Part shown: positions 1-64,000 of the stretch, piece after piece
How the letters are laid out: the number at the start of each line of letters is the position of its first letter
Position numbering within the stretch: position 1 is the first letter of the stretch
Source: an uncultured Pelagibacteraceae bacterium
GTDB lineage: Bacteria > Pseudomonadota > Alphaproteobacteria > Pelagibacterales > Pelagibacteraceae
Direction of reading: 5' to 3'
Length of the DNA: 64,000 bases
Assembly: GCA_902560855.1 (NCBI GenBank)
Contig: CACENJ010000003.1
Coordinates: forward strand, 16,180-80,179
Notes under the pieces: model-generated
What the model saw: only the letters and a program-made list of their open reading frames with translations
What the model was told of the DNA's origin: nothing
The model's database searches: none
Program-made: the position numbers and the translations under genes

Positions 1-511
1 TTAAATCCCATGTTCCACTAGCACATACTTGGGCAGCGTTAGCGTGTGGATGTCTCCACCAATCTAAATAAAATCCTGGAGCATAATCTGCTGCCTCAAC
101 AGGTATTACAGCTCTAAATTTATTTGGATGACGTAACGCTAATTGTAAAGCAACATTTCCACCAAAAGACGAGCCCATAAAAATTGGTTTTTGTAACCCC
201 AAAGCATCACATAACTTTACAATAAAATTACAGTAATGTTCTGCTTTTAACTTGTATTCTTCTTTCCACCATTCTTTATTATGTGGTGGATCTGATTTTC
301 CATGTCTTGGAAGATCATAAGCAATTACATTGTAATCTTTAGTAATTTCTGGGTCTTCAAGCAAACCTCTCCATTGATGATTATGACATCCAGCAGTATG
401 TTGACAAATTAAAGGTATCCCTTTTCCATTTTGAAGATAAAAAACTTTGTATTCACAATCGTCAACCTCAATTGTAACATAACGTCCTATAACATCATGA
501 TGTTTTACCAT
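1..511 (-). CDS. alpha/beta hydrolase (3' end runs off window)
   Basis: Not in the ORF track. Hand translation from ATG at 511 (RBS AAGGAG upstream) gives MVKHHDVIGRY...CQHTAG...AYDLPRHGKS...FMGSSFGGNVA, i.e. the DLPxHGxS motif and a G-S-S-F-G nucleophile elbow. Frame is open to the window edge. Confidence 0.85.
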   Translation of the reverse strand, partial: MVKHHDVIGRYVTIEVDDCEYKVFYLQNGKGIPLICQHTAGCHNHQWRGLLEDPEITKDYNVIAYDLPRHGKSDPPHNKEWWKEEYKLKAEHYCNFIVKLCDALGLQKPIFMGSSFGGNVALQLALRHPNKFRAVIPVEAADYAPGFYLDWWRHPHANAAQVCASGTWDL

Positions 512-542
512 TTTAAAACTCCTTTTAATTCAAAATTTTTCA

Positions 543-932
543 TTAAACTGGCACTCCTGTTTTTCTTAATAGTTCAAACTGAACTGTGAAATTTCTAAGA
601 TTTTTCATTAAAACCAAATGATTGCCTTCAATTTTTAAGTCTTTTAAGAAACTTGCTGACCATATGCCATGGTACATTGGTTTTGGCATTGGTTGGCCAA
701 ATTCTCTCCAAGTTTTTGCTGATGCTCTTAAAGCAAAGTCGTATGGATCTAAAGGCGAAGGACTTGTATTGATATTTTTTACCTTGCCATCGTGCATTTC
801 AATAATTACTTTTGCACTTTCCATATCAAACATAAATGAGCATGTATAATATTTTGCCATAGCTTTAATAGTGTCGTCACTATTAGTAGCTTCTTCATAC
901 TTTTTTGCCCAGTTATCTAAACCACTACTCAT
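543..932 (-). CDS. SCP2 (sterol carrier protein 2)-like lipid-binding protein
   Basis: 129 aa. Pattern 'IIEMHDGKV...DFALRASAKTW...LKIEGNHLVLMKN' resembles SCP2-fold proteins. Co-oriented in the rhodopsin-flotillin operon. Confidence 0.55.
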   Translation of the reverse strand: MSSGLDNWAKKYEEATNSDDTIKAMAKYYTCSFMFDMESAKVIIEMHDGKVKNINTSPSPLDPYDFALRASAKTWREFGQPMPKPMYHGIWSASFLKDLKIEGNHLVLMKNLRNFTVQFELLRKTGVPV

Positions 933-947
933 AATATTTTACTTTCG

Positions 948-2915
948 TTACTTAGAACCTTTGGTTCCTTTAGTTGGATCATTATCGAAGTTCATATGAT
1001 AATCTTTTTTCGGATTATCATAGTCACCAAGAATATTTCTGATGTTGCTTATTTCTCCAGGATTCATTCCAATTTCTTTAAGCAAACTATCTAGAAATGG
1101 TTGGTGTGCTCTATAACGTAATGCTGAACTAACAACGTTATCAGCTAGATTACCACTTCTTCCAGATCCTCCAGTAGTAGAAGATTCTCCACCACCTGAA
1201 CCAGAGGTTCCACTAAATCCAGGTAAACCATTAACATCAACAATTTTTATATCTCCGATGTTTGCCATTGGTTTAACACTTTCTCTAATGATTGCTTCAA
1301 TTTTTTCAGCAAGTTTTAATCTTAAAGCGCTTCTTCTGCTGGCATCGCTTCTTAAATTCTCAGCAGCATTTAATGCTTCCTTACCGGCTGCATCTATTTC
1401 ATATCTTAGTTTTGCTGCCATGGTTTCATATCTATCTTGCTCAGCTTTCGAAGCTGCAGAAATAACATCAACTTTTTTAATACCCTGAGCTTTTTCAACA
1501 TATCTTGCTGAGTTGGCTTTCTCTTCAGCTTCAATTGCTTTCGCTCTTGTAGATTCTTCTTCAGCTTTAGATTTCAAAACTTGTTTTGATTTATTTATTA
1601 TTTCAAGATTTTTTTGATGTTCTTCTATGCTTAATCTCTTTGCTTTTTCTATATCAAGAAGTCTAACTTCTCTTTCTGTCTCAATTTTATGAGAATCTAT
1701 ATTTTTTTGCTGAGCAATTTTAGCATTTTTAATTTCTTGTTCAGAGATTATTTGTGCTTCTTCTGCATCTTTTTGTCTTTCAGATTGTTCTTTAATGATG
1801 GTAGCCTTTTCTTGTGCACGTTTCATGTCAACAAGTCTCTGTTTTTCAAGTCGCGCATATTCACTTTCTTTGTCCAAATTTAAGATTTTAACTTCTGTTT
1901 CTAAATCTTTTTGTCTTATTTCGTAAGCAGCATTTTTTTCTAACTCATTTTGCTCTTTTCTACGTTTTTCTATTTCCTCAATTAATCTTGTTTCTGTTAA
2001 TTTTCTTTCAACTTCGATAACCTGATTTTGAGAAATTTTTGCAACTTCAATTTGTTCTTGGCTTCTTATCTCTGCCTCTTCAGCTTCACGTTCTTTTTCT
2101 GCTTTTTGTTTTACAGTTTCAGTTCTTTCGTTAGCTTTTTGAATAGCTACTTCTCTTTCTTGTTGATATCTAGAAAACTCTTCATTTTTTTTTATTTCTA
2201 ATTCTTTTTGGATAGTTTCTAAATTTTTATTTTCAATTGAAATTTTTGTATCCTGCGTTATATCGTTTCTTTTTTTCTTTCTAGACTCAATTTGTTCAGT
2301 TAATTGTGTCAAACCTTGTGAGTCAAAAGTATTTGCAGGATTAAACTGTTCAATTGGAGTTTGATCTAAAGATATTATTGAAACAGTTTCTAATGCTAGA
2401 CCTGTATGACCAATGGATGCATCTGCTATCTTTGTGACTTCTTTTACAAATTGTCCTCTATTTTCTTGAATCTCATCTAGTGTCATTTTTGCAGCAACTT
2501 CCCCAAGTGCATCTGCAAAACGTCCCTGAACAACTTCTCTTAAATGTTCAGGATCAAGAGTTCTGTTACCTAAAGTTTGAGCTGCAGTTGATACTGCTCT
2601 TTCGTCAGGCGGAACTTTTGTAAAAAATTCTGTTACAAGCTCAGCTCTCATTCTATCTTTTGTTATTAAAGATTTATCTCCGCCCCTTTTAATTGTTATG
2701 CTTAATGTTCGCATTCCAACCTGTGTAATATTGTGAATTATTGGTAAGACAAATGCACCGCCAGATATAACAACCTTTTCTCCAAGCATTCCAGTACGTA
2801 CAAATGAAACTTCTTTTGATGATCTTCTGTATAGCCAATGCAATAAATAAACTATAATTGCTATCGCCAATGCTAATAAAATTATTGCTGCTATTATATC
2901 TGCTCCTCTTGTCAT
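948..2915 (-). CDS. flotillin (SPFH/Band 7 family, YqiK/FloT-like)
   Basis: N-terminal TM helix, SPFH domain (FVRTG..GEKVV..GGAFVLPIIH; LITKDRMR), long E/K/A/Q coiled coil, C-terminal Flot region (IIRESVKPMANIGDIKIV). RBS AGGAGG. Confidence 0.93.
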   Translation of the reverse strand: MTRGADIIAAIILLALAIAIIVYLLHWLYRRSSKEVSFVRTGMLGEKVVISGGAFVLPIIHNITQVGMRTLSITIKRGGDKSLITKDRMRAELVTEFFTKVPPDERAVSTAAQTLGNRTLDPEHLREVVQGRFADALGEVAAKMTLDEIQENRGQFVKEVTKIADASIGHTGLALETVSIISLDQTPIEQFNPANTFDSQGLTQLTEQIESRKKKRNDITQDTKISIENKNLETIQKELEIKKNEEFSRYQQEREVAIQKANERTETVKQKAEKEREAEEAEIRSQEQIEVAKISQNQVIEVERKLTETRLIEEIEKRRKEQNELEKNAAYEIRQKDLETEVKILNLDKESEYARLEKQRLVDMKRAQEKATIIKEQSERQKDAEEAQIISEQEIKNAKIAQQKNIDSHKIETEREVRLLDIEKAKRLSIEEHQKNLEIINKSKQVLKSKAEEESTRAKAIEAEEKANSARYVEKAQGIKKVDVISAASKAEQDRYETMAAKLRYEIDAAGKEALNAAENLRSDASRRSALRLKLAEKIEAIIRESVKPMANIGDIKIVDVNGLPGFSGTSGSGGGESSTTGGSGRSGNLADNVVSSALRYRAHQPFLDSLLKEIGMNPGEISNIRNILGDYDNPKKDYHMNFDNDPTKGTKGSK

Positions 2916-2933
2916 AAATTATACCTCCTTAAT

Positions 2934-3632
2934 TTAAGCCTCTTTCCTTGTATCTTCTAAAGCCGCACTATAAATTATCATTCCAAAAATAATTTTATTC
3001 AATATATCGGCTAAGTTGTAAATTATGTTTAAGCTGTTGATGTTTGCTCCTCCAGCTAAGTGCTCTATAAAATATCCAATATGATAAATCGAAAAACCTA
3101 TTGTAATGATTAATCTATTTGCAAAAAATGCCATTTGAACACTTTCATTGCCACACGATGCGTTTTTCCTTCCCGTATCTCCCATGTAAAGCTCGCCAAT
3201 GATATAAAGCCAGCCAACTATACCAACCAGGAATCCTAGTGTAACACTCATATATCCATATGCTCCTAGAAGCTGAGCTATTACCCAAACAAGTGTTCCG
3301 ACAAGCAAACGCCAAAACATTCCTCTTTTAACGTCAGTAACTGACTTTAACATTACATAAAAAGTCAATATTGTAAGTGGAAAGGTTAAAATCCAATCAA
3401 TATATCTTAGCGCGGTTGGCGCTTGACCATTTAAAACCCATAAATTTTTTGCATAGAAGTAGTGTATAGAGGACATTAGAGCTATTACGCCTACAAGATT
3501 CATGGCCGTACCCCATCTGTTCGACAAACGACCTCTTTCAAGAAAGAAAAATATTGCTGCACCTATCATTGCAACAGAAATTAACCAAAAAGATCCCCCA
3601 ACAACGTCTTGTGGAAGCAATAATTTGTTCAT
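2934..3632 (-). CDS. flotillin-associated microbial rhodopsin (FArhodopsin-type proteorhodopsin paralog, DTT motif)
   Basis: 7-TM pattern. Helix C RYIDWILTFPLTILTF (D79/T83/T90), helix G YNLADILNKIIFG (D209, K213), His57. Directly upstream of flotillin with an 18-bp gap. Confidence 0.92.
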   Translation of the reverse strand: MNKLLLPQDVVGGSFWLISVAMIGAAIFFFLERGRLSNRWGTAMNLVGVIALMSSIHYFYAKNLWVLNGQAPTALRYIDWILTFPLTILTFYVMLKSVTDVKRGMFWRLLVGTLVWVIAQLLGAYGYMSVTLGFLVGIVGWLYIIGELYMGDTGRKNASCGNESVQMAFFANRLIITIGFSIYHIGYFIEHLAGGANINSLNIIYNLADILNKIIFGMIIYSAALEDTRKEA

Positions 3633-3950
3633 GAGTCCCTTTTCACTCCCTATTTAAAATTATTCTAAATAATTTAGATATTTAAATTCAAATTTTGTCA
3701 CAAATCAATCTAAAATGTCTTAATTTTTTATATATATATTTTTTAGAAGTAGATTCTAAAAAAATTATTTTAAATCTAACGAGAAAAAAATAAATTTTTT
3801 TATAAAATACAATCCATACTAGATTTATTTTTATTTCAATTAATACTAGAATTTTTTCTAACTTTTTTAATTTTTCAAAGAAATTAAATTGACTGTTTAT
3901 AATCCTAAAATTTTATTTCGTTGGCCATTTATTAATTATAATATGTGTCA

Positions 3951-4589
3951 ATGCTATCCAAAGTAATAACTATTTCGCAGCAAAAAGGTGGCAGTGGAAA
4001 AACAACGCTAGCCGTTCATTTAGCTCTTGCTTTCATAAAGTATCATAATTTAAAAGTTGCTGTCATTGATACAGACCCTCAAGGAAGTTTGGGTAAATGG
4101 TATATGATCAGAACAGAAAAAAAAGTTTCGAACGATAATTTAACTTTTAAAACTGCTAGTTTGTGGGGAGCTCAATATGAGTCAAAAGCATTAAAAAAAG
4201 ATCATGATATTGTAATTATAGATACGCCTCCAAAAATAGAATCTGATGCTCGACCATCTATTGAGTCTGCAGATTTAGTTTTAATTCCTGTAGCGGCATC
4301 TCATGTTGATTTTTGGGCAACAGGTGCGATTGTTGAAATAGCAAAAAAAGCAAATAAAAAAATTTTAATACAAATTAATAGATCAAGCCAAAGATCAAAA
4401 CTTATTACCAAAACAAATGAATTTATAAAAAGTTTAAATCTTTCTGCAACTAAAACAATAATTGGAAATCGTCAAATTTTTGCCGCCTCTATGGGTGAAG
4501 GCAAAACTGCTGTTGAAAAACAAAAGAAGAGTAACGCTGTTGAAGAAATTAAGCAGCTCTCTGAACAAATCTTGTCAGAAGTAAAATAA
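3951..4589 (+). CDS. ParA/MinD-family ATPase (orphan, short ParA type)
   Basis: Deviant Walker A QQKGGSGKTT, IDTDPQGS, IIDTPP. No parB adjacent. ATG at 3951 preferred over GTG at 3945. Confidence 0.88.
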   Translation: MLSKVITISQQKGGSGKTTLAVHLALAFIKYHNLKVAVIDTDPQGSLGKWYMIRTEKKVSNDNLTFKTASLWGAQYESKALKKDHDIVIIDTPPKIESDARPSIESADLVLIPVAASHVDFWATGAIVEIAKKANKKILIQINRSSQRSKLITKTNEFIKSLNLSATKTIIGNRQIFAASMGEGKTAVEKQKKSNAVEEIKQLSEQILSEVK

Positions 4590-4591
4590 TA

Positions 4592-5059
4592 ATGTCTGTT
4601 CTGTTAACTACAAAAAAAATAATTAAAGAATGGACTGATTATAACAACCATATGAATTTATCATATTATATTTTAGTATTTGATATGGGAGCAGAAGTAT
4701 TTTTATCAAAATTTAATATGGGAGAACATTCCGCCAAAAATACAAAAAAAAGTACAATGGTTGTTGAAACTCATACTACTTATAATAACGAAGTAAAAGA
4801 AGGTGATGAAGTTGAAGTTTTTCTTTCTCATTTTGATCATGACAAAAAAAGGTTACATTACAAATTAGAAATGTATGAAAAAGGTAAAAATATACTATCT
4901 GCAAGTACTGAAGTCTTGTCTTTATATATAGATTTAAGTCTAAGAAAAGTTACAGAATTTGAAGACGAAAAAGCTGAAATTATGAATGAATTTATAAGTA
5001 AAAATAAATCTAATTTTAAATCTGAAAGTTTACATTTCTCAAAAAAACTAAAAAAATAA
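4592..5059 (+). CDS. hotdog-fold thioesterase (4HBT-like; related to the carnitine-pathway thioesterase domain)
   Basis: EWTDYNNHMN motif; ETHTTYNNEVKEGD; DKKRLH. Confidence 0.8.
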   Translation: MSVLLTTKKIIKEWTDYNNHMNLSYYILVFDMGAEVFLSKFNMGEHSAKNTKKSTMVVETHTTYNNEVKEGDEVEVFLSHFDHDKKRLHYKLEMYEKGKNILSASTEVLSLYIDLSLRKVTEFEDEKAEIMNEFISKNKSNFKSESLHFSKKLKK

Positions 5060-5115
5060 TTAATAAAAAAATTAAAATTGATGACAAAAATATACCTCAG
5101 ATGTAATGTTTGATT

Positions 5116-5949
5116 ATGGAAATTAAATTATTATCAGGAGCCTTAGGTGCTGAAATTAAAGGTGTTGATCTTAAAGATACCTCTGATGAAAATTTTAAAA
5201 AAATTAACGATCTACTTTTAGAGCATAAAGTTATTTTTTTTAGAGGTCAAACAATTACTTCCGAAGAACAAATAGCTCTAGCAGAAAAATTTGGTCCCTT
5301 AGAAACACATGCTTACGTTAAAGGTTTAAAAAAGTATCCTGAAATAGTTAGAATAATAAAAGCTGAAGATGAACAAAACCAATGGGGAGAAAATTGGCAT
5401 AGCGATGTTAGTTATAATGTCAAACCTACAAAAGCTGTAATATTAAAATCATTAAAAATACCTCCGGTAGGTGGAGATACATGTTTTGCAAATATGGAAC
5501 TTGCTTGGGAAACTTTAGATGAAGAAATAAAAAATAAAATTAGAGATAAAAAAGCAGTGCATAGTTCTTTAGGTGCAGAATTTTTTTTAGATAGTTATAA
5601 AAAAATGGAAGGCAATAAAAAAAAAAATTATAATGAATATTCAAATGAACATCCAATAGTAAGAACACACCCGGAAACAGGTAAAAAAATACTATTTGTA
5701 AATTGGACATATACCAAAAAAATTATTGGTTTAGATAAAGAAGAAAGCGATAAAGTTTTAAATAAAATTTTTGAACATCAAGCTAGGCTAGAATTAACTT
5801 GTAGATTCACTTGGACAGAAAATACAGTATGTATATGGGATAACAGAAGTGTTATTCATTTTGCAATTGCTGATTTTTACCCTGGAAGAGGACTTGGGTA
5901 TGAAAGAGTTATGGATCGAATTGCAATAGAAGGGGATGCGCCAGTTTAA
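5116..5949 (+). CDS. TauD/TfdA-family Fe(II)/2-oxoglutarate dioxygenase
   Basis: LGAEIKGVDL, WHSDVSY (HxD), GGDTCFANM, HPIVRTHPETG, WDNRSVIH. Confidence 0.9.
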   Translation: MEIKLLSGALGAEIKGVDLKDTSDENFKKINDLLLEHKVIFFRGQTITSEEQIALAEKFGPLETHAYVKGLKKYPEIVRIIKAEDEQNQWGENWHSDVSYNVKPTKAVILKSLKIPPVGGDTCFANMELAWETLDEEIKNKIRDKKAVHSSLGAEFFLDSYKKMEGNKKKNYNEYSNEHPIVRTHPETGKKILFVNWTYTKKIIGLDKEESDKVLNKIFEHQARLELTCRFTWTENTVCIWDNRSVIHFAIADFYPGRGLGYERVMDRIAIEGDAPV

Positions 5950-6489
5950 TTGAAATCAATAATAAAAAAAATAATTAAAAATTATAAAACTAATAAATCA
6001 CTCTACATAGGTGAGAAAGTGACTATGACTGAACATATGATTCAATCGGCAATGTTAGCTGAAAAAAATAAGTGCTCTTCTAGCTTGATATGCGCTTCTT
6101 TACTTCATGATTATGGTCACTTTATTTTGGATAATCCAGATGAGTTAGTAAATAAAAAAAAAGATGGAAAACATGAAGATATTGCTTATCTATATCTCAA
6201 AAAATATTTTAAAAAAAATGTTGTAGAACCAATAAAAATTCATGTTAAAGCAAAAAGATATTTGGCGAGAAATGAAAAATATTACAAAATTCTTTCACAA
6301 GCTTCTAAAGCTAGTTTGCATTTGCAAGGTGGAGTTATGAATGATGAAGAAGCTGAAAAATTTGAAAAAGAAAAATTTTTCGATGATGTAATTAAATTGA
6401 GAAAATTTGATGAAGCTGCAAAAAAAATAGGTATCAAAATGAAAGATATTAATGATTATAAAAATTTATTAAATTCAAATTTATTATGA
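5950..6489 (+). CDS. PhnZ/TmpB-like HD-domain di-iron oxygenase
   Basis: YIGEKVTMTEHMIQSA, LLHDYGH, KHE, HVKAKRYL, SLHLQGG, LRKFDEAAK are the PhnZ-clade HD motifs. TTG start abuts the upstream stop. Confidence 0.8.
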   Translation: MKSIIKKIIKNYKTNKSLYIGEKVTMTEHMIQSAMLAEKNKCSSSLICASLLHDYGHFILDNPDELVNKKKDGKHEDIAYLYLKKYFKKNVVEPIKIHVKAKRYLARNEKYYKILSQASKASLHLQGGVMNDEEAEKFEKEKFFDDVIKLRKFDEAAKKIGIKMKDINDYKNLLNSNLL

Positions 6490-8066
6490 AATTTGATTAC
6501 GTGATTATTGGAGCGGGTTCAGCTGGATGTGTGCTTTCAAATAGACTATCTGAAAATACAAATAACAATGTAGCTGTCTTTGAAGCTGGAGGACCAAGTG
6601 ATATTTGGAAAGTTAAAATGCCTCTTGCTCTACTCTATACTATGCACGACCCAAAATATAATTGGAAATATTATTCTGAACCAGAACCACATTTAAATAA
6701 CAGAAGATTATTTTGCCCAAGAGGAAAAATGATTGGGGGATGCTCTGCGCACAATGGAATGGTTTTTGTAAGGGGAAATAGAGACGATTATCAACGTTGG
6801 GAAAATTTTGGACTTAAATCTTGGTCTTACAATAAAATTCTTCCTTATTTTAAAAAAATTGAATCATGGTCAGGTGGAGAAAATCAATACAGAGGTTCTT
6901 TTGGTTTGCTCCCTGTTGATCAATCAAAGAATGACAATCCTTTATTTAATGCTTTTTTAGGAGCGGCTTCAGAAGCAGGACATAAAATTAATCCTGATAT
7001 GAATGGAGAATATCAAGAAGGTTTTGGTATGTTTGATACAACAATTCATAATGGTGAGAGGGCAAGTGTAGCAAAATATTATTTAAATCCTATCAAAAAT
7101 AGGAAAAATCTAAATATTTTTTCCAATTCATTTGTGGAAAAAATAATTTTTGACGGGAAAAAAGCTGTTGGCATTGAAGTAAAAATAAAAAATAAAATTG
7201 AAAAAGTTTTTGCAGAAAAAGAATTAATATTAAGTGGTGGCTCAATTAATTCTCCTCAATTATTAATGATTTCGGGTATTGGAGATGCAAATCATTTAAA
7301 AGAAAAAGGAATAACTGTTATTAATGATTTAAAAGGTGTAGGAAAAAATCTTCAAGATCATTTAGAAACATACATTATGCAAGAGTGTAAAACTCCCGAT
7401 ACCCTTTATACTTATACAAAATTAATTCCAAAAGTGCTCGCTGGTATACAGTGGTTTTTATCTAAATCAGGCCCTTGCTCGAAATCATATTTGGAAGCTG
7501 GAGGATTTGCCAAATCTTCACCTCAAAGAAAAATGCCAAATATACAATTTCATTTTTTTCCATCATTTGTAATTAATCATGGTTTGGTTAGTCCAAGTTC
7601 TCATGGTTATCAGTTGCACGCAAGTCCAAATCATCCAAAAAGTAGAGGATTGATTACTCTTAATTCATCTGATCCATATGATTATCCAAAAATATTATTT
7701 AACTATTTAGAAGATGAAGATGATTTAAGACAAACAAGAGAATGTATTCAAGTTGCAAGAAAAATCTTATCAAAACCTTCTTTAGTTAAACATGCTGGAA
7801 AAGAAATTGGACCTGGGTCTGATAAACAAAGTGACGAAGAATTAAATGAATATATTAGATCTAATGCAGAAACTGCTTATCATCCGTGTGGAACTTGCAA
7901 AATGGGTGTGGATGATATGGCTGTTGTTGATGAAAATTTAAGAGTTAAGGGAGTAAAAAATTTAAGAGTTGTTGATGCTTCTGTAATGCCTGAAATTCCT
8001 AGCGCAAATTTAAATGCACCAACTCTTATGATTGCTGAAAAAGCCTCTGATCTTATTTTAAACTAA
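6486..8066 (+). CDS. betA: GMC oxidoreductase, choline dehydrogenase-like
   Basis: GAGSAG FAD-binding motif, PRGKMIGGCSAHNGMVFVRG, VGKNLQDHLE, YHPCGTCKMG, NLNAPTLMIAEK. ATGA overlap with the HD gene. Confidence 0.75.
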   Translation: MKFDYVIIGAGSAGCVLSNRLSENTNNNVAVFEAGGPSDIWKVKMPLALLYTMHDPKYNWKYYSEPEPHLNNRRLFCPRGKMIGGCSAHNGMVFVRGNRDDYQRWENFGLKSWSYNKILPYFKKIESWSGGENQYRGSFGLLPVDQSKNDNPLFNAFLGAASEAGHKINPDMNGEYQEGFGMFDTTIHNGERASVAKYYLNPIKNRKNLNIFSNSFVEKIIFDGKKAVGIEVKIKNKIEKVFAEKELILSGGSINSPQLLMISGIGDANHLKEKGITVINDLKGVGKNLQDHLETYIMQECKTPDTLYTYTKLIPKVLAGIQWFLSKSGPCSKSYLEAGGFAKSSPQRKMPNIQFHFFPSFVINHGLVSPSSHGYQLHASPNHPKSRGLITLNSSDPYDYPKILFNYLEDEDDLRQTRECIQVARKILSKPSLVKHAGKEIGPGSDKQSDEELNEYIRSNAETAYHPCGTCKMGVDDMAVVDENLRVKGVKNLRVVDASVMPEIPSANLNAPTLMIAEKASDLILN

Positions 8067-8120
8067 TGTTAATAGGGACTCTCCCTGGGTAAAAAGAAGA
8101 TGAGAGAGTCCCTGTTAACA
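8067..8120. terminator. long inverted repeat between convergent betA-like and amt genes; probable bidirectional terminator
   Basis: TGTTAATAGGGACTCTC (8067-8083) / GAGAGTCCCTGTTAACA (8104-8120): 17-bp stem with one G-U pair and a 20-nt loop. T-run at ~8125-8131. Confidence 0.65.
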
Positions 8121-8132
8121 AATATTTTTTTA

Positions 8133-9419
8133 TTAATCTCTAATAGCATAAGCAATAACACCTGTTTCTGAAACATCTGTTCCTTTCAGTTCAGCTTCTT
8201 TGCTTAACCTAATGCCAATAGTATTTTTCATTATTGCCCAAATGACAAAAGAGATAATAAATACAAATATATTTATTGATAAAACTCCTATAAACTGAGT
8301 TCCAAAATTTGCAGTAGAATTTGTAATTGGTACAGCTAAAGTTCCCCAAATTCCAGCAAACAAATGTGCAGGAATTGCTCCAACAACATCATCTATTTGA
8401 AATTTGAAAAGTAATTTAGTACCAAAAACAACAATTAGTCCACCAACTGCTCCTATGAGAATTGATGCAAAAGGCGATGGCATTAAAGGTTCTGCTGTAA
8501 TTGCAACTAATCCACCTATTGCACCATTAAGCATTTGTATAACATCTGTTCTCCCAGACATTAATCTTGTTATTAATGCTGCTGCAATTACACCTCCACA
8601 AGCTGATAAGTTTGTATTGATAAAGATTTTTGATATAGCTACTGCATCATCAAATGTACCCATTGCAAGTTGAGATCCACCATTAAATCCAAACCAACCT
8701 AACCATAAAATAAATACTCCTATTGTTACTAAAGGAATTGATGAAGCTGCAAATGGTTTAATTGGTGTAGGTTCACCAGATTTTTTAAATCTTCCCGTTC
8801 TTGGACCCAATAAAATTGCTCCTGCTAAAGCTGCTGCACCTCCTGTAGAGTGAACTAATGTTGATCCTGCAAAGTCAGAAAATCCTATAACTGCTAACCA
8901 TCCTCCACCCCATTGCCACCCCATTGCAATTGGATATATTGCTCCAGTTAACAATGCAGCAAATAAAAAAAACGGCCATAACTTAATTCTTTCAGCTAGA
9001 GTCCCTGAAACAATTGAAACTGTAGTGGCACAAAAAACCATTTGAAAATACCAATCTGAACCATCAGCATAACCAGTTTCTAATTTGCTTTCATCAGACC
9101 AAGAAACAAACTTGCCTATAAATCCACCTTCAGGGATTTCATAAGCTAAATTGTAACCAACCAACCAGAACATAACTCCAGCAATTGAATATAATCCAAT
9201 ATTTTTGGCACAAATTACTGATACACTTTTTGAAGTAACCATTCCAGATTCCAACATTGCAAATCCTGCGGCCATAAACATAACCAAAAATCCACATATC
9301 AAGAATAAAAATGTATTAAATATAAAACCAACTTCTGCGGAAACAGTAGTTTCTGCAGAACTTGGCAATGCAAGGGTAACAAAAAAAATAAAGACTGTAA
9401 TAAACTTAAATCTTCTCAT
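8133..9419 (-). CDS. amtB: ammonium transporter (Amt family)
   Basis: FQMVFCATTVSIVSG..AER, DFAGSTLVH, LWLGWFGFNGGS, IDDVVGAIPAH (twin His). Confidence 0.95.
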   Translation of the reverse strand: MRRFKFITVFIFFVTLALPSSAETTVSAEVGFIFNTFLFLICGFLVMFMAAGFAMLESGMVTSKSVSVICAKNIGLYSIAGVMFWLVGYNLAYEIPEGGFIGKFVSWSDESKLETGYADGSDWYFQMVFCATTVSIVSGTLAERIKLWPFFLFAALLTGAIYPIAMGWQWGGGWLAVIGFSDFAGSTLVHSTGGAAALAGAILLGPRTGRFKKSGEPTPIKPFAASSIPLVTIGVFILWLGWFGFNGGSQLAMGTFDDAVAISKIFINTNLSACGGVIAAALITRLMSGRTDVIQMLNGAIGGLVAITAEPLMPSPFASILIGAVGGLIVVFGTKLLFKFQIDDVVGAIPAHLFAGIWGTLAVPITNSTANFGTQFIGVLSINIFVFIISFVIWAIMKNTIGIRLSKEAELKGTDVSETGVIAYAIRD

Positions 9420-9499
9420 AAATAAGACTTAATTGATTCTTTTTTTTTTTAGAAACGCTATTTATGAATTACAGTTATGCGTTTTTTAAATATTAATTT

Positions 9500-10156
9500 T
9501 TAAAATTTAGCAATCTCAACTAGCTGATCTGACTCAAAAATTTTTTTTTGGTAGTTATTTTGAGCAATATTTACCATGGCTTTTGCAACATTTTCTACTT
9601 TTATAGGCTTGTATTTTTTTAATTTTCCGAAAAATAAAGGTGATAGTAATTTCATTAAAAACACTCCTATTTTCTCTCCAACTCTATTTTCTTTTCTATT
9701 ACCTAATAAAATTGAAGGTCGAATTATTGATAATTTAGTAAAATTTAATTTTATTAACTCCTGCTCTGCCTGTCCTTTATTTTTAAGATATAACCCGGAA
9801 GCATTGGGATTAGAACCTAAAGATGATACGTAAATAAAATTATTTACTGAGTTAGATTTTGCTATTTTTGCTATTTCAACAGGAATATTATACTCAATTC
9901 TTATATATTCATCCTTATCTTGGGTGTTTTTTCTTGTAGTTCCAATACAAAAAAAACAATCATCTCCTGCAATGGAGTCTTTGTGTTTTTCTAAATTGTT
10001 AAAGTCTGTCTCAATGATTTTTAATTTTGGATTATTATTTTCTGGTAATGACCGAACAAATAATTTTATATTATCATACTTGTTGTTTTGAAGAATTATG
10101 TTAACAAGCTTACTTCCAATAAGTCCCGATGAACCAAATACTAGAGCTGTTTTCAT
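9500..10156 (-). CDS. NAD(P)-binding oxidoreductase (HTATIP2/YraR-like atypical SDR)
   Basis: GSSGLIG, FCIGTT, VSSLGS, YLKNKG, IIRPSILLG. Confidence 0.85.
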   Translation of the reverse strand: MKTALVFGSSGLIGSKLVNIILQNNKYDNIKLFVRSLPENNNPKLKIIETDFNNLEKHKDSIAGDDCFFCIGTTRKNTQDKDEYIRIEYNIPVEIAKIAKSNSVNNFIYVSSLGSNPNASGLYLKNKGQAEQELIKLNFTKLSIIRPSILLGNRKENRVGEKIGVFLMKLLSPLFFGKLKKYKPIKVENVAKAMVNIAQNNYQKKIFESDQLVEIAKF

Positions 10157-11142
10157 TATTTGTTTAAATTAATACTAATTAAACAAATAATTTCAAACAT
10201 TATAGATGCCGCAACCATTGAAGTAATCTGGTTTGGATTATCTTTTGTAGGCATTAAACAAGCAACATCTCCTCCTATTACATTTTTACCTTTAAGACTC
10301 TGAATAAGTTTTCTTGCTTCGTCCATATTAAAACCTCTAAAAGCTGGCTCAAGATTTGCTGTACCTGGTGCAACTGTAGTGTCTAAACAATCGAGATCGA
10401 AAGTAACATAAATTGGATTGTTGCCCAATCTATCTAAAATCATTTTTGAACATTTTTCGTGTCCTAAATCTTTATATTCATCCATAGTTATAACTTGATA
10501 TCCAATGTCATAACTTGCCTGTAACCAATCTAAAGTTCTTGGGTTTCCTCTAATTCCTATTTGTGTGCTAGTTGAAGGATCTACATTTCCTTGCTTAACT
10601 AAGTATGAAGCCCAATGAGCAGCTGATTTTTTAGCACCTAAAAAATGATCTAGTTTCTCATAACAGTCAGTATGTGCATCAAAATGAACAAGAGTTATTT
10701 TTTTTCCTTTAGTTAATTTAGAATTTTTTTTTGCTAAACTTTGTACTATTCCTCCAGTAACTGAATGATCGCCTCCAATAGATACGACTGGCTTTTCAGC
10801 TTTTTCAATATAATCGTAAAAAGCTGAAATTCTTTCAATACATTTTTCATTATCATTCGCTTCTGGAAAAGGAACATCTCCTAAATCATGAATTTTATTT
10901 TGCTTCCAAGGATCAATTCCATATTGAAGATGAGATCTTCTCAACATTGCTGAAATATTTCTAACAGCTCTTGGACCTAAATGCTGGTCCCTTTCTGTTG
11001 TTCCATTACCAGTGCTGTGCGGAACCCCTACTAGGGCAATATCACAATTTTTAGGTTCAGGATCATTTTTGCATCTGAATAAAGTTGGTATTCCCCACCA
11101 GTAAAGGGTTTCCATCATTATCTTATCTTCTTCTGAAATCAT
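10156..11142 (-). CDS. ureohydrolase (arginase/agmatinase family), atypical
   Basis: GGDHS, HFDAHTD, TFDLDCLD metal ligands present. Substrate-side motifs diverge (see findings). Confidence 0.85.
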   Translation of the reverse strand: MISEEDKIMMETLYWWGIPTLFRCKNDPEPKNCDIALVGVPHSTGNGTTERDQHLGPRAVRNISAMLRRSHLQYGIDPWKQNKIHDLGDVPFPEANDNEKCIERISAFYDYIEKAEKPVVSIGGDHSVTGGIVQSLAKKNSKLTKGKKITLVHFDAHTDCYEKLDHFLGAKKSAAHWASYLVKQGNVDPSTSTQIGIRGNPRTLDWLQASYDIGYQVITMDEYKDLGHEKCSKMILDRLGNNPIYVTFDLDCLDTTVAPGTANLEPAFRGFNMDEARKLIQSLKGKNVIGGDVACLMPTKDNPNQITSMVAASIMFEIICLISINLNK

Positions 11143-11204
11143 TAATTTAATATTACATAATTAAAAAAAATATAAAGAAGAAAGATTATGTGATATAGGG
11201 GCCA

Positions 11205-12155
11205 ATGGCTGCTAAAAATAATAATCCTAAAGGCATATTGCTCATATTAGTGGCTATGATGGTTTTTTCAGTACAAGACTCCATCATGAAATATATTTAT
11301 AATTTCGCATCCTTGTATGAAGTTTATCTAATTAGAACTTTAGTAAGTTTAGTAATTATTTTAATATTTTTAAAATTAACAAAAAAACCAATAGTATTTA
11401 AAACTAAATATCCACTCCTAACTTCTATTAGAGTGATTCTTTTCTTTTTTGGATTTAGTTCTTTTTATATTTCCTTAACTATTATGCCTTTAGCTACAGC
11501 TACTGCTTTATTCTTTGTTACTCCTTTTTTAATTACAATTTTTGCAAGTTTTTTTTTAAAAGAATACATAGGAGTTAGAAGATGGTCTGCAGTTGTGGTT
11601 GGTTTTATTGGGGTATATATAATACTAAATCCTGACTTTAGTGATTTCGACTATCTAAGTTTAACACCTATTTTATGTGCATTCTGTTATTCGTTATCAA
11701 TGATAATTATAAAAAAAACTTCAGATAAGGATAGCGTATATACACAAACATTTACATTTTATCTTGGTGCAATAGTAATTAGCTCAATTTTTTATTTATT
11801 TATTGGAGATGGACAATATAACACTACAAAACATCCTGCTGCTGAATTTATATTTAGAGAATGGTTTGCAAATCTAGAAGTTTCAATGTTGTTGATGATT
11901 GCAACTGGCGTTACGGCCTCTGCTGCTTTTCTTCTTTTGTTTACAGCTTACAGTGTAGCGTCTCCTTCAGTAGTCTCACCTTTTGAATATTCAATATTAT
12001 TATGGTCCACTTTAAGTGGTTGGATATTTTTTGAAGAAATTCCTGGTTTAAATACATTTATTGGAATGTTTATAATTGTATCAGCAGGTATTTACATTTT
12101 TATGCGTGAAAAAGCTAAAGATCAGACTATAGTTACAGAAAAACCTTTAAGATAA
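11205..12155 (+). CDS. DMT/EamA family transporter
   Basis: About 10 TM; LKEYIGVRRWSAVVVGFIGV; ASPSVVSPFEYS. Confidence 0.88.
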   Translation: MAAKNNNPKGILLILVAMMVFSVQDSIMKYIYNFASLYEVYLIRTLVSLVIILIFLKLTKKPIVFKTKYPLLTSIRVILFFFGFSSFYISLTIMPLATATALFFVTPFLITIFASFFLKEYIGVRRWSAVVVGFIGVYIILNPDFSDFDYLSLTPILCAFCYSLSMIIIKKTSDKDSVYTQTFTFYLGAIVISSIFYLFIGDGQYNTTKHPAAEFIFREWFANLEVSMLLMIATGVTASAAFLLLFTAYSVASPSVVSPFEYSILLWSTLSGWIFFEEIPGLNTFIGMFIIVSAGIYIFMREKAKDQTIVTEKPLR

Positions 12156-13127
12156 ATGAGTAAAAATATAGTTCCCACTATTAACATTGCTTCAATAGTT
12201 AAAAATGGTTTTAATTCTTCAAAATCAAATAAAATTATAAATGAAATTAAAAAAGCTTGTATTAATATCGGCTTTTTTCAAGTTACAGGCCACGGAATAA
12301 ATCAAAAAAATATTAATAATATTTGCAAAGTAGGAAATAAATTTTTTAATTCTCCTAAAAAAAATAAAAGAAAACTTTCACCTAAAAAATGGAATAATAA
12401 AAATAAAAATATATATAGGGGATATTTTCCAAATGATGTTAATGGAAAAGAAGGTTTAGACATTGGTGACCCCAAAGTAACTAAAAAATATGCATCAGAT
12501 ATAAATATAAAATATATTGAATATTTAAATCTCAATAAATCTCTTGATGAAAGATCAATTAAAATATTAACAGAATATTTCAATAAAATTTTCATTCTAG
12601 GACAAACATTATTTAAGAGTGTAATTAAAATTTATAAAGATGATTTAAAAAAGTCTGATCTTATTTTTTCAAGGCTTAAAACTTTAAGCACATTAAGATT
12701 TAACTATTATCCTAACCAAAAAAGGCCTGTGGAAATTTCCAAGCAAGATGGTGTTGCTCTAGGATGTGAAACTCACGTTGATAGTGGAATATTTACAATT
12801 CTTTACCAAGATAAAAAAGGAGGTTTACAAGTTCAAAATAGAATAAACAAAAAATGGTATGATGTTCCTTTTAACAAAAATGCTTTTATAGTTAACACTG
12901 GATTAGCACTCCAATATTTAAGTAATAATAAATTTAAAGCAACAAATCATAGAGTCCTGTGGAACAAAACGAAAAGAATGTCTATTCCCTTTTTCTTTGA
13001 GCCTTCTTATGATTTTAAAATGAATCCTAAATTTTTTAACAAGTCTAATAAAAAAAATAATAAAATAATTAATTATGAAGTTTTTTTAAAAAAATCCTTA
13101 AAAAAATTCATAGAGTACAGACGTTAG
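12156..13127 (+). CDS. isopenicillin-N-synthase-family Fe(II)/2OG oxygenase
   Basis: GFFQVTGHGI, LRFNYYP, HVDSG (HxD), GGLQV, NHRV, RMS motif. Confidence 0.88.
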   Translation: MSKNIVPTINIASIVKNGFNSSKSNKIINEIKKACINIGFFQVTGHGINQKNINNICKVGNKFFNSPKKNKRKLSPKKWNNKNKNIYRGYFPNDVNGKEGLDIGDPKVTKKYASDINIKYIEYLNLNKSLDERSIKILTEYFNKIFILGQTLFKSVIKIYKDDLKKSDLIFSRLKTLSTLRFNYYPNQKRPVEISKQDGVALGCETHVDSGIFTILYQDKKGGLQVQNRINKKWYDVPFNKNAFIVNTGLALQYLSNNKFKATNHRVLWNKTKRMSIPFFFEPSYDFKMNPKFFNKSNKKNNKIINYEVFLKKSLKKFIEYRR

Positions 13128-13154
13128 AAGTAATATAAAAAAATTGAGTTGTTA

Positions 13155-14432
13155 ATGAAAAAAATTTTTATAATTGTAGCTTGCTTATTTGCCTTTGTTT
13201 TTGGGGCTATTTATGGATACGAAAATCCTGAAATATTAGATTTAATAAAAATAAAATTTAAAAAACAGTCTTCTTCAAAAATAGACAAAGAAAAAGGTCC
13301 TTTACAAAAAGTTAATGCTAATTCTTTTAATGTTGAATTTTCAAAAATAATTTCACTAACCGAAAGAACAGCTTTTATTGTTTATAAAGAAAAAGATAAT
13401 GAAAGTCCTTTTACAATATACACGCAAGATGGATTTGTATTAAGAGATTTTAAACAAAAAAAATTGAATTTACCAAATTTTTTAGCTGTAAAAAAAAAAG
13501 GTGGTTTAAAAACGGTTTTTTTTCATGATAATAATGCTTTTGCATTAATTTCATCTAAAAAAAATAACTGCTATTATGCTTCAATAGTTTTTTTAAAAGA
13601 AGAAAAAGAAATATTTGAAACAGAATGTTTACCAAGCCAACAAGTCGATTACAACGGTTTGGGTAGTAGCAGTGTTCACTATAAAGATAGTATTTTATTA
13701 AGCATAGGTGCACCCGAATCTATTGATCATCAAATAGCTAGTTTGGCGCAAGACAAAAATTCAATGTATGGAAAAATAATCGAAATTAAAAAAAATGAAT
13801 TAAATAAAATTATTACAAATAAGATAGATTATATTAGTCCAAAAATATTTAGTTTGGGTCACAGAAATCCTCAAGGCTTAACCAAAATTAATAAAACTTT
13901 ATTTAGTGTTGAACATGGTCCACGTGGAGGTGATGAATTAAATAAAATTCAAAAAAATAAAAACTATGGTTGGCCAATTGTTTCTTACGGGGTTAAATAT
14001 ATTTTGCTTGATGATAGTGAAAGAATTTTTAGAGTAAATCATGAAAAAAATGGATTTGAAGAACCAATTTTTGCACTTGTTCCTTCGGTAGGCATTTCTT
14101 CATTAAATAAATGCCCTAATAAGTTAAGTAATTATTATGACAAACCATGTCTAATGGCTCTATCTTTGTATGGCAATGGTTTAAGACCTGGAAGATCAAT
14201 TATAATTTTTTTATTAAATGAAGATATGGATAGAATTCATTCTACTGAAAAAATTTATTTAAGAAATGACTTAAAACTTAGACATTTTGTTACCAACTCA
14301 AAAAATGAACTACATGAAGATATAAATGGCGATATATATATATCAGCTGACAAAAAAGGAATTTACAAAATAAGTTTCGTTGATTTTATTAATGCTGAAG
14401 GTAGCAATAAACTAAAAAAATCTTTCAATTAA
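13155..14432 (+). CDS. PQQ-dependent sugar dehydrogenase (GSDH/soluble aldose dehydrogenase-like), membrane-anchored or exported
   Basis: GHRNPQGL, EHGPRGGDELN, NYGWP. N-terminal hydrophobic segment. Confidence 0.78.
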   Translation: MKKIFIIVACLFAFVFGAIYGYENPEILDLIKIKFKKQSSSKIDKEKGPLQKVNANSFNVEFSKIISLTERTAFIVYKEKDNESPFTIYTQDGFVLRDFKQKKLNLPNFLAVKKKGGLKTVFFHDNNAFALISSKKNNCYYASIVFLKEEKEIFETECLPSQQVDYNGLGSSSVHYKDSILLSIGAPESIDHQIASLAQDKNSMYGKIIEIKKNELNKIITNKIDYISPKIFSLGHRNPQGLTKINKTLFSVEHGPRGGDELNKIQKNKNYGWPIVSYGVKYILLDDSERIFRVNHEKNGFEEPIFALVPSVGISSLNKCPNKLSNYYDKPCLMALSLYGNGLRPGRSIIIFLLNEDMDRIHSTEKIYLRNDLKLRHFVTNSKNELHEDINGDIYISADKKGIYKISFVDFINAEGSNKLKKSFN

Positions 14433-14489
14433 AAAGGATTCTATAACTTGTGTAATAATAATAATTAATTACATATCTCAACAATTTTA

Positions 14490-14498
14490 TGCTATAAT
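14490..14498 (+). promoter_or_regulatory. extended -10 sigma70 promoter element (TGnTATAAT)
   Basis: TGCTATAAT about 100 bp upstream of the LLM operon start; predicts a TSS near 14505. Confidence 0.6.
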
Positions 14499-14502
14499 TT
14501 AA

Positions 14503-14590
14503 TTAAAGCGATACATAACTCGTCGTTTAAGATTTCAAAAACTAAACGAAAGTGGGATCGGTCGTCTTTAAATTGATTTTTAAAGGAGGC
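14503..14590 (+). ncRNA. structured 5' leader, candidate translational riboswitch
   Basis: P1 14503-14512/14561-14571 and P2 TCGTTTA/TAAACGA (14523-29/14543-49). An alternative hairpin 14561-72/14579-90 sequesters the GGAGG RBS. Confidence 0.5.
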
Positions 14591-14594
14591 TTAA

Positions 14595-15764
14595 ATGAAA
14601 TTTGGTTATTTTTGCAATACTACTAACTGGAATCACAAACCTTATTATCAGCTACTAGACGAAACAAAAGATATCACAGAATATTGTGATAAAAATGATT
14701 GGAATTCAATTTGGTTTACAGAACATCATTTTAATCACGAAGGAATGGAGTCTTGCACCAATCCTCTAATGTTAGGGGCTGATGCAGCTGCTAGAACTAA
14801 AAATATTAGAATTGGACAAGCTGCTAATATTATAACTTTTCATAACCCCATTAGATTAGCTGAGGATATTGCTACACTAGATCAATTGTCGAAAGGTAGA
14901 GTTGAAGTTGGAGTTGGCAGAGGAATTTATGGTAGAGAAGCAATTCACATGAATGTTGAAGCAGATTTAAAAGATCAGGCAAAAAATTTTAGACTATTTG
15001 AAGAAACTTTAACAATATTAAAAAAAGCATGGACTGAAAAATTCTTTGCACATAAAGGAGAATTTTACACTTACCCTGCCACGGATTTTGTTTGGCAACA
15101 TGATATGAGTCCACCAAACGAAGATTTCATGGATTTAAAAAACAAAACACTAAAAAAAATAAGTGTTGTGCCTCAACCTTATCAAAAACCTCATCCACCA
15201 ATTCATCAAGTTGTAGATGGTATAAGATCAATAGAATGGGCTGCAAAAAATGGCATAAATATCATTATGTGGATTCCAACTGTTAAAGCTTTAAAAATTA
15301 AATTTGAAGCATATAAAAATGCAAAATCAGAAGCTGAAAAAAGAAATGTTTCTCTTGGAGAAGGAGTTACATTGGTTAGAGATATGTTTGTTGCTGATAG
15401 CATGGAAGAAGCAAAAGAGAAAGCGGGCGAACATATGGTAAACTATATGAAATGGGTTTGTCATTGGAGAGGCCTTGGAAATCATATGGACCCTGGTGAG
15501 GAGTTGCCAGAAACTAAAGGGAAATTAGATTTATTAAGTTATGACTTTCTTCATAAACGTAACATGCTATTTGGAACTCCAGAATATGTTATTGATAAAA
15601 TTAAAGAATTAAAATCAGAGCTTAACTTAAAAAATTTACAAGTTTGGTCAAATTTTCCAGGAGTTAAACATGAGGATTGTATGAAAAGTATAAAAATGTT
15701 TACTGAAAAAGTTATGCCTCATTTTAAAGATGATATAGATACAAAAATCAAAAAAGTTTCGTGA
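14595..15764 (+). CDS. luciferase-like (LLM) flavin-dependent monooxygenase
   Basis: WFTEHHF, NPIRLAEDIATLDQLSKGRVEVGVGRG, PQPYQKPHPPI, FGTPEYV. Confidence 0.92.
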   Translation: MKFGYFCNTTNWNHKPYYQLLDETKDITEYCDKNDWNSIWFTEHHFNHEGMESCTNPLMLGADAAARTKNIRIGQAANIITFHNPIRLAEDIATLDQLSKGRVEVGVGRGIYGREAIHMNVEADLKDQAKNFRLFEETLTILKKAWTEKFFAHKGEFYTYPATDFVWQHDMSPPNEDFMDLKNKTLKKISVVPQPYQKPHPPIHQVVDGIRSIEWAAKNGINIIMWIPTVKALKIKFEAYKNAKSEAEKRNVSLGEGVTLVRDMFVADSMEEAKEKAGEHMVNYMKWVCHWRGLGNHMDPGEELPETKGKLDLLSYDFLHKRNMLFGTPEYVIDKIKELKSELNLKNLQVWSNFPGVKHEDCMKSIKMFTEKVMPHFKDDIDTKIKKVS

Positions 15765-17476
15765 TTAAATCTAAAAAAAGAAATGCCACAAAAAACTTAA
15801 GTGGAGGTCAAGCTGTTGTTAAATGTTTAATAAAAGAAAAAGTCAAACATGTATTTGGTTTGATTGGCTCTTCCACAATGGAAGTTTTTGATGCTCTCTA
15901 TCATGAAAAAAAAATAAAATTTATCGGTGTGAGAGATGAAAGAACTGGTACTCATATGGCTGACGGATATGCAAGAGCATCAAATAAGCCCGGTGTAATT
16001 CTTGCAGGACAAAATGGACCTGGCGCTACAAACCTTATAACAGGTATAGCGCAAGCTTCAGCTGCCTTTTCTCCTGTAGTTTCTATTGCAGGTTCATATT
16101 CTACAAAAGAAAAAGTTCAAGATGCCTTTCAAGGACTTGATCAACAATCTTTATTTAAACCAATAACCAAAAAAACCTGGACAATTAAAGACCAAAAAAA
16201 AATCCCTAAAATATTTAGTAATGCTTTTAATTTAGCTATGTCTCCAAGAAGAGGTCCAGTTCAAATAAATCTACCTAGAGATATTTTGCCAAAAAAAGCT
16301 AAATTAAACATTGATCAAACTAAAAAATCATATGAATCCAAAAGTTCTCTAAAAGCAAAAAATAAAGATATTAAAAAAGCTATAAAAATAATTTTAAAAT
16401 CAAATAAACCTGTAATAGTTGCAGGAGGAGGAATTAAATATACTGCTAAGTATAAAGAAGTAATAAAATTAGCAGAACTATTAAATATTCCCATCGTTAC
16501 TGCTGCTGGTCATGGTGATGCTATACCATTTAACTATAAATTAAATGCTGGACAGATGGGTCCTAGAGGAAACCCAGTCGCTTCAAAGTTAGTTAAAAAA
16601 GCTGACGTAATAATTGCTTTAGGCACTCGCCTTGGCTTTAATTCAACTTTTTACTCTTATGAAAACATAAATAAGAAGGCAAAAATAATCCAAGTAGAAC
16701 TAGAAAAGAAAATGCTAGGAAGGTATTTTCCAATAACTTTGGGTATTTGTGCCGACGCTGCAACTACAACTAACCAAATATACCTAGAAATAAAAAAACA
16801 AAAATCTAAGTTAAATATAAAAAACTGGACTAATGACTATTTAAACGAAAGAAAAATTTATTTAAATAATAGAGAAAGCAGCAATAATTTAAAAAAATTT
16901 CCAATACAGCCGAAAGATTTATTTAAAGAACTAAGAAAAGTTCTACCTAAAAATTCTGCTATTACTCTAGATGCTGGAACTCTTTGTCTTCAAGCAACAG
17001 ATGCTTTAAAATATTTTAATCCTCCTTCTTTGTTCACTCCTTTGGACTTTGGCCTAGTGGGGTTTTCTTTTGCTTGCGGGTTAGGAGTTAAAGTTGCTTG
17101 TCCTGACAAAACAGTTGTTAGTTTAATGGGAGACGGAGGTTTTGGAATGACAATTTCAGAATTAAGCACAGCTGTACAATACAAAATTAACACAATTACT
17201 ATTGTTATGAACAATAACAGTTGGGGAGCTGAAAAAGCTTATCAAAAAGATTTTTTTGGAAAAAGATATATAGGAGCTGATATAAGAAGCCCAGAATTTC
17301 ATAAGGTTGCTCAACTTTATGGTGCAAAAGGTTTTAATGTAAATAAGGTTTTAGAAATTAATCATGCGTTGAAAGCTGCTTTAAAATGTAATAAGCCAGC
17401 AGTAATTAATGTTAACGTAGATCCTAAAGCATTATATAGTTTTAGAAGAGATAGTTTTAAACATAGGACAAAATAA
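15761..17476 (+). CDS. ThDP-dependent enzyme, sulfoacetaldehyde acetyltransferase (Xsc)-like
   Basis: GDGGFGM...NN ThDP motif; GQNGPG and WGAEK motifs recall Xsc rather than IlvB. GTG start overlaps the LLM stop. Confidence 0.7.
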   Translation: MIKSKKRNATKNLSGGQAVVKCLIKEKVKHVFGLIGSSTMEVFDALYHEKKIKFIGVRDERTGTHMADGYARASNKPGVILAGQNGPGATNLITGIAQASAAFSPVVSIAGSYSTKEKVQDAFQGLDQQSLFKPITKKTWTIKDQKKIPKIFSNAFNLAMSPRRGPVQINLPRDILPKKAKLNIDQTKKSYESKSSLKAKNKDIKKAIKIILKSNKPVIVAGGGIKYTAKYKEVIKLAELLNIPIVTAAGHGDAIPFNYKLNAGQMGPRGNPVASKLVKKADVIIALGTRLGFNSTFYSYENINKKAKIIQVELEKKMLGRYFPITLGICADAATTTNQIYLEIKKQKSKLNIKNWTNDYLNERKIYLNNRESSNNLKKFPIQPKDLFKELRKVLPKNSAITLDAGTLCLQATDALKYFNPPSLFTPLDFGLVGFSFACGLGVKVACPDKTVVSLMGDGGFGMTISELSTAVQYKINTITIVMNNNSWGAEKAYQKDFFGKRYIGADIRSPEFHKVAQLYGAKGFNVNKVLEINHALKAALKCNKPAVINVNVDPKALYSFRRDSFKHRTK

Positions 17477-18061
17477 ATGAGTTTAAAAGTAAGAAAATTC
17501 GCAAAGTTTGTAGATAAAACTTTTATTGAAGGTGGAAAAGAAGCTAAGGAACCAGTTGTTATGGTTTCGGTTGCAGCAGTATTTATAAACCCTTGGCATG
17601 GAAAAGGGTTTGTTGAAGATTTGAAACCCGTAATTTTAGATCTAGCACCAAAACTAGGTGATATTTTGGTACCGGAATTAATTAAAGAGATAGGTTCTCC
17701 GGATAAAATTTTAGCTTATGGAAAAGCAGGTATCGTTGGACTTTCTGGAGAAATAGAACATGCTTCCGCTTTTATCCATACTTTAAGATTTGGAAACAAA
17801 TTTAGAGAAGCTGTCGGTGGCACCTCTTATTTAAGTTTTACTAATACAAGGAGTCCTGCTGGCAGTAAAATATCTATTCCAATGATGCATAAAAAAGATT
17901 CTGGCCTAAGACCTTATTATTTAACTCATGAATTTACAATTCACGATGCACCCTTTGATAATGAGATTGTTATAGCTATTGGTGGAGCATCTAGCGCAAG
18001 AGCTCACGCAAGAACTGGCGACAGATATCAAGACATGAAAGAAATGGGATTAAAATCCTAA
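17477..18061 (+). CDS. DUF1185 / 'amino acid synthesis' (AA_synth) family protein
   Basis: NPWHGKGFVEDL, YGKAGIVGLSGEIEHASAFIHTLRFGN, DAPFDNEIVIAIG, HARTGDRY. Confidence 0.85.
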   Translation: MSLKVRKFAKFVDKTFIEGGKEAKEPVVMVSVAAVFINPWHGKGFVEDLKPVILDLAPKLGDILVPELIKEIGSPDKILAYGKAGIVGLSGEIEHASAFIHTLRFGNKFREAVGGTSYLSFTNTRSPAGSKISIPMMHKKDSGLRPYYLTHEFTIHDAPFDNEIVIAIGGASSARAHARTGDRYQDMKEMGLKS

Positions 18062-18070
18062 ATAAAATTT

Positions 18071-18868
18071 ATGCCTAATACCTCTGAGAGATATAAAACT
18101 GATTACTTGTTTAAAAAAAAAAATGATAAAGCTCCTATAGTATTTATTCATGGTGTAGGCTTAACAAAAGAAATTTGGAACTCACAAATAAAATTTTTCA
18201 AGGATCATAATATACTTACATATGATTTGATTGGTCATGGCAAAACTCCATTGGAGAAAACACAACTTAATTTTGAAGATTTTACAAAACAATTGCTTAA
18301 TTTGATTAACGAATTAGAAATAAATAAAATTCATTTAGTTGGTTTTTCTTTAGGCTCGCTTATAGCAAGAAATTTTGCAGCAGCACATCAAGACAAATTA
18401 AGTTCTCTGGTTCTTTATGCCTCAATCTATAAAAGATCTGAAGAACAAAAAAGAGTTGTACAAAATAGATTTGAATTAATGAAGACAAGCAAAAAAGCCT
18501 CACAAGATAGAGCTGTGAGAAGATGGTTTTCGGATACATTTCTTAGAGAAAATAAAGAAGTTTATGACAAAATATTTTCAATGCTTAGCGAAAATAATCA
18601 CACTAATTTACTAAAAGCATATAAACTTTTCGTTAATTATAAAGATGACGAACAAATTCTCAATAATATTAATACAAATACACTTGTAACTACTGGACAA
18701 TATGACGTAGGATCAACTACCGAAATGGCAAAAAATTTATCTGAAAAAATTAAAAAATCAAAATATATAGAGATAAAAAATGGTAAACACCTTTGCAATA
18801 TAGAATGTTCTAAGGACTTCAACAAAATGATAGAATTATTTGTAGATCAAAATTATGACGAAGCTTAA
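18071..18868 (+). CDS. alpha/beta hydrolase (TgnD/PcaD-like)
   Basis: FIHGVG, YDLIGHG, GFSLG nucleophile, catalytic D (QYDVGS) and H (KHL). Confidence 0.85.
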   Translation: MPNTSERYKTDYLFKKKNDKAPIVFIHGVGLTKEIWNSQIKFFKDHNILTYDLIGHGKTPLEKTQLNFEDFTKQLLNLINELEINKIHLVGFSLGSLIARNFAAAHQDKLSSLVLYASIYKRSEEQKRVVQNRFELMKTSKKASQDRAVRRWFSDTFLRENKEVYDKIFSMLSENNHTNLLKAYKLFVNYKDDEQILNNINTNTLVTTGQYDVGSTTEMAKNLSEKIKKSKYIEIKNGKHLCNIECSKDFNKMIELFVDQNYDEA

Positions 18869-20336
18869 AGAATATAAAATGTTTATTGATGGTTCATGGG
18901 TAGATTCTGAAAGTAAAAAAACTTTCGAAACTCTAAATCCTGAAAACAATGAACCATGGGCAATAGTCCCTGAAGCAAGCGCAAAAGATATTGATAAAGC
19001 AGTCAGGGCTGCACAAAAATCATTTGATGGGGAATGGCCAAAATTATTTCCTAAAGAAAGAGCCAAATATTTAAAAGAAATAGCTAATCAATTAAGAGAA
19101 AATGCCGAGCTACTTGGAAAAATTGAAACAATTGATACTGGAAAATTATTTAAAGAAACAAAAACTCAAGCGAACTATATAGCCGAATATTATGAATATT
19201 ACGCAGGTCTTGCTGACAAAGTTGAAGGAACGGTATTGCCTATAGATAAAGCTAATATGCAAGTTATAACTACTAGAGTTCCTATTGGAGTAGTGGCTGC
19301 AATAATTCCATGGAACTCTCAAATGTTATTAACTGCTGTAAAATTAGCTCCTGCGCTTGCAATGGGTAATACAATTGTAATTAAATCTTCTGAATTAGCA
19401 CCAGCAACATTATTTGAATTTGGAAAATTAATTGAAAAAACTGGTATACCAAAAGGTGTAGTAAATATAGTTTCTGGATTTGGTGAACCATGTGGAAAAG
19501 CTTTAACATCTCACAATTTAGTTGAACGAGTTGCTTTTACAGGTGGTCCTGAAACTGCAAGACATATAATAAGAAATTCTGCTGACAATTTATCTCAGGT
19601 AAGTCTAGAACTTGGAGGAAAAAGTCCTGTAGCTGTTTTTGATGACGCTGATCAAGAAAATGCTTTGAATGGTATTACCGCTGGAATCTTTGGTGCAAGT
19701 GGCCAAAGTTGCATAGCTGGTTCAAGATTATATATACAAAATAATATTTATGAAAATTTTTTAGAAAAAATTGTAAATAGAGCTAATAAAATTAAGTTAG
19801 GACCTCCAATGGAACCCGATACACAAATGGGACCATTAAGCAGTTTAAAGCAACTGGAAATAATAGAAAAAAATATAAAATTGACTTTAGACCAGGGAGG
19901 AAAGCTTAAGTGTGGAGGAAAAAGACATAGTTTATCTAATAAAGGTTATTATTTTCCACCCACAATAATTGAATGTGAAAACCATAATTTGCCTACAGCT
20001 GAAAATGAATTATTCGGTCCAGTTTTATCAGTTATGAAATTTAATACCGAAGATGAAGTAATAGATAAAATGAATGATAATCAATACGGTTTGTCCTCTG
20101 GAGTTTATACAAAAGATATAAACAGAGGATTGAGAGTCTCTAATGCTATTCGTGCTGGGATTACCTTCGTAAATACTTACAGATTAATCTCACCTTCGGC
20201 GCCTTTTGGTGGAATGAAGGACAGTGGTTATGGAAAAGAGGCAGGAATAGAATCTATTAAAGATTATACAAGAATTAAAACAACTTGGTTTAATACATCC
20301 GACAAACCAATGGATGACCCATTTACAATGGGATGA
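18855..20336 (+). CDS. NAD-dependent aldehyde dehydrogenase (TgnC-like subgroup)
   Basis: IIPWN, FTGG, LELGGKSP, GQSCIAGSR, ELFGPV; C-terminal DKPMDDPFTM. Confidence 0.92.
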   Translation: MTKLKEYKMFIDGSWVDSESKKTFETLNPENNEPWAIVPEASAKDIDKAVRAAQKSFDGEWPKLFPKERAKYLKEIANQLRENAELLGKIETIDTGKLFKETKTQANYIAEYYEYYAGLADKVEGTVLPIDKANMQVITTRVPIGVVAAIIPWNSQMLLTAVKLAPALAMGNTIVIKSSELAPATLFEFGKLIEKTGIPKGVVNIVSGFGEPCGKALTSHNLVERVAFTGGPETARHIIRNSADNLSQVSLELGGKSPVAVFDDADQENALNGITAGIFGASGQSCIAGSRLYIQNNIYENFLEKIVNRANKIKLGPPMEPDTQMGPLSSLKQLEIIEKNIKLTLDQGGKLKCGGKRHSLSNKGYYFPPTIIECENHNLPTAENELFGPVLSVMKFNTEDEVIDKMNDNQYGLSSGVYTKDINRGLRVSNAIRAGITFVNTYRLISPSAPFGGMKDSGYGKEAGIESIKDYTRIKTTWFNTSDKPMDDPFTMG

Positions 20337-20340
20337 GTAA

Positions 20341-21198
20341 TTGACTAAAAATCATACATTATTAATTTTATTTGTAATGTTTTTGCTGGGAAGTGCTTAT
20401 CCCACAGCAAAATTAGGTATTAATGCATCTATGCCTCCAATTTTGTTTGGAGCCTTAAGAATGGGAATTGTATTTATTTGCTTAGCGCCTTTTTGCAAAA
20501 TTAAAATTCTTAAAAAAAAATATTTATTACCTCTGATTGCCTTTTCATTTTCAATGGGAGTGGGGGTAAATCTTTTTTTATATTTATCGGTAGAAGCATC
20601 AAGCATAATATCGCCTCTTGTTATAGGTGCTCAATTATCAATTCCAATTGCAATTATTTTAAGCTCAATATTTATTGGGGAATCAATGAACTATAAAAAA
20701 TGGATTTTAATAATTACATCTTTTTTAGGAATTGTACTAATTGGATTTGATCCAAAAATTGCTGATGAAATTTTAGGATTTTTGTTGATATGTGGTATGG
20801 CTTTTTTTTATGCAATGTCACAGGTCTTTTCAAGATATCTTAAAGAATTAGATGTTAAATTTACAAGTGCTTCTATGGGTTTTATTGCTTGCATTACTTT
20901 ATTAATTGCTTCTATTGTTTTTGAAGGAAATACAATTTCTCATTTAAAAAATTTAGAACTTGAAGCTTGGTTAATGGTATTGCATGCCGGAATTCTTTGT
21001 TCTTTATTTGGACACATGACAATGTTTTATCTGTACAAATTTTATCCAGTGGGACAAGTACTTCCTTTTTATGCTTTATTTCCTGTTTTTGGAATGTTGC
21101 TAAGTTTTTTCATATTTGGTGAAATTCCAACTTTAATCATGCTAATTGGTGGAATTATAGTAATAACTTCAGTCTTTTTACTACAAAAAGTAAGATAA
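20341..21198 (+). CDS. DMT/EamA family transporter
   Basis: About 10 TM, EamA repeats; TTG start. Confidence 0.82.
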   Translation: MTKNHTLLILFVMFLLGSAYPTAKLGINASMPPILFGALRMGIVFICLAPFCKIKILKKKYLLPLIAFSFSMGVGVNLFLYLSVEASSIISPLVIGAQLSIPIAIILSSIFIGESMNYKKWILIITSFLGIVLIGFDPKIADEILGFLLICGMAFFYAMSQVFSRYLKELDVKFTSASMGFIACITLLIASIVFEGNTISHLKNLELEAWLMVLHAGILCSLFGHMTMFYLYKFYPVGQVLPFYALFPVFGMLLSFFIFGEIPTLIMLIGGIIVITSVFLLQKVR

Positions 21199-21272
21199 TT
21201 TACTTATTGAAAAAATATACCAATAAGCTTTAATTTATTTTTTATAAATTGTTAACAATTAATGAGGGTATA

Positions 21273-22454
21273 ATGAAAAAACTATTTATTGCTGCATTTA
21301 TATTTGTTTCGACTTTTACAACAAGTACTTTTGCAGATATTAAGATGGGAGTAATTTTAGGATTTACTGGTCCTATTGAATCTCTTACACCCGCTATGGC
21401 AGCTTCAGCAGAACTTGCTTTTAAAGAAGCATCTGACTCAGGTTCGTTATTAGGTGGGAAAACAATCACTCCAGTAAGAGCAGACTCAACTTGTGTTGAC
21501 TCAGCTGCAGCTCAATCAGCAGCGGAAGGTCTTATTTCAGAAGGTGTAGCTGCAATTATGGGAGCAGATTGTTCAGGTGTAACTGGTGCTATTGCAACAA
21601 ACGTTGCAGTGCCTAATGGAGTTGTAATGATTTCTCCATCAGCAACATCGCCTGGCTTAACTGATTTAGCTGACAACGGTTTCTTTTTTAGAACAGCTCC
21701 ATCTGACGCAAGAGGTGGTCAAATTTTAGCTGATATTACTAAAGACAGAAAAATCAAAAGTGTTGCTATTACTTACACTAACAACGACTACGGAAAAGGT
21801 TTAGCAGATGTTTATGCAGCTGCTTGTAAAGCTCATGGTATCAGCGTAACAACAGTTGCTGCTCATGAAGATGGAAAAGCTGACTACTCTTCAGAAGTTG
21901 CTACTCTTGCTTCAGCAGGTGGTGATGCAGTTGCAGTAATCGGTTACCTTGACCAAGGTGGTAAAGGAATTATCCAAGGTTCTTTGGACTCTGGCGCATT
22001 TGATACTTTTATTTTATCAGATGGTATGATCGGAGATTCTTTAACTGATGCATTTGGAAAAAGCTTAAACAAATCTTTTGGTTCTCTACCAGGTTCAACT
22101 GGAAAAGGTGCAGGAGTATTTGCTAAAGTCGCAGGTGCAGCTGGTATTGATCCTTCTGGGCCTTATACTGGAGAATCTTATGATGCAGCAGCTTTAATTG
22201 TACTAGCTATGCAAGCAGGAAATTCTGCGGACAGAGGTTCAATTGCTAAAAATGTAATGGCAGTTGCAAATGGTCCTGGTAAGAAAATTTATCCAGGTGA
22301 GCTTAAAAAAGCTTTAGATTTACTAGCGAAAGGTAAAGCAGTTGACTATGAAGGTGCAACTGGTGTTAATCTTACTGACGTTGGTGAAGCCGAAGGTTCT
22401 TTCTTAGAAAAAGAAATTAAAGGCGGAAAATTTAAAACTAAAAAACAAAGATAA
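21273..22454 (+). CDS. livJ: LivJ/LivK-type (Peripla_BP_6) ABC substrate-binding protein
   Basis: Signal peptide MKKLFIAA..TFA; ADSTC, GADCSG, ISPSATSP, FFRTAPSD, YDAAAL. RBS GAGG before ATG 21273. Confidence 0.88.
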   Translation: MKKLFIAAFIFVSTFTTSTFADIKMGVILGFTGPIESLTPAMAASAELAFKEASDSGSLLGGKTITPVRADSTCVDSAAAQSAAEGLISEGVAAIMGADCSGVTGAIATNVAVPNGVVMISPSATSPGLTDLADNGFFFRTAPSDARGGQILADITKDRKIKSVAITYTNNDYGKGLADVYAAACKAHGISVTTVAAHEDGKADYSSEVATLASAGGDAVAVIGYLDQGGKGIIQGSLDSGAFDTFILSDGMIGDSLTDAFGKSLNKSFGSLPGSTGKGAGVFAKVAGAAGIDPSGPYTGESYDAAALIVLAMQAGNSADRGSIAKNVMAVANGPGKKIYPGELKKALDLLAKGKAVDYEGATGVNLTDVGEAEGSFLEKEIKGGKFKTKKQR

Positions 22455-22467
22455 TATCTAAATTTAT

Positions 22468-22503
22468 AAACCTCAGCGGCGAAAGCTGCTGAGGTTTTTT
22501 TTT
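22468..22503 (+). terminator. Rho-independent terminator
   Basis: AAACCTCAGCGGC-GAAA-GCTGCTGAGGTTT followed by a T run, right after the SBP stop. Confidence 0.9.
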
Positions 22504-23110
22504 ATTTTATAATATTGCTTAAAACATAAAAAGCTAAACAAGACATAAATAAAATAATTATCAAATTAATTATTTTCCAAATTTTGTCGTTCTTTAAATG
22601 GCTAGATAAATATTTTGATAAATAGCCTAGTGCAAAAAAGAAAATTAAAGAAGATAAGGAGGCACCTATTCCAAATAAATATTTTTCTGAAACTAAGAAA
22701 TTTTTAGAAAAGTTTCCAAGAAAAAAAACTGTATCCGAATAAACATGTGGATTTAAATAAGTAAAACCCAAAGTCCTATAAATTGTTTTAAGTAATGATG
22801 TTTTAATATTACTTTCATCTATTTGTACTTCTTTTTTGTTTTCTTTTATTTTTCCCCATATAAAATTTAATAAGAATAATAAAAGAAGAACATTGAATAT
22901 AAGCTCAATTAAAGGTGTAAAAAAACTTTCAAAATAATGAAATAAAAATATTCCTAAAAAAATAAGTAAAAAATCTGAAATTGCGCAAATTAAACATACT
23001 ATAAAAACAAATTGTTTTTTAAGACCTTGCTCAATAACAAATATATTCTGAGCACCTATGGCAAGAATTAAACTTAAACCAGTAAAAAAACCCAGTAACA
23101 GAAAACTCAT
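22502..23110 (-). CDS. LysE/ArgO family exporter
   Basis: LILAIGAQNIFVIEQGLKK; TYLNPHVYSDT. Confidence 0.88.
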   Translation of the reverse strand: MSFLLLGFFTGLSLILAIGAQNIFVIEQGLKKQFVFIVCLICAISDFLLIFLGIFLFHYFESFFTPLIELIFNVLLLLFLLNFIWGKIKENKKEVQIDESNIKTSLLKTIYRTLGFTYLNPHVYSDTVFFLGNFSKNFLVSEKYLFGIGASLSSLIFFFALGYLSKYLSSHLKNDKIWKIINLIIILFMSCLAFYVLSNIIK

Positions 23111-24276
23111 TTTTTGCTTAATATGTCTGCTCTAAAGCTCGAATAAATTATTAATACTAAAAATGGAATACATAGTAGGTTCATAGTTGTCCAGCTAGTT
23201 AAACTTAGCATTATACCTGCTGATAAACTTGCTAATGCCATTGTAGTAAATACAATCAGATCATTAATCCCTTGTGCTTTAAATTTTTCTTCTTCCTTAT
23301 AAGTTAAAACAACTAAACTAGTTCCTGAAATAAATAAAAAATTCCACCCTAATCCTAAAAATATTAATGCTACCATATAATTTAAATATGTTTGTTCAAA
23401 TAAACTTAGGATTACTGTTACAATGTAAAACAAAACTCCTATATAGATTATATTGCTATGCCCAAACTTTTTAATTAAAGTTCCTGTAATTAATGATGGT
23501 AGAAACATAGCAGCTACGTGAATTTGTAGAACAAAGCCTGTTTTTTCTAAGCTCATTTTGTCCATAACATGCATGCTTAAGGGTGTAGCTGTCATCAAAT
23601 ACGACATTACAGCATAAGCAAATGCAGCGGCGGTTACTGCTTGTAAAAATCTTGGTTGAAAAATTATTTCAGATAATCTGCGTCCATTGTATTGATTATT
23701 AAAATCTATTTTTGGATTTTCATTATTATTATAAAAAAATAAAAATATTGCTGGCATAAAAGTAAATGCAGCAAGTAAAAGATAAGAGCCAACATATAAA
23801 TGGTCAGAGACAAGATTTTTTGTATAGTTTGACGACGTTATTCCTAAAAAAGCTGCAACGATACCTGATAGCATTAAAATAGAAATAGCTTTTGGTGCTT
23901 TTTCTTTTTCTACACTTTCAGCTGCTGCAAAACGATATTGATGAGTAAATGCCATACCCATTCCAAGAATTAAGTTTGAAATACAAAATAAAATAAAATT
24001 TTGTTGATAAATAGCAAAAGTAGCTACTAAAGCAGCCGCTGAGCTTCCTAAGGCTGCAAAAATAAAACCTAGCCTTCGGCCTATTTTGCTCATTATTTTT
24101 GCTGCTAAAATAGTACAAATTGCAGTGCCAACAACTGACAAAGCTACAGGTAAAGTTGATAAGGATTTTATAGAAGTAATTTGTGACCCAATAATTGCGC
24201 CTAAAAAAACTGTAATAGTTGCAGCTGTAAACCCAAAAACATAACTGATGGCTAATAAATTAACATTTTTATTCAT
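23107..24276 (-). CDS. MFS transporter
   Basis: 12 TM; KIGRRLGF; QYRFAAAE; MTATPLSM; GWNFLFISG. Start placed at ATG 24276. Confidence 0.88.
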   Translation of the reverse strand: MNKNVNLLAISYVFGFTAATITVFLGAIIGSQITSIKSLSTLPVALSVVGTAICTILAAKIMSKIGRRLGFIFAALGSSAAALVATFAIYQQNFILFCISNLILGMGMAFTHQYRFAAAESVEKEKAPKAISILMLSGIVAAFLGITSSNYTKNLVSDHLYVGSYLLLAAFTFMPAIFLFFYNNNENPKIDFNNQYNGRRLSEIIFQPRFLQAVTAAAFAYAVMSYLMTATPLSMHVMDKMSLEKTGFVLQIHVAAMFLPSLITGTLIKKFGHSNIIYIGVLFYIVTVILSLFEQTYLNYMVALIFLGLGWNFLFISGTSLVVLTYKEEEKFKAQGINDLIVFTTMALASLSAGIMLSLTSWTTMNLLCIPFLVLIIYSSFRADILSKK

Positions 24277-25042
24277 GCATAAACTCAATTAAACTTTCTG
24301 CTACTTCGTCAGGTGCCTCAATTAAAAAAGAATGTTTGTATTTTGGTAAAATTACTAATTTAGAATCTTTTATTTCGTTAGCCATAATTTCATTGTGCTT
24401 TGGGCTACAACCTCCATCATGTTCTCCTGTTAAAAGCAAACATGGTTTAGAAATATTCTTTAACCATGGAAGCATTTCCGTTTTTGCATATATTTTAAAA
24501 ACATTAAGAAAGACCTCAGAATCTGTATCAACAACTTGTTTTAATCTTCTCTCAACTAAATCAGGCTTGTTTTTTATAAATTCATCAGTAAACCACCTGT
24601 TGGTTAAAGTTTGCAATGTTTTTTCTATTCCATTTTTTTCCATTTCATGAATTACATTCCATACTTTTTTAGAATCCTCTTCAGATCTCCCGGCTACAGT
24701 AGATAATAAACCAACTGAAATTGTATTTTCAGGAAATTTTAAAGCATACGCTGGCGCAATCATGCCTCCTAAAGAATGTCCTGCAAAATGTGCCTTTTCA
24801 AATTTTGTTTTTTCTCTAATTCTTTCAAGATCAATAACCAATTCATCTAGATTAAAATTTTTATGAGTTACTGGAGACTTTCCATGACCACGAAGATCAT
24901 AAGTTACTACAGTAAAATGTTTTGATAATTTAGTTAGCATAAATCTCCAAGCATCTTCTGCAGCACCTATTCCATGTGTTAAAAATAAAGGTGGGCCTGA
25001 TCCATTTATTGAATAGTGACAATCTACTGCAGAAATTGTCAT
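24269..25042 (-). CDS. alpha/beta hydrolase (PcaD-like)
   Basis: HGIG, YDLRGHG, GHSLGG, GEHD, KHSFL. Confidence 0.88.
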   Translation of the reverse strand: MTISAVDCHYSINGSGPPLFLTHGIGAAEDAWRFMLTKLSKHFTVVTYDLRGHGKSPVTHKNFNLDELVIDLERIREKTKFEKAHFAGHSLGGMIAPAYALKFPENTISVGLLSTVAGRSEEDSKKVWNVIHEMEKNGIEKTLQTLTNRWFTDEFIKNKPDLVERRLKQVVDTDSEVFLNVFKIYAKTEMLPWLKNISKPCLLLTGEHDGGCSPKHNEIMANEIKDSKLVILPKYKHSFLIEAPDEVAESLIEFMHE

Positions 25043-25045
25043 TGC

Positions 25046-26080
25046 TTATGCTACTTTAGTATTAAATTTTTTAAAATAAGGCATTACTTCTTCACTTATA
25101 CGATGCATTGACTCAATCATTTCACTTTGACTCTGTCCAAAGCCAGCACTTATTATAATTTCGTCAACGCCTGTTTCTGCATAAACACTAAGTTTGTCGA
25201 TCATCTCGTTTACAGGACAAATCAATAAATTTTCCGTTAATTCTTCTAAAGTTTGTTTTCTAAGTAAAGGTTCTATTTTTCCATTTTTAACTTTGCCTGG
25301 ACCAGTAAACACATTATCAAAGCGTTTATAATATTCATAAGCTAATTTATTTTTTTCTTTAGCATCATTTTCATTCGCTGCAGCAAAAGCCATTCTTTGC
25401 ATAGAAATTTTTAACAGTTTACTCTTTTCACCAAGTTTTAAACTACCTTCTTTAAAAGCATTTACTCTTTGTTTTAATAATTCTTTAGAACCAGATAATA
25501 CAGTTGATTGAACATGAAAACCTCTTGAAGCTGCGTCTTTAATGCTATTAAGATCCATTGCAGCAATCATAATTTGAATCGGATTACTTATAGGTCTTGG
25601 CATAATTGTTATTGGATCAAAGTTGTAATATTTTCCTTTATATGAAACTTCTTCTTCATTTAACAACTTCTGAAGTACATCTAAAGATTCTATAAATTTT
25701 TCTTTGGACTTTTCAATTGGTGTACCTAATCTATTCATTTCCCATGCAAAAGCACCACGGCCTACTCCAAGAATTAATCTGCCCTCAGTTAAGATATCTG
25801 CTGTTGCAACTTCACCAGCATAAGTTCTCATATCGTGCAAAGGAAGAACAACAACGCTTGTCGAAATATTAATTTTTTTTGTTAACGCTGCTATTTTGAC
25901 TGCCATCTGCAAAGGTGAAGGCATCATTAAAAGATTTACTAAATGATGTTCGGGTATTGAAACAGTTTTATAACCAAGTTTTTCAGCTAAAATAGCCTGG
26001 TCGATCATATTTTTAAAATGAGTTTTTGATCCTATAGACAGATCTGGCATATAGCTCGTAAGGAAATGATTAAAGTCCAT
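25046..26080 (-). CDS. luciferase-like (LLM) monooxygenase, TgnB-like
   Basis: IPEHH, AGEVATADILTEGRLILGVGRGAFAWE, EEVMPYF. Confidence 0.88.
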   Translation of the reverse strand: MDFNHFLTSYMPDLSIGSKTHFKNMIDQAILAEKLGYKTVSIPEHHLVNLLMMPSPLQMAVKIAALTKKINISTSVVVLPLHDMRTYAGEVATADILTEGRLILGVGRGAFAWEMNRLGTPIEKSKEKFIESLDVLQKLLNEEEVSYKGKYYNFDPITIMPRPISNPIQIMIAAMDLNSIKDAASRGFHVQSTVLSGSKELLKQRVNAFKEGSLKLGEKSKLLKISMQRMAFAAANENDAKEKNKLAYEYYKRFDNVFTGPGKVKNGKIEPLLRKQTLEELTENLLICPVNEMIDKLSVYAETGVDEIIISAGFGQSQSEMIESMHRISEEVMPYFKKFNTKVA

Positions 26081-26136
26081 AAACAGAACTATACCTATTT
26101 TAATTAAAAACTAAAATATGTATTTATCAGAAAGAT

Positions 26137-26159
26137 AAAAAACGAGCCCTAGGGCTATT
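26137..26159 (-). terminator. short GC hairpin plus U-tract; probable terminator of the liv-trx transcript
   Basis: Perfect palindrome AGCCCTAGGGCT (26145-26156) followed on the minus strand by CG-T6. Confidence 0.45.
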
Positions 26160-26178
26160 CCAAGTAAAATGTAATACA

Positions 26179-26550
26179 TTAAATCTCTTTTTCAATGAGA
26201 GAATATATGTCGTTTTTACTTGTAACTCCAATTTCTTTTGCGACTTCTTTGCTATTTTTATAAACAACAATTGTTGCCCAAAAATCTACGTTTAATAATT
26301 TTGCAATATCTTTATTTTTAGTCTGTTCATAACTTAAAAATATAACTTCAGGAAAATCTTTTTTTGCTTCGCTAAGTATTTTTGTTTGTCTAGCACATGT
26401 GCCACAAGATTTGTTCCATGAATTAATAACAATGGTTTTGCCAGCTTTTTGAGCTTCATTAAATGCCTCTAAAGTAAAAGTAGTTTTTTTTTCTACTGCG
26501 AAGGATTCAAAAGCAAAAAGTATAAAAATTAATGTTAAAATTTTCTTCAT
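26179..26550 (-). CDS. exported thioredoxin-family protein
   Basis: Signal peptide MKKILTLIFILFAFESFA; WNKSCGTC (CxxC). Start ATG 26550, not the upstream TTG. Confidence 0.8.
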   Translation of the reverse strand: MKKILTLIFILFAFESFAVEKKTTFTLEAFNEAQKAGKTIVINSWNKSCGTCARQTKILSEAKKDFPEVIFLSYEQTKNKDIAKLLNVDFWATIVVYKNSKEVAKEIGVTSKNDIYSLIEKEI

Positions 26551-26593
26551 AAGGTTATTAATACAAACTACGTTAAATTTTACAATGTGACAA

Positions 26594-27964
26594 TTATTGC
26601 TTAACAATTTTTTCAGGTATTATTCCTTTGGGTCTATATCTCATAATTAGCAAAAGACCTATACCCATTGTTAAAAATCTAAAGTATGGTGCAGTATTTA
26701 TTAAGTGAATTTTTAAAGCATTTGTTTCTGGCAAATGAGACGTGAAAAAATTTATTAAAAATAATGCTATTGGCGCAGCTTCAACCCACAAAAACCAAAC
26801 TACAAAGCCTCCTAATATAGCTCCAAAATTATTTCCACTTCCTCCAACAATTACCATTACCCAAATTAAAAATGTATATCTCATTGGTCTATAGCTGCCA
26901 GGAGTAAACAATCCATCATGAGTTACCATCATGGCTCCTGCAATACCTACAACTGCTGATCCTAAAATGAAAATTAACAAATGCTCTTTAACAACATTTT
27001 TTCCCATAGCGTTGGCAGCCTCATCATTATCTCTTATGGCTCTCATCATTCTTCCCCATGGGGAATACAAAGCTTTTTGTGTAATTATTAAAAGGATTAT
27101 TACAACTATTAAAAATAAACCTGCTAAACAAAGTTTCACATATACAGAAGATGCTTCTATGACTAATTGATTTAAAACATCTTGTCTTTCAGCCAAAGAG
27201 TTAATTAATTTTAATTTTCCTGAATGAAACTTTTCAACTAAATCTATAAACCATGTTGAATTTTGTAAATCTACTTCATAAGGTACTGGTCTTTTTAGAC
27301 CAATAACATTTTTGACACCTCTTGATAGCCAATCCTCGTGTTTGATGACGGCAATAACAATTTCTGAAATTAGTAAAGTTGCAATTGCTAGATAGTCTGC
27401 TCTTAATCCTAAAGCTACCTTGCCGACTATATAAGCTAATCCGGCTGCAAAAAATGCTCCCACAATCCACGAAAATAAAATTGGCATTCCAAGACCCCCT
27501 AAAAATCCTGTTTTAGCAGGATCAACTGCCTCTATGTGTTCGGTTGCTGGACCAGCTATTATTCTTAAGACTATTAATCCAAATATTATAATAGCTGCAA
27601 TTATATAATTTCTTTTTTTTGATTTTTGTATTTTTTTTAAAACATAACGAATTGAAAAAACCATTCCTACTATTATTCCTAGACAAACAATCATATCTAG
27701 GCCGCCTACTGCCCAAGCTTCTTGAACTGGTGCAACTGATATTAATACTGCAGCTAGCCCTCCCAAGGCTGTGTAACCCATAATTCCAAAATTAATTAAT
27801 CCTGCATAACCCCATTGAATGTTTGCTCCCATCGTCATTACAGCAGAAACTAAGCAAAAATTAAGAATAGACAAAGCAACATTCCATGACTGGAATACCC
27901 CGACTAAAATAATAAGTATTATCATTATTATATAAGCAGTAATAACGTTTGCGTATTGCCTCAT
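26594..27964 (-). CDS. livM: branched-chain-amino-acid-type ABC permease LivM
   Basis: NIQWGYAGLINFG, LRADYLAIATL, SPWGRMMRAIRDN, VGGSGNNFG. Confidence 0.9.
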   Translation of the reverse strand: MRQYANVITAYIIMIILIILVGVFQSWNVALSILNFCLVSAVMTMGANIQWGYAGLINFGIMGYTALGGLAAVLISVAPVQEAWAVGGLDMIVCLGIIVGMVFSIRYVLKKIQKSKKRNYIIAAIIIFGLIVLRIIAGPATEHIEAVDPAKTGFLGGLGMPILFSWIVGAFFAAGLAYIVGKVALGLRADYLAIATLLISEIVIAVIKHEDWLSRGVKNVIGLKRPVPYEVDLQNSTWFIDLVEKFHSGKLKLINSLAERQDVLNQLVIEASSVYVKLCLAGLFLIVVIILLIITQKALYSPWGRMMRAIRDNDEAANAMGKNVVKEHLLIFILGSAVVGIAGAMMVTHDGLFTPGSYRPMRYTFLIWVMVIVGGSGNNFGAILGGFVVWFLWVEAAPIALFLINFFTSHLPETNALKIHLINTAPYFRFLTMGIGLLLIMRYRPKGIIPEKIVKQ

Positions 27965-28971
27965 AGTACTTTTCCTTTAAAAATTCCTGTTGGTCTAAAT
28001 AGTAAAACAATTACCAAAATAGAAAATGAAACTGCAAATTTATAGTCTGTGGACAACAATTGCATTAAAGTATCTGGTTCTAAGGACTCAGGTAATAAAT
28101 ACATGAAAAACTTTTTATATGCATAGGTTATAAATATTTCTGCAAAAGCAATAACATATCCACCTAAAAATGCTCCAAAAGGATTTCCAATTCCTCCTAC
28201 AATTGCCGCGGCAAATATTGGAAGCATATTGTTAAAGTAAACAAATGGTTTAAAACTTTTATCCAAACCATATAAAACACCTCCTATTGTTGCTAATACT
28301 CCGGCAATCATCCATGTAATCATTACAACTTTATTTGGATCTATGCCCGATAACAAAGCTAAATCCTCATTATCAGAGTAGGCTCTCATGCTTTTTCCAG
28401 TTTTTGTTTTATTTAGAAACCAAAATAATATTGATACTACAATTACAGTAACTACTATTGTTATTACTTGAGTTGATTTTATTGTTAATCCTTCATTCAA
28501 ACCTGTCATTTCTTTAAATTCATTAGCTTTCAAAATAAACCGCTCACCATCAAAAAATCGTCTATCAAAAGGACCAATAATTATTCTTACTATTGCTTGT
28601 GTAACAAACAATACTCCTATGCTGACCATCGCAAGTTGCACTGGGGGACTTTTTTTAATTCTGTAGTATCTAAAAACTAATTTATCAATAATTAGCATAT
28701 ATAAAATCATCATAATAATTGCGAAAGGTATAGTAAGTAATGCTGTTGGCAAAACTCCCAAGCTTATTCCTAGTGATTGGAAATACCATGTAAGCAAAAC
28801 AGCAAACATGGTTCCAAAAGACATCATGTCTCCTGTTGCAAAGTTTGCAAATCTTAAAATTCCATAAATTAAAGTTACAAAAATAGCTCCAAGAGCTAAT
28901 TGCGAACCATAAGATAAAGCTGGAACAATAATGTAATTTAACAACAATATTATAGCATTTATAAAATCCAC
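27961..28971 (-). CDS. livH: ABC permease LivH
   Basis: TLIYGILRFANFA, TGKSMRAYSDN, GGIGNPFGA, RPTGIF. GTG start. Confidence 0.9.
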   Translation of the reverse strand: MDFINAIILLLNYIIVPALSYGSQLALGAIFVTLIYGILRFANFATGDMMSFGTMFAVLLTWYFQSLGISLGVLPTALLTIPFAIIMMILYMLIIDKLVFRYYRIKKSPPVQLAMVSIGVLFVTQAIVRIIIGPFDRRFFDGERFILKANEFKEMTGLNEGLTIKSTQVITIVVTVIVVSILFWFLNKTKTGKSMRAYSDNEDLALLSGIDPNKVVMITWMIAGVLATIGGVLYGLDKSFKPFVYFNNMLPIFAAAIVGGIGNPFGAFLGGYVIAFAEIFITYAYKKFFMYLLPESLEPDTLMQLLSTDYKFAVSFSILVIVLLFRPTGIFKGKVL

Positions 28972-28972
28972 A

Positions 28973-29677
28973 TTAAGCTCCCAAAAATGATCTTCTTACC
29001 TCTGGATCGTTTAATAATTCGTTTCCTGATCCTTCAAATTTATTTTCTCCAGTTACTAATACATAGCCACGATCAGAAATACTTAACGCTTGTTTTGCAT
29101 TCTGTTCGACCATTATTATTGCAACATTAGTTTTTTTGACTTTTAGTATATGGTTAAATAGTTCATCCATAACTATAGGTGAAACTCCTGCTGTTGGTTC
29201 GTCGAGCATTAATACCGACGGTTTTGTCATTAACGCTCTCCCAAGAGCAACTTGTTGCCTTTGACCGCCAGATAATTCTCCAACAAATTGAGATTTTTTT
29301 TCATTTAAAATTGGAAATAATTCATAAATCTCACTTATTATTTTATCTAATTCTTCATTTCTTAAAAAAGCTCCCATTTCCAGATTTTCTCTTACTGTTA
29401 GTCCTGTAAAAACATTTTTAGTTTGTGGAACAAAAGAAATGCCACGCTTAACTCTGTCCTGAGGAGATAATTTTGATATATCTTTTCCATCAATTGTAAC
29501 GTTTCCCGATTTAAGATCGAGCAAACCAAGCATTGCTTTCATAGCTGTAGATTTTCCAGCTCCGTTGGGTCCTAAAATTGCAACTATTTCTCCTTGGTTA
29601 ACATTGATGGTACATGAAGTTATAATATCTGGCCCTCCGTATCCTCCTGTCATTTTTTTTCCTTCAAAAAAAGCCAT
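28973..29677 (-). CDS. livF: ABC ATPase LivF
   Basis: GPNGAGKS, LSGGQRQ, LDEPT, VEQNA. Confidence 0.92.
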   Translation of the reverse strand: MAFFEGKKMTGGYGGPDIITSCTINVNQGEIVAILGPNGAGKSTAMKAMLGLLDLKSGNVTIDGKDISKLSPQDRVKRGISFVPQTKNVFTGLTVRENLEMGAFLRNEELDKIISEIYELFPILNEKKSQFVGELSGGQRQQVALGRALMTKPSVLMLDEPTAGVSPIVMDELFNHILKVKKTNVAIIMVEQNAKQALSISDRGYVLVTGENKFEGSGNELLNDPEVRRSFLGA

Positions 29678-30474
29678 TAGTTTCTATTCCCTTTATGTTT
29701 TGATCCGCGTCCTAAATAACTTTCAATAACTTTTTCATTTTTTTTAACTTCGTCCGATGTTCCTTCGAATAAAACTGAACCTTCAGCCATTACAATAACA
29801 GGATCACATAATCGACTAATAAAATCCATATCATGTTCGATCATACAAAAAGTATAACCTTTTTCTTCATTTAATCTTTGAATTGAAGTACCAATATCTT
29901 TTAGTAATGTTCTATTAACCCCAGCCCCTACTTCATCCAATAAAACTAGCTTCGCATCAACCATCATAGTTCTTCCAAGTTCTAAAAGTTTTTTTTGTCC
30001 TCCAGATAGATTTCCTGCTAATTCATTTGCAAGATGTTTGAGATTTAAAAATTCTATTACTTCATAAGCTTTTTTTCTAACTTGTTCTTCTTCTTTTTTT
30101 ATTAATGTTGGTTTTAACATAACATTAACAAGATTTTCTCCTGATTGATTACCGGGCACCATCATTAGGTTTTCAAGAACAGTTAAATTTGTAAACTCAT
30201 GTGCAATTTGAAAAGTTCTAAGCAAACCTTTTGAAAAAAGTTCATAAGCCGGAACATCTGTTATATCTTCATTATTAAATAAAACTGTTCCCTTTGAAGA
30301 TTTTAAATTTCCAGCAATTAAATTAAATAATGTTGTTTTGCCTGAACCGTTAGGTCCAATAATTCCAGTAATAGATCCTCTTTTAATTTTTAATGAACAA
30401 TTAGATACAGCAGCCAAACCTCCAAAATATTTTGAAAGATTATCTATTTTCAGAATATTTGAATCTGATTGCAT
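29677..30474 (-). CDS. livG: ABC ATPase LivG
   Basis: FGGLAAV, GPNGSGKTT, RTFQ, LSGGQKKLLE, IEHDM, ESYLG. Confidence 0.92.
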   Translation of the reverse strand: MQSDSNILKIDNLSKYFGGLAAVSNCSLKIKRGSITGIIGPNGSGKTTLFNLIAGNLKSSKGTVLFNNEDITDVPAYELFSKGLLRTFQIAHEFTNLTVLENLMMVPGNQSGENLVNVMLKPTLIKKEEEQVRKKAYEVIEFLNLKHLANELAGNLSGGQKKLLELGRTMMVDAKLVLLDEVGAGVNRTLLKDIGTSIQRLNEEKGYTFCMIEHDMDFISRLCDPVIVMAEGSVLFEGTSDEVKKNEKVIESYLGRGSKHKGNRN

Positions 30475-30480
30475 AGAAAA

Positions 30481-31251
30481 TTATACTTTGTTTAATCTTT
30501 TAAGAATACTATTTAATGTTTTTTCAGTTGTCCTATAGAAACCAGCTTTTCTTAGCTCTTTAACTCCTTGTTCATTAAGTCCTCTTGGAGTTTGAGATTC
30601 TTTTACTAGGTATTTTAAATCTTTATTAGAATTAACATCGGCATCTTCAGATAATGCTACAAAAAGAGATGTGATATATTTTTGTGCTTTATCTCTTTTT
30701 ACACCTCGTTTAACTAACCAATTAGACATTGTGCTTAACAATTCGTAAAATGGCGCCATCATTCCTGAAGTAGACCAAAAGTTTTTAGAAAGTTTTTCAT
30801 TACTAATTTCAACGGCTGTTCCAAGCTTATTAAAAAAGTTTTTAACTTTTTTATTGCGTGGAAACATTGGAACTGGACCTTTTCTTAATGAAATTGGTGG
30901 AAGAGGTATTGCTCTTACAATTGTTGCTTTTACCTTAATTACTTTTTTAAGCTGAGGTAAAGTCATTGTTGAAATAAAGCTAACAATTGTTTGGCCTGAT
31001 CTAAATTTTAAATTTTTTATAATTTTTTGACCTACTGTGGGAGTAACTGCTAAAAAAATCCAATTGCAAGAATTAATTATTTCCTGATTATTTTTTGCAA
31101 TAGAAACTTTTCTAAATTGCTTATTAAGTTTTCTAGCTATATTTCTATTTCTAGGAGATAGCATTATCTTTTTAAAAGATATTTTAGAACTACATATTCC
31201 AGCAACTACGGATGAAGTTATTTTACCAGTTCCTATAAATCCCAATTTCAT
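30481..31251 (-). CDS. proC: pyrroline-5-carboxylate reductase family protein
   Basis: MKLGFIGTGKI, FLAVTP, VRAIPLP, SQTPRGLNEQG. Confidence 0.8.
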   Translation of the reverse strand: MKLGFIGTGKITSSVVAGICSSKISFKKIMLSPRNRNIARKLNKQFRKVSIAKNNQEIINSCNWIFLAVTPTVGQKIIKNLKFRSGQTIVSFISTMTLPQLKKVIKVKATIVRAIPLPPISLRKGPVPMFPRNKKVKNFFNKLGTAVEISNEKLSKNFWSTSGMMAPFYELLSTMSNWLVKRGVKRDKAQKYITSLFVALSEDADVNSNKDLKYLVKESQTPRGLNEQGVKELRKAGFYRTTEKTLNSILKRLNKV

Positions 31252-31300
31252 ATCGGTAATTTCTATACATAATTATAAAAAAAGGAACCTCTAATTCTTA
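31236..31300. repeat. direct repeat copy 1 (glaH 3' end / intergenic / proC 5' end junction)
   Basis: TAAATCCCAATTTCATATCGGTAATTTCTATACATAATTATAAAAAAAGGAACCTCTAATTCTTA; 4 mismatches and 1 indel versus the copy at 32326-32391. Confidence 0.9.
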
Positions 31301-32341
31301 TTAATATTCAATTATCTTTTTTGAACCATCTTGCATTGTAAATTCAGCAGATTCATTTTTTTTAATTATCTTAATCGATTTAAATCCATCAACTTTTTCA
31401 ATGAATTCATTAAGTTTTTTTCTTCCTTTTTTACTCATTTTAGCTCCAGGAGCATTTACTCCTACATCTATAATAACTTCAGCTCCTTTTGAAAAAGCAT
31501 TAATATAGGCTTTAACAGGAGGTCCGCATGTCATCGCTTCAGTTACCCAAATTGGTTTGTCAATTTTTTTACTAGCTAATAATTCTGAAAACTCACCAAC
31601 CCAAAAATCTTTATCACATTGTCCATCTGGTCCAGATATATGATGAATGTTAGCTATATCAAAATAATCTTTAATTTTTGGTAGGGCTGATGACCAGAAT
31701 TTTTTATTTTCTGGATACATTGCTGCTGCACCAGCCATAACTATTACTGAATCTTTTTGTTTTTCTCTTATTAATTTTGAAGAAGCAATAAAAATTTCAA
31801 CAAATTCATCTTCTGTTCCTTTAAAAAACATTTTAAATTCAGGCTCATTCATTATTTCCCAATGAGTAATTTTAGTTGTTAGTCCAGGCATATCATTATT
31901 GCCGTCTCCATCATAACGATCAACTAACAAAGACAAAAAATTTAAATAATCTGGCATCGAGCAAGGTTTATTCATACGTTTAGGAAATCCTTTAAAAGGA
32001 GGGTGTCCTTTTTTCTTTTTATTACAAGTTTTTTGATCCCATTCGGCATAAGGCCAAATAGTTGCTAAAATTTTTTGGTTACGTTTTTGAGAATACTTCA
32101 TATGTTTGTCTGTTTCGTCCCACACAAAATTTCCTTTACCTTGTTCAATAAATGACCAAACAAATGGACCTGGGTGTGGTCTAACCCACTGATTATCTTT
32201 TCCTCTCATTTTTTTATCTTTTATATAAGTTAATTCACCAAATCTAGACTCTGCTAAAGCGGTAGAACAAATTAAAAAAGTTAATAGTACAATTAATGTA
32301 TTGCTAACTTTTTTAAATTTTCTTTTAAATCCCAACTTCAT
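31301..32341 (-). CDS. exported clan GH-A glycoside-hydrolase-like protein (GH5/GH39-like TIM barrel)
   Basis: Signal-peptide-like N-terminus; WEIMNEP (acid/base) and IWVTE (nucleophile) motifs; RYDGDGNNDMPG loop. Confidence 0.65.
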   Translation of the reverse strand: MKLGFKRKFKKVSNTLIVLLTFLICSTALAESRFGELTYIKDKKMRGKDNQWVRPHPGPFVWSFIEQGKGNFVWDETDKHMKYSQKRNQKILATIWPYAEWDQKTCNKKKKGHPPFKGFPKRMNKPCSMPDYLNFLSLLVDRYDGDGNNDMPGLTTKITHWEIMNEPEFKMFFKGTEDEFVEIFIASSKLIREKQKDSVIVMAGAAAMYPENKKFWSSALPKIKDYFDIANIHHISGPDGQCDKDFWVGEFSELLASKKIDKPIWVTEAMTCGPPVKAYINAFSKGAEVIIDVGVNAPGAKMSKKGRKKLNEFIEKVDGFKSIKIIKKNESAEFTMQDGSKKIIEY

Positions 32342-32391
32342 AACGATAATTTCTATACATAATTATAAACAAAATGAACCTCTAATTCTTA
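32326..32391. repeat. direct repeat copy 2
   Basis: TAAATCCCAACTTCATAACGATAATTTCTATACATAATTATAAACAAAATGAACCTCTAATTCTTA; contains the real glaH stop and the GH gene start. Confidence 0.9.
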
Positions 32392-33271
32392 GTAATTCCC
32401 TAACCAAATCCTTATTTTCTTTAAATGGTTTTCTTCCATGAAGCCAAAAATAATTATTAGCCACTACAGTTGATCCTAAAGGTATTTTAAGAATTATTTT
32501 ATTTTTACTTTCTTCAAGTGCATCAGATAGTTTTTGTAGAAAGATGCCTTGTTCCATATTTTTTGGTTCTGGAAATTGATCTATATAAGAAATTTGAGCC
32601 TTACCTTCTTTATCAGCTGAAAAAACTGGATGTTCTACTTTATAATCAATATTTTTACTTTTAGGCGAACCCCAAGTAAAATTTTGTTTACCTACTGGGT
32701 CATTAAATAAATCTTCACAGTGTTCCCAATCGTCTAAATGGAGCATAGCACTTTCTCCACCTTCTGCATTTTTTTCTTCCATTTTAGTCATTAATAACCA
32801 ATCCGTTTTTTCTTTTACATAAGTACCATCAGTATGAAGATCCATATTAGTGTAAGCTTTTCTTAAATATGAGTCGCTATCGTCCTTATCTTTTACAAAG
32901 AATCTTGCGTAATATTTTCCAGCCATTGAATCATGATTGGGAGTGCCAATCAAGTGTGCAACAGCTGTTGAAAGTTTAACTAAAAAATTATCATCAATTT
33001 TAGAACTAGTTTTTTTAGGACTTATTATAAAGCAACCAGTTTTTCTATCTCTTACAATTGAATTTAATAGTTTACCTAGTTCATTTGAAGTTAAATCATC
33101 TAAGCTTTTTGCAATAGTAAACCGAGTAAAAGGTTTATATTCAAGTGCTATTATATTAAATTTATTAAAAGGGAAAATTAATTTATCAAGAATTTCATCT
33201 TCTATTTTTATATTAATTATTCTTTTCGATTTTTCGTGTTCTGAAATTTCAAATCCATTTATTCTTTCCAT
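32363..33271 (-). CDS. glaH: glutarate 2-hydroxylase / carbon starvation induced protein CsiD
   Basis: ALEYKPFTRF, GKYYARF, DSDSYLR, LHTDGTYV, LLHLDDW-like, WLHGR, RELLRIRG. Confidence 0.9.
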   Translation of the reverse strand: MERINGFEISEHEKSKRIINIKIEDEILDKLIFPFNKFNIIALEYKPFTRFTIAKSLDDLTSNELGKLLNSIVRDRKTGCFIISPKKTSSKIDDNFLVKLSTAVAHLIGTPNHDSMAGKYYARFFVKDKDDSDSYLRKAYTNMDLHTDGTYVKEKTDWLLMTKMEEKNAEGGESAMLHLDDWEHCEDLFNDPVGKQNFTWGSPKSKNIDYKVEHPVFSADKEGKAQISYIDQFPEPKNMEQGIFLQKLSDALEESKNKIILKIPLGSTVVANNYFWLHGRKPFKENKDLVRELLRIRGSFCL

Positions 33272-34416
33272 TACTTCAATAAAGTTGTAGTGAAAAATTC
33301 TCTTACAAGTTTTTCCGCTTCCTCAGACGAAGCTTTATTATATGCTAACGTGTTTGATTTACTTACACAACTATTATCATATTGAAACTGTGGAAGTCTC
33401 CAGCCCATTTTGTGTCGTTGTTTAATTCTTTTAAAAATCTTTTTTTTCTCTTTATCTGTTGCGCTTGCATACCACTCATTAAAGCCAATCTGCGATATTA
33501 TAGCTACATCATCTGGTGCCATTTCTGCTACAGGTAGTGAAGGATTTTCTTCATAATAACATCTACCATCATTATGGTCTCTAATTTTCATAGTTTTTTT
33601 ACCACCAGTTTTCGTTTCAAAACTGTGATGTGTGTCTGGATAGACTTTAATATCTACATCTTTTCCTTTTGCTTTAAGACGTGTTACATAATTTACACAT
33701 GAATCAACTGGAAAATATGTATCTAGTTCACCAACATGAATACGAATAGGTGTATCTGTTATCTCATCATCTTCTTTATAAGTTACGTTACATGGTGGGT
33801 ACATTGGGACACTTGCGGCAAAATCTAATCCTGGTGTTCCCCACATTTTTTGAAACCTTTTAACATTTAAATAAAGACATCCTCTAGCTCCAAGTGACAT
33901 CCCTATACAACCAATACGTTTTGGATCAATACGAGGATGATTTGATAAAAGTTCTAGCGCACCATAGCCGTCTATAATTCTATTCATGCCTCGATTTGCA
34001 GCAGCGCACCATTTAATATCTTTTTTTAAATTACTGTCTTTTTTACACTTTTTACGTCCCCAGTTACTATCAACCATGAAAGTAGCTATCCCCATGCTAT
34101 TTATTATTTTTAGCCAATGCTCTTCTGCTTCATGTACCCCTGACATTCCATGCAAAATTACAACAGCAGGAACATTTTTGTTCGCAGCATTATCTGGAAA
34201 ATTTAAAGTTCCCCAAATTGTATTTCTTTTTTCAGGCACTACTCCATTTAAAAAATCTTTTACGGTCAATATAGGCATAGATTGAAACTCCATCACTTCC
34301 CCTTTGCCTTTCCATTTTTTATCTTTAGGTGGTCCACTCTTATCTTGAGCTAATACCAGATTAGATAAAAAAAATAAAAAAATAGCTGTAAAGAAAACAA
34401 TAATTCTTAATATCAT
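33271..34416 (-). CDS. exported dienelactone-hydrolase-family alpha/beta hydrolase
   Basis: Signal peptide; PAVVILHG, HPRIDPKRIG, GMSLGA, GELD, YPDTHHSF. Confidence 0.75.
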   Translation of the reverse strand: MILRIIVFFTAIFLFFLSNLVLAQDKSGPPKDKKWKGKGEVMEFQSMPILTVKDFLNGVVPEKRNTIWGTLNFPDNAANKNVPAVVILHGMSGVHEAEEHWLKIINSMGIATFMVDSNWGRKKCKKDSNLKKDIKWCAAANRGMNRIIDGYGALELLSNHPRIDPKRIGCIGMSLGARGCLYLNVKRFQKMWGTPGLDFAASVPMYPPCNVTYKEDDEITDTPIRIHVGELDTYFPVDSCVNYVTRLKAKGKDVDIKVYPDTHHSFETKTGGKKTMKIRDHNDGRCYYEENPSLPVAEMAPDDVAIISQIGFNEWYASATDKEKKKIFKRIKQRHKMGWRLPQFQYDNSCVSKSNTLAYNKASSEEAEKLVREFFTTTLLK

Positions 34417-35202
34417 TTACCCTCCAAGGAATAGTCTACCAACATCCGAGTTGTTGAGCAAATCATCTCCTTTGCCTGCAATTGCTGTTTCTCCTGATAC
34501 TAGAACATAACCGATATCCGCAAATTGAAGACCTTTTTTTGCGTTCTGCTCTACAAGAATAATTGTTTTTTTTTCATTATTTTGAAGATCTCCAAGAATT
34601 TCAAAAACCATATCAATATATTTTGGCTCAAGTCCAATGGAAGGTTCATCGATTAATAGTATGCTTGGTTTCATTACTAAAGCTCTTGATATTTCAAGTA
34701 ATCTTCTTTCTCCTCCTGATAAAACTTTTGCTGGTTGATTTCTTCTATTTCTTAATCTTTCATATTTTTCTAAAATTTTTTCTGCTTCTTGATAAGATTC
34801 TTCAGTTTTATCTTTTATATATCCACCCATAAGCAAATTTTCTTCAACCGTCATATCTGGAAATACTGAATTATCTTGAAGAATATACGCAATACCTACA
34901 GTTTTTAATTTTTCTGCTGGCGTAAGGTTGGTTATTTCTTTTCCATCAATTTCAATTTTTCCTGAAAATATATTTGTAAAACCATAAATAGAATGAAGTA
35001 TCGTAGATTTTCCTGCACCATTGGGTCCTATTAAACAAAGGGATTGGGCTTTGCTCACAAATAAATCAAAATCATGAAGAATTTCCATTTTACCATATCC
35101 TGCTGATAAATTGCTAATTGTTAAATGTGCGTCAGATTTAGATAATTTTTTTAAATCATCTTTTTTTGGTGCTTCTCCTAAAACTGAGTACTGATCTGTC
35201 AT
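34417..35202 (-). CDS. livF: ABC ATPase LivF-like (system 2)
   Basis: GPNGAGKS, LSGGERR, IDEPS, VEQNA. Confidence 0.9.
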   Translation of the reverse strand: MTDQYSVLGEAPKKDDLKKLSKSDAHLTISNLSAGYGKMEILHDFDLFVSKAQSLCLIGPNGAGKSTILHSIYGFTNIFSGKIEIDGKEITNLTPAEKLKTVGIAYILQDNSVFPDMTVEENLLMGGYIKDKTEESYQEAEKILEKYERLRNRRNQPAKVLSGGERRLLEISRALVMKPSILLIDEPSIGLEPKYIDMVFEILGDLQNNEKKTIILVEQNAKKGLQFADIGYVLVSGETAIAGKGDDLLNNSDVGRLFLGG

Positions 35203-35942
35203 TATTGAGCTCCTAGATAAGCGTCAATTACACGTTTATCATTTTTAATTTCCTCAGGCGTGCCATTAGCTAATAATTTTCCATGAGCTAAACAAAAAAT
35301 GCTCTCTGCTAATTGCATAATTACTCTCATATTATGTTCAATTACGAATAGTGTAATTCCAAAATCTTGATTAACTTTTATAAGTCTATCAATAATTCCG
35401 TTTATTAATGTAGGATTTATGCCTGCTGTTGGCTCATCTAACAATAACATTTCTGGTTCATTCATTAATGCCATTGCAAGTTCTAATAACTTTTGTTGAC
35501 CAAAAGATAAGTCTCCTGCCCTTAGCTTTCTTTTTTGATATAATCCAACAAAGCTTAGCAAGTTCTCAGCTTTTTCTGTTAAATTTTGAGGTATTTGTGA
35601 AAATATTTTGACCAAACTCTCATCACTTGCCTTATGACTAATGAGCATATTTTCTACACAATTTAATTTTCCATATATTCTTGTTTGTTGAAATGTCCTA
35701 AGTAATCCAAGTTTTGCTATTACTGGAACTGGTAATTCTGAAACTTCTTTACCATTAAATTTTATAGACCCTTGATCTATAGGATAAGTGCCAACAATAG
35801 AGTTAAACAAGGTTGTTTTTCCAGATCCGTTTGGACCAATTAGACCAACGATTTTTCCTTTTTCAACAGACATGGAAATATCAACATTTGCTTTTACGCC
35901 TCCAAATGATTTGCTTACGTTATTTATCTCCAGAATACTCAT
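35202..35942 (-). CDS. livG: ABC ATPase LivG-like (system 2)
   Basis: GPNGSGKTT, LSFGQQKLLE, LDEPTAG, IEHNM, DAYLG. Confidence 0.9.
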   Translation of the reverse strand: MSILEINNVSKSFGGVKANVDISMSVEKGKIVGLIGPNGSGKTTLFNSIVGTYPIDQGSIKFNGKEVSELPVPVIAKLGLLRTFQQTRIYGKLNCVENMLISHKASDESLVKIFSQIPQNLTEKAENLLSFVGLYQKRKLRAGDLSFGQQKLLELAMALMNEPEMLLLDEPTAGINPTLINGIIDRLIKVNQDFGITLFVIEHNMRVIMQLAESIFCLAHGKLLANGTPEEIKNDKRVIDAYLGAQ

Positions 35943-36991
35943 TTAAGTTCCACCTGTGCCTTCCGATCAGTCTCATCAACTACTTCACCAAATCTCTCGG
36001 GATATTTTTCTCTGAGCCAACCCATAATTCCTTCTGGAAAATAAATTACAATTACAACAATCAATACTCCGAGAGCAACATACTGCCATCCGAGAAAGAA
36101 AGTCCAGAAACCTTCTTTGAATATATGAAATACGCTCGCTCCAATAATCGGTCCCCACAAAGTTCCTTTGCCGCCTAGTATTGCCATTAAAACCATGAAC
36201 ACTCCCATCTCTCTTCCATCAAATGCAACATCAGTTGAGTCAATATATCCAACAAGTCCTCCCATTATTCCACCTGCAAGGCCACAAAAAAATGCTGAAA
36301 TCATCCAACCAATAATTTTATATTTCATTGTTTGAATTCCCATTGCTTCAGCTTTGTCTTCATTATCTCTTATTGCATTTAGGACTAATTTAAATCTGGT
36401 TGAGTAAATAGATTTAACCACGATAAATGTGAGCACGAGTGAAATAAAACTACAAAAATAAAAAAATTCTCCTCTTGCTTCTAAACCTCCGAAGTCAGGA
36501 AAAGGTGGAGTTGTAAATCCTTGTCCCGCTCCAATGATTTCTATTCCACCTGAAATTTCACCAGCAGCAACACCTAAACCCAATGTACAAATTGCAAAAT
36601 AATGTCCTCTTAATCCTAAAATTGAATATCCTATTAATCCAGCAACTATTGCTGGTACAACTGCAGCAACGGCTAAACCAACACCAAAGCCTTGGAAAAA
36701 CTGAGCGGGTGTATGAACGAATGTTTTTTCTCCACCGCTTTCGGTCCATTCTGCTAAAGGAAAAAACATTCCCACCTGGACAGATGCACAAAGATACATA
36801 CCTAATCCATAAAATAAAATATTACCAAACGAATTATATCCCATCTCTCCGCCTTGAATATTCCAAGTTATTGCTAAAATTATTAAAACACAAAGTATTG
36901 ATAATTGAACTTTGAATGCAGGAAATATAAATGGCGCAACTACTCCAAAGATCAGTATGACTGTGTATAAAATTAAGTTATTTTTTTTCAT
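35939..36991 (-). CDS. livM: ABC permease LivM-like (system 2)
   Basis: WNIQGGEMGYNSFG, LRGHYFAICTL, AIRDNEDKAEAMG, LGGKGTLWGP. Confidence 0.9.
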   Translation of the reverse strand: MKKNNLILYTVILIFGVVAPFIFPAFKVQLSILCVLIILAITWNIQGGEMGYNSFGNILFYGLGMYLCASVQVGMFFPLAEWTESGGEKTFVHTPAQFFQGFGVGLAVAAVVPAIVAGLIGYSILGLRGHYFAICTLGLGVAAGEISGGIEIIGAGQGFTTPPFPDFGGLEARGEFFYFCSFISLVLTFIVVKSIYSTRFKLVLNAIRDNEDKAEAMGIQTMKYKIIGWMISAFFCGLAGGIMGGLVGYIDSTDVAFDGREMGVFMVLMAILGGKGTLWGPIIGASVFHIFKEGFWTFFLGWQYVALGVLIVVIVIYFPEGIMGWLREKYPERFGEVVDETDRKAQVELK

Positions 36992-37819
36992 TTAATATTT
37001 TCCTTTTTTTTGTGCATTATTATAAAAAATTTTTGATAACTCTTTGTTTGCTTGTATGCGTATTGCAACATCTTCTTTGCTCATTAAATCTACAGGTCTT
37101 TTTGTGTGTTTGTGATGCTTAAATGAATCTTTTCCGCGTGCTTGTTGCACATAAACTTTTCCAATGACTTGGTCAACATTAGTTCCTATATAACTTTGAA
37201 TTACAAAACCAATTCTTCTAGTATTGCTTTTATTGGGACCAGAACCATGTACAATCATCGGATGGTGTAGTGATAATTGTCCAGCTTTAAGCACGTTAGG
37301 TATCGTTTTATTAAGTGGTACATCTTGTACGGTTTGACCTCGAGTTAATAAGTTATTTTCATTAAATGTATCTACATGTTCTTGAATTTTATTTTTATGT
37401 GATCCCGGCCACATTCTCATACAGCCATTATTTTCGTTTGAATCTGTAATAGCCAACCATGCTGTTACCCAGTTATATGGTTCAAAGCCAATATATTTTG
37501 CATCTTGGTGCCAACTAACAAATCCTTTATTATCTGGATCTTTTATAAATAATGTAGTTCCTCCTACCAATATATCTTTTCCAATAATGCTTTCTACTGC
37601 ATCTAAAATTTTAGAATTATGGCAAACTTGGTCAAAAATAGGAGATATATAATGAACATTATTCCTTCCCAGTCCAACAAGTTCTTCGGGCCATTTTTTT
37701 TCTATAAATTCTATCTCTTTTTTTATTTCTTTAGTTTCTTCTAAAGATAAAACATCAATAGGTGCTACATATCCCTTTTCTTTATAATCTGTAAGTTGTT
37801 TTGCATTTAAATTATTCAT
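36992..37819 (-). CDS. phytanoyl-CoA dioxygenase (PhyH) family Fe(II)/2OG enzyme
   Basis: WHQDAKY (HxD), TAWLAI, NGCM..PGSH, VHGSGPN, RRIG. Confidence 0.88.
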   Translation of the reverse strand: MNNLNAKQLTDYKEKGYVAPIDVLSLEETKEIKKEIEFIEKKWPEELVGLGRNNVHYISPIFDQVCHNSKILDAVESIIGKDILVGGTTLFIKDPDNKGFVSWHQDAKYIGFEPYNWVTAWLAITDSNENNGCMRMWPGSHKNKIQEHVDTFNENNLLTRGQTVQDVPLNKTIPNVLKAGQLSLHHPMIVHGSGPNKSNTRRIGFVIQSYIGTNVDQVIGKVYVQQARGKDSFKHHKHTKRPVDLMSKEDVAIRIQANKELSKIFYNNAQKKGKY

Positions 37820-38709
37820 TTTAAATACTCTCTTTTTTTAGATAATTTAAACCTTCTATAAACTAAAATTAAAACTAGTAATAAAAACACAGACCCAATT
37901 CTAAATTCAGTACCTAGTATATAATCTGCAAATTCTTCAAAAACTCCTAAGCCCATTCCAGAAATTGCTACGCCTGGCAAGTTTCCTAGTCCCGCAACAA
38001 TTACAATCATAAAAGACCTAATTGTGTATGGTAATCCCATATAAGGATGAATAGTAAATGTAATTGAAATAAGTGCTCCGGCTACTCCGCATAGAGCTGC
38101 GTTTATTCCAAAAGTAGCAGCATAAACTTTTTCAGTGTCGACACCTAAAATCTTTGCTGCTCTTGCATTTTGGGCTGTTGCTCTGATCGCTCGTCCAAGC
38201 TTTGATTTTTTCATATAAATCACTAAACAAATTGCAAAAACAATACTTACAAATGCAGAAAATATTTTCGAATTTGGTAAAACAACATTGCCATCAAATA
38301 AAAAAGTTGTTCCATAACCTGAATTAGCAAGTACTACGTCCGCACCGAATGCAAAATTCATTAGTTGCATAAAAAGAATACTTATTCCAAATGTTGCAAG
38401 AATTGAGATAAATAAATCTCTATCAACAACTTTATTGATTACTAATTTATAAAGTCCAACACCAACAAAATACATTATGATTGGCGAAACAATTACTCCC
38501 CAAGCAGGATGAATTCCATACAGGTACATAAAATATGCAATGTACCCTCCTAAAATAACTAAATCACCTTGAGCAATGTTTATGATATTCATCACTCCCC
38601 ATTGAAGAGCCATACCATAAGCAATCAATGCAAATAAAATTCCAAGAAGTATTCCATCCAAGCAAGCTTGAACGCTAATCATTGGATATTGGAAAACCAT
38701 AAAATCCAT
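37816..38709 (-). CDS. livH: ABC permease LivH-like (system 2)
   Basis: GVMNIINIAQG, LGRAIRATAQN, AGLGNLPG. Confidence 0.9.
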   Translation of the reverse strand: MDFMVFQYPMISVQACLDGILLGILFALIAYGMALQWGVMNIINIAQGDLVILGGYIAYFMYLYGIHPAWGVIVSPIIMYFVGVGLYKLVINKVVDRDLFISILATFGISILFMQLMNFAFGADVVLANSGYGTTFLFDGNVVLPNSKIFSAFVSIVFAICLVIYMKKSKLGRAIRATAQNARAAKILGVDTEKVYAATFGINAALCGVAGALISITFTIHPYMGLPYTIRSFMIVIVAGLGNLPGVAISGMGLGVFEEFADYILGTEFRIGSVFLLLVLILVYRRFKLSKKREYLK

Positions 38710-38720
38710 AATTTACCCTT

Positions 38721-38753
38721 AAAAAAAAATACCCCCTAGAGTTTAGGGGGTAT
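38721..38753 (-). terminator. intra-operon Rho-independent terminator after the SBP gene
   Basis: ATACCCCCTA-gagtt-TAGGGGGTAT stem, followed on the minus strand by a U8-9 tract. Confidence 0.85.
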
Positions 38754-38767
38754 CTATAGATTAGTTA

Positions 38768-40006
38768 TTATCTTTCAGACCACTTTGGTATTGGATGAAT
38801 CAACTCAGCAGATGCCCACTTAAGTGGAGCAACAACTTTGTTTTCACATTTTCCAGCACTATCACACATAACTTGGAATAATACCATCGGTTTAGAAACA
38901 TTTTGACCACCTGGAGCAAATTTTATGTTTCCATAAAAAGTTTGCATATCAGTAGCAGCAAGAGCGTCTCTTACTTTCTTTTGATCGAAAGAATTTGCTC
39001 TTTCAAATGCATCCTTGAAAACCAATAAAGCAGCTGAAGATTCAGCAGCTTGATATGGTGGTGCGTATCCAAACATTTTATTAAAGTCTGCATCATACGT
39101 CATTCCATCTTTAAACCACTTATCTTTGTAGGTTAAAGTTTTGTGCCATTGAGAAGCACATAAAGCGTATTGAGAGTTTTTACCATGTTGTTTAGATAGT
39201 TTTGCAGCATCACAGTGTGTCATTGCAAGCATTGGAACGTCAACTTTCATCTCAGATATTTGTCTGATAGCAGTCAAAGCTCCTTTTGTATGACCTGATA
39301 CAACAAGTACATCTGGCTTCATTTGTTTTACTTTAACTAAAGTCGCTGCCATATCATTAAGTTCTTTTGGCAATTTGTCGTCAATTATGATTTCAGATCC
39401 AGTGTCTTTAGCGGCATCTAAAATACCCAATCTAACGTCTTGAGAAAAAGCATCTTGTTCAAAAGCTTGAGCAATTTTCACTCCTTTACCACCATTTAAT
39501 TCAACAGCAGTTCTAATAGCTACGTCTAGATATAAATTTGCTGGTGCTAACACTGCAAATAAATATTTGTATCCTTTAGTAAATAAAGATCTAGATGCAC
39601 CATTCGCTTCTACCATTGGTACTCCATACTTTTCAGTAACTGGAGCCATAGCTTTGGTTAATCCTGAACTGTAAGGTCCAAGCATAAACTCAACACCATC
39701 TTGACTAATTAATCGTTCTGCAAGTTGAGCTGCTCTCTTAGGATTTGACTCATCATCGTAGTATATGATTTCAAATTTATAAGTTTTTCCACCAACTTTA
39801 ATTCCACCCATGCTGTTTATTCTCTCAACAGCCATGTTGTAACCGTTTTGAGTGTGAACACCATTCGATGAATATTTGCCTGTTAGCGAAACAGCTGCAC
39901 CTAATACAATTTTATCACCAACTACTTTTGCAAACGATACAACAGTTGTTGATAATAGAAGTGCTATTGCAGAAACAAATGTAATTATAATGTTTTTTAT
40001 TTTCAT
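38768..40006 (-). CDS. livJ: LivK/LivJ-type ABC substrate-binding protein (system 2)
   Basis: Signal peptide; GAAVSLTG, YDDES, LGPYSSGLT, VRDALAA..TFYG. Confidence 0.88.
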   Translation of the reverse strand: MKIKNIIITFVSAIALLLSTTVVSFAKVVGDKIVLGAAVSLTGKYSSNGVHTQNGYNMAVERINSMGGIKVGGKTYKFEIIYYDDESNPKRAAQLAERLISQDGVEFMLGPYSSGLTKAMAPVTEKYGVPMVEANGASRSLFTKGYKYLFAVLAPANLYLDVAIRTAVELNGGKGVKIAQAFEQDAFSQDVRLGILDAAKDTGSEIIIDDKLPKELNDMAATLVKVKQMKPDVLVVSGHTKGALTAIRQISEMKVDVPMLAMTHCDAAKLSKQHGKNSQYALCASQWHKTLTYKDKWFKDGMTYDADFNKMFGYAPPYQAAESSAALLVFKDAFERANSFDQKKVRDALAATDMQTFYGNIKFAPGGQNVSKPMVLFQVMCDSAGKCENKVVAPLKWASAELIHPIPKWSER

Positions 40007-40099
40007 TTATTTCCCCTATTAATTAATTATTAGAGACTATTAAACTAAGGATTCGATTTTATTTCAAGTTACAGTGTGAATTAAAAATTCCTAGTACTG

Positions 40100-40705
40100 C
40101 TAAGTTATTGCAATTATAATTGCAATAATTAATAAAACACACGCTGAAATTGTATTTATAACTTTTGGATTTGTTTTTAACCACACTATTAATTTATTTG
40201 CTAGAATTGCGTATCCAATTAAAGATAGAAAATCTAAAACCATATATGTTGTTATTAAAATAATAAATTGAGAAACATAATTTGAACTAAAATCAATAAA
40301 TTGTGGAAAAATTAGTGGAAAAAACATCCAAGCTTTTGGACTAGTTCCTGCAACTAAAAAACCGTCTTTAAAGAAGGAAAAAATATTTTTTTCAGAATAG
40401 TTTTTAGAATTTATTTCTTGGGGTTTGATTTTGTAAATATCATAAGAAAGATAAATTAAATAAAGTATACCGATCCATTTAAAAAAGTTTAAAAAATTTG
40501 GATTATCATAAAAAAAAGATCCTATAACAAATATAACTAAAGTTCCTTGCACAAAATTTGCAGTAACATCGCCTAAGGCTGTCCATATACACTTGGCAAC
40601 TCCGTAATTCATAGAATATGAAATGATTACAATCCTGGGTGTTCCTGGAGTAATAAAAAGGAATAAAATTATTTGAAGAAAAAGAAAATAATTAAGGGGA
40701 AACAT
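40100..40705 (-). CDS. rhtB: LysE/RhtB family translocator
   Basis: LFITPG, KWIGILYLIYL, GFLVAGTSPKAWMFF..FPQF. Confidence 0.85.
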   Translation of the reverse strand: MFPLNYFLFLQIILFLFITPGTPRIVIISYSMNYGVAKCIWTALGDVTANFVQGTLVIFVIGSFFYDNPNFLNFFKWIGILYLIYLSYDIYKIKPQEINSKNYSEKNIFSFFKDGFLVAGTSPKAWMFFPLIFPQFIDFSSNYVSQFIILITTYMVLDFLSLIGYAILANKLIVWLKTNPKVINTISACVLLIIAIIIAIT

Positions 40706-40713
40706 TTTATTTG

Positions 40714-40760
40714 GATAGCCCTAAAAAACCGGGAGCTAAAAATGGCTAGATAGGACTATC
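40714..40760 (-). ncRNA. bulged hairpin immediately upstream of rhtB (probably the SAR11 'rhtB' candidate RNA motif)
   Basis: Minus strand GAUAGUCCUA...AGCC..GGUU...UAGGGCUAUC: 10-bp outer stem plus 4-bp inner stem, ending 8 nt before the AUG. Identity with the published Pelagibacter rhtB motif is from recall. Confidence 0.55.
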
Positions 40761-40789
40761 TATATGTAATATATCAAAGCCAAAACAAA

Positions 40790-41083
40790 ATGAAAAGATC
40801 TAGTTATCCAATAACCCGCGTCAAAAAACCTGAGCCTAATTCAGATAGTCCAAATTGGGTTATTTGGGCAGCCTGGTCTGATAGGATTACTTTTGAAGAG
40901 ATAAAAGAAAGAACTAGAAAATCTGAGAAAGATGTTATTAAGATTATGAGAAAATCTTTAAAAGCAAATTCTTTTAAACTTTGGAGAAAAAGAGTTAAAA
41001 ATAAAAGCATAAAACATAGAAAAAAATTTAAATTTGATAGAAAAGAAATAAGAAGAAAAATAAATAAAAATGACTATATATAA
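40790..41083 (+). CDS. TIGR03643/DUF2805 family small basic protein
   Basis: WVIWAAWSDRITFEEI..SEKDVIKIMR..SFKLWRKRV. Confidence 0.8.
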   Translation: MKRSSYPITRVKKPEPNSDSPNWVIWAAWSDRITFEEIKERTRKSEKDVIKIMRKSLKANSFKLWRKRVKNKSIKHRKKFKFDRKEIRRKINKNDYI

Positions 41084-41086
41084 AAT

Positions 41087-41341
41087 ATGAAAAGCGTAAC
41101 TGTTTATATGGGACCCAGATGTAATTTTTGTGATGCTGCAAAAAGGCTTCTAAATAGAAACAATATTCCATTTAATGAAATTAATATTGCTTTTGAAGAA
41201 GGAAAAAGAGAAGAAATGTTAAGTAAATCAAATGGTAGAAAAACTATACCACAAATATTTTTTAATGAAATTCATGTGGGCGGTTACGAAGAATTAAGAG
41301 CTCTTGAAAAAAAAGGTGAATTACTTAATTTAGTTAAATAA
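41087..41341 (+). CDS. grxC: glutaredoxin 3
   Basis: CNFC, GRKTIPQIF, HVGGYEEL. Confidence 0.9.
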   Translation: MKSVTVYMGPRCNFCDAAKRLLNRNNIPFNEINIAFEEGKREEMLSKSNGRKTIPQIFFNEIHVGGYEELRALEKKGELLNLVK

Positions 41342-42133
41342 TTATTCTATTGTTATAGTTACAACAGGTTCAGCGTTATCCACCATGCACAATGTACCAA
41401 CGTCATGAGCCACAATAGAATTTTTAGTTCCAAAAGATATGTCAATTGTTGGCGTTACCATGCTTACAGTAAAAGGTTTGGTTAATAAATAAGTCATCAC
41501 GTGGTCAGGATTAGTGCTGCCATCGGCATGTTGTGTTTGGGCTGTTGCAGATCCTGTGCCTTGATTGTAAGTCATGGTCACATCCGCAGATTGATTGCTA
41601 CATGCCGCATTATTACAACGAGTATAATTATCACTTACAAGAGTGTTTTCCATTTCCTGTGCCGTACCCGATGCAGCTACAACAGGTTTATAAGTGTATT
41701 TCTCTGTTCCAGTGTGAGATCCTCCAGGATAATTAGCACTTGTTCCAGCTGTTCTAGTTGAACAAGTGGTTCCTCCGTCACTTCTTGCAGTACCTTTTAT
41801 TGTAAATGTTCTATCTATTGTAACTCTCATATGAGTATAAGTTTCTCCAAGTGGTAAAAGAGTTGCATCACCATATGTAGCGGCTGCCATACCAGCGCCC
41901 ACAGCTGCAATGTCTACTACTTTAACTCCATTTCCAATTGTTACTGCGCCTGTACATGTTGCAGTATTAGTCATATTACTTTTATCTGGAGTACTTCCAG
42001 TGCACAATTCTACTTTTTTCATTGTTACCTTGTAAGTCAAAGCTTTATCTGTGCCATGGTCTGCTACAGCAAAAACCGAAGTAAAAAAATACATTGCTAT
42101 TAAACTTAGTATTAGTGATAAATATTTTTTCAT
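41342..42133 (-). CDS. exported Thr/Gly-rich, Cys-containing hypothetical protein
   Basis: Signal peptide MKKYLSLILSLIAMYFFTSVFA; 6 Cys; beta-rich pattern; ends PVVTITIE. Confidence 0.75.
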   Translation of the reverse strand: MKKYLSLILSLIAMYFFTSVFAVADHGTDKALTYKVTMKKVELCTGSTPDKSNMTNTATCTGAVTIGNGVKVVDIAAVGAGMAAATYGDATLLPLGETYTHMRVTIDRTFTIKGTARSDGGTTCSTRTAGTSANYPGGSHTGTEKYTYKPVVAASGTAQEMENTLVSDNYTRCNNAACSNQSADVTMTYNQGTGSATAQTQHADGSTNPDHVMTYLLTKPFTVSMVTPTIDISFGTKNSIVAHDVGTLCMVDNAEPVVTITIE

Positions 42134-42155
42134 ATTTTTTCAATTCCCAAAAAAA

Positions 42156-43022
42156 TTAATCTGTCCTTGATACTGTTGCGCTTGATTTAAATTCTATCAT
42201 AATTTTATTTGATCTTTTTACTTTGCTCAATAACTCTCCTGACATATCTTTGTTTTCTTTCCAAGGAGTGTCGCTCTTACCATCTAACGCTGTAGGTCCT
42301 TCTGTTCCTGGGTGTACAAATTGTAATTTTGAATACCATTCGTCTTCGAGACCTGCTTTATCTTTATCGTCAAAAGCTAACTCAAAATTAAAATTTGGAG
42401 TAAGTTGCATCTCGGTACCTATTTTTTTTCCTTTTATATCATCTCTGGTTACACCATCCCATTTATAAGAGTTTATATAAGCTGTTGCCCAATGCAAATG
42501 AGGTATTTGCGAACTCAATTGAAGTTCGCTTCCATCTAAAACGTTTTCTTCATTATAATCATCACCAAGAGCTTCGTAAATGTTGTAATTAAATTCTAGA
42601 ACAGCCGATCTTGCTTCAAAACCTAAACTTGTTCTAAAATGTTTTGTATCAGGGTCATAATCATAAAAGTTATTTATACCAATCATTAATGTATTGTCGT
42701 TTGTAAGCTTTCTTGTTCCAAGTCCAATATTTCCAATATATCTTTCATCTGCGTTATTACCTGTTCCCGATTCTGTATTAATTATAGAAAATTGTGTAAA
42801 TATAGTACCATCATCTATCGGAGCAACTTCTCTTACTCCCAAAATACTAAAATTTGGACTGTAACCTTCTCTTAAATCAATGCCCACCTCGGTATGTCCT
42901 TCGCCGGGAATTAATCCAGCAGCAAATTCAGAAATTTTACCTGATACATTTTGAAGTAGTTCGTCGGCATTTGAAGCAAATGTAAAAGATATAAAAATAA
43001 TTGATAAAATTAACTTTTTCAT
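42156..43022 (-). CDS. inverse autotransporter (intimin/invasin) beta-barrel-only outer membrane protein
   Basis: Signal peptide; NIGLGTR..MIGINNFYDYD..RTSLGFEA, VLDGSEL, and linker KVKRSNKIMIEF (cf. invasin V(D/E)RNNNI(V/I)LEY). No passenger domain. Confidence 0.72.
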   Translation of the reverse strand: MKKLILSIIFISFTFASNADELLQNVSGKISEFAAGLIPGEGHTEVGIDLREGYSPNFSILGVREVAPIDDGTIFTQFSIINTESGTGNNADERYIGNIGLGTRKLTNDNTLMIGINNFYDYDPDTKHFRTSLGFEARSAVLEFNYNIYEALGDDYNEENVLDGSELQLSSQIPHLHWATAYINSYKWDGVTRDDIKGKKIGTEMQLTPNFNFELAFDDKDKAGLEDEWYSKLQFVHPGTEGPTALDGKSDTPWKENKDMSGELLSKVKRSNKIMIEFKSSATVSRTD

Positions 43023-43074
43023 ATTTTGGTAAAAATTAACTTTTTTTTAAATTAAATTCAAATTTATTATTAAG

Positions 43075-43446
43075 CTATTTTTCCTTAAATATAAGGCATA
43101 TTCCGTTGTTACAATATCTCTTGCCTGAAGGTTCGGGGCCATCATCAAAAATATGACCATGATGAGCACCACAATTTTTACAATGATATTCTGTTCTAGC
43201 GTAGCCAAGTAAATAGTCTGTTTTAGTTTCAAAAACTCCTGGCAAAGCTTCAGAAAATGATGGCCAACCAGAACCACTTTCAAATTTAGCAGTTGATTTA
43301 AAAAGTTCTATACCACAATTGGCACAATGATAACTTCCTTCTCTTTTTTCATAATTCAATGGACTAGATCCAGGAAGTTCTGTACCTTCTTCAAACATTA
43401 CTTTTTCTTGCTCAGCTGTTAATTTAATATTTATTCTTTTTGGCAT
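43075..43446 (-). CDS. msrB: peptide methionine (R)-sulfoxide reductase
   Basis: GTE, CANC, KFESGSGWPSF, CKNC.AHHGHIFDDGP, RYCNNG. Confidence 0.95.
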   Translation of the reverse strand: MPKRINIKLTAEQEKVMFEEGTELPGSSPLNYEKREGSYHCANCGIELFKSTAKFESGSGWPSFSEALPGVFETKTDYLLGYARTEYHCKNCGAHHGHIFDDGPEPSGKRYCNNGICLIFKEK

Positions 43447-43449
43447 TGT

Positions 43450-44400
43450 TTATTCAATTTTCCTAATAGCTTTACCAGTAACACAAGCTTCTAAATTTTC
43501 AAACATTTGTGTATAAAAAATAGAATAGTTTTCCGCTGTTACATAACCTATATGAGGAACTAACAAAGCATTTGGCAAAAAACGTAGCTTGTGATCTGAT
43601 GGTAATGGTTCTTTTTCGTAAACATCTAAACCTGCTCCAGCTATCACATTTGTTGATAAAGCAATAATTAAATCATCTTCATTTACAATTTGACCTCTGG
43701 AAGTATTAATTAAGAAAGCAGTTTTCTTCATAATATCAAATTCTTTTAGCTTAATTAAATCTTTATAACGATCTCCTAATACTACATGAATTGAAATAAA
43801 ATCAGATGTTTTTAACAAATCTTCTTTACTAACAGGCAAAACTTCTAATTCTTTACACTTATTTAAATCTAAATTTTCACTCCAGACAACAACTTGCATA
43901 CCAAATGCTTTTGCTATTTTAGCCACCTGTGAACCAATTTTCCCAAGGCCAATTAAACCTAAAATTTTACCTTTTAACTCTACCCCAATAGTTGTTTGCC
44001 AATAACCTTGAAACATATTATCAATTTCTGGCTTAATATTTCTTGCCAATCCTAAAATTAAAGCCCAAGTTAATTCTGCTGCTGGATTTGAATTAATTTC
44101 AGTACCGGAAACAATTATTTTTTTTTCTTTTGTCGCTTGTAGATCAATAGCTTTATTTCTCATTCCACTTGTAATTATAAATTTTAATTTTTTTAAATTA
44201 TTTATTAAATTTTTTGAAATTAAAGTTCTTTCTCTCATGATTAAAAGAGCTTCAAATTCTTTTAATTTCTGAATAGCTTCTTCTTCATTTTTAAATGGTT
44301 CGCTAAAAATCTTTATTTCATATTTTCCCGATAATTTTTTTAAATCTACAAACTCTTGGGATACATTTTGATAATCGTCTAATATTGCAACTTTAAGCAT
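43450..44400 (-). CDS. D-2-hydroxyacid dehydrogenase family protein
   Basis: ILDDYQ, MRERT, GLIGLGKIG, INTSRG, LDVYEKEPL, PHIGY. Confidence 0.9.
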   Translation of the reverse strand: MLKVAILDDYQNVSQEFVDLKKLSGKYEIKIFSEPFKNEEEAIQKLKEFEALLIMRERTLISKNLINNLKKLKFIITSGMRNKAIDLQATKEKKIIVSGTEINSNPAAELTWALILGLARNIKPEIDNMFQGYWQTTIGVELKGKILGLIGLGKIGSQVAKIAKAFGMQVVVWSENLDLNKCKELEVLPVSKEDLLKTSDFISIHVVLGDRYKDLIKLKEFDIMKKTAFLINTSRGQIVNEDDLIIALSTNVIAGAGLDVYEKEPLPSDHKLRFLPNALLVPHIGYVTAENYSIFYTQMFENLEACVTGKAIRKIE

Positions 44401-45292
44401 TTAATTTTTTTTTATTTGATAATGTTATGCCTGCTACAATGAATGCAGCTCCAAGAATGTGGTAAAACATAAATTTTTCTTTAAATATAATCATTGCCAT
44501 TATAGCTCCAAAAATTGGCATCAAATGCAAAAAAACACCTGCTCTGTTTGCTCCAATTATTGCTATGCCTTTAATCCAAAAAAAGAATGCGGCAAGACCT
44601 GGAAGCAAAACGACGTAAGCTAACGTTAAATAAAATGGTTTACCCAATTTTATCAAGTGTCCTGTATTCATTTCAATAAAATAAATAGGTATTAAAAATA
44701 CTAAACCTGAAATTATAACAACCTCAAGTAAAGTAATTTGTGAAATTTCATATTTTCTTTTTTTTAATAATGCTGAATAAAGCGCCCAAGAAAACATTGC
44801 TATTGCCATGGTTAAATCACCTTTGTTAAAATCTAAATTTTTAATTAAATTTATATCTGCTTTCGTAATAATAAAAATAACTCCAGTTAATGAAAGCGCG
44901 ACTCCTATAATTTGAAAAATATTAGTTTTTTCAACATTTAAAATTGAAGAAATGAAAATAATCCAGACGGGTATGGTTGATATCATTAATACCCCGCTTA
45001 TAACTTGAGTATAATACAGCGAATAGTAAACTATAGAATTAAATATAGTTATGCTTGTAATGCCTAAAATAATAAAAAAACCAATATTATTAAAAATATA
45101 ATTTCTTTTGTTGATTATTTCTTTTAGAGTAAAAGGTAACAAAATTAATCCAGCAAAAAACCATCTAAAAAAATTAAGAGAAAAAGGTGGAATTTCGTAC
45201 ATACTTGCAGCTTTACCAACTATAAAATTTCCTGACCAAAAAATTGTCGTAAGTATCAATAAAAAGTAAGCTAAGTTATTTTTGTTATCCAC
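44393..45292 (-). CDS. DMT/EamA family transporter
   Basis: FWSGNFIVGK, PPFSLNFFRW, NKGDL, IGANRAG. GTG start. Confidence 0.88.
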   Translation of the reverse strand: MDNKNNLAYFLLILTTIFWSGNFIVGKAASMYEIPPFSLNFFRWFFAGLILLPFTLKEIINKRNYIFNNIGFFIILGITSITIFNSIVYYSLYYTQVISGVLMISTIPVWIIFISSILNVEKTNIFQIIGVALSLTGVIFIITKADINLIKNLDFNKGDLTMAIAMFSWALYSALLKKRKYEISQITLLEVVIISGLVFLIPIYFIEMNTGHLIKLGKPFYLTLAYVVLLPGLAAFFFWIKGIAIIGANRAGVFLHLMPIFGAIMAMIIFKEKFMFYHILGAAFIVAGITLSNKKKLNA

Positions 45293-45296
45293 GGGA

Positions 45297-46538
45297 CTAG
45301 GAAAATCTTATAGAACTATAAGGTTTTAAATCTAAGTTAGTATTTTCATTTGCAATCATTTTGGATATGATCTTCCCAGATATAGCTCCTAAAGTCCATC
45401 CTAAATGATGATGTCCAAAAGAATAAAATACATTTTTATAATTTTTGGAAGAACCTATTACTGGTAGATAGTCTGGCAATGTTGGTCTAAATCCTAACCA
45501 TTCATCTTCATGTTCTGGCAAACCATCTAACAAAAATTTAGCATTATTAACTAAATTTTTTATTCTGCTTTTGCTTAATTTATTTTTTAATCCTCCAAAT
45601 TCTACAGTTCCCACTACTCTTAGTCCTTGCTCCATGGGCGTCATTCCAAAACCCCTATTTTGAAATACAACTGGACGCGAAATTAAATGATCGCAATTTT
45701 TAAAGTGAATATGATACCCTCTTTCAGTTTCCAGAGGAATTTTTTCTCCCATTTGATCTGTTAATTTTTTAGAAAAAGCGCCACATGTAATTAAAATTTT
45801 ATCAAAATCATATGAATTATCAGTTGTTTTAATTATTGGTTTTTCTTCTGAAAAACTAACACCTTCAACATTGTTTTTTTTAAAATTTCCACCTTTGGAT
45901 AAAAATAATTTATATAATTTTAGCCAAATTTTCCCAGGGTTTCTTGCGTGTCTAGCTTTTTTATAAAAAACTCCTGCATGATAAATCTTTTTTATATTTG
46001 GTTCCAAATCATGAATTTCTTTTTTATTTAAAAGCTGCTGTTCAGCCCCTATTTCATTTCTAATATTAATTTCTAACTCCCTGCTTTTTAAATTTTGATC
46101 ATTCCAAATGTACATAATGCCTTTATTTTCTACTAGTCCAGACAAATCAATTTCTTCAAATAATTCATCATATGCTGGCAAGGCAGAATCTAATATTTGA
46201 TGCATATATTTTGCAGTGTGCATCATATTTTTTGTACTGCAACTTTTCAAAAATTTTAAAAACCAGGGAATCATTTTTGGAACATAGTTCCACTTTAAAG
46301 CTAAAGGTCCAGAAGAACTTAAAAGCATTGCTGGTACATCTGTCAATATATCAGGTCTGTTTAAAGGAATAGAAGCATAAGGTGAAAAATGCCCTGCATT
46401 ACCATATGATGCTGATAAATTTCCAGGTTCTTCTCTGTCAATTAAAGTTACATCAAAATTTTTTTTTTGAAGAAATAGTGCACTACATACTCCTTGAATT
46501 CCTGCTCCTATAATTCCTATTTTTAAATTTTTTGACAT
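45297..46538 (-). CDS. FAD-dependent D-amino acid dehydrogenase (DadA/DAO family)
   Basis: IIGAGIQG, ASYGNAG, ERGYH, WLGFRPTLPD, FGHHHLGWT. Confidence 0.85.
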   Translation of the reverse strand: MSKNLKIGIIGAGIQGVCSALFLQKKNFDVTLIDREEPGNLSASYGNAGHFSPYASIPLNRPDILTDVPAMLLSSSGPLALKWNYVPKMIPWFLKFLKSCSTKNMMHTAKYMHQILDSALPAYDELFEEIDLSGLVENKGIMYIWNDQNLKSRELEINIRNEIGAEQQLLNKKEIHDLEPNIKKIYHAGVFYKKARHARNPGKIWLKLYKLFLSKGGNFKKNNVEGVSFSEEKPIIKTTDNSYDFDKILITCGAFSKKLTDQMGEKIPLETERGYHIHFKNCDHLISRPVVFQNRGFGMTPMEQGLRVVGTVEFGGLKNKLSKSRIKNLVNNAKFLLDGLPEHEDEWLGFRPTLPDYLPVIGSSKNYKNVFYSFGHHHLGWTLGAISGKIISKMIANENTNLDLKPYSSIRFS

Positions 46539-47662
46539 TAGGAAATTAGTTGTCGACTATATATTTTTGAACTCATAACAATGCTTAAACCTATCATTGT
46601 AGCCAACATTGAAGAACCACCATAAGACATAATTGGCAAAGGAGAGCCAACTATTGGCACCAATCCTAATACCATGCACATATTCACAACAATATAAATA
46701 AAAATTGCCGAACCAAAACCATAACAATACAATTTAGCAAAAAAACTTCTAGCAATAGATCCTATTGCAATTATTCTATAAATCATTATTGAATAAATTA
46801 TTAATAAAGCTATCGATCCTATAAAACCAAATTCCTCTGAGAACAATGTAAAAATAAAGTCAGTATGTTTTTCTGGTAGAAACTCTAAGTAACTTTGTGT
46901 ACCTTTTAAAAATCCTTTCCCCCACATTCCCCCGGAACCAACTGCAATTTTTGATTGAATTATTTGATACCCAGATCCTAAAGGGTCCCTCTCGGGATCA
47001 AAAAAAGTTAATATTCTCAATTTTTGATATGGTTTTAAAAAAGATATAACAAATGGTGCAGAAACAATAAAAACTAAACCTGAATAAATAAAATATTTAA
47101 TATTAACACCAGATAACCATATAACAACAAGTCCGCTTAAAGCTATTAATATGGAAGTCCCAAGATCGGGTTGGCTTAAAACTAAAAGTATTGGAATAAC
47201 TAAAATAATTATTGGACTTAATAAGTTTTTAAATTTATTTACGTTGCTAAGTTGCATGCGATGATAATATTTTGCAAAACAAATTATAACTGCAATCTTC
47301 ATTAACTCTGAAGGTTGTAAGTTTATGATGTATAAGTTAATCCATCTTTGAGAACCAGATACGGTTATTCCATAAAAAGAAGCATAAATTAATAATAAAA
47401 CTACTACTACATAAAAAAAATAACCCAAAGCATGCCAAAAATTAATTTTTACAAAGGAAAGGATTAACATTAATAAGAAAAAGACTCCGAATCTAATCAT
47501 ATGACCTACCGTATAATATGAAAATTGTCCGCCATCAGAAGAATACATTGCAATAACACCAATTATTCCAAGAGCTAAAATAGATATTATTAATGTTATG
47601 TCAAAACTCCTAACTTTTTGGAAAAAAGTTAATTGATCTGAATATATCCTTTGTCTAAGCAT
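46538..47662 (-). CDS. rodA: rod shape-determining protein RodA
   Basis: GSQRWI, LQPSELMK, QPDLGT, GYQIIQSKIAVGSG, PEKHTDFIF, SYGGSS. Confidence 0.96.
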   Translation of the reverse strand: MLRQRIYSDQLTFFQKVRSFDITLIISILALGIIGVIAMYSSDGGQFSYYTVGHMIRFGVFFLLMLILSFVKINFWHALGYFFYVVVVLLLIYASFYGITVSGSQRWINLYIINLQPSELMKIAVIICFAKYYHRMQLSNVNKFKNLLSPIIILVIPILLVLSQPDLGTSILIALSGLVVIWLSGVNIKYFIYSGLVFIVSAPFVISFLKPYQKLRILTFFDPERDPLGSGYQIIQSKIAVGSGGMWGKGFLKGTQSYLEFLPEKHTDFIFTLFSEEFGFIGSIALLIIYSIMIYRIIAIGSIARSFFAKLYCYGFGSAIFIYIVVNMCMVLGLVPIVGSPLPIMSYGGSSMLATMIGLSIVMSSKIYSRQLIS

Positions 47663-47663
47663 T

Positions 47664-49637
47664 TTAAGTATTTATAAATTTTCCTAATCTATTTTTTTCT
47701 CTTAAATCGTGTCTATCTATAACTAATTTAAATATTTTTTTTGCCATAGGAGCTGCAGTAACACTTCCTGATCCTCCATGTTCAACTATAATACTGACTG
47801 CATATCTAGGATTTGCATAAGGGCCATAAGCTACGTAAAGTGCGTGGTCTCTATCCTCATAAGGTATTTCGCTAGTTTTTAAATCCAGCTCTCTTTGCTC
47901 TTCAGTTATCTTTTTTACTTGGGCAGTTCCAGTTTTTCCTGCAAATTGATATTTTTTATCATCAAACCTTGAAGAATAAGAAGTTCCATATATTTCATTT
48001 GTAGAACCAAACATTGCTTCTAAAACAAATTTTACGTTTTCTTGGTTTCTAAATAATGGTTTGTATTCATCAACTCTGTAATTTAAAAACTTTTTGCCAG
48101 TTTCTATTATTCCTAATTGACTTTCTTTTCTTTCATCAATTCTTTCTAAAATTTTATTTTTTATTATTTCTAAAGAATCTTTACTTTCATTTAGATTAAT
48201 TTTTGGATAAATTTTAAACCCACCATTTGCTAATTGAGCAGTCATCAAACATAATTGCAAAGGTGTTGTTTGAATATAACCTTGACCAATACCAGTAATC
48301 AATGTTTCCCCTAAAACCCAACCCCTTCCTAAATTATTTTTTTTCCATTTTGTTGAAGGTACAAGGCCTTTTTTTTCATCTAAAAAAATGCCTTCCATTG
48401 TCTTTTCTCCTAAACCATATTTTTTTGCGGTTAAACTTAATCTATCTACACCCAATCTTCTTGCTGCTTCATAAAAATATGAATCACAAGATTGTTTAAT
48501 TGCATTTCTAAGCTTCATGTATCCATGTCCTTCTTTTTTCCAACAATGATATGTTTGGCCGTAAAGTTCCATTTTCCCCCTACATTCGATCATAAGATCT
48601 GGACTAATCACATCATTTTCTAAAGCAGATAGAGCGACCAATGGTTTTAAAGTTGATCCTGGAGAGTAAAGACCTGATATTGTTTTGTTTAAAAGTGGTT
48701 TTAAAGGATTTTCTCTAATTTCTTTCCACTTTTCATTGCTAATCCCATGAAAAAATAAATTTGGATCAAAAGAAGGAGAAGAATGCATAGCAACTATTTC
48801 TCCTGTAAATATATCCATTACAACAATTGATCCTGATCGATCTCTTAAAAGATCATTAGCTAATTTTTGAACTTCAACATCAACGGTTAATCTAATATTT
48901 TTTCCTTTTACTCCATCCACATGATCTAATTGATTTATTCTTTTTCCATATGCATTAACCTCATATCTTTGGACACCGTTAGTTCCGATAAGATCTTTTT
49001 CAAATGTTTTTTCTAAACCTATTTTTCCTACCCTGAGTCCAGGAACGTGGTTGTTTTTTATTATTTCATTTTCATTTAAGTCAGAAACACTTGCTCTAGA
49101 TACATATCCCAAAACATGAGTAAGATTTTCTTTGTATGGATAGCTTCTTGAAATAGACAAAACGGGTTTTGCGCCATCTAGTTCATGAAGATATAAGTTT
49201 AATTTAGAAAATTGTTCCCATGATAAATTTTCAGAAATTATTAGTGTTTCCCATGGCTTTTGTTTTTGTTTCTTTCTTATTATCTTTACGTATTCTTTTT
49301 CACTTAAATTAAGAATATCTTTAAGTCTAACCATGAGAGCTTTAAAATCATTAACCTCTTCTGGTACAATATGTAATTGATAAACTTCTGTATTTCCTGC
49401 AATAACTTTTCCAAAGTAATCTAAAAAATCTCCTCTTACAGGAGGAAGTCTCCATTCTCTTAATCTGTTTTTATCAGATAGAGTTAAATATTTTTTATTT
49501 TCATTAATTTGCAAAGAAAACAATCTTGCTACAATTCCACCAAATACAATAACTTTAGCTGTTGAAAGAATAAACATTCTTCTGCTAATTTTATTAAGTT
49601 TGCCTCCTAATCCACTATCACCACCAGAACTAATCAT
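47664..49637 (-). CDS. mrdA: penicillin-binding protein 2
   Basis: PGSTLK (SxxK), SCD (SxD), KTGTAQV; located in the mre operon. Confidence 0.96.
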   Translation of the reverse strand: MISSGGDSGLGGKLNKISRRMFILSTAKVIVFGGIVARLFSLQINENKKYLTLSDKNRLREWRLPPVRGDFLDYFGKVIAGNTEVYQLHIVPEEVNDFKALMVRLKDILNLSEKEYVKIIRKKQKQKPWETLIISENLSWEQFSKLNLYLHELDGAKPVLSISRSYPYKENLTHVLGYVSRASVSDLNENEIIKNNHVPGLRVGKIGLEKTFEKDLIGTNGVQRYEVNAYGKRINQLDHVDGVKGKNIRLTVDVEVQKLANDLLRDRSGSIVVMDIFTGEIVAMHSSPSFDPNLFFHGISNEKWKEIRENPLKPLLNKTISGLYSPGSTLKPLVALSALENDVISPDLMIECRGKMELYGQTYHCWKKEGHGYMKLRNAIKQSCDSYFYEAARRLGVDRLSLTAKKYGLGEKTMEGIFLDEKKGLVPSTKWKKNNLGRGWVLGETLITGIGQGYIQTTPLQLCLMTAQLANGGFKIYPKINLNESKDSLEIIKNKILERIDERKESQLGIIETGKKFLNYRVDEYKPLFRNQENVKFVLEAMFGSTNEIYGTSYSSRFDDKKYQFAGKTGTAQVKKITEEQRELDLKTSEIPYEDRDHALYVAYGPYANPRYAVSIIVEHGGSGSVTAAPMAKKIFKLVIDRHDLREKNRLGKFINT

Positions 49638-50142
49638 CGGACTCTTTTAAATATTTGTTTTGATATAATAAAAATAAATTTCCTAAAATAATATAAAAAA
49701 TAAAAGTAAAAAAAATATTAAAGAATAAATTTTTATAATTTAGATCTATAGAGAAAAAAATATTAAGAACACTATAGCTTAAAGAATTTACCACTAAAAT
49801 TGTAAACAAGAAAAAAAACCAGTCTTTAACCATGCTGGGTCTTAAAGTTATTGTTCTAAGATAAGCAGCAAATCCACATATCAATAAATAGTTAAAGCTG
49901 CTTATGCCAATTGGAAATCCAGTTACTACATCATTAAATATACCAGCTAAAAAAATATAACCATATCCTAAAAGCTCACTTTTTCTAAGGCTCCAATAAA
50001 AAATCAAAATAAATGGAAAATTAAACGAAAAGATTTCTAAATAATTTAAATCAATTTCATTTAATACAGATATAAATAAAATCACTGCTGGGGCTAATTT
50101 TATTAATTTGCTAACTACATTTCCTTTTACAAATTCACTCAT
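49630..50142 (-). CDS. mreD: rod shape-determining protein MreD
   Basis: Hydrophobic 170 aa between mreC and mrdA; IFYW, GIFNDVVTG.PIG. Confidence 0.85.
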   Translation of the reverse strand: MSEFVKGNVVSKLIKLAPAVILFISVLNEIDLNYLEIFSFNFPFILIFYWSLRKSELLGYGYIFLAGIFNDVVTGFPIGISSFNYLLICGFAAYLRTITLRPSMVKDWFFFLFTILVVNSLSYSVLNIFFSIDLNYKNLFFNIFFTFIFYIILGNLFLLYQNKYLKESDD

Positions 50143-50987
50143 TATTTCTTTTCTTCCTCTGTATAAGATGACACTTGCACATATCTTAATTGTGTAAAAT
50201 CACTAAAAAAATCTACATTATTTTGATTTTCATTATTAAGAATTTTGCCGATGGGTATTCCTGGCTTTAACAAACCACCTGTTCCTGAAGTATAAACTAC
50301 GCTATCCGTTTTAATAAAATCATTATTTTTAGTATATTGAATTAGCCCAGAATTTTTTCCATTTCCAGATAATATAGACTGAATGCTTCCTGGTTCTATT
50401 GATACTGGAATTCTACTATTTAAATCGGACAATAGAAGAACTCTTGAAGTTGTATAGTTAACTTCTACTATTTTTCCTATTAAATAGTTGTCACTTAGTA
50501 CTGCCATACCTTTTTTAAGTTTATTTTTGCTTCCTTTGTTAATTATTATCGATCTAAGAAATGGACTTTGTTTATCAATTAAAACCTTTGCTATTGTGGA
50601 TTTTGAAGAATAAGTAATATCTTCAAGAATTTTCTTTAATCTTTTATTTTCTGCTTCTAAAAATTCTGCCTTATATTTTTTAGATTTGACTTCTTTTAAC
50701 TCTTCTTCAATTGTGGAATAATCTTTATAAATTTTAATATGTTCTTCTATTGTCTTTAATGAATATCCGATATATTTTTCCGGTAGAGAAGTTACAAAGG
50801 CAGTACGATATAAAATTTCATTAATTCCAACTTTTAAGTAATTTATTGGTGTAAAATTAATTTTTCCTAAAATAATTAAAAGAATTGAAAAAATTAATAA
50901 AGCAATTAATGAAAATCTTTGTTTGGTTCCTTTTTTTAAAAAAGCTGAACGAATAGCTATTATAAAATCATCTCTACTCGGTTCCAT
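50142..50987 (-). CDS. mreC: rod shape-determining protein MreC
   Basis: ENKRLK coiled coil, INKGS, GKIVEV, SRVLLLSD, TSGTGG. Confidence 0.93.
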   Translation of the reverse strand: MEPSRDDFIIAIRSAFLKKGTKQRFSLIALLIFSILLIILGKINFTPINYLKVGINEILYRTAFVTSLPEKYIGYSLKTIEEHIKIYKDYSTIEEELKEVKSKKYKAEFLEAENKRLKKILEDITYSSKSTIAKVLIDKQSPFLRSIIINKGSKNKLKKGMAVLSDNYLIGKIVEVNYTTSRVLLLSDLNSRIPVSIEPGSIQSILSGNGKNSGLIQYTKNNDFIKTDSVVYTSGTGGLLKPGIPIGKILNNENQNNVDFFSDFTQLRYVQVSSYTEEEKK

Positions 50988-51008
50988 CTTTTCCTATTAT
51001 TAATCAAG

Positions 51009-53628
<2,620 letters not shown>

Positions 53629-53656
53629 TAAAGTAAATTTTTAGAAACACATCATA

Positions 53657-53696
53657 CAATCTCTAGGGGAGATTGCAAAATATTTTAGATATTTTG
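53657..53696. terminator. two tandem hairpins between ilvC and leuA (possible terminator or processing signal)
   Basis: CAATCTC-taggg-GAGATTG (53657-75) and CAAAATAT-tttag-ATATTTTG (53676-96). No strong U-tract. Confidence 0.35.
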
Positions 53697-53717
53697 ACCC
53701 AAAATTAACAGTTTAAT

Positions 53718-54749
<1,032 letters not shown>

Positions 54750-54757
54750 CTATTAAA

Positions 54758-55306
54758 TTATTTAAATATCTCTGAACCTCTTGTCATTGCAACTGCGCCA
54801 GTTCTAGATACACTTACAAGGCCAAATTTTTTCAAATTTTTTGACATTTTATCTATTTCTCTTCTTAAAGCAGTTATTTGTATCACGTATGATTTATTTG
54901 TCTTGTCCAATATAACAGGGTTATACTTTTTACAAGCTTTTAAAGCTTTTTCTTTTTTAGAGTTACCACCAACTACCTTAAATAAAGCCATTTCTTTGAA
55001 AATTACTTTTTTATCTTCTCTTTTAAAATCAGCAACTTTGTGAACTGGTACAAGTTTTTTTAATTGCAATTTTATTTGTTCTATAACTTGCGGTGTTCCA
55101 GTAGTCACTATTGTAATTCTTGAAATATTTAGTTTAGGATCAACTTCAGCAACAGCTAGTGATTCAATATTATAACCACGTCCAGAAAATAATCCAACAA
55201 CTCGTGCCAAAACTCCCGCTTCATTGTCTACCCATACAACAATTATATGAGTATCAAATCTACCCTGCTTAACTGGCACACTATATGCTGATCTTGATCT
55301 AACCAT
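54758..55306 (-). CDS. ilvH: acetolactate synthase small (regulatory) subunit
   Basis: VDNEAGVLARVVGLFSGRGYNIESL ACT domain; SRTG. Confidence 0.95.
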   Translation of the reverse strand: MVRSRSAYSVPVKQGRFDTHIIVVWVDNEAGVLARVVGLFSGRGYNIESLAVAEVDPKLNISRITIVTTGTPQVIEQIKLQLKKLVPVHKVADFKREDKKVIFKEMALFKVVGGNSKKEKALKACKKYNPVILDKTNKSYVIQITALRREIDKMSKNLKKFGLVSVSRTGAVAMTRGSEIFK

Positions 55307-57072
55307 TAAACTAAAGTTTTTCCTTTCCCGGTTATTTTTTTTTCTTTTTTATCATTTGGCCCTAAAAGCATTTGATTATGTGGTTTTCCAGAAGGAATCA
55401 TAGGAAAGCAGTTTTCTTCTTTATCAACTAAACAATCAAATATAACTGGTCTATCTGTGTTAATCATTTCAATAATTTTATCATCTAATTCTTCTGGTTT
55501 TGTTGCTCTTATACCAACGCAACCATAGGCCTCGGCTAGTTTAACAAAATCTGGCAAAGCTGCGGTGTAACTTTCAGAATAATTCTTATCATGAAGAAGT
55601 TCTTGCCACTGTCTAACCATTCCCATGTATTCGTTGTTCAATATAAATATCTTAATTGGCAAACTATATTGAACTGCAGTAGACATTTCTTGCATTGTCA
55701 TTAGTACTGATGCTTCACCAGCAATATCAATAACAAGTTTGTTTGGATGTGCAACTTGAACACCTACAGCAGCAGGCAGTCCATAGCCCATTGTGCCTAG
55801 GCCTCCAGAAGTCATCCAACGATTAGGTTTGTCAAATTTGTAATGTTGTGCAGCCCACATTTGATGTTGTCCTACTTCGGTAGTTATATAAGTGTCTTTG
55901 TTTTTAGTTAATTCATAAAGTCTTTGAACGGCATACTGAGGCTTTATAGTTTCTTCGCTGTTAACAAAATTAAATGAATTGACTGATCTCCATTTTTGAA
56001 TTTTTTCCCACCATTTAGAAATCTTTTGTTTGTTTGATTTTGCAAAATTAGGTTTTACTTTTTTTATAGTTTTGATCGTAGAATTAATAACTTCAGCAAC
56101 ATCTCCTACGATTGGTAAATCTACTTTAACATTTTTGTTTATTGAAGATGGATCAATGTCAATATGAACCTTTTTTGATTTAGGTGAAAATTCGTCTATC
56201 TTACCTGTAATTCTATCATCAAATCTTGCACCAATATTTATCATTAAATCGCAATCATGCATTGCATTGTTTGCTTCGTAAGATCCATGCATGCCAAGCA
56301 TTCCCAAAAATAAACCATCTTCACCAGGATAAGATCCAAGACCCTGCAATGTTGATGTTATTGGAAAACCAGTTATATTAACCAGCTCTCTTAGAAGTTC
56401 ACTTGCTTTTGGTCCTGAGTTTATAACGCCGCCACCAGTGTAAAAAATTGGTTTAGTTGCTTTACTCATTAATTTTATTAACTCATTAATATCTTTTTGT
56501 GAAAATTGATTATTAATTTTGCCGTTCGATTTTTTTTGTTTTTTAAATTTTGTATAGCTCGTTTTTTGAAATTGAACGTCTTTTGGAATATCTACTAGTA
56601 CGGGACCTGGTCTTCCAGTTGTTGCAACTTCAAAAGCTTTATGAATTGTTTTTTCTAAATCTTTAACATCTTTAACTAGCCAGTTATGTTTTGTACACGG
56701 TCTAGTTATTCCTGTTGTGTCGCATTCTTGAAAAGCATCTGTTCCGATTAAATGAGTTGGGACTTGTCCTGAAATGCAAACTAAAGGAACTGAGTCCATG
56801 TAAGCATCTGTTAAAGCAGTTACAGCATTTGTTGCGCCTGGACCTGATGTAACTAAAAGCACTCCTGGTTTTCCAGATGATCTTGCATAACCTTCAGCAG
56901 CATGTCCAGCTCCTTGTTCATGACGAACCAAAATATGTTTTATAAATTTAAAGTTTTTTAACTCATCATAAATTGGCAATACAGCTCCGCCTGGATAACC
57001 AAAAACAATTTCTACTTTTTGGTCTTCTAGGCATTTAAAAACAATTTCAGCTCCTGAATACAATTTTGACAT
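55306..57072 (-). CDS. ilvI: acetolactate synthase large subunit
   Basis: FGYPGGAVLPIYD, VRHEQ, TSGPGATN, MLGMHG, VGQHQMW, GMVRQWQ. Confidence 0.97.
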   Translation of the reverse strand: MSKLYSGAEIVFKCLEDQKVEIVFGYPGGAVLPIYDELKNFKFIKHILVRHEQGAGHAAEGYARSSGKPGVLLVTSGPGATNAVTALTDAYMDSVPLVCISGQVPTHLIGTDAFQECDTTGITRPCTKHNWLVKDVKDLEKTIHKAFEVATTGRPGPVLVDIPKDVQFQKTSYTKFKKQKKSNGKINNQFSQKDINELIKLMSKATKPIFYTGGGVINSGPKASELLRELVNITGFPITSTLQGLGSYPGEDGLFLGMLGMHGSYEANNAMHDCDLMINIGARFDDRITGKIDEFSPKSKKVHIDIDPSSINKNVKVDLPIVGDVAEVINSTIKTIKKVKPNFAKSNKQKISKWWEKIQKWRSVNSFNFVNSEETIKPQYAVQRLYELTKNKDTYITTEVGQHQMWAAQHYKFDKPNRWMTSGGLGTMGYGLPAAVGVQVAHPNKLVIDIAGEASVLMTMQEMSTAVQYSLPIKIFILNNEYMGMVRQWQELLHDKNYSESYTAALPDFVKLAEAYGCVGIRATKPEELDDKIIEMINTDRPVIFDCLVDKEENCFPMIPSGKPHNQMLLGPNDKKEKKITGKGKTLV

Positions 57073-57122
57073 TCAGCCAATCTAGCTGAAGTTGTGCTAA
57101 TTGGTCAAGTTTAAGACTTCAA

Positions 57123-58034
57123 TTATTTTAGATTTTTTAAAGTTATGCTTAAATTGTTAGGTTTAATTTTTTGCCAAGACATCATTTGCCCTCTTGCCCA
57201 CGTTGTTTGTCTTTTAGCATATTGCCTTGTTTTTATAAAAATTCTTTCCTTTGTTTCAGTTAACTTAAGCTTTCCATTTAATAAATTGTTTATTTCTTCA
57301 ATTCCAATGACTTTCTTGGAACTATTATCTTTTTTTACTTTTAATTTATTAAACTTTTTAACTTCAAGGACCGCCCCTTCTTTAAACATTTGATCAACTC
57401 TTTTTTTAATTCTAGAAACTAATTCTTCTCTTGGAAAATCTATATATATTTTTTCAAAGTTTCTTGGATCAAACAGAATTTTTGTTCTTTTAAACCATTG
57501 AGCAATTGATTTTCCTGTAAATTTTTTTATTTCATAAGCCCTTATGCTTCTTTGTGCATCGTTTGGATTAATTTGATTTATTATTTGTGGGTCAATTTTT
57601 TTCAGATTTTGATAAAATTTATATTGTCCTATTTTCTTTTGTAAACGTCTTATTTTATTTCTAAAACTTAAAGGAATGTTCGGTAATTTTACTAATCCGT
57701 CAGTAAGAGATTTAAAATAAAGGCCTGTGCCTCCTACTAAAATAGGTACTTTATTTATTTTTTGTATTTCTTTAATTTTAGCTTCAACAAGCTTTAACCA
57801 ATCTCCTGTAGAAAATTTTTTTTTTACATCTTGAAAGCCATAAAGATGATGTTTAATATTTTTTTGTTCTTTTTTTTTGGGGCGAGCAGTTAATATATTA
57901 AATTGTTTATAAACTTGCATGCTATCAGAATTGATAATTTCTCCATTTATTTTTTTTGCTAATTTTACTGCAAAATTTGATTTTCCCGAAGCAGTAGGAC
58001 CGTAGATCAGAACTATTTTGGACTTAATGTCCAT
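57123..58034 (-). CDS. miaA: tRNA dimethylallyltransferase
   Basis: GPTASGKS, DSMQVY, VGGTGLY, TRQYAKRQTTW. Confidence 0.97.
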   Translation of the reverse strand: MDIKSKIVLIYGPTASGKSNFAVKLAKKINGEIINSDSMQVYKQFNILTARPKKKEQKNIKHHLYGFQDVKKKFSTGDWLKLVEAKIKEIQKINKVPILVGGTGLYFKSLTDGLVKLPNIPLSFRNKIRRLQKKIGQYKFYQNLKKIDPQIINQINPNDAQRSIRAYEIKKFTGKSIAQWFKRTKILFDPRNFEKIYIDFPREELVSRIKKRVDQMFKEGAVLEVKKFNKLKVKKDNSSKKVIGIEEINNLLNGKLKLTETKERIFIKTRQYAKRQTTWARGQMMSWQKIKPNNLSITLKNLK

Positions 58035-58037
58035 TTG

Positions 58038-59444
58038 TTAATTCAATTTAACACCAATATATCTTCTTTGGTTTTGATTGTTGTAAATTACTAATAATAA
58101 AGTTTTTTCACTTGATTTAAGCGCAATACTTAAAGCTATTTCTAGATCACCAACTGTTTTGATTGTTTTCTTTTGAGCTTCAATAATTATATTTCCTACT
58201 TCTAAATAATTGATTGGGCTATCATTTGCTATTTCAGTAATAACTAAACCTTTTGTATTCTTAGCAAGACCTCTTAATTCAATATCTTTTTTTGTAATTT
58301 GTCTTACACTAATTTTTAAAATATCAACTTCTTTATCTTTTGTTTCTTTTGTTTTTGATATTTTAAAGTCTTCTGAAGTTTCCAATCTTCCTAATGTTAT
58401 TTTTTTTGTTATTTCTTTTTCATTTCTCCAAATTTTAACTTCAACGATTTTACCTACTTTGGTTTGGGCAACAATTTTTGGTAGCTCTTTCATTTCATTT
58501 ATTAAAACTCCATTAAATTCTAAAATTATATCTCCAGCTTTTACTCCTGCTTTATCTGATGGGCTATTGCTAGCAACGCTTGCAACAAGCGCACCTCGAG
58601 GTTTATCCAGTTTTTCTACATCAGCGATTTCTTTTGTGACAACTTGAATTCTGACACCAAGCCATCCTCTTTTTGTTTCACCAAATTCTATTAATTGATC
58701 AATAACTTTTTTTGCACTATTAGATGGAATTGCAAAACCAATACCGATTGATCCTGACTGACCTAAAATTGCTGTATTGATTCCAATTACATCGCCATTC
58801 ATATCAAAAAGTGGTCCACCCGAATTTCCAACATTAATTGATGCATCTGTTTGAATAAAGTCTTCATATCTATTCATTCCAATATCTCTATTTCTTGCAG
58901 AAATTATTCCTGATGTGACTGTGCCACCTAAACCAAAAGGATTTCCAATTGCAATAACCCAGTCACCAATTCTAGCATTATCAGAATTGCCAAATTTAAC
59001 TGGTGTAAATTTTTCTTCAGATTGAATTTTAAGAACAGCAACATCAGATAATGGGTCAGCCCCTAAAACTTTTGCGGTATATTCTCTATTTCCATCAACT
59101 CTTACTAAAATATCTTCAGCTCCTGAAATAACATGATTGTTTGTTACAACTATACCTTTTGCATCAATTATAAAACCCGATCCTAATGCGCTTGCCTTTC
59201 TTTCTTTAGGAGTTCCAAATTCTTTGAACATATCTTCAAATGGTGATCCCGGAGGAAATTCAAAAGGAAATGGATTTCCTTGGGTAACTACTGTTTGAGT
59301 TGTAGATATATTTACAACTGAAGGCATTAGCTTTTCAGCTAAATCTGCAAAAGAACTTGGAACTTCTTTGCTATTTCCTTCAATATTAAAGAAAAAATAA
59401 AAGAATATTAAATATATAAATAATTTTTTTGATCTAATTTTCAT
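58038..59444 (-). CDS. degP: Do/DegP-family serine endoprotease with 2 PDZ domains
   Basis: GSGFII, TNNHV, SDVAVL, GNSGGPL, RGWLGV. Confidence 0.93.
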   Translation of the reverse strand: MKIRSKKLFIYLIFFYFFFNIEGNSKEVPSSFADLAEKLMPSVVNISTTQTVVTQGNPFPFEFPPGSPFEDMFKEFGTPKERKASALGSGFIIDAKGIVVTNNHVISGAEDILVRVDGNREYTAKVLGADPLSDVAVLKIQSEEKFTPVKFGNSDNARIGDWVIAIGNPFGLGGTVTSGIISARNRDIGMNRYEDFIQTDASINVGNSGGPLFDMNGDVIGINTAILGQSGSIGIGFAIPSNSAKKVIDQLIEFGETKRGWLGVRIQVVTKEIADVEKLDKPRGALVASVASNSPSDKAGVKAGDIILEFNGVLINEMKELPKIVAQTKVGKIVEVKIWRNEKEITKKITLGRLETSEDFKISKTKETKDKEVDILKISVRQITKKDIELRGLAKNTKGLVITEIANDSPINYLEVGNIIIEAQKKTIKTVGDLEIALSIALKSSEKTLLLVIYNNQNQRRYIGVKLN

Positions 59445-59629
59445 TACTTTTTAAAATACCAAACAACAATAAAACCAATTATTGCAAAAATAAATCCACC
59501 AAATCTTAATTGAGTCTCATTCATAGTATCAATTTTTTTTAACATATTTTTCATTTTTGATGGAAATAAGGCATATAAAATACCTTCTATAAAAAGTAGT
59601 AAGCCAAAAGCTATGATTAGCTCTTTCAT
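59444..59629 (-). CDS. DUF2065 family membrane protein
   Basis: IEGILYALFP..LRFGG; conserved position after hflC. Confidence 0.88.
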   Translation of the reverse strand: MKELIIAFGLLLFIEGILYALFPSKMKNMLKKIDTMNETQLRFGGFIFAIIGFIVVWYFKK

Positions 59630-59641
59630 AACTATTTATAT

Positions 59642-60511
59642 TTAATCTGATTTTGGTTTTATATTTCCAAAAAATTTAAAGAATTCGCTGTCTGGAGATA
59701 AAACTAAAGATGTGTCGCCACCAATTAAAGCTTTTTCATAAGCCTGCATTGCTCTGTAAAAAGCAAAAAATTCAGGATCTCTACCAAAAGCTTCGGCAAA
59801 AATTTTATTTCTTTGACCATCTCCTTCACCTTTCATAATTTCAGAATTTTTATTTGCTTCCGCTAGTATTACCGCCACTTCTTTGTCTGCAGTAGAAGTA
59901 ATAGTTACTGCCATTTCTGCACCTTTTGCTCTAAATTCTTTTGCTTCTCTTTCCCTTTCAGTCTGCATTCTTCTATATATTGCTTCACTGTTAGCTTGAG
60001 GCAAATCTGCTCTTTTAATTCTCACATCTACTATTTTAATACCAAACTTTTCAGCTTCATTATTTACACCATCTTGTATTAATGACATTTGTTTGGTTCT
60101 GTCTTCAGATAATAATGTCTGTAATCTCTGTGTTCCTAAAACACTTCTTATTCTTGAGTTTATAATTGTTGCCAACCTTGATCTTGCAACTCTTTCGTTT
60201 CCAACAGAAATATAAAATTTTAGTGGATCAATAATTTGAAATCTTGCAAAAGCATCTACTATTAATCTTTTTTGATCTGAAGCAATGACTTCTTCTGGTG
60301 GAGCATCTAAATTTAAAATTCTTTTATCTAAAAAAACTACATTCTGAATAAACGGAATTTTAAAATTTAAACCGGGTTTTGTAATAATTCTTTTTGGATC
60401 ACCAAACTGTAATACGATTGCTTGATTAATTTCTTTTACTACAAAAATTGAAAAGAAAGCTGTTAAAGCTAAAACAAAAATGATTGGTAATAAAATTCTT
60501 CCTGCTTTCAT
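59642..60511 (-). CDS. hflC: FtsH modulator HflC
   Basis: SPFH domain; DQKRLIVDAFAR, RIKRADLP, RMQTERERE, DPEFFAFYR. Confidence 0.96.
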   Translation of the reverse strand: MKAGRILLPIIFVLALTAFFSIFVVKEINQAIVLQFGDPKRIITKPGLNFKIPFIQNVVFLDKRILNLDAPPEEVIASDQKRLIVDAFARFQIIDPLKFYISVGNERVARSRLATIINSRIRSVLGTQRLQTLLSEDRTKQMSLIQDGVNNEAEKFGIKIVDVRIKRADLPQANSEAIYRRMQTEREREAKEFRAKGAEMAVTITSTADKEVAVILAEANKNSEIMKGEGDGQRNKIFAEAFGRDPEFFAFYRAMQAYEKALIGGDTSLVLSPDSEFFKFFGNIKPKSD

Positions 60512-61606
60512 TTAATTTGTCCTTTTCTTAAGTTCTGGCAATGGCAGATAAGGAACAACTCCTGATCCTGCATTTTTGTCTATAATTACTTTGTCTATAT
60601 CTGCTAAAACTTTTTCCATAGTTTCTAAATACATTCTTTCTTGTGTTACTTCTTTTGCTTTTGCATACTCAGTATATATTGCTAAAAATCTACTTGCTTC
60701 ACCTTCGGCTCTTGCAACAACTTCTTTCTTATAAGCTTCAGCAGCTTGCAAAATTTTTGCAGCCTCTCCACGTGCTCTTGGTATTACATCGTTAGCATAA
60801 GCTTGTGCTTCATTTTTAGATCTCTCCATATCTGCTCTTGCGGCTTGAACATCTCTGAACGCATCTATAACTTGATCTGGCGGGTCAGCTTTTTGGGTTT
60901 GTACTTGTGTTACCTGAATTCCACTATTGTATTCATCTAAAATATTTTGAATAATTTCTTGAGTATCTATTTCTATTCTAGATCTACCTTCTGTTAAAAT
61001 TGGTTGAATATCGCTTCTTGCTATAACTTCTCTCATTGCTGTTTCCGCAGCTGCTTTAACAGTTCCTTGAGGGTCTTGAATTTTAAATAAAAAAAATCCT
61101 GCATCTTTAATTACCCAAAAAACAGAAAAATCAATGTTTACAATATTTTCATCACCAGTTAGCATTAAACTTTCTTCTGGAACATCTGCAACTCCGCCTG
61201 AAGAAAAACCACTATCTGCTCCAGATCTAAAACCAACATCCATTCTATTTACTTTTGTTACTTTTGGTGTAAGTACTGATTCAATTGGGTATGGAAAATG
61301 ATAATTTAATCCTGGTTGAGTTGTTTTAACAAATTTTCCAAATCTTAATACTACTCCTTGTTCATCTGGCAATACTCTATATAATCCACTCGCTACCCAA
61401 ACCACTGCCAAAATAACTAAAGCTAAAATTATTGGTTTGCCACCTTTTGCCCCTCTACCAGGCATAAATTTATTTATAGTGCTTTGTATTTTTCTTATAA
61501 TTTCGTCTATGTCAGGTGGAGTTGGACCTCTTCCTGAACCATTTCCTCCTCCTCCTGGAGGAGCTCCCCATGGACTACCGCCTCTGCTTTTAAAATCATC
61601 AACCAT
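60512..61606 (-). CDS. hflK: FtsH modulator HflK
   Basis: PWG..PPDIDE N-terminus, MLTGDENIV, DAFRDVQAA, ERMYLETME. Confidence 0.96.
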   Translation of the reverse strand: MVDDFKSRGGSPWGAPPGGGGNGSGRGPTPPDIDEIIRKIQSTINKFMPGRGAKGGKPIILALVILAVVWVASGLYRVLPDEQGVVLRFGKFVKTTQPGLNYHFPYPIESVLTPKVTKVNRMDVGFRSGADSGFSSGGVADVPEESLMLTGDENIVNIDFSVFWVIKDAGFFLFKIQDPQGTVKAAAETAMREVIARSDIQPILTEGRSRIEIDTQEIIQNILDEYNSGIQVTQVQTQKADPPDQVIDAFRDVQAARADMERSKNEAQAYANDVIPRARGEAAKILQAAEAYKKEVVARAEGEASRFLAIYTEYAKAKEVTQERMYLETMEKVLADIDKVIIDKNAGSGVVPYLPLPELKKRTN

Positions 61607-61655
61607 GACAATGTATATAATGTCTTTATAAAGAAAAACAAGTTAAGATAGGGCT

Positions 61656-62480
61656 ATGCCAAAGGAAAAACCTGTATTAAGTGACGCAATGAGAAAAAAA
61701 ATGGGTGGCAAAACCTTTGAAAAAAACCCAATCAAGGGAACAAAATATACCATTGCAATATCTAGTGCAAAAGGTGGGGTTGGCAAATCAACTTTTGCTT
61801 CAAATATTGCATTAGCATTAAAAAAAATTGGGTGCAAAGTAGGTTTGTTAGATGCTGATATTTATGGACCATCTTTGCCTAAATTATTTTCAATAAATGA
61901 AAAGCCAAGTAGTGATGGCAAAACCTTAACTCCAATAATAAAATACGACATACAATGTATGTCCATTGGATTTTTAACTGAAGAACAAACTCCAATGATA
62001 TGGCGCGGTCCTATGGTAACTAGCGCGATTAAAACTTTTACTCAAAAAGTTATGTGGAATAATTTAGATTTTATTATTGTTGATATGCCTCCAGGAACAG
62101 GAGATACACAATTAACATTCTCACAAGAAATTAAAATGGATGGAGTAATCATTGTTTCAACTCCGCAAGAACTCGCTCTTCAAGATGTAAAAAGAGGAAT
62201 CAAAATGTTTGATAAACTTGGAATTAATATTATTGGTTTAATTGATAATATGAGTCATTTTACTGGAGATGATGGAAAAAAATATCCAATATTTGGGGAA
62301 GGAGGAGTCAAAAGAACTGCGAATGAATTTAATAAAGAATTTTTAGGAGAAATACCAATTAATCCTGAAGTAGGAAAACAAGGAGATCTTGGAAAACCGA
62401 TCGTAGAAAGCAACCCTGATCATCAAATATCAAAAACTTTTGTAAATTTAGCTAAAAAAATTAAATCTATTTATTCTTAA
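61656..62480 (+). CDS. mrp: Mrp/NBP35 (ApbC) Fe-S cluster carrier ATPase
   Basis: SAKGGVGKST, DADIYGPS, IWRGPM, DMPPGTGD, STPQ. Confidence 0.93.
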   Translation: MPKEKPVLSDAMRKKMGGKTFEKNPIKGTKYTIAISSAKGGVGKSTFASNIALALKKIGCKVGLLDADIYGPSLPKLFSINEKPSSDGKTLTPIIKYDIQCMSIGFLTEEQTPMIWRGPMVTSAIKTFTQKVMWNNLDFIIVDMPPGTGDTQLTFSQEIKMDGVIIVSTPQELALQDVKRGIKMFDKLGINIIGLIDNMSHFTGDDGKKYPIFGEGGVKRTANEFNKEFLGEIPINPEVGKQGDLGKPIVESNPDHQISKTFVNLAKKIKSIYS

Positions 62481-64000
62481 TCTTTTTCAAATTGATTAGA
62501 GTAGTCTTTTTTTAATGATTGGTCTTGATATTTTTTTTCGAGAAAACAATTCCCAATAACTAAAACTTCCATTTCATTGCCCATAAAACAATTAAATGCC
62601 TCTTTTGGGGTATTTACTATAGGTTCTCCTCTAACATTAAAAGATGTGTTTACAAGAACTGGGCAATTTGTTTTTTCTTTAAATTTTTTTATTAATTTAT
62701 AGTATTTTATATTTGTTTCCTTATGAACAGTTTGAATTCTTGCTGAATAATCAACATGAGTAACTGCAGGAATTTCTGATCTTTTAACATTTAGCTTATC
62801 TATTCCAAAAAGTTTTTTTTGATCTTCTGACATATTTTTTTTTATTTTTGAGTTAACTTCTGCAACAAGCAACATGTAAGGGCTGTCATAACTTAGTTCG
62901 AACCAATCTTCCAAATCTTCTCTTAATACTGAAGGTGCAAATGGTCTAAAACTTTCTCTGTATTTAACTTTAAGATTAAGATTTTTTTGCATAGATTCTG
63001 ACTTAGGATTTCCCAAAATAGATCTTCCACCTAATGCCCTGGGACCAAATTCCATTCTACCTTGAAACCAACCAATTGCTTTATCTTCTGCTAAACTTTC
63101 AGCAGTTTTATCAATTAATTCTTCCTCATTTAAAACATTAAATTTTGCTCCTAAATTTTTTAATTCATTTTCAATATTCGACTGGGAATATTCAGGACCT
63201 AGGTAGGATCCGTGCATTGCGTCGCTTGAAAGACTTTTTCTATCTTTATTTAATTCCAAATGCCAAAAAGCTAAAGCGGCTCCTAAAGATCCTCCGGCGT
63301 CACCGGCAGCTGGTTGTATCCAAATATTTTTAAATATATTTTCTTTAAGAATTTTTCCATTAGCAACACAATTTAAAGCAACACCCCCAGCTAAACATAA
63401 ATTATTGATCTTATATTCTTCCTTTAAAGATTTTGATAATTTCAACATTATTTCTTCAGTAACTTTCTGAATGGAAGCTGCTATATCCATATGAAATTGT
63501 GTTATTTTTTCATTATTTGGATCTCTAGGATTTTGACCAAATAAATTATGAAATTTGTTGCTAGTCATTGTGAGACCAGTTGTATAATTAAAAAAACTTT
63601 GATCTAATCTAAAACTTCCATCATCTTTTATATCGATTAAATTATTTGCTATTTTATCTATATACTTTGGTTCGCCATAAGGAGCTAATCCCATTAATTT
63701 GTACTCACCACTATTTACTTTAAATCCAATGTAATAAGTAAAAGCTGAATATAGAAGGCCAAGAGAATGGGGGAAATGTATTTCTTTTTTTATTTCTAAA
63801 TCTTTGCCTTTTCCTATAGCAACAGTAGTTGTCGCCCACTCACCAACACCATCTGCGGTAAGTATTATTGCTTCTTCAAAAGGCGAAGGAAAAAAAGCGC
63901 TTGCTGCATGACTTAAATGATGCTCTGAAAATAATATTTTTTTTTCATTATTAAAATTTTTTTCATGTTCGTTTAAAAAATTTATAAGCATTTTTTTTTG
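62477..64000 (-). CDS. NodU/CmcH-family carbamoyltransferase (5' end outside window)
   Basis: EHHLSHAASAF, DGVGE, HSLGLLYS, GEYKLMGLAPYG, AGGVALNCVANG, EFGPRALGGRS, NTSFN. Frame is open to the window edge. Confidence 0.92.
   Translation of the reverse strand, partial: QKKMLINFLNEHEKNFNNEKKILFSEHHLSHAASAFFPSPFEEAIILTADGVGEWATTTVAIGKGKDLEIKKEIHFPHSLGLLYSAFTYYIGFKVNSGEYKLMGLAPYGEPKYIDKIANNLIDIKDDGSFRLDQSFFNYTTGLTMTSNKFHNLFGQNPRDPNNEKITQFHMDIAASIQKVTEEIMLKLSKSLKEEYKINNLCLAGGVALNCVANGKILKENIFKNIWIQPAAGDAGGSLGAALAFWHLELNKDRKSLSSDAMHGSYLGPEYSQSNIENELKNLGAKFNVLNEEELIDKTAESLAEDKAIGWFQGRMEFGPRALGGRSILGNPKSESMQKNLNLKVKYRESFRPFAPSVLREDLEDWFELSYDSPYMLLVAEVNSKIKKNMSEDQKKLFGIDKLNVKRSEIPAVTHVDYSARIQTVHKETNIKYYKLIKKFKEKTNCPVLVNTSFNVRGEPIVNTPKEAFNCFMGNEMEVLVIGNCFLEKKYQDQSLKKDYSNQFEKD

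Follow-up and report, generated by a model that had tools for sequence, protein, structure and literature searches.

Flotillin-associated rhodopsins (FArhodopsins) abound in some of the ocean's most numerous bacteria, and any handle on their function would be useful. They were originally noticed as SAR11 'DTT-T' rhodopsins, which when produced in E. coli bound no retinal, formed no pigment and did not pump (Olson 2018, PMC5864233). Across FArhodopsins DTT, DTL or DNI replaces the DTE motif of the pumps. The Pelagibacterales FAR cluster described since then (Haro-Moreno 2023, mSystems, PMC10308929) consists of a rhodopsin gene with a DTT motif, a threonine at the colour-tuning site and a missing leader of ~23 aa, followed after a short spacer by a same-strand flotillin gene of ~1.97 kb, with a DTE proteorhodopsin encoded elsewhere in the genome; co-transcription has also been published. 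In a Pseudothioglobus member of the family, PsFAR (PDB 9r21; Kovalev 2025, bioRxiv 10.1101/2025.04.29.651185), H84 and E120 shut out retinal and the double mutant H84V/E120G regains binding, and nothing in the structure struck its authors as an obvious adaptation to contact with flotillin. Two other systems invite comparison, the proteorhodopsin pumps (PDB 7b03, 4jq6, 4kly) and the YqiJ-YqiK or NfeD-flotillin operons (E. coli yqiJK; S. aureus nfeD-floA, PMC11222466).

The window, by which we mean the whole stretch of 64,000 nucleotides from an uncultured Pelagibacteraceae bacterium, holds a textbook example of the SAR11 form described in the literature. Family, motif, synteny and structure of the FArhodopsins are all published already and the window holds no new kind of gene; what it adds is comparative, namely the YqiJ/NfeD gene position, a separate flotillin clade with a conserved membrane anchor, and a constraint on the FArhodopsin above that on the pump. 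These three points direct experiments away from photosensing, to a partnership with flotillin that is structural and independent of light, and the reading that we favour, with a probability of roughly 0.6, is that a retinal-free FArhodopsin and a dedicated flotillin form a light-blind membrane module, with the rhodopsin as partner or client of the flotillin.

The rhodopsin-flotillin operon and its island

The first-pass annotation of this DNA had placed the gene for a 232-aa rhodopsin ahead of one for a 655-aa flotillin, 18 nt apart and in a single operon, and the open reading frames agree: the rhodopsin gene lies at 2934..3632 and the flotillin gene at 948..2915, both on the minus strand. The spacer between them (2916..2933, minus strand) is 18 nt long, compared with 16 nt in the published cluster, from which the window shows no other substantive difference, and it carries a Shine-Dalgarno sequence, AAGGAGG, 8 nt ahead of the flotillin ATG. 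A terminator scan of the minus strand finds no terminator-like site from the rhodopsin gene through the flotillin to the gene that follows. That third gene (543..932, minus strand) encodes a conserved protein of 129 aa that is putatively SCP2-like, a label taken from an unaligned language-model look-alike search alone; the protein has no Pfam match even at an E value of 0.1, and its structure prediction, from a 6-row alignment, reaches a pLDDT of 39.6. Fourth comes an alpha/beta hydrolase gene with a full-length product of 284 aa; its 5' part is at 2..511 (minus strand), and the gene runs past the left end of the window.

The rhodopsin and flotillin genes are the first two of a co-directional operon, the FAR island, that extends to the left beyond the window, in which the flotillin is followed by genes for the SCP2-like protein, the alpha/beta hydrolase, N,N-dimethylformamidase-like subunits, a sodium:solute symporter, an Fe alcohol dehydrogenase, a metallo-beta-lactamase-fold hydrolase and BioY. 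Genes shared with the published island are those for a sterol-carrier-like protein, hydrolase, DMFase, SSF, Fe-ADH, biotin carboxylases and PxpA. A search of complete genomes from the same genus did not find the island. At the other end, an AT-rich spacer of 312 nt (3633..3944) separates the operon from a divergent ParA-like gene. The hexamers TTGAAT-18-TAGAAT at 3691-3662 on the minus strand are a candidate promoter, since the scan that identified them returned 16 sites where 15.3 were expected, which is no excess over chance, and an Rfam scan of bases 1-5000 gave nothing above chance. Assembled contigs from three marine metatranscriptome runs, belonging to three studies, cover both genes and give weak support for expression; they end near 3666, a drop for which divergence of the spacer alone may be the reason.

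Relationship to other rhodopsins

The only Pfam match of the 232-aa protein is Bac_rhodopsin (2.4e-26), and its best PDB sequence match is 9r21, entitled 'flotillin-associated rhodopsin' (E 3.6e-88, 58% identity, ungapped across residues 1-229). The predicted model has seven helices (pLDDT 90.9), and its top fold matches are 9r21, 9r23 and 9r22, of which 9r21 is the best with a TM-score of 0.95 at 58% identity. Alignment without gaps to 9r21 and 4jq6, whose residue numbers we use throughout, shows S54, H57, R76, D79, T83, T87, T90, D209 and K213, so that the residues named in the first-pass annotation, the DTT motif and the threonine at the tuning position (T87) are all in place. The donor site, Glu108 in green proteorhodopsin, is T90, and the earlier view that the protein has no donor carboxylate and is unlikely to be a pump is upheld. 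K213, D79, D209, R76 and H57 are all kept in the marine SAR11 form, which would be unexpected if the lysine were idle.

The protein also lacks a proteorhodopsin-type signal peptide, as had been noted: its N-terminus is 22 residues shorter than that of the 254-aa proteorhodopsin of the same genome, which has one. This second protein is a canonical DTE, Gln-tuned proteorhodopsin encoded on contig C4 (52657-53328), and a blh gene is present on contig C16, so the genome search that the earlier annotation proposed found both; FAR-carrying genomes hold blh and a proteorhodopsin as well. The motif, the tuning threonine, the absent leader, the short spacer and the island genes are all as in the published cluster (PMC10308929), and it is virtually certain that the window rhodopsin is a FArhodopsin of the Pelagibacterales DTT/Thr type and a paralog of proteorhodopsin, as first proposed. 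Phylogeny gives the same answer, with 38 FAR-type rows standing apart from 8 SAR11 proteorhodopsins (SH-aLRT 98) and the window rhodopsin branching outside the latter.

With PsFAR the window rhodopsin has identical numbering and shares S54, R76, D79, D209 and K213 as well as bulky residues at positions 84 and 120, but the residues themselves are F84, Q120 and H57 where PsFAR has H84, E120 and F57, and M, W and P in PsFAR correspond to W116, F180 and H184 here; T90 and T87 likewise contrast with the M/L and Q/L types of PsFAR. With the proteorhodopsin pumps, including the one on contig C4 to which it is 45% identical, it has in common the fold and the Arg-Asp-Thr...Asp-Lys core, and it departs from them in having T90 instead of the donor Glu, no signal peptide, a filled retinal pocket and a linked flotillin.

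The flotillin and its link to the rhodopsin

The 655-aa product of the second gene has an N-terminal membrane anchor, an SPFH/Band_7 domain (residues 40-182, 7.6e-10), a long Glu/Lys-rich coiled coil, a Flot domain (residues 487-617, 1.5e-30) and a Gly/Ser-rich tail, and it aligns over its full length with 27 proteobacterial flotillins, which identifies it as a bacterial flotillin of the YqiK/FloT type. Its gene immediately follows the rhodopsin gene in all three of the other SAR11 genomes, in eight of eight metagenomic loci (with rhodopsins 52-72% identical) and in one locus where the rhodopsin lacks the lysine; in all, 12 related loci share the arrangement. Among 201 genomes of the family the Flot domain occurs in only five, of which four are the FAR genomes and the fifth has a contig that ends inside the flotillin gene.

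FAR-linked flotillins form a single clade, in which the membrane anchor (codons 4-27, 2835..2906, minus strand; GADIIAxIILxALAIAIxVYLLHW) is near-invariant. Identity of the anchor is 80% among FAR-linked flotillins (n=9) and 29% among YqiJ-linked ones (n=14), although the SPFH domains of the two sets are equally divergent (0.68 and 0.67, respectively). At locus L072, where the rhodopsin is only 29% identical, the anchor is still ~70% identical, and because the anchor is kept while the rhodopsin diverges its conservation may reflect self-assembly of the flotillin, lipids or some other partner rather than the rhodopsin. We regard the odds that FArhodopsin and flotillin are direct partners as even.

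Bacterial flotillin genes were said in the first-pass annotation usually to follow an NfeD/YqiJ-type gene, and in 14 of 20 sampled proteobacterial flotillin loci a gene of this type does occupy the slot that the rhodopsin has here. Both kinds of operon have a co-oriented upstream membrane-protein gene and a short spacer, and their flotillins have the same Band_7 plus Flot architecture. The upstream protein of the YqiJ/NfeD operons, however, is composed of YqiJ_N and a C-terminal OB-fold, whereas that of the window is a seven-helix opsin with neither the YqiJ_N (PF21001) and OB-fold (PF07290) combination nor PF01957, so that the two are alike in gene position alone; the flotillins, too, differ in clade and in the invariance of the anchor. 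A search of the whole genome, itself 75% complete, yielded no NfeD/YqiJ gene (PF01957, PF07290). The proposal that the rhodopsin sits in the NfeD slot holds for gene position. In an unrooted tree the nearest sampled flotillin relatives follow PEP-hydrolase/UPF0261 genes and not YqiJ, and direct displacement of YqiJ or NfeD by the rhodopsin is therefore unsupported.

If the preferred reading of a light-blind module is correct, the FArhodopsin would be a retinal-free seven-helix protein, probably pentameric like PsFAR, that is embedded in the membrane and serves this flotillin lineage as partner or client, from the YqiJ/NfeD gene position, and rhodopsin and flotillin together might form a membrane microdomain that orders the transporters and enzymes encoded by the same island. 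A more specific version is that a retinal-free opsin took over the YqiJ/NfeD partner role, and that its probable pentamer docks through the anchor helix of the flotillin and nucleates or fills a cage corralling SSF and ABC transporters. We put this forward tentatively and consider it rather doubtful as a whole; were it true, a proteobacterial flotillin would for the first time have a defined client-adaptor pair, and a rhodopsin fold a job unrelated to light.

The retinal pocket

The pocket of the window rhodopsin is lined by F84, W116, Q120, F180 and H184, compared with V84, M116, G120, W180 and P184 in the proteorhodopsin of the same genome. Bulky residues at 84 and 120, as judged from the ungapped alignment to 9r21, are the rule in the family: among 113 homologues, position 84 is H, F, R or Q in 111, and position 120 is E or Q in 106. 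In addition, a flotillin-linked relative without K213, D79 and R76 still has the same operon. Taken with the behaviour of PsFAR and of the SAR11 DTT-T proteins, the residues suggest that the FArhodopsin of the window very probably does not bind retinal, although misfolding in E. coli could explain the missing binding; the pair would then probably be no light sensor, but a light-blind membrane-scaffold module. Another chromophore or ligand could conceivably enter the pocket.

The last point leads to a different light-independent role, in which the seven-helix protein would bind a small hydrophobic ligand as its receptor or carrier and would gate or regulate the neighbouring SSF and ABC transporters; the ligand might be a lipid or one of the island's substrates, perhaps delivered by the SCP2-like protein. 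The rhodopsin is always found within a transporter and hydrolase island, with the conserved SCP2-like gene two genes downstream, its pocket is remodelled and not collapsed, PsFAR contains water-filled cavities, and decanoate can bind a retinal-free proteoopsin (according to the title of PDB 8cnk). The cavities of PsFAR are small and fragmented, however, and with the SCP2 label derived as described above we consider a ligand receptor unlikely.

Selective constraint

Across the 201 family genomes rhodopsin identity to the window protein is bimodal, being 96-100% in four genomes and at most 47% in the remainder, where the matches are proteorhodopsins. The three other SAR11 genomes and very large metagenomic clusters have copies that are 96-97% identical. 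Recent horizontal transfer might account for such identity between genera, but it is rejected as the only cause in view of nearly saturated synonymous sites (dS 1.0-1.6). The FAR dN/dS ratio is 0.015-0.05 (about 0.02) at dS of 0.4-1.6, and that of the proteorhodopsins from the same genome pairs is 0.12-0.24, with an amino-acid identity of just 54-69%. Compared with the proteorhodopsin of those genomes, the FArhodopsin is under about tenfold stronger constraint, with non-synonymous change ~10x slower than in the proteorhodopsin pumps, and it is subject to strong purifying selection.

This disparity bears on the hypothesis of Haro-Moreno and co-workers that FArhodopsin and proteorhodopsin form mixed pentamers in flotillin rafts and so tune or boost pumping in dim light. 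While FArhodopsin is always accompanied by a DTE proteorhodopsin, encoded here on contig C4, and the pentamers of PsFAR and PsPR are similar, the contacts between protomers are unlike in the two, and a cluster with a lysine-less rhodopsin is present in a 3.8-Mb alphaproteobacterium; moreover, a conserved FAR beside divergent proteorhodopsins is a poor fit to a co-evolving interface, and we think mixed pentamers quite improbable. Least probable of all is the slow-cycling retinal photosensor of the first-pass annotation, switching flotillin microdomains by light: the kept lysine, counterions and H57, the presence of blh and proteorhodopsin in the genome, and a published depth distribution tied to the lower photic zone speak for it, but the two experimentally decisive pocket positions are bulky (F84, Q120) and three more are changed (W116, F180, H184), SAR11 DTT-T proteins have no pigment, lysine-less relatives have the same flotillin operon, and no transducer gene was found in the island.

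A published rhodopsin–flotillin operon

Two minus-strand open reading frames near the left end of the window encode a 232-aa rhodopsin (2934-3632; Pfam Bac_rhodopsin, 2.4e-26) and a 655-aa flotillin (948-2915; Pfam Band_7 at residues 40-182 and Flot at residues 487-617), separated by an 18-nt spacer with AAGGAGG 8 nt ahead of the flotillin ATG. The third and fourth genes on this strand encode a 129-aa protein, which has no Pfam match, and an alpha/beta hydrolase running off the window, and there are no terminator-like sites on the minus strand between the rhodopsin, the flotillin and the next genes. Because both reading frames and all of the residues named in the first-pass annotation (H57, R76, D79, T83, T87, T90, D209 and K213) could be verified, the observation of the pair is confirmed. 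A very AT-rich spacer of 312 nt (3633-3944) separates the operon from a divergent ParA/MipZ-like gene; an Rfam scan of this spacer gives no family matches, and RNA-library contigs from two studies reach the rhodopsin up to ~3666, with nothing past there into the spacer.

The pair is an already published system. Of the solved structures, the closest in sequence is 9r21, a "flotillin-associated rhodopsin" (E 3.6e-88, ungapped, residues 1-229), followed by blue proteorhodopsin 4jq6 (2.4e-58); an AlphaFold model built with 38 relatives as input has seven helices (pLDDT 90.9), and a fold search with it places 9r21 and 9r23 first (TM-score 0.95, 58% identity). Haro-Moreno et al. 2023 (PMC10308929) gave the FArhodopsin family its name and describe its Pelagibacterales members as having a DTT motif and a Thr tuning site, as missing ~23 N-terminal residues, as encoded at the start of a ~26-kb island with a 1,977-bp flotillin gene following after 16 nt, and as found together with a DTE proteorhodopsin; the window locus shares each of these features. 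A branch with SH-aLRT 98 splits the FAR-type sequences from the SAR11 proteorhodopsins, placing the window rhodopsin outside the canonical proteorhodopsins. The same genome does contain a canonical proteorhodopsin on contig C4 (254 aa, with a signal peptide, DTE and a Gln tuning site), and blh on contig C16. Near-identical flotillins carry the source labels "Pelagibacterales bacterium" and "Candidatus Pelagibacter sp."

Co-transcription of the FArhodopsin–flotillin pair is published. Contigs assembled from three marine metatranscriptome runs, each of a different study, cover both genes at 90% identity or above, a weak hint of expression since these are contigs only and RNA libraries can contain DNA.

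Retinal binding and light response

Both published experiments and the residues of the pocket contradict the proposal that the system is light-responsive. Cryo-EM and mutagenesis of PsFAR, the Pseudothioglobus FArhodopsin, show the retinal site filled by H84 and E120, and retinal was bound only by the H84V/E120G double mutant (bioRxiv 10.1101/2025.04.29.651185). At these positions the window protein has F84 and Q120; among 113 homologues position 84 is H, F, R or Q in 111, and position 120 is E or Q in 106. The SAR11 subclade has W116, F180 and H184 versus M, W and P in the genome's own proteorhodopsin, and we take positions 180 and 184 to correspond to bacteriorhodopsin W182 and P186, the Trp and Pro lining retinal in pumps. 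SAR11 DTT-T rhodopsins expressed in E. coli gave no pigment and no pumping, despite an added proteorhodopsin leader (Olson et al. 2018, PMC5864233). While the marine SAR11 form retains K213, both Asp residues, R76 and H57, and the non-binding in E. coli could stem from a folding artefact, it probably neither binds retinal nor responds to light.

A lysine-less rhodopsin-fold gene (R213, G79, P76; loci L072 and L088) is present in a 3.8-Mb alphaproteobacterium from a different family. At L088 (G471:C33:155863-170752) this gene (6104-6838, minus strand) immediately precedes a FAR-type flotillin gene (4399-6057, minus strand), with SSF and Fe-ADH genes downstream and genes for an ABC transporter, a metallo-beta-lactamase-fold protein and an alpha/beta hydrolase upstream, a gene set matching that of the SAR11 FAR island. 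Because the FAR-type flotillin and the gene set are kept here, the conserved role of the pair needs no lysine.

The flotillin and its upstream partner

The first-pass annotation also placed the rhodopsin in the slot of NfeD. We sought the Flot domain in 400 further Pseudomonadota genomes and read the gene directly upstream at 20 loci, finding a YqiJ_N + YqiJ_OB gene (gap 4-98 nt) at 14, a PEP-hydrolase-like or UPF0261 gene at four, a rhodopsin-fold gene at one and nothing recognisable at one. Since YqiJ genes precede flotillin at 14 of the 20 loci, the claim is right as to position. In a flotillin tree computed without the anchor columns, nine FAR-linked flotillins form one clade (SH-aLRT 97) on a common branch with the PEP-hydrolase/UPF0261-linked ones (99), separate from those linked to YqiJ (99), and because of this grouping a direct displacement of YqiJ is unsupported. 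A putative scaffold partner in the NfeD position is plausible and partly supported. Neither NfeD nor YqiJ_OB was found in the window's genome (1.05 Mb, 75% complete, ~30% G+C). HflC and HflK, encoded at ~59921-61375 (minus strand), are the sole other SPFH proteins found there.

Loci L067, L071, L073 and L074 carry a flotillin lineage on the FAR-linked side of the tree (SH-aLRT 99), with some members of ~970 aa, and have PEP-hydrolase-like (PF09370) and/or UPF0261 genes upstream instead of YqiJ. To our knowledge, this pairing has not been described.

In the flotillin membrane anchor (residues 4-27), FAR-linked proteins share 80% identity and YqiJ-linked ones 29%, while divergence of the SPFH domain (0.68 versus 0.67) and coiled coils (0.52 versus 0.51) is equal. 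Higher conservation in the anchor than in the catalytic-size domain that follows suggests that it makes a sequence-specific contact within the membrane, though not necessarily with the rhodopsin, since anchor identity is still ~70% where rhodopsin identity falls to 29%.

Between genome pairs across SAR11 genera the FAR genes have dS of 1.0-1.6 (near-saturated) and dN of 0.02-0.03 (dN/dS ~0.02); the proteorhodopsins of those same genomes, which may not be strict orthologues, have dN of 0.21-0.35 and are 54-69% identical. Because synonymous sites are near saturation while the protein hardly differs, the FAR rhodopsin is clearly no decaying relic, with nearly its whole surface constrained, a pattern more in keeping with a protein that makes many contacts than with a free-standing pump.

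Distribution and the FAR island

A search of 201 family genomes with the rhodopsin recovers copies at 96-100% identity in four, from three genera, and all remaining matches are proteorhodopsins at no more than 47% identity; the 36 other searched genomes of the window's own genus, nearly all complete, have no FAR copy. The flotillin neighbour is kept in related loci, directly following the rhodopsin in all three other carrier genomes and lying 47-78 nt downstream in all eight metagenomic loci with a 52-72% identical rhodopsin. In these eight, SSF and/or DMFase genes come after the flotillin, usually also the 129-aa gene and hydrolase, and ABC-transporter genes are directly upstream in seven. 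Five of the 201 genomes carry a Flot domain: the four FAR genomes and one whose contig stops partway through the flotillin gene. In one of the three other SAR11 carriers (G051:C1:13440-15420) a TGA or frameshift splits the flotillin near residue 579, which may reflect either misassembly or a disrupted gene.

In another SAR11 genome with FAR, the second rhodopsin (L087, G033:C2:56400-57800, minus strand) reads KYIEWLITMPLLAIQFY; because this gives E-T-Q instead of D-T-E, with a Leu tuning site, this "canonical" proteorhodopsin is unusual in both acceptor and donor. A TGA flagged for it is seemingly located ahead of the start codon.

The window corresponds to G000:C3:16180-80179, and the remaining island genes lie in the 16 kb to its left: a hydrolase, DMFase alpha and beta subunits, a 741-aa SSF transporter, Fe-ADH, a metallo-beta-lactamase-fold protein and BioY, with a carboxyltransferase/biotin carboxylase/LamB-YcsF set and an ABC permease on the opposite strand. 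The metallo-beta-lactamase-fold hydrolase gene adjoins the Fe alcohol dehydrogenase gene (L004:8538-10553). Two small ORFs (L004:15391-15810, 139 aa; 12643-13011, 122 aa) lie either side of the DMFase large-subunit gene; PF26354 (DMF_alpha) is present in their counterparts at related loci, so two paralogs of the DMFase small subunit may be encoded in the island.

Follow-up and report, generated by a model that had tools for sequence, protein, structure and literature searches.

Flotillin-associated rhodopsins (FArhodopsins, here FARs) are known as a second rhodopsin of SAR11, HIMB59, and Pseudothioglobus, whose gene adjoins that of a flotillin (Haro-Moreno et al. 2023, PMC10308929). They are without about 23 N-terminal residues, and in the Pelagibacterales type, the motif is DTT and the tuning site is occupied by Thr (PMC10308929). 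The DTT-T rhodopsin of SAR11 was first seen by Olson et al. (2018, PMC5864233); in E. coli, such rhodopsins gave neither pigment nor pumping, even when a signal peptide of proteorhodopsin (PR) was added. These E. coli tests lacked flotillin, and misfolding is possible according to the authors (Olson et al. 2018, PMC5864233). In waters of the lower photic and twilight zones, FArhodopsins are abundant among streamlined plankton, including SAR11, and they show that the opsin fold can survive without a chromophore. The family has been linked to photic and twilight depths, and its cell function is a matter of conjecture in the literature.

The solved member of the family, PsFAR, is colorless, and its cryo-EM structure (9R21) has no retinal density (Kovalev et al., bioRxiv 2025; cited as Structure 2025). 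H84, at the position of the polyene chain, was named the main blocker, and E120 occupies the beta-ionone site; retinal binding was obtained only with the double mutant H84V/E120G (9R23), in which M116 turns away from the C9 methyl and Y183/P184 are displaced by 1.9 Å (Kovalev et al. 2025). The cavities of PsFAR are small, fragmented, and water-filled (Kovalev et al. 2025). Among relatives of the protein discussed here, pentamer formation and absence of retinal have been seen, co-transcription of FAR and flotillin has been reported, and most of the freshwater members are without the lysine altogether.

Identity of the rhodopsin and its gene cluster

The window, i.e., the whole stretch of DNA that was analyzed, comprises 64,000 nucleotides with a G+C content of about 30%, and derives from a genome (G000) whose assembly amounts to 1.05 Mb at 75% completeness; genomes of its relatives are about 1.0–1.5 Mb. 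At 2934..3632 on the minus strand, it carries a rhodopsin gene of 232 aa with an intact frame, the ATG of which is preceded by a GGGAG ribosome-binding site. The product matched Bac_rhodopsin in Pfam (E = 2.4e-26), and its top match among PDB sequences was a protein named “flotillin-associated rhodopsin” (9R21, E = 3.6e-88), with an E-value of 2.4e-58 for the nearest PR. The AF2 model (pLDDT 90.4) was again best matched by PsFAR 9R21 in Foldseek (TM 0.95). Pfam, the PDB matches, and the model searched with Foldseek all place the protein within the type-1 rhodopsin fold and the PR family. It is of the DTT-T type, with D79, T83, and T90 as the motif and T87 at the tuning position, and in a MAFFT alignment with the PR of the same genome, the single gap covered 23 N-terminal residues, as described for the Pelagibacterales subtype. 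No signal peptide was found in the FAR. PRs are recognized by DTE, in which a carboxylic residue serves as proton donor; this motif is absent here, with T90 in place of Glu. A TAT-type rhodopsin was considered and rejected, as D79 is kept.

The helix strings LVWVIAQLLGA and IGFSIYHIGY are both present in the SAR11 sequence of Table S2 of Haro-Moreno et al. (PMC10308929). In addition, the window FAR is 95% identical to G192:C2:54918-55607, the end coordinate of which is that of the published SAR11 FAR gene, and the published near-identical gene is of Pelagibacterales/SAR11 origin (Haro-Moreno et al. 2023, PMC10308929). The rhodopsin of the window is an already published Pelagibacterales DTT-T FArhodopsin and not a new variant. 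A sequence-only reading of this DNA had noticed a remodeled retinal pocket and presented it as new; since the protein is a FArhodopsin, this observation is real but already published, the remodeling being a defining property of the group.

In a quick maximum-likelihood search with IQ-TREE (midpoint root), 60 FAR-type sequences were separated from the PRs with an SH-aLRT value of 96, and the window FAR fell inside the SAR11-type clade (support 97). The genome G000 has two Bac_rhodopsin loci, namely the FAR of the window and a DTE-Q PR with a signal peptide on contig G000:C4, and FAR is thus a second rhodopsin beside a true DTE proteorhodopsin. The two proteins share 44% identity. The gene blh is also present in G000.

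Directly downstream of the rhodopsin gene and on the same strand lies a flotillin gene (948..2915, minus strand; 655 aa), the product of which has Band_7/SPFH and Flot domains according to Pfam and is the sole Flot match in G000. The two genes are separated by a short spacer of 18 nt (2916..2933, minus strand), which holds the flotillin ribosome-binding site AAGGAGG and in which no terminator-like site was found. Four other genomes have the two genes arranged in this way, and Flot-domain genes were present in 15 of the 201 Pelagibacter genomes sampled. Elsewhere in Pelagibacter, a Flot-domain gene (G241:C39:4628-5032) is cut by the contig end; a protein search found no FAR-type rhodopsin in that genome (G241), and its FAR gene probably lies in an assembly gap.

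The next gene after flotillin (543..932, minus strand) encodes a protein of 129 aa that matches SCP2 (sterol-carrier) weakly (Pfam E = 0.15, below the cut-off). The published FAR cluster has a sterol-carrier-domain gene at this position (Haro-Moreno et al. 2023, PMC10308929). At E = 0.15 for 543-932 (minus strand), the sterol-carrier annotation of the literature is weakly based at the sequence level. The N-terminal part of an alpha/beta hydrolase gene follows (2..511, minus strand) and runs past the window start, and the FAR cluster continues on the contig with genes for an N,N-dimethylformamidase (DMFase), an SSF symporter, an Fe-ADH, a metallo-beta-lactamase-fold protein, and BioY, together with carboxyltransferases, a biotin carboxylase, LamB/YcsF, and a permease. 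These genes match the published list, which places the rhodopsin within the conserved FAR gene cluster, and the contig terminates inside or near this cluster.

On the other side, a scan for sigma-70-type promoters in the spacer upstream of FAR yielded 16 sites, compared with 15.3 in shuffled sequence, i.e., no excess. A very AT-rich spacer of 312 nt (3633-3944) lies between FAR and a divergent gene for a ParA/MipZ-like ATPase (3945-4589, plus strand), after which comes a 4HBT thioesterase gene. Of the four further genomes with a FAR, three have these ParA-like and 4HBT neighbors flanking it, and the fourth locus ends after the ParA-like gene. Just past the FAR locus, genes for a TauD-family dioxygenase and an HD-domain protein lie back to back (5110-6489, plus strand).

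Pocket substitutions and their conservation

We compared the pocket with three PRs, including the own PR of G000, and with PsFAR; HMMER alignments against PDB sequences were gap-free for Med12 PR (4JQ6, residues 1-228) and PsFAR (9R21, residues 1-229). Helix D reads LVWVIAQLLGA in the window FAR versus LVMLIGGFIGE in Med12 PR, VVMLCGGYLGE in the own PR, and LVMVIGEFLGA in PsFAR. Helix F reads IGFSIYHIGY versus VGWAIYPIGY, VGWCIYPLGY, and IGWAIYPLGY, respectively. The sequence-only reading had named four changes, M to W116 and G to Q120 in helix D and W to F180 and P to H184 in helix F, and had noted that the lysine and counterions are kept. All four were borne out in the alignments to Med12 PR and the own PR, and R76, D79, D209, and K213 are indeed retained. 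Its green-proteorhodopsin (GPR) numbers M134 and G138 are consistent with the offset of +18 implied by T87 corresponding to PR position 105. That the substitutions fall inside the retinal pocket was likewise upheld, as the 1:1 alignment with PsFAR places 116, 120, and 184 at pocket positions.

Further changes had been overlooked, namely V to F84, G to A119, A or C to S181, and A to S54. Where PRs have V102, M134, G138, W197, and P201 (GPR numbering), the window FAR has F84, W116, Q120, F180, and H184, and the own PR of G000 carries V/M/GG/W/P at the sites altered in FAR. The pocket also shows the blocking pattern of FARs: an aromatic residue at 84 (F84), a blocker at 120 (Q120), and S54 in place of the PR Ala. 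By alignment, the F84 codon (PR Val; PsFAR H84), at the polyene-chain site, is located at 3381..3383, and the helix D codons W116-V-I-A119-Q120 (PR M..GG) occupy 3273..3287, with W116 at 3285-3287 and Q120 at 3273-3275. The helix F codons F180-S181-I-Y183-H184 (PR W-A/C-I-Y-P) occupy 3081..3095, with F180 at 3093-3095 and H184 at 3081-3083, and the codon of the retained Schiff-base lysine K213 is at 2994..2996, all on the minus strand. We take F180 to correspond to the Trp conserved in helix F (BR W182). Because the numbering is identical to that of PsFAR, F84, W116, Q120, and H184 stand at positions shown experimentally to line or block the pocket; by analogy, positions 84 and 120 would be those that block it and 116 and 184 those that line it. 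Relative to the own PR, the seven pocket changes add about 210 Å3 of summed side-chain volume, compared with about 92 Å3 for the two PsFAR blockers, both being rough sums of standard volumes.

Next, we consider how these residues are distributed among 113 near-full-length homologs. F84, T90, W116, A119, Q120, and F180 were present in all 12 clusters at an identity of at least 80%, and S181, H184, and K213 in 11 of the 12. The sequence-only reading had proposed conservation of W116, Q120, and H184 as a check, and these residues are present in 12, 12, and 11 of these SAR11-type clusters, respectively. Several of the SAR11-type clusters contain hundreds to thousands of metagenomic member sequences. 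Other FARs have M or F at 116 and keep W180 and P184, and among the 113 homologs tabulated, the pair W180F and P184H was seen only in the SAR11-type clade.

Position 84 is more variable across the wider set: 16 of the 113 FAR-like homologs have neither His nor Phe there, with Arg in P0091, P0097, P0098, P0101, P0103, P0109-P0112, and P0118, and Gln in P0060, P0073, P0083, P0094, P0100, and P0102. The published statement that all FARs have an aromatic residue at 84 therefore fails for this wider set. Separately, P0011 (84% identical; a single-member cluster from an 806-base contig) has both K213E and H184Y, which could reflect either a genuine marine variant without the lysine or an error in sequencing.

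Across 301 Pelagibacterales species genomes, the matches listed included the FAR type only in G000, G192, G109, G140, and G111, all of one genus, and the remaining matches listed were PRs at 44–50% identity. The window FAR is 93–95% identical to the copies in the four other Pelagibacter genomes, and the pocket signature and the flotillin neighbor are common to all five. G111 is an unpublished genome, and all conclusions hold without it. Across the five genomes, synonymous codons vary at S54, T83, F84, A119, Q120, S181, and D209, and the gene-wide pairwise dN/dS is 0.02–0.04 with saturated synonymous sites. The pocket pattern is not a product of chance, because it is fixed or nearly so in the SAR11-type clade, synonymous codons vary at pocket sites, and dN/dS is this low. 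The FAR gene is under purifying selection.

Chromophore, role, and alternative readings

We regard the Pelagibacterales FArhodopsin as a PR-derived opsin whose pocket is filled with side chains and which is most likely retinal-free and not a light-driven pump (probability roughly 0.85). In the former retinal site, F84 would fill the path of the polyene chain, W116 the region of the C9 methyl, and A119, Q120, and H184 the site of the beta-ionone ring. The sequence-only reading had suggested strongly shifted absorption, weak retinal binding, or a different aldehyde or lipid chromophore. With F84 at the place expected for the polyene chain, a strongly shifted spectrum or another polyene aldehyde is unlikely. 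The suggestion of weak retinal binding was right in direction, but a stronger form, no binding at all, fits the colorless PsFAR and the negative E. coli results for DTT-T rhodopsins. By analogy with these proteins, the window FAR most likely binds no retinal, and it most likely does not pump protons in the light, since T90 stands at the site of the proton donor. A pumping or sensory role at an unusual wavelength was rejected on account of the steric block and the published negative tests.

The retained Lys, Asp, and Arg core probably serves as an internal hydrogen-bond network, and K213, D79, D209, and S54 probably form such a network as in PsFAR. FAR and flotillin would be made from one transcript, and we infer that FAR may be a structural partner of flotillin membrane microdomains or a cargo in them, possibly together with the true proteorhodopsin of the cell. 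Two points should be kept in view. K213 is conserved though seemingly unused, which appears to count against the retinal-free reading. In addition, the SAR11-specific pocket changes are absent from the only solved FAR, as PsFAR, which is 58% identical, keeps M116, W180, and P184.

FAR might instead bind all-trans or another isomer of retinal in the native membrane, perhaps in a flotillin-dependent manner and with a strongly shifted spectrum. K213, D79, D209, R76, and Y183 are retained, blh gives the genome a route to retinal, flotillin was missing from the negative E. coli tests, and the family is tied to photic and twilight depths, yet we give this alternative only a very slim chance: F84 occupies the polyene site, and in PsFAR, according to its authors, a smaller residue at 84 combined with E120 prevents binding whatever the conformation. 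The SAR11 type adds W116, A119, and H184 to reach about +210 Å3 in all, and most freshwater relatives are missing the lysine. It is also improbable that the remodeled pocket holds some other small ligand, such as an ion, a fatty acid or lipid, or an aldehyde that is short or acyclic. Some of the SAR11-specific changes bring in polarity (T87, T90, Q120, S181, and H184) and not simply bulk, a retinal-free proteo-opsin with bound decanoate has been solved (8CNK, by title), SCP2-like and hydrolase genes come after in the operon, and the FAR authors leave other carotenoid derivatives open; however, the only cavities of PsFAR are the small, fragmented, and water-filled ones, FARs have no reported ligand, and such a ligand is so far a matter of inference. 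One version, which we hold to be a long shot, is that the clade-specific W116, F180, and H184, together with Q120, S181, T87, and T90, provide an ion or a non-retinal ligand with a small polar site, the occupancy of which would be relayed to flotillin via helices E to G.

Loss of the pump motif (DTT), loss of the pocket, and the lack of activity in E. coli would also be expected of a decaying, functionless duplicate of PR. We consider this hardly credible: the frame is intact, the signature is kept across clusters with thousands of metagenomic members, and the gene, reported to be co-transcribed with flotillin in relatives, is located in streamlined genomes. The pseudogene reading is rejected by the dN/dS of 0.02–0.04 at saturated synonymous sites. 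The window contributes one more copy of a published protein, and the modest addition to published work is that, among the sampled homologs, only the SAR11-type clade has the W180F/P184H/M116W set.

Comparison with known systems

The closest described protein is the SAR11 FAR of Table S2 of Haro-Moreno et al., which shares with the window FAR the helix D and F strings, DTT-T, the lack of a signal peptide, the downstream flotillin, and the gene cluster. About 5% of residues differ between SAR11 FAR copies and the window FAR, none of them at pocket sites. PsFAR from Pseudothioglobus is more distant (58% identity), although it aligns 1:1 over residues 1-229 and matches the model with a TM of 0.95. 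Common to both are S54, D79, D209, and K213, a bulky aromatic side chain at 84, a long polar one at 120, and the lack of a proton donor; however, PsFAR has H84, M116, G119, E120, W180, A181, P184, F57, and a DTL motif, whereas the window FAR has F84, W116, A119, Q120, F180, S181, H184, H57, and DTT. H57 (window 3462-3464) is the helix-B histidine kept from PR (GPR His75, which pairs with the counterion Asp). The Phe at this position in PsFAR alters inter-protomer contacts, and therefore the pentamer interface of the window FAR may be more PR-like.

Proton-pumping PRs (GPR/BPR and the own PR of G000) are of the same fold and family, and their R, D, D, K, Y183, and H57 (PR His75) are kept in the window FAR. 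In contrast to them, the window FAR is without a signal peptide, has T90 for Glu and T87 for Q or L at the tuning position, and is changed at seven pocket positions; no retinal binding or pumping has been reported for FAR relatives. Lysine-less opsins (Rh-noK, haloarchaeal opsin relatives, and freshwater FARs) share with it a chromophore-free opsin fold, whereas the window FAR retains the lysine and its pocket would be closed sterically instead.

Follow-up and report, generated by a model that had tools for sequence, protein, structure and literature searches.

The leader of a five-gene operon headed by a luciferase-like monooxygenase (LLM) gene in an uncultured member of the Pelagibacteraceae contains a conserved RNA motif that probably represents an undescribed class of cis-acting small-molecule riboswitch turning translation on. 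It is a new and well-supported candidate, for which binding of an effector is predicted. The stretch of DNA that was analysed (hereafter the window) comprises 64,000 nucleotides, in which the motif, of 62-65 positions, occupies 14502-14570. Its conservation, its structure, the alternative pairing of one of its strands, its exclusive association with the operon and the lack of a regulator gene nearby all emerge from the computations described here. Members of SAR11 are the ocean's most abundant heterotrophs, have very few transcription factors and rely on riboswitches.

Anatomy and promoter of the leader

An initial annotation of this DNA had placed an extended -10 box, two helices (P1 and the P2 hairpin) and a GGAGG ribosome-binding site (RBS) upstream of the LLM gene, and on direct reading all of their coordinates are exact (Table 1). 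Two folds are to be distinguished: fold A, in which P1 closes P2 to form the aptamer, and fold B, in which the 3' strand of P1 pairs instead with the Shine-Dalgarno (SD) region. The LLM start codon is an ATG at 14595. The description of the leader as long and comparatively G/C-containing fits a spacer of 162 nt, the fourth longest in the window, with a GC content of 34.8% in the aptamer vs 17.1% in the remainder of the same spacer. Covariance model R1 matches the aptamer with 78.3 bits (E = 1e-16), its sole match in the window's own genome, and model R2 with 74.8 bits.

The sequence of the extended -10 promoter is present, and boxes of this type are enriched across orthologous leaders: most of the 134 examined carry a -10-like hexamer 12-22 nt 5' of ACAUAAC, and TGnTAnnnT occurs in 38 of them, vs 13 +/- 3.4 after shuffling. 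The site, a predicted promoter, is not reported by a two-hexamer promoter scan, because it has no -35 box.

Table 1. Features of the LLM leader and of the operon downstream (window coordinates; operon annotation by Pfam and NCBIfam)
Feature	Position	Strand	Remarks
Extended -10 box TGCTATAAT	14490-14498	+	Read directly; predicted transcription start ~14504-14506, the 5' end of P1
Whole aptamer	14502-14570	+	Span matched by covariance models R1 and R2
P1 5' strand, UUAAAG-CGAU (UUAAAGCGAU)	14503-14512	+	Pairs with 14561-14571
J1/2 junction ACAUAA	14513-14518	+	Invariant
P2 5' strand	14519-14529	+	CUCG, P2a (RNAalifold); ACU (14518-20) paired instead in the initial annotation; UCGUUUA (14523-29), P2b
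P2 terminal loop/tip	14530-14542	+	Variable
P2 3' strand	14543-14556	+	UAAACGA (14543-49), P2b; invariant AAG bulge, 14550-52; UGGG, P2a
J2/1 junction AUCG	14557-14560	+	AUC invariant; last base a purine
P1 3' strand GUCG-u-CUUUAA	14561-14571	+	Common to folds A and B; partner 14503-12 (A) or 14579-91 (B)
SD-sequestering hairpin (fold B)	14560-14591	+	U14565-A14572 with U14579-G14586; G14560-C14563 with G14588-U14591
Shine-Dalgarno GGAGG	14585-14589	+	
Operon	14595-20336	+	
Luciferase-like monooxygenase (LLM)	14595-15764	+	
Xsc/acetolactate-synthase (ALS)-like ThDP enzyme	15761-17476	+	
PF06684 AA_synth/DUF1185	17477-18061	+	
Alpha/beta hydrolase	18071-18868	+	
Aldehyde dehydrogenase	18855-20336	+	
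EamA transporter gene	20341-21198	+	Follows the five genes

Conservation and distribution

The regions upstream of 50 LLM orthologues (70-100% identity) were collected from the family, represented by 201 sampled genomes. Since these leaders were gathered through the protein, the RNA sequence could not bias their selection. Conservation in orthologous leaders had been named at the outset as a check on the proposal, and all 50 have the motif, 11-40 nt 5' of the LLM start codon. The consensus reads GCGAUACAUAACUCRUCG - variable hairpin - CGAAAGYGGGAUCRGUCGUCUU, followed by an AU-rich hairpin and the SD. The core elements ACAUAACUC, AAG and GGGAUC are unchanged in every one of the 50 leaders, and likewise in a second family in which the LLM is 57-58% identical and the motif was located by covariance model; unlike this core, the flanks and the tip of P2 diverge freely. 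Six genomes of the same genus that have no LLM gene were all found to be free of the motif.

Covariance model R2 matched 75 of 151 genomes of the order, a tally that takes in one unpublished genome (G668), whose sequence does not enter the present analysis; family f1 accounts for 57 matches among 90 genomes and family f209 for 17 among 60. A search of 150 other families of the class with R1 gave no match, and none of the LLM homologues of at most 45% identity in other families of the Alphaproteobacteria is preceded by the motif, so that distant comparators are lacking. When 185,579 species genomes were scanned for the pattern, at least 120 loci came up, the cultured isolates HIMB1611, HIMB1746 and HIMB1748 being among the carriers. 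Among the matches listed, nearly all belong to the Pelagibacteraceae and about 110 sit 11-40 nt 5' of an LLM start; those from elsewhere are one HIMB59 metagenome-assembled genome (MAG), one 'MarineAlpha5' MAG and one MAG labelled as Gammaproteobacteria. The last (L076; NZHP01000025.1, 'Gammaproteobacteria bacterium MED641') carries the motif together with an LLM 85% identical to that of the window; this contig probably stems from SAR11 and ended up in a gammaproteobacterial MAG by mis-binning. Two loci of the genome scan (L062 and L067) were discarded as chance matches, as were both matches of a scan of viral contigs, which are GC-rich and have no flanking helices.

Secondary structure of the aptamer

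The initial annotation had suggested looking for covariation in P1 and P2 and for conserved junction bases. Over 92 distinct sequences both helices covary and the junction bases are constant. The alignment was fitted to the model, and the strong conservation of the motif leaves it with few independent compensatory events. Of its cells, 94.2% are paired; both sides differ in 10 of the 16 pairs, and all five structure measures exceed those of 500 out of 500 shuffles. The covariation score is 0.138, vs at most 0.041 when the partners are slid by 1-3 columns, upon which pairing drops to 32-48%. An offset-based, alignment-free count of pairs showed a modest excess over shuffles, and in a first, narrow alignment of 22 sequences covariation was not above shuffles.

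The inner four pairs of P1 are formed in 98.9% of cases over the 92 distinct sequences, and three of them vary on both sides. The inner helix CGAU/GUCG is replaced in compensated form by GCGU/GCGC (L094) and AGAC/GUUU (L109), and in the outer part of P1 a G-C pair becomes A-U in L066. In P2b, UCGU/ACGA gives way to UCAU/AUGA, CC/GG or CUGU/ACGG; changes from G-C to A-U and from U-A to C-G are seen in this helix, and the innermost pair of P2a is G-U, A-U, G-C or A.C. The tips of P2 come in 86 distinct versions, with the whole P2 segment spanning 21-50 nt, and nonetheless form hairpins of a mean energy z-score of -2.46 vs shuffles. Many of the pairs are G.U, among them the innermost pair of P1, which is U.G in 97 of 130 sequences; since G.U pairs form on the sense strand alone, the structure is one of RNA and not a DNA palindrome. 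An alternative helix, of CGAU with the neighbouring AUCG, has less support than CGAU/GUCG and was rejected.

The consensus is an unbranched hairpin with 0 branch points. P1 and P2b of fold A were borne out, but its inner helix ACU/AGU has an equally good and mutually exclusive alternative, CUCG/UGGG with an AAG bulge (energies of -14.2 and -14.3, respectively, and equal counts). The alignment cannot choose between them, because both lie in invariant columns; RNAalifold and P1-constrained folding both give the CUCG/UGGG helix. The invariant bases of the inner helix probably form a tertiary core rather than a plain helix.

Sequestration of the Shine-Dalgarno sequence

The minimum free energy (MFE) structure of the window leader is fold B, at -19.1 kcal/mol, in which CUUUAAA pairs with UUUAAAG and P1 is absent; the aptamer fold with P1 enforced has an energy of -14.3 kcal/mol. 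For four of the five bases of GGAGG, the probability of being unpaired is 0-0.06 in the free ensemble vs 0.93-0.98 with the aptamer fold enforced, in agreement with the proposal that the RBS is buried in fold B and free in fold A. Taken by itself the fold of the window leader is unremarkable (z = -1.78; 12 of 200 shuffles fold as well), and the case therefore rests on comparison.

The claim that two mutually exclusive folds share one strand extends well beyond the window. Of 135 distinct leaders, 132 have a 3' segment whose MFE structure pairs the SD with the 14 bases that come next 3' of GGGAUC, the 3' strand of P1, and the hairpins that do so vary in sequence (CUUUAAA/UUUAAAG, CUUAA/UUAAG, CUUAGAU/AUUUAAG, CUUUUUAUU/AAUAAAAGG and others). 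Without constraints, the MFE folds of 96 leaders show an SD that is at least half paired in 93 cases; enforcing just the four inner pairs of P1 lowers this to 28, at a mean cost of 3.0 kcal/mol (range 0-6.1). P1 is present in four of the 96 unconstrained folds, and in no case is the MFE structure the aptamer fold. In this AT-rich genome pairing of the SD is no rarity: of 19 other genes that have an SD-like motif, 9 show it, in weaker hairpins. What carries the argument is the strand common to both folds, and its conservation, rather than sequestration alone. The HIMB59 and MarineAlpha5 representatives do not pair the SD with P1, and in the HIMB59 MAG (L088) a hairpin holds the SD in its loop.

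Because the SD is hidden in the MFE fold, the default state would be OFF, and stabilisation of P1 would turn translation ON. This predicted direction suits a catabolic operon.

Regulators and known RNA families

A Pfam scan of ~55 ORFs of the window (most of those of 100 aa or more) revealed no domain of a DNA-binding regulator, in line with the remark in the initial annotation that no transcription factor gene is to be seen in the window, and no RNA-binding or regulator gene was found to travel with the operon. When the 4227 models of Rfam 15 were searched at gathering and permissive thresholds, the region 14300-14750 gave noise only at E <= 10 (K10_TLS, snR87 and U2; 11-15 bits), and eight divergent representatives of the motif gave nothing relevant at E <= 1. 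The cmscan search thus matched no described family, and the novelty of the candidate stands. Full-text searches of the literature found no paper on the motif and none linking a riboswitch candidate to an LLM, and strings of the core sequence retrieved unrelated primers only. The sole gathering-level Rfam match in the window is a full-length rhtB sRNA motif (RF01814, 77 bits) at 40696-40778 on the minus strand, in a 636-nt spacer directly 5' of a LysE/RhtB-type exporter gene (40100-40705). It is unrelated to the LLM leader, and its placement is the one known from SAR11.

The leader has the generic features of a riboswitch, namely an aptamer in the 5' leader with covarying helices and conserved unpaired bases, and a mutually exclusive expression platform. 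The textbook case of a translational ON switch is the add adenine riboswitch of Vibrio vulnificus, a member of the purine class (RF00167), in which the aptamer helices meet at a three-way junction and the loops of P2 and P3 make contact. In both add and the LLM leader, the 3' strand of P1 pairs either with its 5' partner (an arrangement that is ligand-stabilised in add) or with the SD, and the position of the LLM leader may be likened to that of add, which precedes a gene consuming or handling its ligand. Unlike the purine three-way junction, the LLM motif is an unbranched hairpin with internal loops; with 0 branch points in the consensus and no cmscan match to RF00167 at E <= 10, the purine class was rejected.

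In overall design the motif resembles THF-II (the folE motif), a small one-hairpin aptamer of P1 and P2 with conserved unpaired bases, which occurs in one bacterial order in front of a single gene and controls translation via the 3' shoulder of P1 (Chen et al. 2019, PMC6800512). The LLM leader is likewise a small one-hairpin aptamer, restricted to an order, linked to a single gene and arranged so that the 3' side of P1 would control translation. In THF-II, however, the RBS lies inside P1 and the ligand turns a biosynthetic gene OFF, whereas in the LLM leader the RBS lies outside P1 and pairs with its 3' strand in the alternative fold, so that ON would be expected, in front of a catabolic operon. 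Identity with THF-II was dismissed, as there is no cmscan match, the consensus differs and the downstream gene is an LLM and not folE. The motifs described in 'Ca. Pelagibacter ubique' comprise SAM-V, glycine, TPP, rpsB, rpsL, ffh, rhtB, pntA, bablM and SAR11_0636 (Meyer et al. 2009, PMC2704228). They come from the same group of organisms and rest on evidence of the same kind as the LLM leader, namely spacers that are conserved and enriched in GC, in a genome where regulators are few; none is tied to a monooxygenase or LLM operon, and luciferase and monooxygenase go unmentioned in that work.

The controlled operon

The genes of the operon are tightly packed, and all five recur 3' of the motif in the second family (L094). 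The ThDP gene is missing from some Pelagibacter genomes (L156, L181), in which the PF06684 gene directly follows the LLM. The HIMB59 version (L088) consists of the LLM and one 264-aa gene only. NCBIfam holds no equivalog for the operon, and PDB sequence searches with the LLM and the ThDP enzyme retrieved distant relatives only, which give no hint of the substrate. Several genomes have, divergently 5' of the motif, a gene of the Amdase/maleate-isomerase-like type (PF17645; L072, 2674-3417 (-); L156, 5609-6355 (+)), and in L072 it is adjoined by a creatinase/prolidase-like M24 gene; the window has a 2OG oxygenase and a PQQ-type dehydrogenase in its place. The divergent gene, being maleate-isomerase-like and of the Amdase family, gives a weak hint of pyridine-ring catabolism. 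The opposite strand of the window encodes another LLM, of 344 aa, and another alpha/beta hydrolase (24269-26080 (-)), beside MFS and LysE transporter genes. In front of this pair there was neither a covariance-model match nor anything else suggestive of the leader motif.

A possible clue to the ligand was sought in the homarine (hom) operon, which is described from 120 Pelagibacter genomes and comprises homA (~700 nt, FAD-binding), homB (~1700 nt), the peptidase-like homC and the aldehyde dehydrogenase-like homD, with a homR regulator in isolates (PMC13236597). The window operon has an aldehyde dehydrogenase, an S33-type hydrolase and a gene of 1716 nt; it starts with an LLM, and its 585-nt gene belongs to PF06684 and does not encode an FAD protein.

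Integrative elements at the motif

The motif is a hot spot for the integration of genomic islands. Some genomes carry two to four complete copies of it, with the islands lying in between. In nBUS_29 (L180, 1336-11021, in LLM-oriented reverse-complement coordinates), an upstream copy is immediately followed by the gene of a 535-aa tyrosine integrase and then by genes for a Gp2.5-like single-stranded DNA-binding protein (SSB), a DUF5906/VapE-like primase and a RusA resolvase; a second, complete aptamer precedes the LLM 9.6 kb further on. HIMB1746 (L182, L086 and L113) has a 19-kb island with a homologous integrase (34-37% identity) and primase (39%). Both of these islands have the integrase gene immediately 3' of the upstream copy, accompanied by SSB, primase and RusA genes, and neither contains structural phage genes. 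Uisw_104 (L181, 995-11895) packs four copies into 11 kb, with TPR, radical-SAM and methyltransferase genes in between.

The copies agree in the core CGAAAGYGGGAUCRRUCG and differ in the tip of P2 and the 5' strand of P1, and the upstream copy diverges in sequence immediately 3' of GUCG. This pattern of a shared core, a differing 5' part and divergence after GUCG suggests that the elements bring their own 5' part of the aptamer and rebuild a complete leader in front of the LLM. Islands and prophages that target tRNA or tmRNA genes insert in a short, conserved gene of structured RNA and restore it through a part that they carry. The islands at the LLM leader likewise combine a tyrosine integrase, a conserved RNA target, a partial copy and tandem arrays. 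They differ from tRNA/tmRNA islands in that the target is an mRNA leader and that the element would supply the 5' part instead of the usual 3' part. To our knowledge, it is unusual for an mRNA leader to serve as a target of integration as tRNA genes do.

Copies cut off from the LLM by islands have mutated in the core (GGCAUC in L156, at 5485-5542 (-); ACACAAC and GGGAUU in L193), whereas copies adjoining the LLM keep it intact. The detached copies of L156 and L193 look like decaying relics of earlier insertions, and their decay speaks for selection on the motif's cis-regulatory role.

Discussion

The combined results suggest a model of how the leader may operate. Transcription probably starts just 3' of the extended -10 box, and the first ~70 bases would fold as one long hairpin made up of P1, the invariant internal loop ACAUAA/AUCR, a short inner helix of unchanging bases with an AAG bulge, and P2b, which ends in the variable tip. 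When no ligand is bound, a stabler fold would prevail in which GUCGUCUUUAA, the P1 3' strand, masks the RBS by pairing with the region of AAAGGAGG. A small molecule binding to the conserved internal loops would stabilise P1 and withdraw the shared strand, freeing the SD so that the operon can be translated. The ligand is presumably the substrate of the operon or an early intermediate. We infer that it is a small molecule and not a protein that binds, and that the switch is ON and not OFF.

The effector could in principle be of another kind. Recognition of the conserved loops by a protein or a trans-acting sRNA, shifting the same balance between P1 and the SD sequestor, would account equally well for the conservation, the covariation and the alternative SD pairing, and the rpsB, rpsL and ffh leaders of SAR11 likely bind proteins (Meyer et al. 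2009, PMC2704228). We nevertheless regard a protein or sRNA effector as rather unlikely here, given that no RNA-binding or regulator gene accompanies the operon, that the motif serves this one catabolic operon only and is present as a single copy in the window's genome, and that ~25 unpaired bases stay constant while the protein drops to 57% identity, as is typical of ligand pockets. A structured leader that responds to no ligand at all, whether it damps translation constitutively, acts as an RNA thermometer or governs mRNA stability, with the upstream hairpin merely tuning the SD hairpin, would explain why the latter is conserved and stable on its own (-5 to -11 kcal/mol) and why the aptamer fold with its P1 so rarely appears in unconstrained folding. 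Neither damper nor thermometer, however, needs the invariant single-stranded ACAUAA, AAG and GGGAUCR, or a second helix 40-70 nt upstream, and we consider this explanation improbable.

A function at the level of DNA seems to us very improbable. The motif might be an operator palindrome, TCGTAAATTACGA, for a dimeric transcription factor, and variants with short tips (L014, L019) do contain a perfect palindrome, UCGUAAAUUACGA; yet the half-sites lie 4 to >30 nt apart and differ in sequence, the G.U pairs of the helices would be A.C on the opposite strand, and no regulator gene is nearby. Nor does conservation merely as an attachment site fit well, even though integrase-bearing islands do insert at the motif: it would bring the host no benefit, integrases usually choose sites that are already conserved, and copies that no longer precede the LLM decay.

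A small-molecule riboswitch therefore remains our preferred reading, and a possible, more tentative extension of it gives the motif a dual role, as a new riboswitch class for a marine dissolved metabolite and as the attachment site of satellite-like integrative elements. The sensed metabolite would then be the substrate of the LLM/ThDP/DUF1185/hydrolase/aldehyde dehydrogenase pathway, and may be an N-methylated pyridine or some other N-heterocyclic osmolyte. The elements, with their integrase, Gp2.5-like SSB, DUF5906 primase and RusA, would replace the 5' half of the aptamer with a functional one of their own, and the operon would thereby escape silencing on insertion.

An undescribed aptamer class that is found in about every second genome sampled from the order would mean a new pair of ligand and RNA. 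Used as bait for its ligand, the RNA may offer a handle on what the orphan five-gene pathway consumes, and thereby on a component of the marine dissolved organic matter used by SAR11. A leader that is targeted and rebuilt by mobile elements would moreover be an independent sign of the importance of this RNA to the cell.
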